From positions 1 through 32,945 of the forward strand of contig JBGCEI010000005.1 of the NCBI GenBank assembly GCA_045106295.1: a stretch of DNA of 32,945 nucleotides. Reading direction: 5' to 3'. Positions 1 through 32,945 of this stretch are shown here, piece after piece. Every line of letters begins with the position of its first letter. The first letter of the stretch is position 1. The position numbers were made by a program, and so were the translations under genes. The stretch is from Cyclobacteriaceae bacterium. GTDB taxonomy: Bacteria > Bacteroidota > Bacteroidia > Cytophagales > JAAEPT01. The notes under the pieces are model-generated. The model searched no databases, had not been told where the DNA came from, and was given only the letters and a program-made list of their open reading frames with translations.

Positions 1-227
1 CTTTAGCACTTAGCCTCTAGCTTTTTTAAAATTAGTATTAGGTAACTAGTATCAGGTATCAAGAATTTAATCTTTGGTATTTACCTTAATTCAAATAATT
101 AAACCTGCTTAAAATTCCTAAATAGTAAAAATAGGCATTCATATCATCAAACCCCAAACTCCAAACCTTAAATTCCAAATTCTAGACTATAAAAATTCTA
201 AATTCTAGTGTCTAAAGTCTTAAAATA
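1..227. repeat. Intergenic tract of about 32 tandem degenerate heptanucleotide units in one register (position 1 mod 7)
   Basis: Read directly. 1-21: ctttagc/acttagc/ctctagc. 29-63: aaattag/tattagg/taactag/tatcagg/tatcaag. 148-224: caaaccc/caaactc/caaacct/taaattc/caaattc/tagacta/taaaaat/tctaaat/tctagtg/tctaaag/tcttaaa. All three blocks keep the same 7-nt phase. The middle part (64-147) is more degenerate. Confidence 0.8.
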
Positions 228-827
228 TCAATGATATTGCTCTCCTGCTCGTACCTCTATGTTTAAAAAATTTTCTCTTGGAGGGATAGGACAACTGTAG
301 CTGCTATTGTAGGCGCAGTAGGGATTTTTAGCTTCATTGAAATCTAATGTTACTTTATTCAGGCTATTGAAATCAATAGCTAAGTAACGGCCTGAAGGAT
401 AAGTAGTTTTCCCAGATGTAATGTCTGAAAAAGGAAGAAAATAATCGTTTTTATCTTCTGAGTTTTGAAGTAAGGTAAGTTGGAAAGGCTGTTTTCCAAT
501 TGAAAATTTGAGTAAAGCGTATTTTATGTAAGTCTTTTGTTCTCCCGTATTAGTAAATAACTCTAACGATTCACTAGTTGATAAAGGAACAACATCTGCG
601 GTAATTAGAAAATTGATGTTAGGTTCAAAATAGTTGATAGGAGAAAAGCTGTTTTTATTTTCTACAGGAGAGCTGCTACTATTAACTAAAAAGAGATTGT
701 ATGCCTTCCAGTAAGCAGCTATTTTTTCTCTGTGAATACCTTGTTGTGAAGAACCACTAAATACATAAATCGAAATAATGGATAGCGCACCAGCGATAAT
801 AAGAAGGGTGAATTTGGGTAGTTTCAT
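228..827 (-). CDS. DUF1684 domain-containing protein with N-terminal signal/anchor helix
   Basis: 199-aa ORF. The C-terminal pattern GRYLAIDFN..AKNPYCAYNSSYSCPIPPRENFLNIEVRAGE matches the DUF1684 hallmark (DFN.A.NP.CAY...CP.PP.eN.l...i.AGE). Hydrophobic N-terminus MKLPKFTLLIIAGALSIISIYVF. Confidence 0.7.
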   Translation of the reverse strand: MKLPKFTLLIIAGALSIISIYVFSGSSQQGIHREKIAAYWKAYNLFLVNSSSSPVENKNSFSPINYFEPNINFLITADVVPLSTSESLELFTNTGEQKTYIKYALLKFSIGKQPFQLTLLQNSEDKNDYFLPFSDITSGKTTYPSGRYLAIDFNSLNKVTLDFNEAKNPYCAYNSSYSCPIPPRENFLNIEVRAGEQYH

Positions 828-873
828 GTATTTTTAATAATCCTTTAGCTTTTTTTAATTATAGCTGTGTACC

Positions 874-915
874 TGCCTAGGCTAAGAGCTAGCGGCTAAA
901 TGCTAGAAGCTGATG
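874..915. repeat. Heptanucleotide array, GCTARNN word family (5-6 units)
   Basis: 881-915 reads gctaaga/gctagcg/gctaaat/gctagaa/gctgatg, preceded by tgcctag. The reverse complement of 1-21 (gctagag/gctaagt/gctaaag) belongs to the same word family. Confidence 0.7.
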
Positions 916-924
916 ATTGTTTTA

Positions 925-1623
925 TTAAATCATATTCTCATCAGAGAAACTAAGATAATCATTACCAGCAAAGATTACATGATCCAAGAGTTTAATGTCT
1001 AGTAATTTACAGGATTTTGTTATCTTTTGAGTGATGTTTTTATCTTCGTCACTTGCTACTAAATTGCCAGAAGGGTGGTTGTGAGTCAGTACAATCCCTG
1101 ATGCATTATGTTCAAGCGCATGTTTGAAGATTATTTTTTGGTCCACAACAGTTCCTGCAATGCCTCCCATACTAATTTGTATGGTTTTAATAACAAAGTT
1201 AGCTCTATTGACTAATGCAATCCAGCACTCTTCGTGTGCTAAGTCTTGATAGGTAGAAGACAGAAGATCGTAGACATCTTCGGAACTTATGATTTTAGGT
1301 TTTGTAACGGGTTCGGATTCTTTTCGTCTCCTGCCTAACTCTAAGGCACTTACTATCGTTAATGCTTTGGCTTCACCAATACCTTTGTGAACTTGTAATT
1401 CTTTAATTGTTTGTTTTCCTAGCTCATTTAAATCATTGTCAACATGCTTTAAAATGAGTTTAGAAAGGTCTACTGCATTCATTTCGGTATTACCAGAACC
1501 TATCAAAATAGCAATTAATTCGGCATTGCTTAGTGAAGGGAGTCCTTTATGAAGTAGTTTTTCTCTAGGTCTGTCGTCTTCTGCAAGACTAAGAATAGAG
1601 AGCTCGTTTTTTGGTTGGTCCAT
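925..1623 (-). CDS. radC: RadC-like JAB/MPN domain protein (UPF0758)
   Basis: 232 aa. N-terminal helix-hairpin-helix-like region (LSNAELIAILIGSG, GIGEAKA). C-terminal JAMM motif HNHPSG with upstream E. Typical RadC length and architecture. Confidence 0.9.
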   Translation of the reverse strand: MDQPKNELSILSLAEDDRPREKLLHKGLPSLSNAELIAILIGSGNTEMNAVDLSKLILKHVDNDLNELGKQTIKELQVHKGIGEAKALTIVSALELGRRRKESEPVTKPKIISSEDVYDLLSSTYQDLAHEECWIALVNRANFVIKTIQISMGGIAGTVVDQKIIFKHALEHNASGIVLTHNHPSGNLVASDEDKNITQKITKSCKLLDIKLLDHVIFAGNDYLSFSDENMI

Positions 1624-1627
1624 AAAT

Positions 1628-1669
1628 AGAAAAAGTCTTATGCTAAGGTAAGCATAAGACTCATTTTTT
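1628..1669 (-). terminator. Rho-independent-type hairpin downstream of rpsT (usable in both orientations)
   Basis: Stem gtcttatgct (1635-1644) pairs with agcataagac (1651-1660), extended by a1634:t1661, with loop aaggta (1645-1650). On the minus strand it is followed by TTTCTATTT, on the plus strand by CATTTTTTT. Confidence 0.55.
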
Positions 1670-1694
1670 TCTTACAAAAGAAAAAAGTAGGTTA

Positions 1695-1946
1695 CTAAAG
1701 AGCGTTAACTAACTTAGTTAATTTCGCTTTCTTGTTAGCAGCATTACTTTTATGTATGATTCTGTTTTTTGCTAATTTATCAATCATACTAGAAACTTGC
1801 TTCAATAACTCTTGAGCTTCTTTCTTATCAGTAGTACCTTCTAAACGCTTTACAAACGTTCTAGCTGTTTTATGCTGGTATCTGTTTCTAAGCCTTTTTG
1901 CTTCGTCTGATCTAATTTTTTTTATTGCCGACTTGTGATTCGCCAT
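1695..1946 (-). CDS. rpsT: 30S ribosomal protein S20
   Basis: 83 aa, very basic. N-terminus MANHKSAIKKIR...RN and the overall composition are typical of bS20. Confidence 0.95.
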   Translation of the reverse strand: MANHKSAIKKIRSDEAKRLRNRYQHKTARTFVKRLEGTTDKKEAQELLKQVSSMIDKLAKNRIIHKSNAANKKAKLTKLVNAL

Positions 1947-1971
1947 TTCTATTTACTTTATTTTAGGAATG

Positions 1972-2001
1972 CAAAATTAAGGATATTATTTTTAATTACA
2001 A
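1972..2001 (-). promoter_or_regulatory. Candidate Bacteroidota sigma-A promoter for rpsT (-33 TTG / 19-nt spacer / -7 TAATTTTG)
   Basis: The minus strand reads TTG-taattaaaaataatatcct-TAATTTTG, then 25 nt to the ATG at 1946. It fits the established Bacteroidetes TTG / TAnnTTTG consensus and spacing. Confidence 0.45.
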
Positions 2002-2257
2002 AGAAGATGCTATTGATATTTGTGAAGTAAAGGAGCTGATTATAAGGTTATGTTTTGACGTACGGGTTTTTCGGGTTTGGCTGTGAGCAATTAGTGCTAG
2101 TTCGAATTAAAAATAAGTCGATTTTAATTCTATCTTTGTTAAAAAGATAAATTACACAGAACATTCATCAGCTACTCCCATTTAAGTTTTGACATACAAA
2201 AGCTGTTAAAAAAACTAATTGCGAGAACCTAAAGGTTAATGGCTTATTTCTAACTCC

Positions 2258-3001
2258 ATGAAAGTAAACTTACTCTCTTACCCAACCACTGCTCCTGATA
2301 ATTTTAGTAAAAAAGAAGGGAAGGAGTTATTGAAAACTAATTCTAAAGCCATTGCCGAGCGTCAAAACCTTTTGATGGCAGACGGTTCTAAATCTTTGTT
2401 AGTCGTTATCCAAGGAATGGATGCTTCTGGGAAAGATAGTGCTGTAAAAGCTGTGTTTAAACGTATTTCTCCATCAGGCATACAAGTGAAGTCATTTAAG
2501 AAGCCTACTGATGAAGAATTTGCTCATGATTTTTTATGGAGAGTGCACCAACATGTTCCTGCAAAAGGAATGATTCAGGTTTTCAATAGATCACATTATG
2601 AAGATGTATTGATTCAGCGAGTGCATAAATGGATTTCTGAAGACGTAGTAGCGAAACGCTTTAATCATATCAATAATTTTGAACAATTATTAGTAGAGAC
2701 AGGTACAGAGGTGGTGAAGTTTTTCTTACACACAGATAAAGCCAAACAGCTTATAGAACTAAACGAACGTAAGACGGATCCTACCAAACATTGGAAGCAC
2801 AATAGCAACGATTACAAGGAAAGAAAGCATTGGAATAAATACATGAAAGCGTATGAGTCAGTTTTTGAAAACTGTTCTAAATCAGCTCCATGGCACATCA
2901 TTCCTTCCGATGAAAATTGGTACAAAGAGTATTTGATGTCTACAATTGTTAAAGCTAAACTCGAAGAAATGGACTTGGCTTACCCACCGTTGAAGAAATA
3001 A
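2258..3001 (+). CDS. ppk2: Polyphosphate kinase 2 family protein (polyphosphate:nucleotide phosphotransferase)
   Basis: 247 aa. Walker A-like GMDASGKD, plus FLWR..H.P..G.I.VFNRSHYEDVL, which is typical of single-domain PPK2 enzymes. Confidence 0.85.
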   Translation: MKVNLLSYPTTAPDNFSKKEGKELLKTNSKAIAERQNLLMADGSKSLLVVIQGMDASGKDSAVKAVFKRISPSGIQVKSFKKPTDEEFAHDFLWRVHQHVPAKGMIQVFNRSHYEDVLIQRVHKWISEDVVAKRFNHINNFEQLLVETGTEVVKFFLHTDKAKQLIELNERKTDPTKHWKHNSNDYKERKHWNKYMKAYESVFENCSKSAPWHIIPSDENWYKEYLMSTIVKAKLEEMDLAYPPLKK

Positions 3002-3100
3002 TAAATCTTTTCGCGCCATTCTACGAAAGTGGAAAAAGGATGCCGAATGAAACTAAAGTATGGTGAAAATATGTTGAATTAGTGGTGCTAAAACTTCTTT

Positions 3101-3256
3101 ATGGATATTTACAAACTAACGTTAATGCATGTGAGTATCCCTTCATTATTAAATAAAGTAAACTACAATAAAAGACTTCAGCAGGCAGAAAAACAGATTT
3201 TGAAAGGAAACATTATTAGTCAAGAAGGCTTAGAGAACGAAGTTGAAAACTGGTAA
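3101..3256 (+). CDS. Small antitoxin-like ORF (51 aa), possibly a remnant
   Basis: My own translation: MDIYKLTLMHVSIPSLLNKVNYNKRLQQAEKQILKGNIISQEGLENEVENW*. The tail (N..f...i..ae..i..G...s.e.l..ei..W) resembles short antitoxins that precede RelE/ParE toxins. Its stop overlaps the next ATG as TAATG. It falls below the ORF-track length cutoff. Confidence 0.35.
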   Translation: MDIYKLTLMHVSIPSLLNKVNYNKRLQQAEKQILKGNIISQEGLENEVENW

Positions 3257-3515
3257 TGAATGATTTTCAAATTATCTGGACAGAGCAAGTAAAACCAGCA
3301 CTCTAAAGTATTATTGAATTGAAAGCATGGTGGGGTATCTAATAAAGTCCTAAATTACTTCATTAATTGATTCCCAGTCTAATAGTGTATTTATCTGTGT
3401 GAGAAAAGTCTTTTTGATCTTTCTCTTGCGTAGATCAGACATATTATCTGCTAAGGTGAGGATTATTTATTTTTGCATAATTGAAAACAACCAATATTCA
3501 GCTATTTTACAATAG
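3256..3515 (+). pseudogene. Decayed RelE/ParE-family toxin gene
   Basis: It reads MNDFQIIWTEQVKPAL*SIIELKAWWGI**. The IIWTE..a...l..I..yl...WG spacing is the typical ParE/RelE N-terminus, but it is broken by an in-frame TAA at 3304-3306 and a double stop at 3341-3346. A possible C-terminal piece, VRIIYFCIIENNQYSAILQ*, lies at 3456-3515 in another frame. Confidence 0.35.
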
Positions 3516-3517
3516 CT
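3500..3517 (-). terminator. Possible weak hairpin downstream of ribBA
   Basis: agctatt (3500-3506) pairs with aatagct (3511-3517) around a 4-nt loop. On the minus strand it is followed by a T-rich but interrupted tract (gaatattggttgttttc). The stem is AT-rich, so support is weak. Confidence 0.25.
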
Positions 3518-3564
3518 CCCTGCAACGGTCTTTAAAAGTCTTACAGCCTAAGAAAAATCTGATG

Positions 3565-4782
3565 TTACTTTTTGTTTAAAATGGTGTGCCCCATTTTATC
3601 TCGTTTCGTTTTTAGATATTCTTCGTTATGAGGGTTTGGAGTTATTTCAATTGGAATTGTTTCCACAATTTCTAAACCGTAACCCGTTAATCCAGTTCTC
3701 TTTTTAGGGTTGTTAGAAATCAATCGTATTTTTGATAATCCCAATTCACGTAATATTTGGGCGCCAATACCATAGTCTCGTTGATCCATAGAAAAACCTA
3801 ATGCTAGGTTAGCTTCTACAGTATCCATGCCTTCTTCTTGTAACTTGTATGCTTTTAATTTATTCAACAAACCAATGCCTCTTCCTTCTTGATTCATATA
3901 GAGCACTACTCCTGTTCCTTCTTTTTCAACCATTTTCAGAGCATGATGAAGCTGTGGTCCACAATCACAACGGAAAGAAGCAAAAATATCACCTGTGATA
4001 CATGATGAGTGTACTCGTGTCAATACAGCTTCGTTTTTTCTCCATTTTCCTTTTGTTAAGGCAATGTGTGTTTCTCCTGTGGCTATTTGTGTGAATGCAG
4101 TGAGTTTGAAATCACCCCATTTAGTAGGCATATTCACCTCTATTTCTTTTTTAATAGAAGATTCGTGATCTAACCGGTAAGCAATTAAATCTTTAATAGC
4201 GACAAGTTTTAAATTGAACTTATCAGCTATTTTCCGTAGTTCAGGGAGTCTAGCCATAGAACCATCATCACTTAGTATTTCTACTAATACACCAGCAGGT
4301 TTTAGTCCTGCTAATCGTGCTAAGTCTACTGCCGCTTCTGTATGTCCTGTTCTTCTTAATACACCACCTCCTTTTGCTTTCAAAGGGAAAATATGTCCTG
4401 GTTTCGCTAAATCGTTCTTTTTTGTAGCTGGATCTACTAATGCTTTAATTGTTTTAGCTCTGTCACTGGCAGAAATACCTGTGGTACATCCTTGACCTAT
4501 TAAATCTACTGATACGGTGAAAGGAGTGCTGTGTAAAGCAGTGTTTTTCCCAACCATTAGGTCTAAGTTTAAGTCTTTACATCGTTCTTCAGTGATAGAA
4601 GCACAAATTAGCCCTCTGGCTTCTTTTGTCATGAAGTTTACGATCTCAGGAGTGATCCATTCAGCGGCACATATTAGATCACCTTCATTTTCTCGATCTT
4701 CATCATCTACTACAATCACTACCTCTCCATTTTTTATGGCTTCGATAGCTTCTTCAATTTTGTCTAGTTTAATATCGTTCAT
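3565..4782 (-). CDS. ribBA: Bifunctional 3,4-dihydroxy-2-butanone-4-phosphate synthase / GTP cyclohydrolase II
   Basis: DHBP synthase motifs ([18 protein letters not shown]). GTP cyclohydrolase II motifs ([10 protein letters not shown] zinc site, [20 protein letters not shown]). Start set at the ATG at 4780-4782 ([13 protein letters not shown]...). The track start at 4869 would run 86 nt into the upstream GT2 gene. Confidence 0.95.
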
Positions 4783-4783
4783 A

Positions 4784-5953
4784 TTACTGAAGTCTTTTTG
4801 TAGGTTCCCAAATACCGTTGTTTTTCTTTTGAAATACAAAGTTCCACAAACCAATGAATAATGCACCATTCATCACTAAAAAATGTGTGATAAAACGTAA
4901 ACCAAAAAAATGAATATTTAGTTTACGAAAAGCCAATTCAATTAAAGCTAAGCTGTAGAGAAATAGTTGTCCTATCAGTAAAAAAAAATAAAAATTATTG
5001 TTCTTTACTAGGTAGAGGTTACTTAATAAAATAGTAATCAGAAAGAGAGGACCTAACCAACGCAGTACTTTATGAGACCAAAAGCTAAACGCTAAGCCTT
5101 TTCGTTTCGATATGAGTAGTTTTCTGAACCGAATGAGGTTTTGAAAATTCCCTGTTGCTATTCTCTTTTTTCTCTTAAACTCCTCAAAAGACTTATTGCT
5201 GACATCTTCATGTACTAAGGCATCCAATGTTAGAATAGCATCTTGTCCTTGTTCAAGAACAGACATGCTTACATAAAAATCGTCTACAATTACATTATTT
5301 GGAGGATACGGAAATAGCTCTTCTCTGATAGCGTAAATTCCGCCAAAAGCTCCTATCATAGTTCCCCATATTATTCCTTCTTTGTATTTTATTTTATTCT
5401 CTAGAGAAGTATATTTTTCTTCTTGAAGAGAGATACCGTCTTTCTTTAAATTATAGTTTATGATATTACCAGCAACTAAACCAATGGAAGGTTTTGAAAA
5501 TGGATTAGTTAAATTCTGAATAGTAGACCTTCTAAATAAGATATTAGAATCAGTGAATAAGAGGATGTCTCCAGTGGATTTGCCTACTAATTTATTGATT
5601 ACGCCTGTTTTTCCTTCTCTTTTTTTAAAATAATAAGGAGAAATAATGTTGTGTTTTTCTGCAAAAGACTGAATTACCTTATTGGTGTTGTCTGTAGATG
5701 CATCTGACCCTATAAGGATTTCTAATTTATCTTTTGGATAATTAGTGTTTAATAAGGAGAGTAGTTTTTTGTGTAGGATTTTATCTTCATTGTAGCAGGC
5801 TAGTATAATAGAAACGGTAGGTGAGTAGTTTACAGAAGGATCAATAACAGGTAAAGAGGTGTTATTTTTCCTTACATAAAGTAAGTAAAAAGGGTATAAT
5901 ATGTAGGTGTGTGTAATAAGAAATACAGCAACCCAAAGTAGAATAGTGATCAC
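4784..5953 (-). CDS. Membrane-embedded family 2 glycosyltransferase (CESA/PgaC-like putative polysaccharide synthase)
   Basis: 389 aa. N-terminal TM helix, then a GT-A core ([39 protein letters not shown] in the position of the QxxRW motif), then about 3 C-terminal TM helices. GTG start at 5953 overlaps the upstream stop (GTGA). Its stop at 4784-4786 is 1 nt from the ribBA ATG. Confidence 0.8.
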
Positions 5954-8661
5954 GTGGTACTTGCTGCTTTTCTAGACCTTACTTTCATTTTGTATGAGAC
6001 ATAACGCTCTAATGGGAATATGGCACCTGCTAGTGCTACTTGAATAAGGAAATTGACTACAGGAGAAGCACCATAATCAAAAATATTCTGACCCAAGGTC
6101 TCTAAGAATTCAGCCGTAACAATCAATGTCAGGAAGATTAGCCCTTGACGAAGGTGTCTGTTCGCATTTTTTTGACTACTCAGTCTAAACGATAAGAAAA
6201 ATAAAGAACCAAAGAAAAGAATTTCTAAGAAGTAAAACCAATTGGTTTTCCAATAAGGTGGAGATACTATAAATGAGATTTCGTTCCCTTCATTTACTTC
6301 ATTGAACATATTACGAACCCTCATTTTTAGTACATATTTCCCTGGTAATAGTCCACTTAGCTTTACAGAACGATCGTTACTCCAAGAAGACCAATTTTCA
6401 TCTCCAATTCCTTTAATTAGGTATTGATAAGATAGTTTATAGTTAGATAAGTAATTAGGGATGTAATAGACGAACTCAATATTGTTGTCGTTATGCTCTA
6501 ATCGGAGATTTTTAAAAGATAAAAAGCTACCTTTTTTATTTTTCACTTCAGATAAATAGATTTGTTTACCGTGATTAAAACGAATGTCAGTACTACTAGG
6601 TGTGAAATAATAAATCTCATCGTTTTTAGTGATCACCCAATACGAATCTCTTTCTTTAAGGATTGTCTTTATTCTAGGTAAAAGGGTGAAAAGTTTAAAA
6701 TTAGTTGTTTTTGATACTAAATCTGTAATTGGTGTCCAATCCTCGTTTGCATACAACCAGGTGAGGTGATGTTGAGAGTGAATAAATTGATGAGGTTTTT
6801 TTAAGATTTCATTGTAAGAAGTGTCTTTTTTAAACGAATTACGCTCAGCATTAAACACCAAAACACTAGATTGTAAAACGAGTAGCAATTGATCATTCAT
6901 AGTGGTCATCCATACTTCATCGGAAAAAGGATTGTTTACTTTATAACTTCTCTTGGATGTTGGTTTTTTTGTCGAAGGCATTTGAATGACTTGTTCTTTA
7001 CCACAAATCCATAAACTTTCACCATGAGTATAAAGGTAACTTGGCTTAAAATTGAACGGTTTACTTACATAACTAGATACCCATTTCCCTCTTTTTTTCT
7101 CATGACGATGTAACTTATTGTCGTATGTGATGAAATACAATACACCGTCCTGCGAAAGAAGGCTGCATCTGCTTCCATGATTAAATAGTCGATTTGTTTT
7201 ACTCTTATTAATGGAATACACGCCTTGGTTAGTTACGGCTAATAGTTCTCCATTGTGAATGTAAAATTTTTTACAACTTGACTTGATTTCTTTTATTTTT
7301 CGATAGCCATGAGAAACAGAGTGTAGGATTTTTTCTTTAGTACTTATGTAACGAGCTTTTGCTTTAGTGTTAGTTGTTCTACTTCTTTCCTTTCTTTCTA
7401 CCCTTGCTAGTCTTTTTTTTAATTTTTTCTTTCTACTCTTCTTTTTACCAAATAGGCTGGTGAATAAGGATTTTTCTTCTTCTTTTTCTTCCTCTCTTAT
7501 TTCTTGCTCCTCACGAAGTGATGGTGCTTCCTCTTTTAGTTTAATTACCTTGTTTACAAGACTAAAGTCTTCTATTTTATCTAAATAATAAATTCCTTGA
7601 GAGGTACCTACATAGGTAGTTCCTCCAAATGAGGTCACTGTATTAATGTGTCCTTCTAAACCCGAATAATTAGAGTATGTTTTGAAGGGGAGTTGAGCAT
7701 CTAGTCTTGTGAAGCCATAACTGTGAGACATCCAAATACCTCCAAAATTATCTTTAGTAGCCGCTATTATTTCATTGTCCGGAAGCCCTGTAAAGTAATT
7801 GATGGAAGCGTATGTTTCGGTTGTGTAGCGATTTATAATTATAGCACCACTCAAATGGGTAGATAAAATAAGTAAACTATCTGAGAATGATTCTATACTG
7901 AATAGTTGACTATTTTTGAGTATGTCAGGGCTCTTAATTGTGAATGGTGAAAATGAGTTGTTCGCATATACGAACAACTCATTTTTTTCGTTGCCTAATA
8001 AAATACTGCTATCTGATAGTAAATTAGTACATGTGATGGGAGACTCGTTAGGTAGCGTATTAGTGAGTGTTAAGCTAGAATCTTTTAAGGTGAATAAATA
8101 ACCGTCGTTACTACTTAGAAAAAGCGTTTCTTCGAAAGAAAAAATATCACTAAATCCATCAATTGAATCGTTAGTTACAATAGATACTTTATTGTTTTCT
8201 TGGTTGTAACAATACACCTTATCGTCACCTAAAAAGTAGAGCGTATTTTCAGTAGTTATTATTTTAGTAATTAATGGTGTGCTCGCCTCATCTTTGAAGC
8301 CAATGGATACAAAATCTTCTGTGCCATTGTCTGATGTACGTAAGTAGCCAAATCCTTTTAGGCAACCGACATAAATTCTATCTGCTTTTTTATTGTAAGC
8401 AAAAGATAGGGGAGTACTAGGTGTAGGGAGGAGTGACCAATGGTTTCCATCGTATGTTAAGATACCTTTTCTATTTGCAAACCTAATTCTGTCTTGACCA
8501 TCATGGACGATTGCAAAATTTTCAGTAGAGGCTAATTTTGAAGGCGCTTCAAAATTAGATAAAAATAAGTCCCCATTTTGAGAATAAACAGATGTGTTTC
8601 CTAAGAGAAAGAAGACTACAAAGTAAGTAATTAAACAGTAAAGAAAAAGTAATCTTGACAT
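5950..8661 (-). CDS. Two-component-regulator-propeller / Y_Y_Y domain membrane protein with no kinase or other output domain
   Basis: Signal/anchor MSRLLFLYCLITYFVVFFLLG. Repeated Reg_prop-like blades (e.g. AIVHDGQDRIRFANRKGILTYDGNHW, DNFGGIWMSHSYGFTRLD). Y_Y_Y-like module (YQYLIKGIGDENWSSWSNDRSVKLSGLLPGKYVLKMRVRN). It ends in about 110 aa that are mostly hydrophobic helices. The ATG at 8661 is preferred because the track start (TTG at 8682) lies inside the purA terminator T-run. Confidence 0.7.
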   Translation of the reverse strand: MSRLLFLYCLITYFVVFFLLGNTSVYSQNGDLFLSNFEAPSKLASTENFAIVHDGQDRIRFANRKGILTYDGNHWSLLPTPSTPLSFAYNKKADRIYVGCLKGFGYLRTSDNGTEDFVSIGFKDEASTPLITKIITTENTLYFLGDDKVYCYNQENNKVSIVTNDSIDGFSDIFSFEETLFLSSNDGYLFTLKDSSLTLTNTLPNESPITCTNLLSDSSILLGNEKNELFVYANNSFSPFTIKSPDILKNSQLFSIESFSDSLLILSTHLSGAIIINRYTTETYASINYFTGLPDNEIIAATKDNFGGIWMSHSYGFTRLDAQLPFKTYSNYSGLEGHINTVTSFGGTTYVGTSQGIYYLDKIEDFSLVNKVIKLKEEAPSLREEQEIREEEKEEEKSLFTSLFGKKKSRKKKLKKRLARVERKERSRTTNTKAKARYISTKEKILHSVSHGYRKIKEIKSSCKKFYIHNGELLAVTNQGVYSINKSKTNRLFNHGSRCSLLSQDGVLYFITYDNKLHRHEKKRGKWVSSYVSKPFNFKPSYLYTHGESLWICGKEQVIQMPSTKKPTSKRSYKVNNPFSDEVWMTTMNDQLLLVLQSSVLVFNAERNSFKKDTSYNEILKKPHQFIHSQHHLTWLYANEDWTPITDLVSKTTNFKLFTLLPRIKTILKERDSYWVITKNDEIYYFTPSSTDIRFNHGKQIYLSEVKNKKGSFLSFKNLRLEHNDNNIEFVYYIPNYLSNYKLSYQYLIKGIGDENWSSWSNDRSVKLSGLLPGKYVLKMRVRNMFNEVNEGNEISFIVSPPYWKTNWFYFLEILFFGSLFFLSFRLSSQKNANRHLRQGLIFLTLIVTAEFLETLGQNIFDYGASPVVNFLIQVALAGAIFPLERYVSYKMKVRSRKAASTT

Positions 8662-8680
8662 GTGTTTTCCTTTTGTAAAC

Positions 8681-8712
8681 AAAAAAGAGTAGCCTTTGTT
8701 TGAGGCTACTCT
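8681..8712 (-). terminator. Rho-independent terminator of purA
   Basis: Perfect 10-bp stem agagtagcct (8686-8695) / aggctactct (8703-8712) with a 7-nt loop. On the minus strand it is followed by TTTTTGTTT. Confidence 0.75.
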
Positions 8713-8741
8713 TCTAATTTACGTTAAAATTGTTAGACTTG

Positions 8742-10043
8742 TTACATGCTCATGTCTAAAACCTCTTCTCTTTTTGGACCTGTAGATACTAGGTCAATTG
8801 GTACACCTGTTTCTTTCTGAATAAAGTTGATGTAGTCAGTCATTGGAGTAGGGATTTCACTTGTCTTTATGTTATCCAAAGAAGATTGCCATCCTTTAAA
8901 ACTGTTGTAGTGAGGCTTCATGTTTTCTCGTTCAATATCATAAGGGAATTCTGCTTTTACAGACCCATCTGTTTGTTCATATCCTGTACAAATATCTATT
9001 GTTTCAAATCCGTTTAGTACATCTATTTTCATCATTAAAAGGCTTGTAACTCCGTTGATCATAATAGAATAATTTAAGGCGGGTAAGTCTAACCATCCAC
9101 ATCGTCTAGCTCTTCCAGTAGTAGAACCAAACTCGTTTCCAACCTTCATTAACTTATCTCCTGTTTCATTGAGTAGCTCTGTAGGGAAGGGACCGCTACC
9201 TACTCTAGTACAATATGCTTTGAAAATCCCTAATACTTCACCTATCTTACTTGGAGCAACACCTAGTCCGCTACAAACTCCAGCAACAGTGGTGTTCGAT
9301 GAGGTAACGTATGGGTAAGTACCATAGTCAATATCTAGTAAGCTTCCTTGAGCACCTTCTGCTAATACAGCCTTACCTTCCTTTAACGCATTATTAATGA
9401 AGTAAGCGGTGTCTTTAATATCTAAATTTTTCATGAATTCCGAAGCAGTGAAGAATTGTTCTTCGAGTTCAGCAAGGGAGGTAGAAAGCTTTCCAATAGT
9501 GATATTGTCACAATCGTACTTAAAGAAATCAAGCATAATCATATGCTCTTTTTTAAGGGCTTCGTATTTTTCTTTGAAATCAGGGAGTAATAAGTCGCCT
9601 ACACGAATTCCTGAGCGACCTATTTTATCTTGATAAGTTGGTCCTATTCCTTTTAGTGTAGATCCAATTTTATTATCACCTTTAGCTAGTTCTTGAGCAT
9701 GATCTAATAATTTGTGGGTTGGGATAATCAGTTGAGCTCTGTTAGAAACAACTAGGTTGTCTTGTACTTTGATGTTATAAGGTAATAATTCTTTTGCCTC
9801 TTCAAAGAATTTGATAGGGTCTAAAACAACACCATTACCAATTACATTTTTAATTTCTTTATGGAAAATACCAGAAGGGATCTGGTGTAATACATGCTTG
9901 ATACCATCAAACTCTAGTGTGTGACCTGCATTTGGTCCTCCTTGAAACCTAGCTACGATATCGTATTTACGAGCTAAGTAATCAACAACTTTTCCTTTTC
10001 CTTCGTCACCCCACTGGAGCCCTAATAATACATCTACCGCCAT
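8742..10043 (-). CDS. purA: Adenylosuccinate synthase
   Basis: 433 aa. N-terminal QWGDEGKGK P-loop, GGPNAGHT, GIGPTY, TTGRARRCGWLD. Canonical PurA motifs in canonical order. Confidence 0.97.
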   Translation of the reverse strand: MAVDVLLGLQWGDEGKGKVVDYLARKYDIVARFQGGPNAGHTLEFDGIKHVLHQIPSGIFHKEIKNVIGNGVVLDPIKFFEEAKELLPYNIKVQDNLVVSNRAQLIIPTHKLLDHAQELAKGDNKIGSTLKGIGPTYQDKIGRSGIRVGDLLLPDFKEKYEALKKEHMIMLDFFKYDCDNITIGKLSTSLAELEEQFFTASEFMKNLDIKDTAYFINNALKEGKAVLAEGAQGSLLDIDYGTYPYVTSSNTTVAGVCSGLGVAPSKIGEVLGIFKAYCTRVGSGPFPTELLNETGDKLMKVGNEFGSTTGRARRCGWLDLPALNYSIMINGVTSLLMMKIDVLNGFETIDICTGYEQTDGSVKAEFPYDIERENMKPHYNSFKGWQSSLDNIKTSEIPTPMTDYINFIQKETGVPIDLVSTGPKREEVLDMSM

Positions 10044-10240
10044 GGTAATTTTGTGAATTTAATTAAAAAGCAAAAGTCAGGGTATATTTCTAAAATTCCA
10101 ATAGGGAATACATTATTTTATACACTTTTTAATTAGAGTTGTAAATAAAAGAGATCAGCCTTGCTTTGTAATGAACAAACCTCATAGTTTTTGCTTTTAA
10201 AATATCATATTTTATCCTTAGAAAAGAGGTGTGTTAAAAA

Positions 10241-12463
10241 TTACGTACGAACTACTTCAACTATATCAGGTATCTGTTTTAAATTAGTGATGAGTGTTGT
10301 GAGCTGTTTTTTATCTTTTATAGATAGTTTGATTATATCCTCCACTAAGCCATGATCCGTGTTAGCATTGATTGAAATAATATTAATACCCAATTCTTTG
10401 TAAATAGTAGAAGTAATATCATTTAGTAACCCAGGTCTATCTGTTCCTGATATTTTTAGTAGTGCAGTAGTTTCTGATTTTTCACTACTTTTCCAAGTAG
10501 CTTTTACAATTCGGTATCCATAGTTGGACATTAATTTAGTTGCATTACTACAGTTAGTTTTATGAATTGTAATCCCTTGATGCACAGTAACAAAGCCGAA
10601 TACTTCTTCTCCTGGAATAGGTTTACAACAAGGAGCTAAACGATAATCGAAAGACTCTTCATCGTCCCCAATCACTAATTTGTCCTTATTGATCTCTTTG
10701 GCATGTTTTTCAGCTTGTTTAGCTTCAGTCTTAGAAAAAGTGAGATTTTCTGGATGAGAAATACCTTTCTTTTCATCATCATTGATACACTGCACCGCTT
10801 TTTTTATAGTAGTTGGGTCAATTTCTTTTGAGCCAAGTTTGTAATAAAAGTCAGTAATAGAATTTAGGTGGAAATAATCTGCTAGTTTACTAACAACTTT
10901 TTGATCTCCAGAACCTAAAGGCTGTTTCAGTTTTCGTTCTAAAATTTCTCTTCCTTCATTAATTAAAGGTTTTCGTATTTCTCTAAGAAATTCTTTAATT
11001 CGTTTTTTTGCTTTAGATGTTTTTACGGTTTTCAACCAATCTTCCGTTGGTTTCTGTTTTTTGGAAGTAAGAACACTTAATTGATTTCCATTCTTTAATA
11101 TGTAATCAATAGGAACCAATTTATGACCTATTTTAGCACCTATGCAGTTCATACCTACATCAGAATGTATGTCAAAGGCAAAGTCTAATACGGTAGCTCC
11201 TTGAGGATAAACTTTTAAATCTCCTTTTGGTGTAAATACAAAAATTTCTTCATTAAATAAGTTGGATCTAAACTCATCTACAAACTCGAGCGTCGATGAA
11301 TTACTTTGTTCTAACTGAGAACGTACTTTTGTGATCCATTGGTCTAACCCATATTCGTGACTCTCTTTTTTACCTTTGTACTTCCAATGTGCCGCATATC
11401 CTTTTTCTGCAATATCATCCATCCGTTGTGTACGAATTTGTACTTCTACCCACCGTCCTGCATCACTCATTACAGTAGTGTGCAAAGATTCATATCCATT
11501 TGCTTTAGGCGTACTTATCCAGTCTCTCAATCTGTCAGGATTAGGTTTGTAGTAGTCGGTGACAATAGAATAGACATTCCAGCATCCAGACTTTTCTTTT
11601 TCTATAGGTATTTTAAGTACAATTCTAATCGCAAATAAGTCATAAACCTGATTGAACTCGATGTTCTGTTTCTTCATTTTATTCCAGATGGAATAAATAG
11701 ATTTAGGGCGTCCTTTGATTACAAACTCATGTCCAGATTCAATTAATTGCTGTTGTATCGGATTAATAAAATCTCTTATGAATTTATTTCTCGATCGCTT
11801 TGTTTCATTGATTTTTTTAGCAATTTCATAATAAGTATCTGTCTCTGTGTACTTTAGGTACAAATCCTCTAATTCAGATTTAATCGTATAAAGTCCTAAT
11901 CTATGAGCTAAAGGAGCGTATAGGTAGATGGTTTCAGAAGCAATCTTCAGTTGCTTATGCCTTGGCATACTATCCATCGTACGCATATTGTGGAGGCGAT
12001 CACATATTTTTACTAATACCACTCTTACGTCATCCGAAAGAGTTAAGATCATTTTTCTGAAATTCTCAGCTTGCTGAGAAGTATCTCCACTCAAAGTAGT
12101 TGAGCTAGATATTTTTGTGAGCCCATCAATAATAGTGGCTACCTTAGGTCCAAAATGTTCTTCTATGTAGTCTAACTTAATATCAGAGTCTTCTACCACG
12201 TCGTGCATCAAAGCGCAAACAATAGCAGTAGTTCCTAAGCCTACTTCTTCTACCGCTATTTGAGCCACCGCTATAGGATGAAAAATGTAAGGTTCTCCAG
12301 ATTTCCGTCTAACATCTCTGTGTGCTTCTACCGCTACATTAAATGCTTTTTTGATGATTTTTGCATCTCCATCCTTTAAAAATGGTTTTGCCGTACGCAG
12401 TAACTTCCTGTATTCTTTTACTATGGCTTTGTTTTCTTCTTCAGGACTGAGCTGTTGATACAT
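10241..12463 (-). CDS. rel: Bifunctional (p)ppGpp synthetase/hydrolase, long RelA/SpoT homolog
   Basis: 740 aa. HD hydrolase domain (HPIAVA..., HDVVEDS). Synthetase domain (GRPKSIYSIWNKM, DLFAIRIV, YESLHTTV). TGS-like region (IFVFTPKGDL). C-terminal ACT-like region. Confidence 0.93.
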   Translation of the reverse strand: MYQQLSPEEENKAIVKEYRKLLRTAKPFLKDGDAKIIKKAFNVAVEAHRDVRRKSGEPYIFHPIAVAQIAVEEVGLGTTAIVCALMHDVVEDSDIKLDYIEEHFGPKVATIIDGLTKISSSTTLSGDTSQQAENFRKMILTLSDDVRVVLVKICDRLHNMRTMDSMPRHKQLKIASETIYLYAPLAHRLGLYTIKSELEDLYLKYTETDTYYEIAKKINETKRSRNKFIRDFINPIQQQLIESGHEFVIKGRPKSIYSIWNKMKKQNIEFNQVYDLFAIRIVLKIPIEKEKSGCWNVYSIVTDYYKPNPDRLRDWISTPKANGYESLHTTVMSDAGRWVEVQIRTQRMDDIAEKGYAAHWKYKGKKESHEYGLDQWITKVRSQLEQSNSSTLEFVDEFRSNLFNEEIFVFTPKGDLKVYPQGATVLDFAFDIHSDVGMNCIGAKIGHKLVPIDYILKNGNQLSVLTSKKQKPTEDWLKTVKTSKAKKRIKEFLREIRKPLINEGREILERKLKQPLGSGDQKVVSKLADYFHLNSITDFYYKLGSKEIDPTTIKKAVQCINDDEKKGISHPENLTFSKTEAKQAEKHAKEINKDKLVIGDDEESFDYRLAPCCKPIPGEEVFGFVTVHQGITIHKTNCSNATKLMSNYGYRIVKATWKSSEKSETTALLKISGTDRPGLLNDITSTIYKELGINIISINANTDHGLVEDIIKLSIKDKKQLTTLITNLKQIPDIVEVVRT

Positions 12464-12543
12464 AAAAAATTCAGTTTTGGAATCTAGTGAAAAAGCATTT
12501 ATTATAAGGTAGACATCTTTACGAGTGATAACAATAGAAAGTT

Positions 12544-13875
12544 TTATTTTTTGATAATAGAATTGATTATAGCTGAAAAATAAGATCCTGTATAAGGGCC
12601 ATACCAGTTTGTTTCTTGTGCTTCCCTTGTCCTTTCGTGGTAATGCTTATCTACAATTACATAACCAATGTAGTCGCCATTGAAGCTGGTAATTAGTAAT
12701 GGATTAGTAGTGTTTATTTTAGGGCGTAATTCACCAGAAAAGTCACAAGGAGTAGCTACTAAATCAATAGAACCTAATCTTAAATGTGAAACGTATGTTT
12801 CGCTTTTTCTGTTGAAAAGGCTGTTAAATAACCAGCTTCGTGTACGTATATTTTTTGTTAATTTTAATACCGGATCAGGTAAAAAGACAGGGTGTTTTTT
12901 GAAAGATAAAGGTATGCTGTCTGTATCAGGTTTAGCTTCTGGCAGCTTTTCGAGAATAAGATGAGCTAACTTTTTTCCGTAGGTGTTGACATTCTCCATT
13001 GTTTTTTCGTCCGACTTGATTTTAGCAGAGTGGTTGGAGACACCTCCAGCACAAAATAGGGCAAAGTCGATAGTAGCATTATTTTCTAATTCTTTAATTA
13101 AATAATTAGGATAATCACCAGATAATAAACTAGAACTTGAAGGAGTAGTAGTAGCATGAGCTGAAAAAGAAGTCAACAAGGCAGAGGTGCTATCCGTTTT
13201 GGTAAACAAAATAGACCGTATGGTATTATCGACATAACTGCCTTTGAACTTATTACTGACAAAATTTGCTCCACTTGCTTCCGAATAAGCTATTCTTCCT
13301 TCAGATAAGGTATGGACCGAATGAGTTAGACTTTTTACAGTTTGGGAAGCAATCATTTCGACTATTGACTTGTCGTATCCGCCTACGGCAAATTTCCCGA
13401 CTACACTTTTATCCCAACCACTAATACTTTGATGACTATGTGTAGCAGAAAAATAGAGACCATCTAACTGAAGGGTTTTAAATGCTGAAGATGCTTTAAT
13501 AGATTCTACGATACTTGGGTTTACTATTAATAAATCATAACTAATGATGGCGTATTTCTTATTATTAGAAGATACTACAATAGTTCTTACATAAATAGAG
13601 TCTCTTATTCCTGTATATTTTTTACTGTTAACACCATAACCTGCCAGTTTAAATGGTAAGACAGGTACTATCGTTTTTTTAGACCAACCTATTTGTAAGG
13701 GAGAAGATTTGGGAGTAGCTTCTGGACTCTTTTTTATGTTGTCTAGCGTTTTTTTATAAAAGAATGTAGGTTCTATTTTTTTGTAATCAATAGTGTCAAA
13801 ACATGCTATTGTTAGCAAGCATAAGGTAGTAAGTACGTAAGTTGTTCGTTTTATAAAAAGTAACATTTTCAGCAT
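12544..13875 (-). CDS. Neutral/alkaline ceramidase-like N-terminal-domain lipoprotein
   Basis: KLAGYGVNSKKYTGIRDSIYVRTIVV...YAIISYDLLIV...LYFSATHSHQS resembles the ceramidase N-domain pattern (aGY....G..D.lyaRa.v...D........ATHTHs). Lipobox LLTIAC after MLKMLLFIKRTTYVLTT. Start chosen at the ATG at 13875 (13866 is also possible). The track start at 13998 adds 41 aa with no signal peptide. Confidence 0.5.
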   Translation of the reverse strand: MLKMLLFIKRTTYVLTTLCLLTIACFDTIDYKKIEPTFFYKKTLDNIKKSPEATPKSSPLQIGWSKKTIVPVLPFKLAGYGVNSKKYTGIRDSIYVRTIVVSSNNKKYAIISYDLLIVNPSIVESIKASSAFKTLQLDGLYFSATHSHQSISGWDKSVVGKFAVGGYDKSIVEMIASQTVKSLTHSVHTLSEGRIAYSEASGANFVSNKFKGSYVDNTIRSILFTKTDSTSALLTSFSAHATTTPSSSSLLSGDYPNYLIKELENNATIDFALFCAGGVSNHSAKIKSDEKTMENVNTYGKKLAHLILEKLPEAKPDTDSIPLSFKKHPVFLPDPVLKLTKNIRTRSWLFNSLFNRKSETYVSHLRLGSIDLVATPCDFSGELRPKINTTNPLLITSFNGDYIGYVIVDKHYHERTREAQETNWYGPYTGSYFSAIINSIIKK

Positions 13876-14059
13876 TTGAATTTTAAAGCTACCAAAAAAA
13901 TACGGTATTTTTTTAAGTGTTATTTTGACATTTAAAAAAACAATATTATGTTTGTAACAATGGAAGTTGTCGAAAGTTGAGAAAAAGTGTAAGTTCAAGC
14001 ATTAAATTCATAAGGTAGGATTAACTACTTTTCTTCAACAAACCGTTAAAAAATAAAAG

Positions 14060-15085
14060 ATGAAAGGAAAAATTATAGTTACAGGAGGTTGCGGGTACAT
14101 AGGTTCTCATACCATTACAGAAATGATAGAGCACACGGACTATGATGTAGTTTCTATTGATAATAATTGTAATTCATCTATAAAAGCAATGAGCCGTATT
14201 GAAGAGATTACGGGAAAAGAAGTTAAGAACTATGTGGTAGATTTGTGTGATGATAATGCAGCTAGAAAAGCATTTGAAGAAAATAAAGATGCAGTAGCTG
14301 TTATTCATTTTGCAGCATTAAAAGCAGTAGGAGAGTCTGTTGATATACCTCTTGAGTACTATAGAAACAATCTTAATTCATTGAGTAACGTATTGAAATT
14401 CACGAATGAATTTGGTATCAAAAATTTAATTTTTTCTTCTTCCTGTTCACTTTATGGTGACGTTGATCAGTTACCTGTTTCAGAACAAACACCATTGAAT
14501 TTACCAGAATCCCCCTATGCAAACACAAAGAAGATAGGAGAAGAAATCATTAAAGATTACGTAAAAGTATCTAATATTAACGCCATATCATTGCGTTATT
14601 TCAATCCCGTAGGCGCACATGCCTCTGGTAAAATGGGTGAAGACCCTATTAATAAACCAAATAATTTAGTGCCTATTGTTACAGGAGTAGCATCTGGCAA
14701 AATGGAGAAACTAACCGTTTTTGGAGACGATTATAATACAAAAGATGGTTCTTGTGTAAGAGATTATATTCATGTGACAGATATTGCAAAAGCACATGTT
14801 GAAGCAGTAAGCTATTTATTGGCAGGCAAGCAAAAGCAAGGTTATGATGTATTTAATTTAGGTACGGGTAATGGTGTTACTGTTTTGGAATTAATAAAAG
14901 CATTTGAAAAAACAACAGGTGTGTCTTTGAATTATGAGATAGGACCTCGAAGAGCAGGAGATGTAGTGGCTGTTTATTCTGACAACACTAAAGTGAGTAA
15001 ATACTTAGGGTGGAAACCAGAAAGAGGAATTGATAATATGATGGAGTCTGCTTGGAAATGGCAGCAATATGTAAACAAAGAATAA
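14060..15085 (+). CDS. galE: UDP-glucose 4-epimerase
   Basis: 341 aa. Rossmann motif GGCGYIGSH. SDR catalytic YANTK (YxxxK). Typical GalE length, and it leads a gal operon. Confidence 0.95.
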   Translation: MKGKIIVTGGCGYIGSHTITEMIEHTDYDVVSIDNNCNSSIKAMSRIEEITGKEVKNYVVDLCDDNAARKAFEENKDAVAVIHFAALKAVGESVDIPLEYYRNNLNSLSNVLKFTNEFGIKNLIFSSSCSLYGDVDQLPVSEQTPLNLPESPYANTKKIGEEIIKDYVKVSNINAISLRYFNPVGAHASGKMGEDPINKPNNLVPIVTGVASGKMEKLTVFGDDYNTKDGSCVRDYIHVTDIAKAHVEAVSYLLAGKQKQGYDVFNLGTGNGVTVLELIKAFEKTTGVSLNYEIGPRRAGDVVAVYSDNTKVSKYLGWKPERGIDNMMESAWKWQQYVNKE

Positions 15086-15088
15086 AAC

Positions 15089-16057
15089 TTGTCAGCATTT
15101 ATTAAAAATATAGAAAAGAATACAGGTAAAATCACTTTTACTCATTTTTTAGGTGCTTCTTTTACAGTAGTACCTAGTAAAGGTGGCATTATCAACGAAT
15201 TGATTTTTATCTTTAATGATAAAAAATATTCGGTGATCGACGGGTACTCTGATTCGATAGATGTTTCAGATGGATATAAAAGTGCCTTATTATTACCATT
15301 TCCTAATAGGACAAATAAAGGAAAGTATAATTTCAATAAAGTTGGTTACCAATTGCCTATTAATGAAGATAGAATGGGTAGTAACGGTCAAGAAATACAG
15401 CACGCACTACATGGGTTGGTATTTAATCAAGAATGGAAAATAACTAATGAAGAAATAACCGAACATACCGTTTCTATTACTATTTCACATGTATTTAATG
15501 GAATATCAAGTTATCCATTCTGTTTTGTAACTGATGTAAACTATACTTTTGATGTTGAGAACAATACCTTAACGACATCAACAAGTGTTCATAATAAGTC
15601 GACAACGTCCATTCCTATTGGACTTGGTTTTCACCCTTATTTTAAAATAAATAATACTTCGGTTAATGATTTAACACTCAAATTTGATGAGGTAAATCAT
15701 TTGTTGTTGGATGAGTATGCTATTCCAACAGGGGAGAGAAAAGAATATTCAGAATTTAAAAAAGGTAAAAGAATGTCTGATTTGGAGTTAGATGACTCGT
15801 ATGCATTAAAGGCACAGACAAACGATTCTTTTGTTGTATCAATTGCTAATCAGGAAGTTAGTCTAGCTGTAACACAAGAAACGGGTAATCAAAAATTTAA
15901 CTTTTTACAATTGTACACACCACCACATCGAAAATCTATTGCAATAGAACCGATGACGTGTGGCGTAGACGCATTGAATACAGGAGACGGATTAATCGAA
16001 TTAGAACCGAATACTTCTTTTTCAGCAACTTATACCATTCAACTACTTACTAACTAA
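15089..16057 (+). CDS. Aldose 1-epimerase family protein (mutarotase-like)
   Basis: 322 aa. LHGLV...W, GFHPYF and IEPMT motifs of the aldose-epimerase superfamily. TTG start 3 nt after the galE stop, with no alternative ATG nearby. Lies inside the gal operon. Confidence 0.75.
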   Translation: MSAFIKNIEKNTGKITFTHFLGASFTVVPSKGGIINELIFIFNDKKYSVIDGYSDSIDVSDGYKSALLLPFPNRTNKGKYNFNKVGYQLPINEDRMGSNGQEIQHALHGLVFNQEWKITNEEITEHTVSITISHVFNGISSYPFCFVTDVNYTFDVENNTLTTSTSVHNKSTTSIPIGLGFHPYFKINNTSVNDLTLKFDEVNHLLLDEYAIPTGERKEYSEFKKGKRMSDLELDDSYALKAQTNDSFVVSIANQEVSLAVTQETGNQKFNFLQLYTPPHRKSIAIEPMTCGVDALNTGDGLIELEPNTSFSATYTIQLLTN

Positions 16058-16067
16058 TATTTATATT

Positions 16068-17747
16068 ATGAATTTTGAATTGATAGATTACGTCATTTTT
16101 GTTCTTTACTGCCTAACCATTATTGGAATAGGTTTATGGGTCTCTAAAGGAGAAAAAGGAGTCGAAAAAACATCTGAAGATTATTTTTTAGCGAGTAAAT
16201 CATTACCATGGTGGGCGATAGGAGCGTCATTAATAGCAGCAAATATTTCGGCAGAACAATTTATTGGAATGTCGGGGTCTGGTTTCGCTCTAGGGTTAGG
16301 AATTGCATCTTATGAATGGATGTCGGCCATTACATTGATTGTAGTCGGTAAATACTTCCTCCCTATTTTTATTGAAAAGGGGCTGTACACTATTCCAGAT
16401 TTTATCGAAAAAAGATACAGCAAGAATTTGAAGTCTATTTTAGCCGTTTTCTGGTTGATATTATTCGTATTTGTGAACCTTACATCGGTACTTTATTTAG
16501 GTGCAAAAGCGTTAGATACTATTATAGGCACAGGTGATGGAAGTTATGTGGTGGGAGCCATTATTGGATTAGCTTTATTTGCAGCAGCGTATTCTTTGTA
16601 TGGAGGACTTTCAGCAGTAGCTTGGACAGATGTATTTCAAGTAGTTTTATTAGTAGCAGGAGGTATTATTACCACATTTATTGCCTTAGATCATTTAACG
16701 CCAGATGGAGGAATCATTGATGGATTCAAACATTTAATGGAGGTTGCTCCAGAGAAATTTTCTATGATTCTCTCCGAAGGGGAAATAATAACACCAGATG
16801 GAAAAGATGCTTATTTCGATTTACCAAGCCTTTCTGTTTTGATAGGAGGTATGTGGGTAGCGAACCTGTATTATTGGGGATTCAATCAGTACATTATTCA
16901 ACGAACCTTAGCTGCTAAGAGTGTGAAAGAATCACAGAAAGGAATTATTTTCGCAGGTTTTATGAAAATGATTATTCCTTTAATAGTTGTTGTACCAGGT
17001 ATTATTGCCTTTGTAATGTACGCTCAGCCAGAAGGGACTTCGATTATTGCAGGTGTTACAAATGCTTTTACAGGAGGGAATGGTCAAGTAATGAACGATA
17101 ATGCTTACCCATGGTTGATTAGTGAATTTGTGCCAGCAGGATTAAAAGGGTTGGTAGTAGCTGCTTTAACAGCCGCCATTGTTTCTTCAGTAGCTTCTAT
17201 GTTGAATTCGACAGCCACCATTTTCACGATGGATATCTACAAAGAATACATTAATAAAAACTCTAGTGAGAATAGTTTGGTGACTACTGGTAGATTGTCA
17301 GCATTAGCAGCTTTGATAATAGCTGTTCCTACGGCGTTTAGTTTAAGTAGCTTAGGACAAGTATTTCAGTTTATCCAAGAGTGGACAGGAGTGGTAAGTC
17401 CAGGTATTTTAGTGGTATTTATGTTAGGGTTGTTCTGGAAGAAGACAACTAATAAAGCAGCTATTATTGGAGTAATAGCATCTGTAGTATTTGGCGTAGG
17501 TATGAAACTAATGATGGCTAACGGAATGGAGATTCATTGGCTAAAAGCATGGATGCATCAAGTAGAATTGATTGCTTTATTTACATTAATAGTAATGGTG
17601 CTAGTTAGCTATATGCAAAATAAAGGCGAAGACGACGCAAAAGGAATCGATTTAGGAGGCGATTTATTCAAAACAGATAAGGTGTTCAATATTGCTGCAC
17701 TAGTGATTATTGTTATGACGGTAACGCTGTATGTTATCTTTTGGTAG
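16068..17747 (+). CDS. Sodium:solute symporter family sugar transporter (SGLT-like)
   Basis: 559 aa and about 13-14 TM helices. N-terminal YFLASKSLPWWAIGASLIAANISAEQFIGMSG and a central GFNQYIIQR are typical of SSS/SGLT transporters. Substrate (galactose/glucose) is inferred from operon context only. Confidence 0.9.
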   Translation: MNFELIDYVIFVLYCLTIIGIGLWVSKGEKGVEKTSEDYFLASKSLPWWAIGASLIAANISAEQFIGMSGSGFALGLGIASYEWMSAITLIVVGKYFLPIFIEKGLYTIPDFIEKRYSKNLKSILAVFWLILFVFVNLTSVLYLGAKALDTIIGTGDGSYVVGAIIGLALFAAAYSLYGGLSAVAWTDVFQVVLLVAGGIITTFIALDHLTPDGGIIDGFKHLMEVAPEKFSMILSEGEIITPDGKDAYFDLPSLSVLIGGMWVANLYYWGFNQYIIQRTLAAKSVKESQKGIIFAGFMKMIIPLIVVVPGIIAFVMYAQPEGTSIIAGVTNAFTGGNGQVMNDNAYPWLISEFVPAGLKGLVVAALTAAIVSSVASMLNSTATIFTMDIYKEYINKNSSENSLVTTGRLSALAALIIAVPTAFSLSSLGQVFQFIQEWTGVVSPGILVVFMLGLFWKKTTNKAAIIGVIASVVFGVGMKLMMANGMEIHWLKAWMHQVELIALFTLIVMVLVSYMQNKGEDDAKGIDLGGDLFKTDKVFNIAALVIIVMTVTLYVIFW

Positions 17748-17781
17748 TCACCTTTTTTTTAATTAGAACAATACCCTAATT

Positions 17782-18933
17782 ATGATGTATCAAGAACTTA
17801 AGGATAAATTCAAGCAACTATTTAATGCTGATCCGGCTTTGTATGCTTCTCCAGGAAGAGTAAATCTTATTGGAGAACACACCGACTACAACGACGGTTT
17901 TGTGTTACCTGCTGCTATTGATAAAAAAGCTGTATTTGCTATTCATTCAAATGGGATGAATGTATGTAGACTACATGCACATGACTTGGACGCTTCTTAT
18001 GAAGTTGATTTATCTCAACTAGAAGTTACTGAAGAGGAAACGTGGGCTAATTACTTAATAGGGGTAATAGCTCAATTCAAAAAAGTTAATCAGGAGATTA
18101 AAGGGTTTGATTGCGTGTTTTCAAGCACCGTTCCTTTAGGAGCAGGTTTGTCTTCTTCCGCAGCTATTGAGTGTGGGTTAGCCTATGCATTAAATGATTT
18201 GTTTAATCATGGAAATGACCGACTGACATTAGTTAAAATGGCACAAAAGGCTGAACATGAGTACGCTGGCGTACAGTGTGGGATCATGGATCAGTATGCT
18301 AGTGTATTTGGTAAAGAGGGACATTTAATCAAATTAGACTGTAGATCTCATCAACACGAGTACATTCCATTTGATTTACCAGACTATAAATTAGTGTTGG
18401 TAAATACGATGGTAACACATTCTTTGGCTTCTTCAGAATACAATACGAGAAGGTTAGAATGTGAGGAAGGCGTTGACGTATTAAAAAAGCATTACCCTGA
18501 AATCAAAAACCTTCGTGATGTGTCGGTAGATATGTTGGAGAAACATAAAGACGAGTTTCAAGGGAAAGTATTTGACCGATGTTGGTATGTGGTGAATGAA
18601 GAAGTTCGTGTAGAATCAGCCTGTAAAGACTTGAAAAATAATAAGCCAAAAGCCTTTGGCGAAAAAATGTATGCGACTCATGAAGGACTAAGTAAGCGGT
18701 ACGAAGTGAGTTGTAAAGAATTAGATTTTTTAGTAGAAGAAGCTAAAAAAAACGATCAAGTATTAGGCGCTAGAATGATGGGCGGCGGCTTTGGTGGCTG
18801 TACTATTAATTTAGTAAATGATACGGGAGTAGAAGAGTTTGTAGCTAATATTGACTTAGCCTATCAAGCTGCTTACCAAGTGAAACCAGAAATTTACATT
18901 GCTCAAATAGCAGAAGGCGCTACTAAACTGTAA
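17782..18933 (+). CDS. galK: Galactokinase
   Basis: 383 aa. Galactokinase signature GRVNLIGEHTDYNDGFVLP. GHMP motif PLGAGLSSSAA. C-terminal GGGFGGC. Confidence 0.96.
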   Translation: MMYQELKDKFKQLFNADPALYASPGRVNLIGEHTDYNDGFVLPAAIDKKAVFAIHSNGMNVCRLHAHDLDASYEVDLSQLEVTEEETWANYLIGVIAQFKKVNQEIKGFDCVFSSTVPLGAGLSSSAAIECGLAYALNDLFNHGNDRLTLVKMAQKAEHEYAGVQCGIMDQYASVFGKEGHLIKLDCRSHQHEYIPFDLPDYKLVLVNTMVTHSLASSEYNTRRLECEEGVDVLKKHYPEIKNLRDVSVDMLEKHKDEFQGKVFDRCWYVVNEEVRVESACKDLKNNKPKAFGEKMYATHEGLSKRYEVSCKELDFLVEEAKKNDQVLGARMMGGGFGGCTINLVNDTGVEEFVANIDLAYQAAYQVKPEIYIAQIAEGATKL

Positions 18934-19000
18934 ACAGTTTAGTAATGAAATAATTAAAAAAAAAATGAATAATTAAGTTGGGAAGTAACGAGGTATTAAA

Positions 19001-19035
19001 GTCTTGATACTTGCTACTTGATACTAATTACTAAA
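19001..19035 (+). repeat. Heptanucleotide array TACTTGN (5 units) directly upstream of the galT start
   Basis: gtcttga/tacttgc/tacttga/tactaat/tactaaa, then aaat, then the ATG at 19040. The reverse complement resembles the tatcagg/tatcaag units at 50-63. Confidence 0.75.
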
Positions 19036-19039
19036 AAAT

Positions 19040-20080
19040 ATGTTTAATCCTGAAGATCATCCGCATAGGCGTTACAATCCATTAAGTGGAGAATGGGTAT
19101 TGGTTTCACCACATAGAGCCAAAAGACCTTGGCAAGGGCAAGTAGAAAAGTTAAATGAGGAAGTACGTCCTGCGTATGACGAGAAATGTTACTTATGTCC
19201 AGGAAATGAACGGATAGGAGGGGAGGCAAACCCTGCTTACGACTCTACGTTTATCTTTACGAATGATTTTGCAGCCTTACGATCAGATGGTCCTGATGGA
19301 GGAATCAATGAAGATGATTTGTTTATTTCTCAAAGTGAAAAAGGGAGTTGTAAAGTAATCTGCTTTTCACCTCGTCACGACCTTACTATTCCAGAAATGG
19401 AAGTAGTAGATATTAAGAAAGTGGTTGATCTGTGGCAAAAAGAGTACCGAGAACTCGGTGAACTAGACTACGTAAACCACATTCAAATCTTTGAAAATAA
19501 AGGAAGTATGATGGGCTGTAGTAACCCGCATCCACATGGTCAAATTTGGTCACAGAGTACCGTTCCAGGTCATGTAGCTAAGGAACAAGAGAATCAAAAG
19601 GCGTATTATGAAAAACACAACAGTAGCCTCTTAGGAGATTATGTGAAAAAAGAGCTAGAAAAGGAGACCAGAATACTGGCGCATAACGAACATTTCGTTG
19701 CGCTGGTGCCATTCTGGGCAGTATGGCCTTTTGAAGCGATGATTGTTAGTAAAAGACATGTTCAACATTTGGGCCAATTATCTGAGGAAGAAAAAACTGG
19801 TTTAGCAGATATGTACAAGCAATTAGCTATTATGTACGACAACCTATTTGAGATTTCATTTCCTTATTCAGCAGGAATACATCAGGCACCTACTGATGGG
19901 AAAGACTATCCAGAGTGGCATTTTCACATGCACTTTTATCCGCCATTGTTACGTTCAGCAACTGTAAAGAAATTTATGGTAGGCTATGAAATGTTAGGTG
20001 ATCCTCAACGAGATATTACAGCTGAAACAAGTGCTCAACGATTAAGAGAACTTCCAAAGAAGCATTACAAATCAAAGTAA
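19040..20080 (+). CDS. galT: Galactose-1-phosphate uridylyltransferase
   Basis: 346 aa. CYLCPGNER zinc motif. Active-site HPHGQIW (His-Pro-His). Second half-site with [11 protein letters not shown]. Confidence 0.96.
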
Positions 20081-20104
20081 TTAGGTAATTCTATTTACTA
20101 AACT

Positions 20105-20136
20105 AAAAAAGCTCACAGATTCTGTGAGCTTTTTTT
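20105..20136. terminator. Bidirectional rho-independent terminator between convergent galT and the NTF2-like gene
   Basis: AAAAAA, then gctcacag (20111-20118), loop att, ctgtgagc (20122-20129), then TTTTTTT. A-run and T-run flanks make it usable on both strands. Confidence 0.8.
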
Positions 20137-20157
20137 ATGCTTTTTGTTTTTCTGAAT

Positions 20158-20520
20158 TTATACTGAGTAAAAGAATTGCTCAGACACAATTTTACCGTCT
20201 TTTACCTTGTATAAGGCAATTTCTTCGTCTTTGGCTCTTTCTCTACCTTTCATTTTTAGGTCCATTACCATTGAACAAGAAAAATGATCACCAGCAACTA
20301 CTGGTTCACTTACTTCCATTCCATGAAACTCCTCTACCATACCTTCCCATTTTTCTCCTTTTGCTTTAATAGCGTCCATACCTTCTGACTTTGCTGGAAA
20401 ACCTTGCCCTTCCATTTCAATACTGACTATATCTTGTGAATAAAGCTCTTTTTGTGCTTCCTCCCATTTTCCTTCTCTACAATATGTTACTAGTTTATTT
20501 GCTACTTCTTGAGTTGTCAT
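20158..20520 (-). CDS. SnoaL-like / nuclear transport factor 2 family protein
   Basis: 120 aa. Pattern ...LV.YCREGKWEEAQKELYSQD.VSIE...G..AI.AKGEKW...VEEFHG.EVSEP.VAGD.F......D...KG....DEEIALYKVKDGKIVSEQFFY matches what I recall of small NTF2-fold proteins. No search was run. Confidence 0.6.
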   Translation of the reverse strand: MTTQEVANKLVTYCREGKWEEAQKELYSQDIVSIEMEGQGFPAKSEGMDAIKAKGEKWEGMVEEFHGMEVSEPVVAGDHFSCSMVMDLKMKGRERAKDEEIALYKVKDGKIVSEQFFYSV

Positions 20521-20660
20521 GATTTCTGAATTAGTTAAAATGTAACCTTAATTTAAAAAGAATAGAGTAATTGTAAAAGTGATTCTTAAGTATAGAAAAT
20601 TTTACTTGACCAATTAATTATTGAGAGAACTAAAAAAAGCATTATAAAACGAGATAAATA

Positions 20661-21584
20661 TTATTTTTTAAATAGTGCTAGGCAATATTTTTTAATCTTA
20701 TGAATTTTAATGTAAAGTATCATTTTTTCAATAGTTGAATTTCTTTTAGAATACCATTTCATCACCCCTTTTGCTGCCCCTTGAAAGTGAGTCGAAATTA
20801 TTTTTTTTGTTGATCCATCTTCTAAATATACAAGAACATTATAGTCTACTATCTTTGTATATTTTAATCCTTCGATCATTTTATACTTTTCCCCATTTCC
20901 GTGGTTGGTATTTATGTTAATATTCCCATCAGGTATTATATCATTATGACTATTATAACTATTGTAAACATTTAGAGATTTACTCAAAAAGAAAAGTTTT
21001 AGTTGAGTCATATCGCAAACACCACCTGGTTTGTTTTCTTTTGTATGTATCCTCCATTTATTAGCCAACTCCATAAAAACTTTGTTGTCTACATATGAGT
21101 TTATTAAATAGTCTGTGATACCTTGAAAGGACTTTGATGTATAGAAATTAAATGATGGATTAAAAAAATCACCTTCTTCAGTAGATGAGTCAAACCCTAT
21201 TAAATCATATTTTTTATAGTTCGGTATACTTTTTAAGTAATCATTTAAATTACTATACACTAATACATCACTATCTAAATACCAAAAAGTATTGTACTCT
21301 CTTTGTCGAATAAACTCAGATATTACAAACCATCTTTGATAACAAATAAGCTCAAATTCATATGAGTTTTTTGACATATGAATGTAATAGTTGTCTTCAA
21401 ATTTTTTTGCAGTGTTAAAATAATCACTAATAAAATAGTGGTCTACACCACTAATATTTTTATTAGACTCATCACCAAGAAGTATTATTTTAGCATCTCC
21501 ATTTGATAGTATTAATCTATCTAAAGCTATTCTTAGGTATTCTGGATTTCCTTTGTGTAAGAAAATAATAGGATAACTATTCAT
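20661..21584 (-). CDS. Hypothetical protein, possibly a GT-A fold glycosyltransferase (DxD motif)
   Basis: 307 aa. Rossmann-like start (YPIIFLHKGNPEYL). FWYLDSDVLVY supplies a DxD motif in the expected place. Markedly AT-rich: 19/60 and 12/60 G+C in the lines starting at 20881 and 20941. The functional call is weak. Confidence 0.35.
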   Translation of the reverse strand: MNSYPIIFLHKGNPEYLRIALDRLILSNGDAKIILLGDESNKNISGVDHYFISDYFNTAKKFEDNYYIHMSKNSYEFELICYQRWFVISEFIRQREYNTFWYLDSDVLVYSNLNDYLKSIPNYKKYDLIGFDSSTEEGDFFNPSFNFYTSKSFQGITDYLINSYVDNKVFMELANKWRIHTKENKPGGVCDMTQLKLFFLSKSLNVYNSYNSHNDIIPDGNININTNHGNGEKYKMIEGLKYTKIVDYNVLVYLEDGSTKKIISTHFQGAAKGVMKWYSKRNSTIEKMILYIKIHKIKKYCLALFKK

Positions 21585-21669
21585 TTCTTAACTATTTAAT
21601 GTCTTTTGTTTGTTTTAATATCTCTTAATAAGTATAAAAAGGATTGGTATTAAAATAGATTGTAACTTC

Positions 21670-22647
21670 CTATTGTCTTATCATCAACGCATATTCCTTA
21701 GCAAAATAAGTCAAGATAATATCAGCACCTGCACGCTTAATGCTGGTGAGTATTTCTATCATTGCTTGTTCGCCATCTATCCATCCTTTTTCGGCAGCTG
21801 CTTTTACCATCGCATATTCACCACTAATGTTGTAAGCAGCAATGGGTAGAGTAGAATTTTGTTTTAAGATGTGAATAATATCTAAATAGGCTAAAGCAGG
21901 TTTTACCATTAAAAAATCAGCTCCTTCCTGAGTATCTAATTCAGCTTCTAATAACGCTTCTGTACTATTTCGGTAATCCATTTGATAGGTCTTTTTATCG
22001 CCACTTTTTGGTGAAGAATCCAAGGCATCTCTAAATGGTCCGTAAAAGCTACTTGCATACTTAGCTGAATAAGACATAATAGCCACATCTGTAAACCCAT
22101 TTTTATCTAATACCTTTCTAATGTAACCTACTCGTCCGTCCATCATGTCAGATGGTCCCAGTAGTTTAGCTCCAGCTTTTGCCTGAGCTAATGCCATGTG
22201 ACCAAGGATTTCTAATGTCTCGTCATTAAGTATGTTATCATCTTCTACTAAACCATCATGCCCATCGCTGCTGTATGGATCCATGGCAATGTCTGTTAGT
22301 AGGAAAATGTCAGTAAAGCGTTCGTGTATTGTTTTTAATGCAGTTAAATACAAACCTTCAGGGTTCATTCCTTCACTAGCAAAGCGATCTTTCTTTTCTT
22401 CACTGATAGCAGGAAAGAGTGCAAACCCTTTAATTCCTAAGTCGAGGCATTCTTGGATTTCTTCTACTAACAGGTCTAGTGAATACCTGAAAATACCAGG
22501 CATAGAATCAATCTCTATTTTTTGATTACTCCCTTCAATAAGAAAAAGAGGAAAGATAAAGTCGTTAAGCGAAATCGTAGTTTCTGCTACTAATTCTCTA
22601 GTGGCGAATGTGGTTCTATTCCTTCTAGGTCTCTGTGTATTCAACAT
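21670..22647 (-). CDS. hemB: Porphobilinogen synthase (delta-aminolevulinate dehydratase)
   Basis: 325 aa, with conserved PBGS blocks throughout. The metal-site segment reads DIAMDPYSSDGHDG, which is the aspartate-rich (non-zinc) variant rather than the Cys-rich DxCxCxY...GHCG. Confidence 0.95.
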   Translation of the reverse strand: MLNTQRPRRNRTTFATRELVAETTISLNDFIFPLFLIEGSNQKIEIDSMPGIFRYSLDLLVEEIQECLDLGIKGFALFPAISEEKKDRFASEGMNPEGLYLTALKTIHERFTDIFLLTDIAMDPYSSDGHDGLVEDDNILNDETLEILGHMALAQAKAGAKLLGPSDMMDGRVGYIRKVLDKNGFTDVAIMSYSAKYASSFYGPFRDALDSSPKSGDKKTYQMDYRNSTEALLEAELDTQEGADFLMVKPALAYLDIIHILKQNSTLPIAAYNISGEYAMVKAAAEKGWIDGEQAMIEILTSIKRAGADIILTYFAKEYALMIRQ

Positions 22648-22651
22648 GTGT

Positions 22652-22682
22652 CAAAACTAGTTGCCCCAAGGTCAAATTCCAA
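22652..22682 (-). promoter_or_regulatory. Candidate hemB promoter (-33 TTG / 20 nt / -7 TAGTTTTG) ending 4 nt before the ATG
   Basis: The minus strand reads TTG-gaatttgaccttggggcaac-TAGTTTTG-acac-ATG. It fits the TTG/TAnnTTTG consensus. The geometry implies a very short or absent leader. Confidence 0.35.
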
Positions 22683-22871
22683 ATTCAAAAAAAAACAAAT
22701 TTCAAAAATGAAAAATAGAGATGGTCTTTGGGGTATGAGGACGAAATAACAAATAACAAAATTCAAACTCCTAATTCTAAAATCCTAAATCAAAATTCTT
22801 AAAATATATTGTCTAATGTCTTAAATCTAAAGTCTACTGTCTCATAATCTCAAAATCACTATCTTTAAAAA
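22664..22871 (+). repeat. Array of about 30 tandem degenerate heptanucleotide units in one register, filling the hemB/ansA divergent spacer up to the ansA ATG
   Basis: ccccaag/gtcaaat/tccaaat/tcaaaaa/aaaacaa/atttcaa/aaatgaa/aaataga/gatggtc/tttgggg/tatgagg/acgaaat/aacaaat/aacaaaa/ttcaaac/tcctaat/tctaaaa/tcctaaa/tcaaaat/tcttaaa/atatatt/gtctaat/gtcttaa/atctaaa/gtctact/gtctcat/aatctca/aaatcac/tatcttt/aaaaa, then the ATG at 22872. RTCT recurs every 7 nt at 22811, 22818, 22825, 22832 and 22839. Confidence 0.85.
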
Positions 22872-23936
22872 ATGTATGCTATTGAGAAAATACTGTTGCA
22901 ACAAACTACTAAACCAACTACTTCTATTTTGGTTATTTACACAGGAGGGACGTTTGGGATGCAATACGATGAGGATGGACAGCTAAAGGCTTCATTTAAC
23001 TTTATGAGTTTAGAGGAGGACCTTCCTGAAATCAATCGTTTGCCAGTAGAATTGTCTATTTTACAAATGCCTCATTTGATTGATTCTTCTGATATGTCAC
23101 CTGCCTATTGGTTGTCTTTGGTTGATATTATTAAACAATATCAGGCAGATTATGATGCTTTCATTATTTTACATGGAACAGATACGATGTCGTACACTGC
23201 TTCCGTCTTGAGCTTTTTGATTCAGTCTTTCCCTAAACCTATTATTTTAACAGGTGCGTTATTGCCCTTAGGGGCAGTAAGAAATGATGCTCGGGAAAAT
23301 CTGATTACTTCCATTGAATTAGCTACAACCAAAAGAGAAAATGGAAAAGCTGCTATTCAAGAAGTAGTGATTTGTTTTAATAACGAGATTATCCGTGGAA
23401 ACCGTTCTACAAAGGTGAATACGGATCATTTTGATGCCTTTGAATCGCCTAATTATCCATTATTGGCAGAAAGCGGTGCTGAAATCATTATTTACGATGA
23501 CGCTCAATTACAGATTGAACCCAAGGAACCTGTATTCCTTTCAGGAATGGAAGAGAATGTATTCTTGATTAGGCTTTTTCCAGGGATTCCGCAAAATGTA
23601 TTAGATGGAGTGTTAGCTATGAAGTTGAAAGGTTTAGTGATAGAAACGTATGGGAATGGTAATATGAGCTCTGAGGCTCGAATAAAGGAATGGGCAAGAG
23701 AGTTGGTGAAACAAGGGGTGTTGGTAGTCTCTATTTCTCAATGTATGCAGGGAACAGTGGAGCAAGGAAAGTACGAAGCAAGCCGTTGGTTGGATCAAAT
23801 AGGTGTAGTAGACGGTAAGGATATGACTGCCGAAGGGGCGCTTACAAAAATGATGATCGTATTAGGAAATTACCCTGTTGAAAACAATAAAGACTATTTC
23901 TTACAATCCATTTGTGGGGAAATAACAATTTCTTAA
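22872..23936 (+). CDS. ansA: L-asparaginase, type I (cytoplasmic)
   Basis: 354 aa. N-terminal IYTGGTFGM (the TGGT active-site motif), then HGTDTM. Length and lack of a signal peptide fit type I. Confidence 0.9.
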   Translation: MYAIEKILLQQTTKPTTSILVIYTGGTFGMQYDEDGQLKASFNFMSLEEDLPEINRLPVELSILQMPHLIDSSDMSPAYWLSLVDIIKQYQADYDAFIILHGTDTMSYTASVLSFLIQSFPKPIILTGALLPLGAVRNDARENLITSIELATTKRENGKAAIQEVVICFNNEIIRGNRSTKVNTDHFDAFESPNYPLLAESGAEIIIYDDAQLQIEPKEPVFLSGMEENVFLIRLFPGIPQNVLDGVLAMKLKGLVIETYGNGNMSSEARIKEWARELVKQGVLVVSISQCMQGTVEQGKYEASRWLDQIGVVDGKDMTAEGALTKMMIVLGNYPVENNKDYFLQSICGEITIS

Positions 23937-23996
23937 CTTTGGGAACTTGGATATTCCTTGGAATAGCAGGTATTTTGTTCTTCGTTAAGAACAGAC

Positions 23997-24083
23997 AGAG
24001 AGGTGTCCGAGTGGCTTAAGGAGCACGCTTGGAAAGCGTGTAAACTCGCAAGGGTTTCGAGGGTTCGAATCCCTCTCTCTCTA
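23997..24083 (+). tRNA. tRNA-Ser (anticodon GGA), class II with long variable arm
   Basis: Hand fold. Acceptor AGAGAGG/TCTCTCT (G7-U66 wobble). D arm TCC-GAGTGGCTTAA-GGA. Anticodon stem CACGC/GCGTG with loop TTGGAAA. 18-nt variable arm. T arm GAGGG-TTCGAAT-CCCTC. CCA is not encoded. The ends are good to about 1-2 nt. Confidence 0.9.
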
Positions 24084-24118
24084 CGGACAGTAAAACATTA
24101 ATTTGAATTTAATATAAA

Positions 24119-24952
24119 ATGAGAAAATTCGTCATTACACTTTCTTTCCTAGGTTTAGGGTTATTTGCTCAACCTCAACTTTCTATGAGTCAGGAAACAG
24201 CTACTGAGCAAGTAGATACTACAGCTAAAGAAACGCCTGACAGCGCAACAATGGAAGCAGCTGCTCCAGTGAAAGAAGTAGCTACTGAAGCGGTTCAAAA
24301 AGAAAAAGTGAAAATAACCGTATTCCAACACATCAAGCAGAAGTTTGTAGAAGGTGGAGTAATGTTTATGAGTTTGGTATTGATTTGTTTAATCATTGGA
24401 TTAGCGATCGCTATCGAAAGAGTTATTATTTTAAACCTTTCTTCTACGAATGTATCTAGTCTATTGGCTAGCATGAAAGATGCTTTATCTTCTGGTGGTA
24501 CTGCAGCAGCACAGCAATTAGCAGCAAGAACTAAAGGACCTGTAGCCTCTATCTTTTCTCAAGGGTTATTACGTTCTGGAGAAGGAATTGAAAACGTAGA
24601 GAAATCAATTATTTCTTACGGTTCTGTTGAGATGGGTAAATTGGAAAAAGGATTGTCTTGGATTTCTTTATTTATCGCTATTGCTCCTTTATTAGGTTTT
24701 ATGGGAACGGTAATCGGTATGATTGATGCATTTGACTCTATTATGAATGCAGACGGGATCGAGATTTCAGAAGTAGCTGGTGGTATTAAAACAGCACTTT
24801 TAACGACGGTAGCAGGTTTGATCGTAGCTATTATTCTACAAGTATTTTACAACTACTGTGTATCTAAAATTGATAGTATCGTCAATCAAATGGAAGATGC
24901 TTCTATCTCTTTTGTAGATACATTAATTGCACACGAAGCAATCAAAAAGTAA
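24119..24952 (+). CDS. exbB: MotA/TolQ/ExbB proton-channel family protein
   Basis: 277 aa. Signal peptide plus an acidic N-terminal extension, then 3 TM helices. Includes the conserved C-terminal block LGFMGTVIGMI..F.........GI..AL.TT..GL..AI. Confidence 0.9.
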   Translation: MRKFVITLSFLGLGLFAQPQLSMSQETATEQVDTTAKETPDSATMEAAAPVKEVATEAVQKEKVKITVFQHIKQKFVEGGVMFMSLVLICLIIGLAIAIERVIILNLSSTNVSSLLASMKDALSSGGTAAAQQLAARTKGPVASIFSQGLLRSGEGIENVEKSIISYGSVEMGKLEKGLSWISLFIAIAPLLGFMGTVIGMIDAFDSIMNADGIEISEVAGGIKTALLTTVAGLIVAIILQVFYNYCVSKIDSIVNQMEDASISFVDTLIAHEAIKK

Positions 24953-24977
24953 GTCTGAACCCTTAACACATAAGTTT

Positions 24978-25382
24978 ATGTTAGATTTTATTCAGAAAAA
25001 AGGATTATACCTTACATTAGGAATTGCTGTAGTAATTATAGCTGGTTTCTATGTATCAGGTAGCGTATCTTTTATCATAGGAGGAGCAGTCGTATTATTG
25101 GTTATCGGTATTTTAATAGCCTTGGTATTGCCTATTCTTTCTGCCATTAAAGATCCTAAAACAATCATTAAAGCAGTAATTGGTGTAGCAGCTATTACTA
25201 TTTTCTTTTTGATAGGATATGCGGTATCAAACGATTTGGTGTTGAACCCTAAGCAAACAGGTTTTATTTCCCCTGATGGTGCTAAGTTTTCAGGTGGGGT
25301 ATTGAATGCAACTTACATTTTAGTAGTGATAGCAGTACTGACTGTACTAGCTGGTCCATTTCTTAAAAGATTGAGTAAGTAA
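24978..25382 (+). CDS. Small integral membrane protein (4 predicted TM helices), unknown function
   Basis: A hydrophobic ORF wedged between exbB and exbD. Start moved to the ATG at 24978, because the track start at 24927 overlaps exbB. Its stop overlaps the exbD ATG as TAATG. Confidence 0.5.
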   Translation: MLDFIQKKGLYLTLGIAVVIIAGFYVSGSVSFIIGGAVVLLVIGILIALVLPILSAIKDPKTIIKAVIGVAAITIFFLIGYAVSNDLVLNPKQTGFISPDGAKFSGGVLNATYILVVIAVLTVLAGPFLKRLSK

Positions 25383-25933
25383 TGATCAAACGTAAAACAA
25401 GACAAGCAGAAGAAGTAAATGCCAGTTCAATGGCAGACATTGCCTTCTTGCTGTTGATCTTCTTTTTGGTAACCACTACTATTGTTAGTGAAAAGGGTGT
25501 CAACTTTATTCTACCTCCTAAGAAAGAAAAGGACGTAGAGATTAAGTTGCACGACAGAAATATTTTCAAAGTATTAGTGAATTCAAACGATCAATTATTG
25601 ATTGAAGATCAATTTGCTAAACTAGACGATGTGCGTTCACTGGCAATGGAATTCATTACCAAAGGAGCTGATAGCCCTCAGGATGCTATTATATCTTACA
25701 AAACGGATAGAGGGACATCGTATGAGATGTACATTTCTGTATTAAACGAATTGAAGGCAGCTTATCACCAGTTGAGAGCTGATCAAATGGGGGTTACTAA
25801 AACGATGTACTTAAAGTACGATGAAGGAAGTAAATCTATGTCTAAAACAGTGAAAGCTACGTACGATACATCTAAGAAGTCGTTTCCTATGCAGCTTTCT
25901 AGAGCAGAACCTAGTGATATTGGAACTTATTAA
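25382..25933 (+). CDS. exbD: ExbD/TolR family biopolymer transport protein
   Basis: 183 aa. N-terminal SSMADIAFLLLIFFLVTTT anchor, typical of ExbD/TolR, followed by a periplasmic domain. Confidence 0.85.
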   Translation: MIKRKTRQAEEVNASSMADIAFLLLIFFLVTTTIVSEKGVNFILPPKKEKDVEIKLHDRNIFKVLVNSNDQLLIEDQFAKLDDVRSLAMEFITKGADSPQDAIISYKTDRGTSYEMYISVLNELKAAYHQLRADQMGVTKTMYLKYDEGSKSMSKTVKATYDTSKKSFPMQLSRAEPSDIGTY

Positions 25934-25939
25934 GTAGAT

Positions 25940-26392
25940 ATGTCTAAGTTTAGAAAAAAAACAAAAACATCGCAGGCAGTACCTACTTCCTCACTTCCGG
26001 ATATTATTTTTATCTTGTTGTTCTTTTTTATGGTAGCTACTAAGCCTATTGAACAAACTTTAGTAAAAGTAGCTCAACCACAAGCTTCGGAGTTGCAAGA
26101 ATTAGAGAAAGTGAATTTGGTAAGTAATATTTACATTGGTTCGCCAAATGATAAATCATTAGGATCTGAACCAAGAGTACAAGCCGATGACATCTTTGTA
26201 ACACCAGATCAAATACCTCAGTTTATTGAAACACAAAGAGTAAAACTAGGCGATGCAAAAGCAGGGCTTTTAGAAATCTCTTTGAAAATAGATAAAAACA
26301 CAAAAATGGGTATGGTCATAGATGTAGAAGAACAACTACGTGAGGTCGATGCTCGTAAGGTAAGTTACTCAGCAAATAAGAAAGGAGAGTAA
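25940..26392 (+). CDS. exbD: ExbD/TolR family biopolymer transport protein (second copy)
   Basis: 150 aa. SSLPDIIFILLFFFMVAT anchor motif, then a periplasmic domain. Starts 6 nt after the first exbD. Confidence 0.85.
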   Translation: MSKFRKKTKTSQAVPTSSLPDIIFILLFFFMVATKPIEQTLVKVAQPQASELQELEKVNLVSNIYIGSPNDKSLGSEPRVQADDIFVTPDQIPQFIETQRVKLGDAKAGLLEISLKIDKNTKMGMVIDVEEQLREVDARKVSYSANKKGE

Positions 26393-26424
26393 AGAAACCT
26401 TAACTGCTTACACGAGTTTCAAAA

Positions 26425-26460
26425 AGAGTTTGAGGTACCTACTTCAAACTCTTTTTTTTT
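26425..26460 (+). terminator. Rho-independent terminator of the exbB-exbD operon
   Basis: 12-bp stem agagtttgaggt (26425-26436) / acttcaaactct (26441-26452) with one G-U pair and loop acct, followed by 8 T (26453-26460). Confidence 0.85.
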
Positions 26461-26522
26461 GATCACAGAGTCCCTTTCTTTAAATTATGATTTAGTTTTA
26501 CCCATTACTAATTATCTAAGAG

Positions 26523-27650
26523 ATGAAGTATACAGTTGTTTTTATTTGTTTTATATTTTCTAGTCTGGCATTTTCTCAGCCATTAAACAAAAAAACTATC
26601 TTCGGTAACTGTGAAGATTATCAGTTGAATACAAAAAAAATCAAAGTGTGGTGGGAAGAAATGGATCACATAATAGAAAACATAGAAAAGGTTACAGTTG
26701 AATTAGACTCTATCTCTGTCCCTTCATCAAAGTGTACGAAAAAACATATCGTTTTTTTTACTAAAGGAGAAGGACTTGAAAAAAGTTTAGAAAGTGCCAT
26801 TAAAAAATCATTCCCAAAAAATATAGAGGCTAGAGTGTGGATTAAAATTACAGATGTAAGGATTATTAATAATATGTTACCTACATCTAACCCTAGGATT
26901 TATATGTCATTAGATTATTTGTATAAAAATGAATTAGGGGTTTATGAGAAAGTATACTCATCAACTAAATTTCAAGAGTTTATTCGTTTTATTGAAAAAC
27001 CGTTATCAAGGATGATTAATGAGTCTACAAGATCTTTTTTAATTAAAAAGCATAAACTTAAACTGATGAACTCGTCAAATACGTTAGCTGAAAAAATACA
27101 AAAGGGTATTTATTCAAGTTTTGAACAATTACGAGATAACAGACCGTTTTTTGTGAATGATTTAAGTTTAATTCCCGTATCGGATAAGAAAAAAATCATA
27201 AAGTATCAATTAAAAGATATTGATTATGATAGTGATATTTTTAACTCAACTCTTTTTATAAATGATGGGGAGGATACCTATCTTAATGTTAATTATTATT
27301 ATCCTAGATACCACTTTACGAAAGTATCTAAATTAGATTCAAACTATTTTTTTATATATGATCAAATTTACGATCGTGCTCAAGCTGCAAGAAATACAGG
27401 GGCTTATGGTGGTGGGTTATTAGGAGCAGTTATAGCTTCTGCGACAACCCAAGCTAAATTACCTGCGTTAATTAATAAAAAGACGGGGCTACTTACGGCT
27501 TTTTTATTAAATGATATTGAAAAAATATTCCCTAATCAACCTGATATTATCGATAAATATAAATTGATATTAAAAAACGGAGATAGAGAATCACTGATTG
27601 TTTTTTTTAAACAATTATTGTCTAATAATAAGATATTTAAACTAGAGTAA
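26523..27650 (+). CDS. Secreted hypothetical protein with a Gly-rich hydrophobic segment
   Basis: 375 aa. Signal peptide MKYTVVFICFIFSSLAFSQ. I recognise no catalytic motifs. GAYGGGLLGAVIASATT is a glycine-zipper-like segment. AT-rich (15/60 G+C in the line starting at 27241). Confidence 0.5.
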   Translation: MKYTVVFICFIFSSLAFSQPLNKKTIFGNCEDYQLNTKKIKVWWEEMDHIIENIEKVTVELDSISVPSSKCTKKHIVFFTKGEGLEKSLESAIKKSFPKNIEARVWIKITDVRIINNMLPTSNPRIYMSLDYLYKNELGVYEKVYSSTKFQEFIRFIEKPLSRMINESTRSFLIKKHKLKLMNSSNTLAEKIQKGIYSSFEQLRDNRPFFVNDLSLIPVSDKKKIIKYQLKDIDYDSDIFNSTLFINDGEDTYLNVNYYYPRYHFTKVSKLDSNYFFIYDQIYDRAQAARNTGAYGGGLLGAVIASATTQAKLPALINKKTGLLTAFLLNDIEKIFPNQPDIIDKYKLILKNGDRESLIVFFKQLLSNNKIFKLE

Positions 27651-27671
27651 AGTATAATAAGCTGCTTTCAA

Positions 27672-28388
27672 GTGACAAAAAGTAATTTCACAGTACTACA
27701 TAAAAAAGAGACCTCCTTATTAAAAGCACAAATAGCAGCTTTAGAAAAGGAACTTGAAGAAGTAGAGCGGAAGGTGAGCGCATTTGAGCACCAATTGCAA
27801 TCTCACCTCATAGAAGAACTGATAGAGGAGCAGGAGCTTAGTTTGTTGTACAAAAAACAAAAGCTAGAAAAGAAAGCCAAGCGGCTAGAACAGAAGAAAA
27901 AAGGAAAGAATTTTAAGGAGGTAGTAGGTGTACAGCACATCAAACAAAAAGTTGACTCACAAACAGAAGTAGGAGATAAAAAAGAGCGTAAGCGGTTGTA
28001 TCGAGAGGCGATGCTGCATGTACATCCTGATAAATTTTCTATGGACGAGGGTAATCAAGGATTAGCTACAGAAATCACGTCTAAATTGGTCGATATTTAC
28101 CAATCAGGTAGTTTACAGGAATTACAAGCATACCATGCTTACATCTTTAATGGACAGGCGGAGTTAACGCTACCTGAATCTAGCGTAGCTGTAAAAACAG
28201 GAATCACTGATTCATATTTGAAAAAGGAAAAAGAACGTCTGGAACAAGCCATACAAAAGGTTAAAAGTAAGCATACGTACAAAGTCTTAATGGGGTATGA
28301 GAATCCTCTTTCTTTTGTAATAGAGCTAAAAGAATACTATTCAGACCGAATTTTTAAATTAAGAAAACGAACTAGAACAACTAACTAA
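27672..28388 (+). CDS. Coiled-coil protein with a degenerate J domain (HPD motif)
   Basis: 238 aa with a GTG start. N-terminal heptad-rich, charged region (LKAQIAALEKELEEVERKVSAFEHQL...). RKRLYREAMLHVHPDKF...ATEITSKLVDIYQSG matches J-domain helix II, the HPD loop and helix III (HPD at 28023-28031). Canonical helix I is absent. Confidence 0.5.
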   Translation: MTKSNFTVLHKKETSLLKAQIAALEKELEEVERKVSAFEHQLQSHLIEELIEEQELSLLYKKQKLEKKAKRLEQKKKGKNFKEVVGVQHIKQKVDSQTEVGDKKERKRLYREAMLHVHPDKFSMDEGNQGLATEITSKLVDIYQSGSLQELQAYHAYIFNGQAELTLPESSVAVKTGITDSYLKKEKERLEQAIQKVKSKHTYKVLMGYENPLSFVIELKEYYSDRIFKLRKRTRTTN

Positions 28389-29738
28389 GTGAAAGATTCT
28401 AAATCAAAAGGATTCGGTACAGAACCCTTAGGGAAACTATTGCTTCAACAAGCTGTTCCTGCTTCTATTGGAATATTGGTAATGTCTATTTATGGTATTG
28501 TAGATACTATTTTTGTAGGGAGATGGGTTGGTTCTATGGGGATTGCAGCCATCACGGTGGTGATGCCTATTCAGTTTTTGATTTCTAGTATTGGAATGGC
28601 AATTGGAATTGGTGGAGCGTCTATTATTTCTAGGGCTTTTGGTGAAGATAATAAGGAAAGAGCAGATCATACATTTGCGAACCAGATTACGTTTGTTATC
28701 ATATTTTCTATCTTGTTTTTTCTACTAGGTACTTTTTTCAAAGAAGATATCTTGCATCTCTTTGGTGCCTCAGGGAATGTGCTTCAGCCTGCCATAGATT
28801 ACTTCTCTATTATTTTAATTGGATTACCGTCTCTTACATGGGCTATGATGACAAACACAGTCATAAGGAGCGAAGGTTATCCTAAAGTGTCCATGTTTAC
28901 GCTTATTATTCCTGCATTCATTAATCTAGCGTTAGACCCTATTTTTATTTTATACTTTGATATGGGAATCAAAGGAGCAGCATGGGCTACCTCTATCTCA
29001 TTTATAGTCTGCTCTGTGTATACGAGCACTTTCTTTTTTACCAAATATGCTAGTTTAAGAGTTCGTCTGAAAAACCTGGTATTAAAAGCGAGTCTTGTAA
29101 AAGAAATTTCATCTATTGGCTCAGTTACATTGTCTAGACAAGGCGCTATTAGTGTATTGGCTATTGTACTAAATAACAGTTTAGTTTTTTATGGAGGAGA
29201 AATTATGCTGTCTGTATTTGGCGTTATTGGAAGAGTGTTAATGTTTGCCAATTTCCCAGTATTGGGTATTACACAAGGGTTTGTTCCTATTGCAGGCTTC
29301 AACTATGGGGCAAAGTTATTCCAACGGTTAAAAGAATTTATTATCTTATCAGTTAAATCTATTACTTTTTTGTCAATAGGGATTCTTGCAGTTCTAATCA
29401 TTTTGGCTAGACCAATCATCACCTTGTTTACTCAAGATGTAGAACTGATTAATCAGACAGTCCCAGCCATGCGCATTGTATTTATAGCTACGCCTTTAAT
29501 CGGAATTAATTTATTGGTTAGTGCGTACTATCAGGCAATTGGAAAAGTAGTTCCAGCCTTGTTATTAACATTGTGCAAGCAGTTGTTTTTCTTAGTGCCA
29601 TTAGCACTTGTATTGCCTCTCTTTTTTGGGATAGATGGTGTGTGGTATGCCTTTTTCTTTGCGGATATACTTACTGCTGTTGTCAGTTACTATTATTACA
29701 AAAAGGCGTTGAGAAGTATCAATGGATTAATAGAGTAA
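28389..29738 (+). CDS. MATE family efflux transporter
   Basis: 449 aa, 12 TM helices. N-terminal LLLQQAVPASIGILVMSIYGIVDTIFVGRWVG is the typical MATE opening. The GTG start immediately follows the upstream TAA. Confidence 0.9.
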   Translation: MKDSKSKGFGTEPLGKLLLQQAVPASIGILVMSIYGIVDTIFVGRWVGSMGIAAITVVMPIQFLISSIGMAIGIGGASIISRAFGEDNKERADHTFANQITFVIIFSILFFLLGTFFKEDILHLFGASGNVLQPAIDYFSIILIGLPSLTWAMMTNTVIRSEGYPKVSMFTLIIPAFINLALDPIFILYFDMGIKGAAWATSISFIVCSVYTSTFFFTKYASLRVRLKNLVLKASLVKEISSIGSVTLSRQGAISVLAIVLNNSLVFYGGEIMLSVFGVIGRVLMFANFPVLGITQGFVPIAGFNYGAKLFQRLKEFIILSVKSITFLSIGILAVLIILARPIITLFTQDVELINQTVPAMRIVFIATPLIGINLLVSAYYQAIGKVVPALLLTLCKQLFFLVPLALVLPLFFGIDGVWYAFFFADILTAVVSYYYYKKALRSINGLIE

Positions 29739-29750
29739 ATTAATTCATCA

Positions 29751-30638
29751 TTATTTGTTCACCAAATAAACCCCTACGAAAATCAAAGCAGAATAAGCTA
29801 CCTGTTCTAAAGTGAAATATTCCCCAAACACTAAGTAAGCAGTAATAGCCGTAAAAAAAGGTTGTAAATAGATATAAAAACTTACTCTAGTAGCATCTAC
29901 AAATTTCATTGCCCAGATATTTAAAATGTACCCAGCAGAGGTGACTACCAATACTAAAAAGGCGATGATAAGAAAAGCCTTAGGTGTAAATGAAGACCAT
30001 TCCACAGCCGTAAATTGATTGATGCAAATAGGGAAAGAAACTAAAGTACCAAAAAGGAAGACCCATTTTGCTACGGTTAACGCATGGTAATGTTTCATTA
30101 GTGGTTTTACTAGTATGAGGTAACCAGCAAAAAGCACACAATTTATCAATACATACAAATCTCCTATCAAATCTCCTTCATTTTCAGCAGATGAACTAGT
30201 TATGATAATTAATGCTGCACCAAGCATACCCAATAATAAACCGACCACTTTCAGCCAAGTGGCTTTTTCTTGTTTGCTTAATAAACTAATGATTAAGACA
30301 AATAGAGGAATAGCAATAACCAATAAAGAAGTATTTAAGGCACTTGTTTTAGCAATTCCAGAAAAAAACAACAATTGATTCATACTAGCACCAAAAACGC
30401 CACATAAGAAAAGAGGTAAGAAATGTTTTTTCTCTTTAATAGGTTCTTTGATTCTTAAAATAGTGACTAGTATCCATAGGAAAGCACAAGCTCCAGCAGA
30501 ACGAATTAACAGTAAAGCAACGGGCGATAAAAAAGCAGGGATTAATTGCTTTAAAAAAATGTAATTAACCCCATAAATCAACGATACTAAAACCAAGGTA
30601 GCATGAACAATCAATAAAGGAGGCGTTTTTTTAGGCAT
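29751..30638 (-). CDS. DMT superfamily transporter (two EamA domains)
   Basis: 295 aa, about 10 TM helices, internally duplicated EamA-like halves. Confidence 0.85.
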   Translation of the reverse strand: MPKKTPPLLIVHATLVLVSLIYGVNYIFLKQLIPAFLSPVALLLIRSAGACAFLWILVTILRIKEPIKEKKHFLPLFLCGVFGASMNQLLFFSGIAKTSALNTSLLVIAIPLFVLIISLLSKQEKATWLKVVGLLLGMLGAALIIITSSSAENEGDLIGDLYVLINCVLFAGYLILVKPLMKHYHALTVAKWVFLFGTLVSFPICINQFTAVEWSSFTPKAFLIIAFLVLVVTSAGYILNIWAMKFVDATRVSFYIYLQPFFTAITAYLVFGEYFTLEQVAYSALIFVGVYLVNK

Positions 30639-30682
30639 AGGCTAAAGGTAGGGAATAGAAATGCTAATTAAGTAAATCACAG

Positions 30683-32140
30683 CTACTTAAAAACATCACT
30701 TACTATCTTAGCCGATAATAAACACAAAGGGATTCCACCTCCAGGATGAACACTTCCCCCACAAAAGTAGAGTCCTTTAATATTGGAAGAGAAGTTCTTA
30801 TGACGCAAAAAGGCAGCCATTTTGTTATTCGAGCTAGCGCCATACAATGCCCCTTGGGAGCTCGAAGTCTTACTTTCAATGCTTCTAGGGTCTAACATTT
30901 TTTCTGTTTCAATTAAAGGCTCTATTGGTGTACTCAACATTCTAGACAACTTAGTAAGCACATGGCTTTTTGTCGTTTCGATTAATTGATCCCAATTTTG
31001 ACCTTCGTTACTCGGTACGTTCACCATTACAAACCAATTTTCATGCCCGCTAGGCGCATCACTAGCATTTTCTTTTGATGTAATATTAATGTAAACCGTA
31101 GGGTCAACATAAATATCTTTTTGTGAGAAAATGTGGTCAAACTCTTTTTTGTAATCCTCACTAAAAAATATGTTGTGAACATCCAGTTGAGGGAACGATT
31201 TACTAATACCCCAGTAAAAAATCAATGCAGAACTAGAGCGTGGTTGTGATAGAATTTTTTCAGGAGCGTTATGCTTTGCTAACAACTTTCTGTAAGTAGG
31301 CACAACATCCATATTGCTAATCACTCGATCACAGTTAAACAACTGATTAGTAGTTTTTACACCTGTAACCTTATTCTTTTTCACTACTATTTCTGCTACC
31401 TCTTCATTGAAACGATAGCAGACGCCAACATCCAACGAAAGTTGATGCAATGCCTTTGTGATGCTGTGCATTCCCCCCTTTGGGAAATACGTACCCATAT
31501 TATGTTCTAGATTTGGGATTACATTCAGTACGCCAGGAGCAAGGTATGGGCTAGATCCATTGTAAGTCGCAAAACGATTGAAAAGCTGAACAAGTTTAGG
31601 GTGTTTTAACTTTTCTTCATTCACCTCATTCATTGTCTTATTAAGATTCAGAGAGCCTATGTTGAACAATGTTTTGAATAATTTTAGGTCAAGGTAAGTC
31701 TTGAGTTTGTGTAGTGACTTTTTGAGAAAAAAGGGCGTAGTAAGTAGGTGTAGTTTTTCACTATGAGAAAGATAATCTAATATTGTTTTTTGGCTTACGC
31801 CTAATTTCGCGTAAATCTCATCTGCAAACCTTTTTCTGTCTGTATTTCCTTCTATTACTGTCCCATCTTCATAAAAATAATGACATGTTTTATCCAAGGA
31901 TTTGTAGTCAAAATAATCGGTGTATTTTTTGCCACAAAGGTCAAATAAATCAACCACATTTTCAGGCATTGTAAAGAGCGATGGACCTGCATCAAAGCGA
32001 TACGCTCCAGACTGGAAAGAAGTTAGTTTACCACCAGGATAATCATTCGCTTCAAATACAGTGACGTGATGTCCTTTTTTAGCCAATCGAATAGCTGAAG
32101 CCATTCCTCCAATTCCAGAACCAATAATTGCTATTTTCAT
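30683..32140 (-). CDS. Phytoene desaturase family FAD-dependent oxidoreductase (CrtI/CrtD-like)
   Basis: 485 aa. N-terminal dinucleotide fold KIAIIGSGIGGMASAIRLAKKGHHVTVFEANDYPGGK. C-terminal GLYFCGGSVHPGGGIP, typical of the CrtI family. Exact substrate is not assignable from sequence alone. Confidence 0.85.
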   Translation of the reverse strand: MKIAIIGSGIGGMASAIRLAKKGHHVTVFEANDYPGGKLTSFQSGAYRFDAGPSLFTMPENVVDLFDLCGKKYTDYFDYKSLDKTCHYFYEDGTVIEGNTDRKRFADEIYAKLGVSQKTILDYLSHSEKLHLLTTPFFLKKSLHKLKTYLDLKLFKTLFNIGSLNLNKTMNEVNEEKLKHPKLVQLFNRFATYNGSSPYLAPGVLNVIPNLEHNMGTYFPKGGMHSITKALHQLSLDVGVCYRFNEEVAEIVVKKNKVTGVKTTNQLFNCDRVISNMDVVPTYRKLLAKHNAPEKILSQPRSSSALIFYWGISKSFPQLDVHNIFFSEDYKKEFDHIFSQKDIYVDPTVYINITSKENASDAPSGHENWFVMVNVPSNEGQNWDQLIETTKSHVLTKLSRMLSTPIEPLIETEKMLDPRSIESKTSSSQGALYGASSNNKMAAFLRHKNFSSNIKGLYFCGGSVHPGGGIPLCLLSAKIVSDVFK

Positions 32141-32291
32141 GTTTAAGACTTTGAGACGTTAGATACTAGACATTAGATTTGAGGTATGAGTTTACCTTGC
32201 CTGCCGCAGTCACGGTTAGGCTCTAGAGTCGTTGTACTTAATACCTGGGATATTGTACTTTATTCATTGTTAATTATCAATTATTCATTAC
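32141..32291 (-). repeat. Heptanucleotide-register tract filling the whole spacer between the K+ channel stop and the CrtI-family start
   Basis: Plus-strand units from 32141: gtttaag/actttga/gacgtta/gatacta/gacatta/gatttga/ggtatga/gtttacc/ttgcctg/ccgcagt/cacggtt/aggctct/agagtcg/ttgtact/taatacc/tgggata/ttgtact/ttattca/ttgttaa/ttatcaa/ttattca/ttactta. The reverse complement of 32141-32190 carries RTCT words (atct/gtct/atct/gtct/gtct) spaced 7, 7, 7 and 8 nt, ending at the ATG. Confidence 0.8.
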
Positions 32292-32945
32292 TTAAAGTTT
32301 GTGTCCACAATACTTACAATACTCAGCATCCTTATCATGTCCCTCTTCGCTACAGTTTTTACAAGATTGGGTACTGACAACTGTTTTTTTAATGATTTCA
32401 CCCGTTACTATTCCTGTAGGAACAGCAATAATAGCATAACCAGCAATCATAATAATGGAAGCTACCAGTTGTCCTAATGGAGTTACGGGAGAAATATCTC
32501 CGTAACCAACAGTAGTAAGTGTAACAATAGCCCAGTAAATACTATGTGGAATGCTATCGAAGCCAGAGTCGCTCTTTCCTTCTATTAAATACATAAGAGA
32601 CCCGAAAATGCTCACTAGAATGACGATGAAAATCATGAAGACAATAATCTTTGCTTTACTTGCCTTTAATGCAGACATAATTAGTTGTCCTTGAGATAAG
32701 AAATTAGCTAGCTTAAATATTCTGAATACACGTAGTAAACGCAATCCTCGGATAATCATTAATGATTGCCCACCAACTATAAAGAAAGACAATAGAGTAG
32801 GAAGGATGGATAGTAAGTCAACTATTCCAAAGAAGCTAGTCGCATATTTGATTGGTTTGTGAGTACAGTACAAGCGTAAAACATACTCTGCTAGAAAGAA
32901 AGCTGTAAAAATCCATTCCAAGTGAGTAAACCACGACCCAAAGAA
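32292..32945 (-). CDS. Voltage-gated-type K+ channel (ion transport protein), 5' end outside the window
   Basis: S4-like RGLRLLRVFRIFKLANF. Selectivity filter TTVGYGD. Cys-rich C-terminal tail CKNCSEEGHDKDAEYCKYCGHKL. The track start at 32921 is a TTG codon, and the frame stays open to the window edge (..FFGSWFTHLEWIF), so the gene is partial. Confidence 0.85.
   Translation of the reverse strand, partial: FFGSWFTHLEWIFTAFFLAEYVLRLYCTHKPIKYATSFFGIVDLLSILPTLLSFFIVGGQSLMIIRGLRLLRVFRIFKLANFLSQGQLIMSALKASKAKIIVFMIFIVILVSIFGSLMYLIEGKSDSGFDSIPHSIYWAIVTLTTVGYGDISPVTPLGQLVASIIMIAGYAIIAVPTGIVTGEIIKKTVVSTQSCKNCSEEGHDKDAEYCKYCGHKL

Follow-up and report, generated by a model that had tools for sequence, protein, structure and literature searches.

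A degenerate heptanucleotide array in the divergent hemB/ansA spacer of an uncultured Bacteroidota bacterium

The spacer between the divergent genes hemB and ansA can be parsed into consecutive, slowly changing 7-nt units, which raises the question of whether this period is real, how it arose and whether it serves the neighboring genes. The locus was analyzed within the whole available stretch of 32,945 nt (the window), and is flanked by the following genes.

21670-22647, minus strand: hemB (porphobilinogen synthase, ALAD), open reading frame on the left flank; Pfam PF00490 (ALAD), E = 1.6e-136
22872-23936, plus strand: ansA (type I L-asparaginase), right flank; Pfam PF00710 and PF17763 (asparaginase N- and C-terminal domains)

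By sequence, the flanking proteins resemble those of Bacteroidota, with Cytophagales as the best named matches. The divergent promoter region between the two genes spans 22648-22871 and has a GC content of 27%; its length is 224 nt, which corrects an earlier figure of 208 nt.

Period and extent of the array

Lag-7 identity in the 224-nt spacer was 108/217 (0.50) compared with 0.32 in shuffled sequence (z = 6.3). A sequence-only reading of this DNA had described heptamers drifting in phase through the spacer, and the periodicity was indeed far above that of dinucleotide-preserving shuffles, both at lag 7 (z = 5.9) and at lag 14 (z = 4.6). At 27% GC the spacer is AT-rich, and DNA of this kind is easily over-parsed by a reader without tools, so that an effect of chance or composition had to be considered. 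However, z was about 6 against mono- and dinucleotide shuffles alike, and 14 further AT-rich spacers of the contig lacked a lag-7 signal. When lags 4 to 12 were scanned across the window, lag 7 alone reached the array threshold, and all seven segments that did so were intergenic in a window that is 90% coding. A compositional artefact is refuted by these observations, and its probability is practically negligible.

Adjacent units parsed from 22664 differed by a mean of 3.29 nt, compared with 4.74 ± 0.22 nt after shuffling, and most adjacent core units differed by 2 to 3 nt. The region 22664-22698 fitted, without a shift of register, a periodic profile built from 22762-22845 (p = 0.0005). The register was kept from 22664 to 22845 (26 units) and was strong in about 20 of these, with two breaks within 22713-22740, where neighboring units differed at 6 of 7 nt (22713/22720 and 22734/22741). 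Clear units occupied 22671-22691 (3 units) and 22741-22845 (15 units, including an off-type one). The sequence-only reading had seen the whole spacer filled by a single uninterrupted series of about 30 units that ran up to the ansA ATG; neither point held, since the register is interrupted twice and is gone after 22845, 26 nt before the start codon. The parts of the array are listed below.

22671-22691, plus strand: left mini-array GTCAAAT TCCAAAT TCAAAAA, in the core register (22664-22698, p = 0.0005; lag-7 z = 3.1), 71% similar to 161-202
22699-22740, plus strand: central island, G-richer and mostly non-repeat; the core profile does not fit it (p = 0.75), distance 6 at both edges, no Rfam match
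22741-22761, plus strand: sub-block B, ACGAAAT AACAAAT AACAAAA (AAATAAC type); TRF period 7, 2.4 copies, 100% match
22762-22803, plus strand: sub-block C, TTCAAAC TCCTAAT TCTAAAA TCCTAAA TCAAAAT TCTTAAA (TCNTAAA type, 14-nt superperiod), 77% similar to 194-228
22804-22810, plus strand: off-type unit ATATATT, one unit
22811-22845, plus strand: sub-block D, GTCTAAT GTCTTAA ATCTAAA GTCTACT GTCTCAT; TRF period 7, neighbor distances 2 to 3
22846-22871, plus strand: out-of-register tail TCACTATCTTTAAAAAATG, with six A's directly before the ansA ATG; lag-7 identity 4/19, z = -1.4, register offset

Weak leftover periodicity was present at 22699-22747 (lag-7 z = 2.3). The off-type unit ATATATT is exactly 7 nt long, and the register is therefore kept across it. 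The AAATAAC, TCNTAAA and GTCTAAT types of sub-block share one register, and the array carries a 14-nt superperiod; on the spacer, TRF reported periods of 7 and 14, with a longest perfect run of 2.4 units. Sub-block C lies within a G-free run of 67 nt (22744-22810), the longest in the window. Two of the unit types recur in other genomes: the AAATAAC-type unit of sub-block B is found upstream of ansA in a relative (L001), and GTCTAAT, the unit of sub-block D, is repeated in an array of a Saccharicrinis MAG (L048).

The array core contains 3 to 7 stop codons per frame in all six frames and is thus non-coding. Its contiguous 7-nt units set it apart from a CRISPR, in which repeats of about 24 to 48 nt alternate with unique spacers about as long. 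With a longest perfect run of 2.4 units it is also not a perfect microsatellite, and the earlier exclusion of all three categories was borne out.

Heptamer arrays on the contig and in public genomes

If the hemB/ansA array were a one-off, no comparable arrays would be expected elsewhere in the same DNA. Lag-7 arrays were detected in 4 of the 18 intergenic regions examined in the 33-kb window, that is, in the hemB/ansA spacer and in three others: 1-227 (z = 5.3), 18934-19039 (z = 3.6) and 32141-32291 (z = 5.4). They contain the following elements.

1-63, plus strand: heptamer units CTTTAGC ACTTAGC CTCTAGC and TAGTATT AGGTAAC TAGTATC AGGTATC, at the very end of the contig
148-228, plus strand: heptamer array CAAACCC CAAACTC CAAACCT TAAATTC CAAATTC ... 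TCTAAAT TCTAGTG TCTAAAG TCTTAAA, antisense to the 3' end of a DUF1684 gene; region 1-227, z = 5.3
19004-19031, plus strand: TTGATAC TTGCTAC TTGATAC TAATTAC in the galK-galT spacer, ending 8 nt before the galT ATG; z = 3.6
32148-32189, minus strand: TCATACC TCAAATC TAATGTC TAGTATC TAACGTC (gene sense), stopping 7 nt short of the start (32140) of an amine-oxidase/phytoene-desaturase-like gene; z = 5.4
32260-32290, plus strand: TTGTACT TTATTCA TTGTTAA TTATCAA TTATTCA, directly after the stop codon of an ion-channel gene (32292-32921, minus strand)

The array at 148-228 is related to the hemB/ansA spacer, with which it has stretches of 42 nt and 35 nt in common. The galT and oxidase-gene arrays end 7 to 8 nt from their start codons, and the sense-oriented ansA core ends 26 nt away.

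Period 7 was also strongly preferred in other genomes. Among 80 other Bacteroidota loci (1.285 Mb), lag 7 yielded 53 arrays and no other lag more than 13. When the core motif was kept the same in a single scan of public genomes, spacing 7,7 was found in 82 loci, 8,8 in 10 and 6,6 in 3. Tandem TCTAAAN, the main unit of the window (x3.5 pattern), was present in about 120 public genome stretches, of which 79 were cyanobacterial (about 66%), 26 were from Bacteroidota (22%) and 15 were from other organisms. These arrays are abundant in Microcoleus, Nostoc, Calothrix, Okeania, Richelia and other genera, and cultured Flavobacterium species have TCTAAAA arrays immediately 5' of start codons; carriers of such arrays include F. 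defluvii DSM 17963, F. hydrocarbonoxydans GA093, F. panici, F. tistrianum and F. daemonense. The parallel that had been drawn with the repeats of heterocystous cyanobacteria is therefore stronger than was claimed, since tandem TCTAAAN arrays abound both in filamentous cyanobacteria and in Bacteroidota. The wider unit family TCTAAAN/TCAAAAN is likewise common to the hemB/ansA array and to many members of both phyla.

The usual position of TCTAAAN arrays was immediately 5' of a start codon and in sense: those with the ATG of a long open reading frame within 20 nt were oriented in sense in 35 cases and in antisense in 3, compared with 30 sense and 21 antisense for single TCTAAA hexamers upstream of starts. 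Near gene 3' ends the orientation was reversed (5 sense, 17 antisense). Taken together, these two biases could mean functional selection and not passive tolerance of the arrays. When arrays of any unit type were pooled (n = 62), 23 adjoined stop codons and 18 adjoined start codons, so a general preference for start codons was not found. Since pooled arrays adjoin stops as often as starts, the class does not consist of dedicated leaders.

Unit sequences vary widely between arrays (AATTGAG, CAACTAT, AATTACG, TTGATAC and others). Exactly identical units were shared between unrelated lineages in 9 pairs compared with 3.2 expected, while units within one mismatch were not enriched between lineages (57 pairs, 57.7 expected). 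This modest excess of exact identity (9 versus 3.2) is not expected from purely local slippage.

Taken by itself, the hemB/ansA locus is unremarkable, being a repeat of the slippage type between two housekeeping genes of an uncultured Bacteroidota bacterium, and the interest lies in the class. To our knowledge, heptanucleotide arrays have lacked an explanation since their first description in cyanobacteria around 1990. The ranking of period 7 over 8 and 6 (82, 10 and 3 loci), the unit common to both phyla and the orientation bias (sense at start codons, 35 versus 3; antisense at gene ends, 17 versus 5) argue against pure junk. Reporter and ribosome-profiling methods are described for Flavobacterium johnsoniae (PMC6847099), and with TCTAAAA arrays before start codons in cultured members of this genus the question could be put to experiment.

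Origin and possible roles of the array

The array is probably best explained as a degenerate heptanucleotide array of the short tandemly repeated repetitive (STRR) or long simple-sequence-repeat (long-SSR) type. Slippage and drift are the most likely way in which it was made. Slippage would have expanded short A-rich seeds in the spacer, with slipped-strand mispairing adding or removing whole units and two-unit blocks; point mutation would then have let the units diverge, with indels in steps of 7 nt preserving the register, the outcome being three sub-blocks in one phase. The sub-block structure, the 14-nt superperiod and a change of unit number between species all fit duplication followed by drift, as the sequence-only reading had proposed. 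The change of unit number was seen at an orthologous spacer of two related species whose AnsA proteins are 89% identical: AGTACAA is present in 2 to 3 units in one (L001) and in 11 units in the other (L084), which has about 290 nt of extra array DNA. No unit-number polymorphism was detected among three samples of one related species, whose arrays were identical. For the hemB/ansA locus itself, exact DNA matching, an AnsA-based GTDB scan and a JGI metagenome scan yielded no close relative, and no record matched the HemB or AnsA protein exactly; the nearest AnsA was 53% identical and the best GTDB genome 46%, and at this distance an orthologous hemB/ansA spacer is not alignable.

On the hemB side of the spacer, one candidate promoter element was identified.

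22652-22659, minus strand: candidate Bacteroidota -7 box TAGTTTTG for hemB, 4 nt from the ATG, the sole exact TAnnTTTG in the spacer

Located 20 nt upstream of this box is a TTG that falls within the unit 22678-22684, and the left mini-array probably supplies in this way the -33 TTG of the candidate hemB promoter. The evidence for the box is weak because TAnnTTTG is no commoner in the window than in shuffles (35 found, 48 expected), and the earlier suggestion that the array overlaps a hemB promoter is thus plausible only. On the ansA side, no convincing -7/-33 pair was found in the spacer upstream of the array. The only plus-strand -7 box close to the consensus, TATCTTTA at 22860-22867, is situated beyond the array, on its downstream side; if used, it would make the array upstream DNA and not leader.

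On the ansA sense strand, the array contains a 67-nt G-free, A-rich and nearly unstructured stretch with stops in every frame. The array core is 45% A and 5% G, compared with 13% G in upstream regions generally. The folding energy of the leader RNA 22741-22890 was only -3.8 kcal/mol, which was not distinct from dinucleotide shuffles (z = +0.7); the weak folding therefore reflects base composition, and the repeat arrangement was rejected as its cause. Neither spacer strand folded better than shuffles, the spacer had nothing credible in Rfam at E up to 1 (the sole match in the window above the gathering score was a tRNA-Ser), and no intrinsic terminator was found in it. An inverted partner array able to form a hairpin, which occurs in other Bacteroidota loci, was likewise absent from the spacer, which has only a weak 11-nt pairing across the ATG. 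Bacteroidetes are reported to lack Shine-Dalgarno sequences and to tune initiation by low mRNA structure and an A at -3 (PMC6847099); the abstract of that study names A at -3, and a section heading A at -6, as positive determinants of initiation. Our best guess at a role, a weak one, is that the array, if transcribed, would act as a passive, structure-free and Shine-Dalgarno-independent leader or spacer suited to Bacteroidota ribosomes, and not as a specific switch.

More specific roles were weighed against this passive one. The array could act in cis at the RNA level, with its 7-nt units lined up along the ansA leader as docking sites for a protein that binds single-stranded RNA, for instance bS1 or a cold-shock-domain protein. 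Such a protein would bring in ribosomes or prevent the RNA from folding, in phyla that rarely rely on Shine-Dalgarno pairing. Low Shine-Dalgarno usage is common to Cyanobacteria and Bacteroidota, and identical units recur in both. The sense bias of TCTAAAN at starts (35 versus 3) is far above that of single hexamers (30 versus 21), and the specificity for period 7 (82 loci, compared with 10 for period 8 and 3 for period 6) points in the same direction. Binding of S1, Csp or CsrA was proposed for TAACTGA repeats (MacGregor 2015, PMC4679880), and in a preprint on Nostoc 7120, TTCAAAA/TTTTGAA repeats are reported to lie near start codons genome-wide and their deletion to alter a reporter (10.1101/2022.06.06.494920). 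However, units differ so widely between arrays that no single sequence-specific protein fits all of them, many arrays adjoin stop codons or sit mid-spacer, the degenerate hemB/ansA array leaves a gap of 26 nt to the ATG, and no organism is known to have a binding protein for such arrays. We therefore regard an RNA-level element as unlikely. It is more doubtful still that heptamer arrays are conserved Shine-Dalgarno-independent initiation leaders common to Cyanobacteria and Bacteroidota and read by a protein that binds single-stranded RNA over a footprint of 7 nt through an OB fold of the cold-shock-domain or S1 type, although this would explain the strict period of 7, the sense orientation at starts and the recurrence of units across phyla.

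A DNA-level element of promoter architecture, in which a nucleoid-associated protein or transcription factor would bind the AT-rich heptads and control the divergent hemB and ansA promoters, is in keeping with the location of the array and with the overlap of the left mini-array with the -33 position of the candidate hemB promoter. The repeats also give rise to minus-strand sigma-70-like hexamer pairs (3 versus 1.1 expected), and TCAAAAT resembles ATCAAAA, the complement of the TTTTGAT heptad of the Vibrio cholerae ctxAB promoter, which serves as the model for such an element. ToxT and H-NS are involved at the ctxAB heptads. One study reports that regulators of transcription are recruited by those heptads and examines how heptad number relates to promoter activity (10.1101/2021.05.14.444153); in Nostoc, deletion of the recO repeat altered the effects of NtcA and LexA (10.1101/2022.06.06.494920). 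A double-stranded site would not be expected to show a strand bias at starts and the opposite bias at 3' ends, and with a spacing of 7 bp, consecutive sites would face different sides of the helix. Units also differ from array to array, and some arrays lie within operons between genes of the same direction (galK-galT) or follow stop codons; control at the DNA level is quite improbable. The same spacing bears on the suggestion that three units (21 nt) provide a phased DNA geometry: units 7 bp apart sit on successive helix positions separated by 240 degrees, which makes phasing unlikely, and DNA curvature through 21-nt phasing was rejected on geometry alone. Least of all did the array resemble a contingency locus in which unit number tunes ansA or hemB, another role that had been suggested for it. 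A heptamer SSR in the 5'-UTR is a proven tuning device in Haemophilus influenzae, where (ATCTTTC)n acts on hmw (PMC12721329), and related species differ in unit number at another spacer. Nevertheless, slippage of that kind needs near-perfect repeats, and natural hmw tracts have 11 to 63 of them; here, the longest perfect run is 2.4 units and most neighbors differ by 2 to 3 nt, which makes such a locus unlikely. The flanking genes are housekeeping genes, the arrays in three samples of a related species are identical, and there is no complementary partner for an hmw-type hairpin. Phase variation is accordingly very improbable.

Comparison with known heptamer repeats

The STRR sequences of filamentous and heterocystous cyanobacteria resemble the arrays described here in having 7-nt head-to-tail intergenic units, several families per genome, a dispersed distribution and no explained function. 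They differ in host, which here belongs to the Bacteroidota, and in that the hemB/ansA array is degenerate and drifting. Classical STRR units, such as CCCCAGT, are GC-richer and nearly perfect. Under a strict definition, with a cyanobacterial host and classical units, the array falls outside the STRR sequences, given its Bacteroidota-like flanks and A/T-rich TCTAAAN units. In Calothrix PCC 7601, three tandemly repeated heptanucleotides have been described (as cited in PMC4692102).

Very similar in unit sequence are the TTCAAAA/TTTTGAA repeats of Nostoc PCC 7120 (10.1101/2022.06.06.494920), whose units are nearly the same as TTCAAAC, TCAAAAT and TCAAAAA here and which likewise lie near start codons or promoters with a suspected regulatory role. 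Those repeats are cyanobacterial, and deletion constructs there affected reporter expression. The (ATCTTTC)n repeat of H. influenzae hmw1A/hmw2A (PMC12721329) is also a heptamer tandem repeat; it is transcribed in the 5'-UTR and affects expression. Its specific features, 11 to 63 highly conserved units, hypermutability, pairing with a downstream G-rich region to form an RNase III hairpin, and a surface adhesin as the gene product, are all absent from the hemB/ansA array. The TTTTGAT heptads of V. cholerae ctxAB likewise lie in a promoter region and repeat a 7-bp AT-rich unit in tandem, one that resembles the complement of TCAAAAT. They comprise a few perfect copies that serve as double-stranded regulator sites, whereas the strand bias of heptamer arrays across genomes argues for a strand-dependent constraint. 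Heptamer repeats of the GGGAATC type form G-quadruplexes (PMC4692102), and require a G-run in each unit; the array core, with 5% G and a 67-nt G-free run, has none.

TAACTGA direct repeats are intergenic in Beggiatoaceae, Cyanobacteria and five Bacteroidetes, and other heptamer repeats were noted in spacers of Gramella and Aequorivita in the same study (MacGregor 2015, PMC4679880), so that the earlier statement that such arrays had not been described in Bacteroidota does not stand. Like the arrays studied here, TAACTGA repeats are intergenic heptamers found in Cyanobacteria and Bacteroidetes. Their mostly forward orientation and nearness to start codons with few Shine-Dalgarno sites may be shared in part, the galT and oxidase-gene arrays ending 7 to 8 nt from a start codon and the sense-oriented ansA core 26 nt from one. 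TAACTGA sets are mostly short and perfect (2 to 6 copies), whereas the hemB/ansA array has about 20 recognizable degenerate units. Membership in the TAACTGA family was ruled out, as the unit differs and the window contains no TAACTGA array; a search of the window with TAACTGATAACTGA, allowing up to 2 mismatches, gave no match.

Among long SSRs with units of 5 to 11 nt, heptanucleotides are the most abundant in bacteria, and polymerase slippage has been conjectured as their source (Mrazek et al. 2007, as cited in PMC4679880 and PMC4692102). The arrays studied here agree with that description in being intergenic and in the predominance of heptamers (53 arrays at lag 7, at most 13 at any other lag), and a slippage origin is proposed for both. 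As cited there, long SSRs are defined on near-perfect runs longer than chance, and the diverged hemB/ansA array would qualify only partly. The array belongs to the functionally unexplained class that comprises STRR sequences, long SSRs and TAACTGA-type repeats and is known in both Cyanobacteria and Bacteroidota.

Heptamer periodicity and extent of the hemB/ansA array

The hemB/ansA spacer displayed the 7-nt periodicity that the sequence-only reading had described, and it exceeded that of shuffled controls. Lag-7 identity over the whole spacer was 0.50 versus 0.32 in shuffled sequence (z=6.3), and comparison with dinucleotide-preserving shuffles gave z=5.9 at lag 7 and z=4.6 at lag 14. Units parsed from 22664 differed from their neighbours by a mean of 3.29 nt, versus 4.74 +/- 0.22 nt in shuffles. 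When lags 4-12 were compared at a fixed threshold of at least 20/28 matches, lag 7 was the sole lag yielding arrays anywhere in the window (the full contig, 32,945 nt); all seven lag-7 segments were intergenic, in a window that is 90% coding. Separately, Tandem Repeats Finder assigned periods of 7 and 14 to 22744-22836.

Features of the hemB/ansA region
21670-22647, minus strand: hemB (Pfam ALAD, E=1.6e-136)
22648-22871: hemB/ansA spacer, 224 nt, GC 27%
22671-22691: left mini-array, clear units GTCAAAT TCCAAAT TCAAAAA
22741-22845: core, clear units in three sub-blocks plus one off-type unit
Core sub-block 1: ACGAAAT AACAAAT AACAAAA
Core sub-block 2: TTCAAAC TCCTAAT TCTAAAA TCCTAAA TCAAAAT TCTTAAA
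Core off-type unit, between sub-blocks 2 and 3: ATATATT
Core sub-block 3: GTCTAAT GTCTTAA ATCTAAA GTCTACT GTCTCAT
22872-23936, plus strand: ansA (Pfam Asparaginase N- and C-terminal domains)

The entire spacer had been read as one unbroken array running up to the ansA ATG. The periodic profile from 22762-22845 fits 22664-22698 without a shift of register (p=0.0005), and the left mini-array and core are thus phase-locked across 91 nt. However, the 42 nt at 22699-22740 did not fit the core profile (p=0.75); 22699-22747 retained weak residual periodicity (z=2.3) with two breaks at which 6/7 nt were changed. A shared register therefore holds, but continuity over the spacer does not. Nor does the array reach ansA, since the register is gone 3' of 22845 (lag-7 matches, 4/19) and the final 26 nt before the ATG lie outside it. 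The earlier observation is thus real in substance and overstated in extent.

Read in the ansA sense, the core is A 45%, T 32%, C 18% and G 5%, compared with G 13% in upstream regions generally, and contains the window's longest G-free run (67 nt, 22744-22810). The predicted RNA fold of 22741-22890 (-3.8 kcal/mol) was similar to that of dinucleotide shuffles (z=+0.7), and the low structure is therefore due to composition. Each of the six frames contains 3-7 stop codons (3-4 in the ansA-sense frames), and the single ATG, at 22816, is directly followed by a stop codon. The ansA ATG is preceded by six A's. Bacteroidetes lack Shine-Dalgarno sequences, and initiation in them reportedly relies on low mRNA structure and an A at -3 (PMC6847099).

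Within the spacer, a single exact match to the Bacteroidota -7 box was present, TAGTTTTG (minus strand, 22652-22659); 4 nt separate it from the hemB ATG, and a TTG lies 20 nt upstream of it, within the left mini-array. Because the motif shows no enrichment across the window, this candidate hemB promoter constitutes weak evidence; if used, it would make the left end of the array the source of the hemB -33 element. No convincing ansA promoter was found upstream of the array, and a one-mismatch -7 box, TATCTTTA, lies downstream of it (plus strand, 22860-22867). The -7-box-like octamers stand 4 nt from both divergent ATGs, as TAGTTTTG-ACAC-ATG for hemB and TATCTTTA-AAAA-ATG for ansA. Were both candidate boxes used, each mRNA would have almost no leader or none at all, an uncommon situation in Bacteroidota. 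Neither a terminator nor an Rfam family nor an inverted partner array was present in the hemB/ansA spacer.

Arrays elsewhere on the contig and in other Bacteroidota

Comparable arrays were looked for across the contig's 18 intergenic regions. A lag-7 signal was present in three further regions, 1-227 (z=5.3), 18934-19039 (z=3.6) and 32141-32291 (z=5.4), and absent from the other fourteen.

Further arrays on the contig
1-63 and 148-228: arrays at the contig start
TTGATAC x4 array: stops 8 nt short of the galT ATG
Array ending 7 nt upstream of the oxidase gene start (32140)
Array 3' of the channel gene's stop, at 32292

The 148-228 array is akin to the hemB/ansA spacer, matching 22665-22706 over 42 nt at 71% and 22773-22807 over 35 nt at 77%. 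The contig starts within heptamer arrays, and four TCTAAAN-scan matches (L097, L140, L149, L161) likewise begin or end in one, which suggests that heptamer repeats disrupt short-read assembly and exist in multiple copies in these genomes. A perfect 11-nt inverted repeat, TACTAAACTGT/ACAGTTTAGTA with a 2-nt loop (18921-18944), extends across the stop codon of galK, shortly before the TTGATAC array and galT. Two stretches, 1624-2257 (634 nt) and 3002-3564 (563 nt), lack an ORF of at least 90 aa, heptamer periodicity and an Rfam match at gathering score; they may contain small genes or uncharacterised RNAs.

The window's AnsA reached at best 53% identity in a 5.8-billion-protein collection and 46% among GTDB r232 species genomes, where the closest were mostly Cytophagales or other Bacteroidota; the best named matches were Cytophagales (Reichenbachiella, Flexibacter, Fulvivirga, Cyclobacteriaceae). 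Judged from these identities, the lineage appears unsampled. Scans for exact matches and of metagenomes yielded no further copy of the contig. A tRNA-Ser(GGA) lies at 23997-24084, between ansA and exbB, and the order ansA, tRNA-Ser, exbB, (137-aa gene), exbD, exbD is kept in the related contigs L001 and L084. The nearest contigs, L001 and L002 (AnsA 53% identical), preserve ansA-tRNA-Ser-exbB-exbD synteny and carry heptamer arrays upstream of ansA, the window's AAATAAC-type unit among them, and an octamer GTCTTAAA array before tRNA-Ser.

L084 belongs to a different species, its AnsA being 89% identical to that of L001. Alignment of their orthologous ansA-tRNA spacers revealed a conserved octamer array and an AGTACAA array of 2-3 units in L001 versus 11 in L084, the latter carrying about 290 nt more array DNA, a difference that directly shows change in unit number over time. 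Arrays were identical across three samples of the L084 species. The octamer array (GTCTTAAA GTCTTATA ATCTCAAA ...; L001 11161-11259, L084 1782-1850) is conserved nearly base for base upstream of tRNA-Ser, beside heptamer arrays that expanded from 2-3 to 11 units, and its units are similar to the GTCTAAT/GTCTTAA heptamers of the window.

Across 80 diverse Bacteroidota ansA loci (1.285 Mb), 53 lag-7 arrays were detected at the same threshold, and none of the remaining lags between 4 and 12 gave more than 13. Their units were diverse (AATTGAG, CAACTAT, AATTACG, TAACTGA type, AAATCTA, GTCTAAT). With all unit types pooled, 18/62 arrays ended no more than 15 nt from the ATG of a long ORF and 23/62 lay equally close to a long-ORF stop; as a class, heptamer arrays are therefore not confined to leaders. 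Arrays of unrelated Bacteroidota shared identical consensus heptamers in 9 pairs versus 3.2 expected from composition-matched shuffles (maximum 8 in 200), including window 22744/L001, window 22810/L048 (a Saccharicrinis MAG), L012/L045, L041/L045, L047/L079 and L027/L040. For such recurrence across unrelated lineages, local slippage alone would be insufficient. Inverted pairs, in which an array precedes its own reverse complement, were frequent (L074 20060-20160; L027 8596-8706; L064 677-775; L024 5931-6105; L001 9799-9856; L139; L128) and could form long RNA hairpins or DNA cruciforms; inverted pairs have likewise been noted for Xanthomonas GGGAATC repeats (PMC4692102).

Period and orientation of TCTAAAN arrays

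A scan of GTDB genomes with TCTAAANTCTAAANTCTAAANTCT, representing the window's main unit, recovered at least 120 stretches. Among the matches listed, 79 were cyanobacterial (including Microcoleus, Nostoc, Calothrix, Okeania and Richelia), a share inflated by many Microcoleus species genomes, 26 were from Bacteroidota (Flavobacterium in many cases, with Cyclobacteriaceae, Prevotella and Bacteroidaceae also represented) and 15 from other taxa. In a second scan, successive TCTAAA cores could stand 0-2 nt apart, and three periods of equal chance expectation were compared over the same database part: period 7,7 occurred in 82 loci, 8,8 in 10 and 6,6 in 3.

Orientation was counted for 103 TCTAAAN arrays with sufficient flank from Bacteroidota and Cyanobacteria. 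A long-ORF ATG lay within 20 nt downstream of 35/103 arrays in the sense orientation and 3/103 in antisense; for lone TCTAAA hexamers lying up to 40 nt 5' of 1112 putative starts, the counts were 30 versus 21. Beside gene 3' ends the bias was opposite (5 sense versus 17 antisense), and the window's 148-228 array is likewise antisense. Flavobacterium arrays lay directly 5' of start codons, several with an inverted GATTTTT-type partner upstream.

Origin, role and relation to known repeats

Gradual unit drift, one register for the sub-blocks, the 14-nt superperiod and the species-level difference in unit number between L001 and L084 fit slippage and drift, supporting the origin first proposed from the sequence. 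The array would have grown by slipped-strand duplication, and its units would then have drifted by point mutation.

The most likely role of the array is passive, as a G-free, unstructured, stop-rich, Shine-Dalgarno-independent putative leader or spacer, which would be tolerated or mildly favoured upstream of ansA. Recognition by a specific RNA-binding protein is kept alive by the orientation and period statistics, and we consider it rather improbable. By analogy with the ctxAB heptads, the array might act at the DNA level; this is less likely, because the orientation bias of the TCTAAAN class is strand-specific. A contingency role comparable to that of H. influenzae hmw (PMC12721329) is unlikely, since the window's units, by contrast, are too degenerate.

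The locus itself is of modest interest and the heptamer class as a whole of greater interest. Such arrays had been thought undescribed in Bacteroidota; this was wrong, because the class has already been reported, TAACTGA repeats being known from Beggiatoaceae, Cyanobacteria and five Bacteroidetes (PMC4679880). Among long simple sequence repeats, heptamers form the largest category, with polymerase slippage conjectured (Mrazek 2007, as cited in PMC4679880 and PMC4692102). In Nostoc 7120, TTCAAAA/TTTTGAA repeats lie close to start codons (10.1101/2022.06.06.494920). The hemB/ansA array is a further case of this known class, which includes the cyanobacterial short tandemly repeated repetitive sequences, long simple sequence repeats, and the TAACTGA and TTCAAAA/TTTTGAA repeats.
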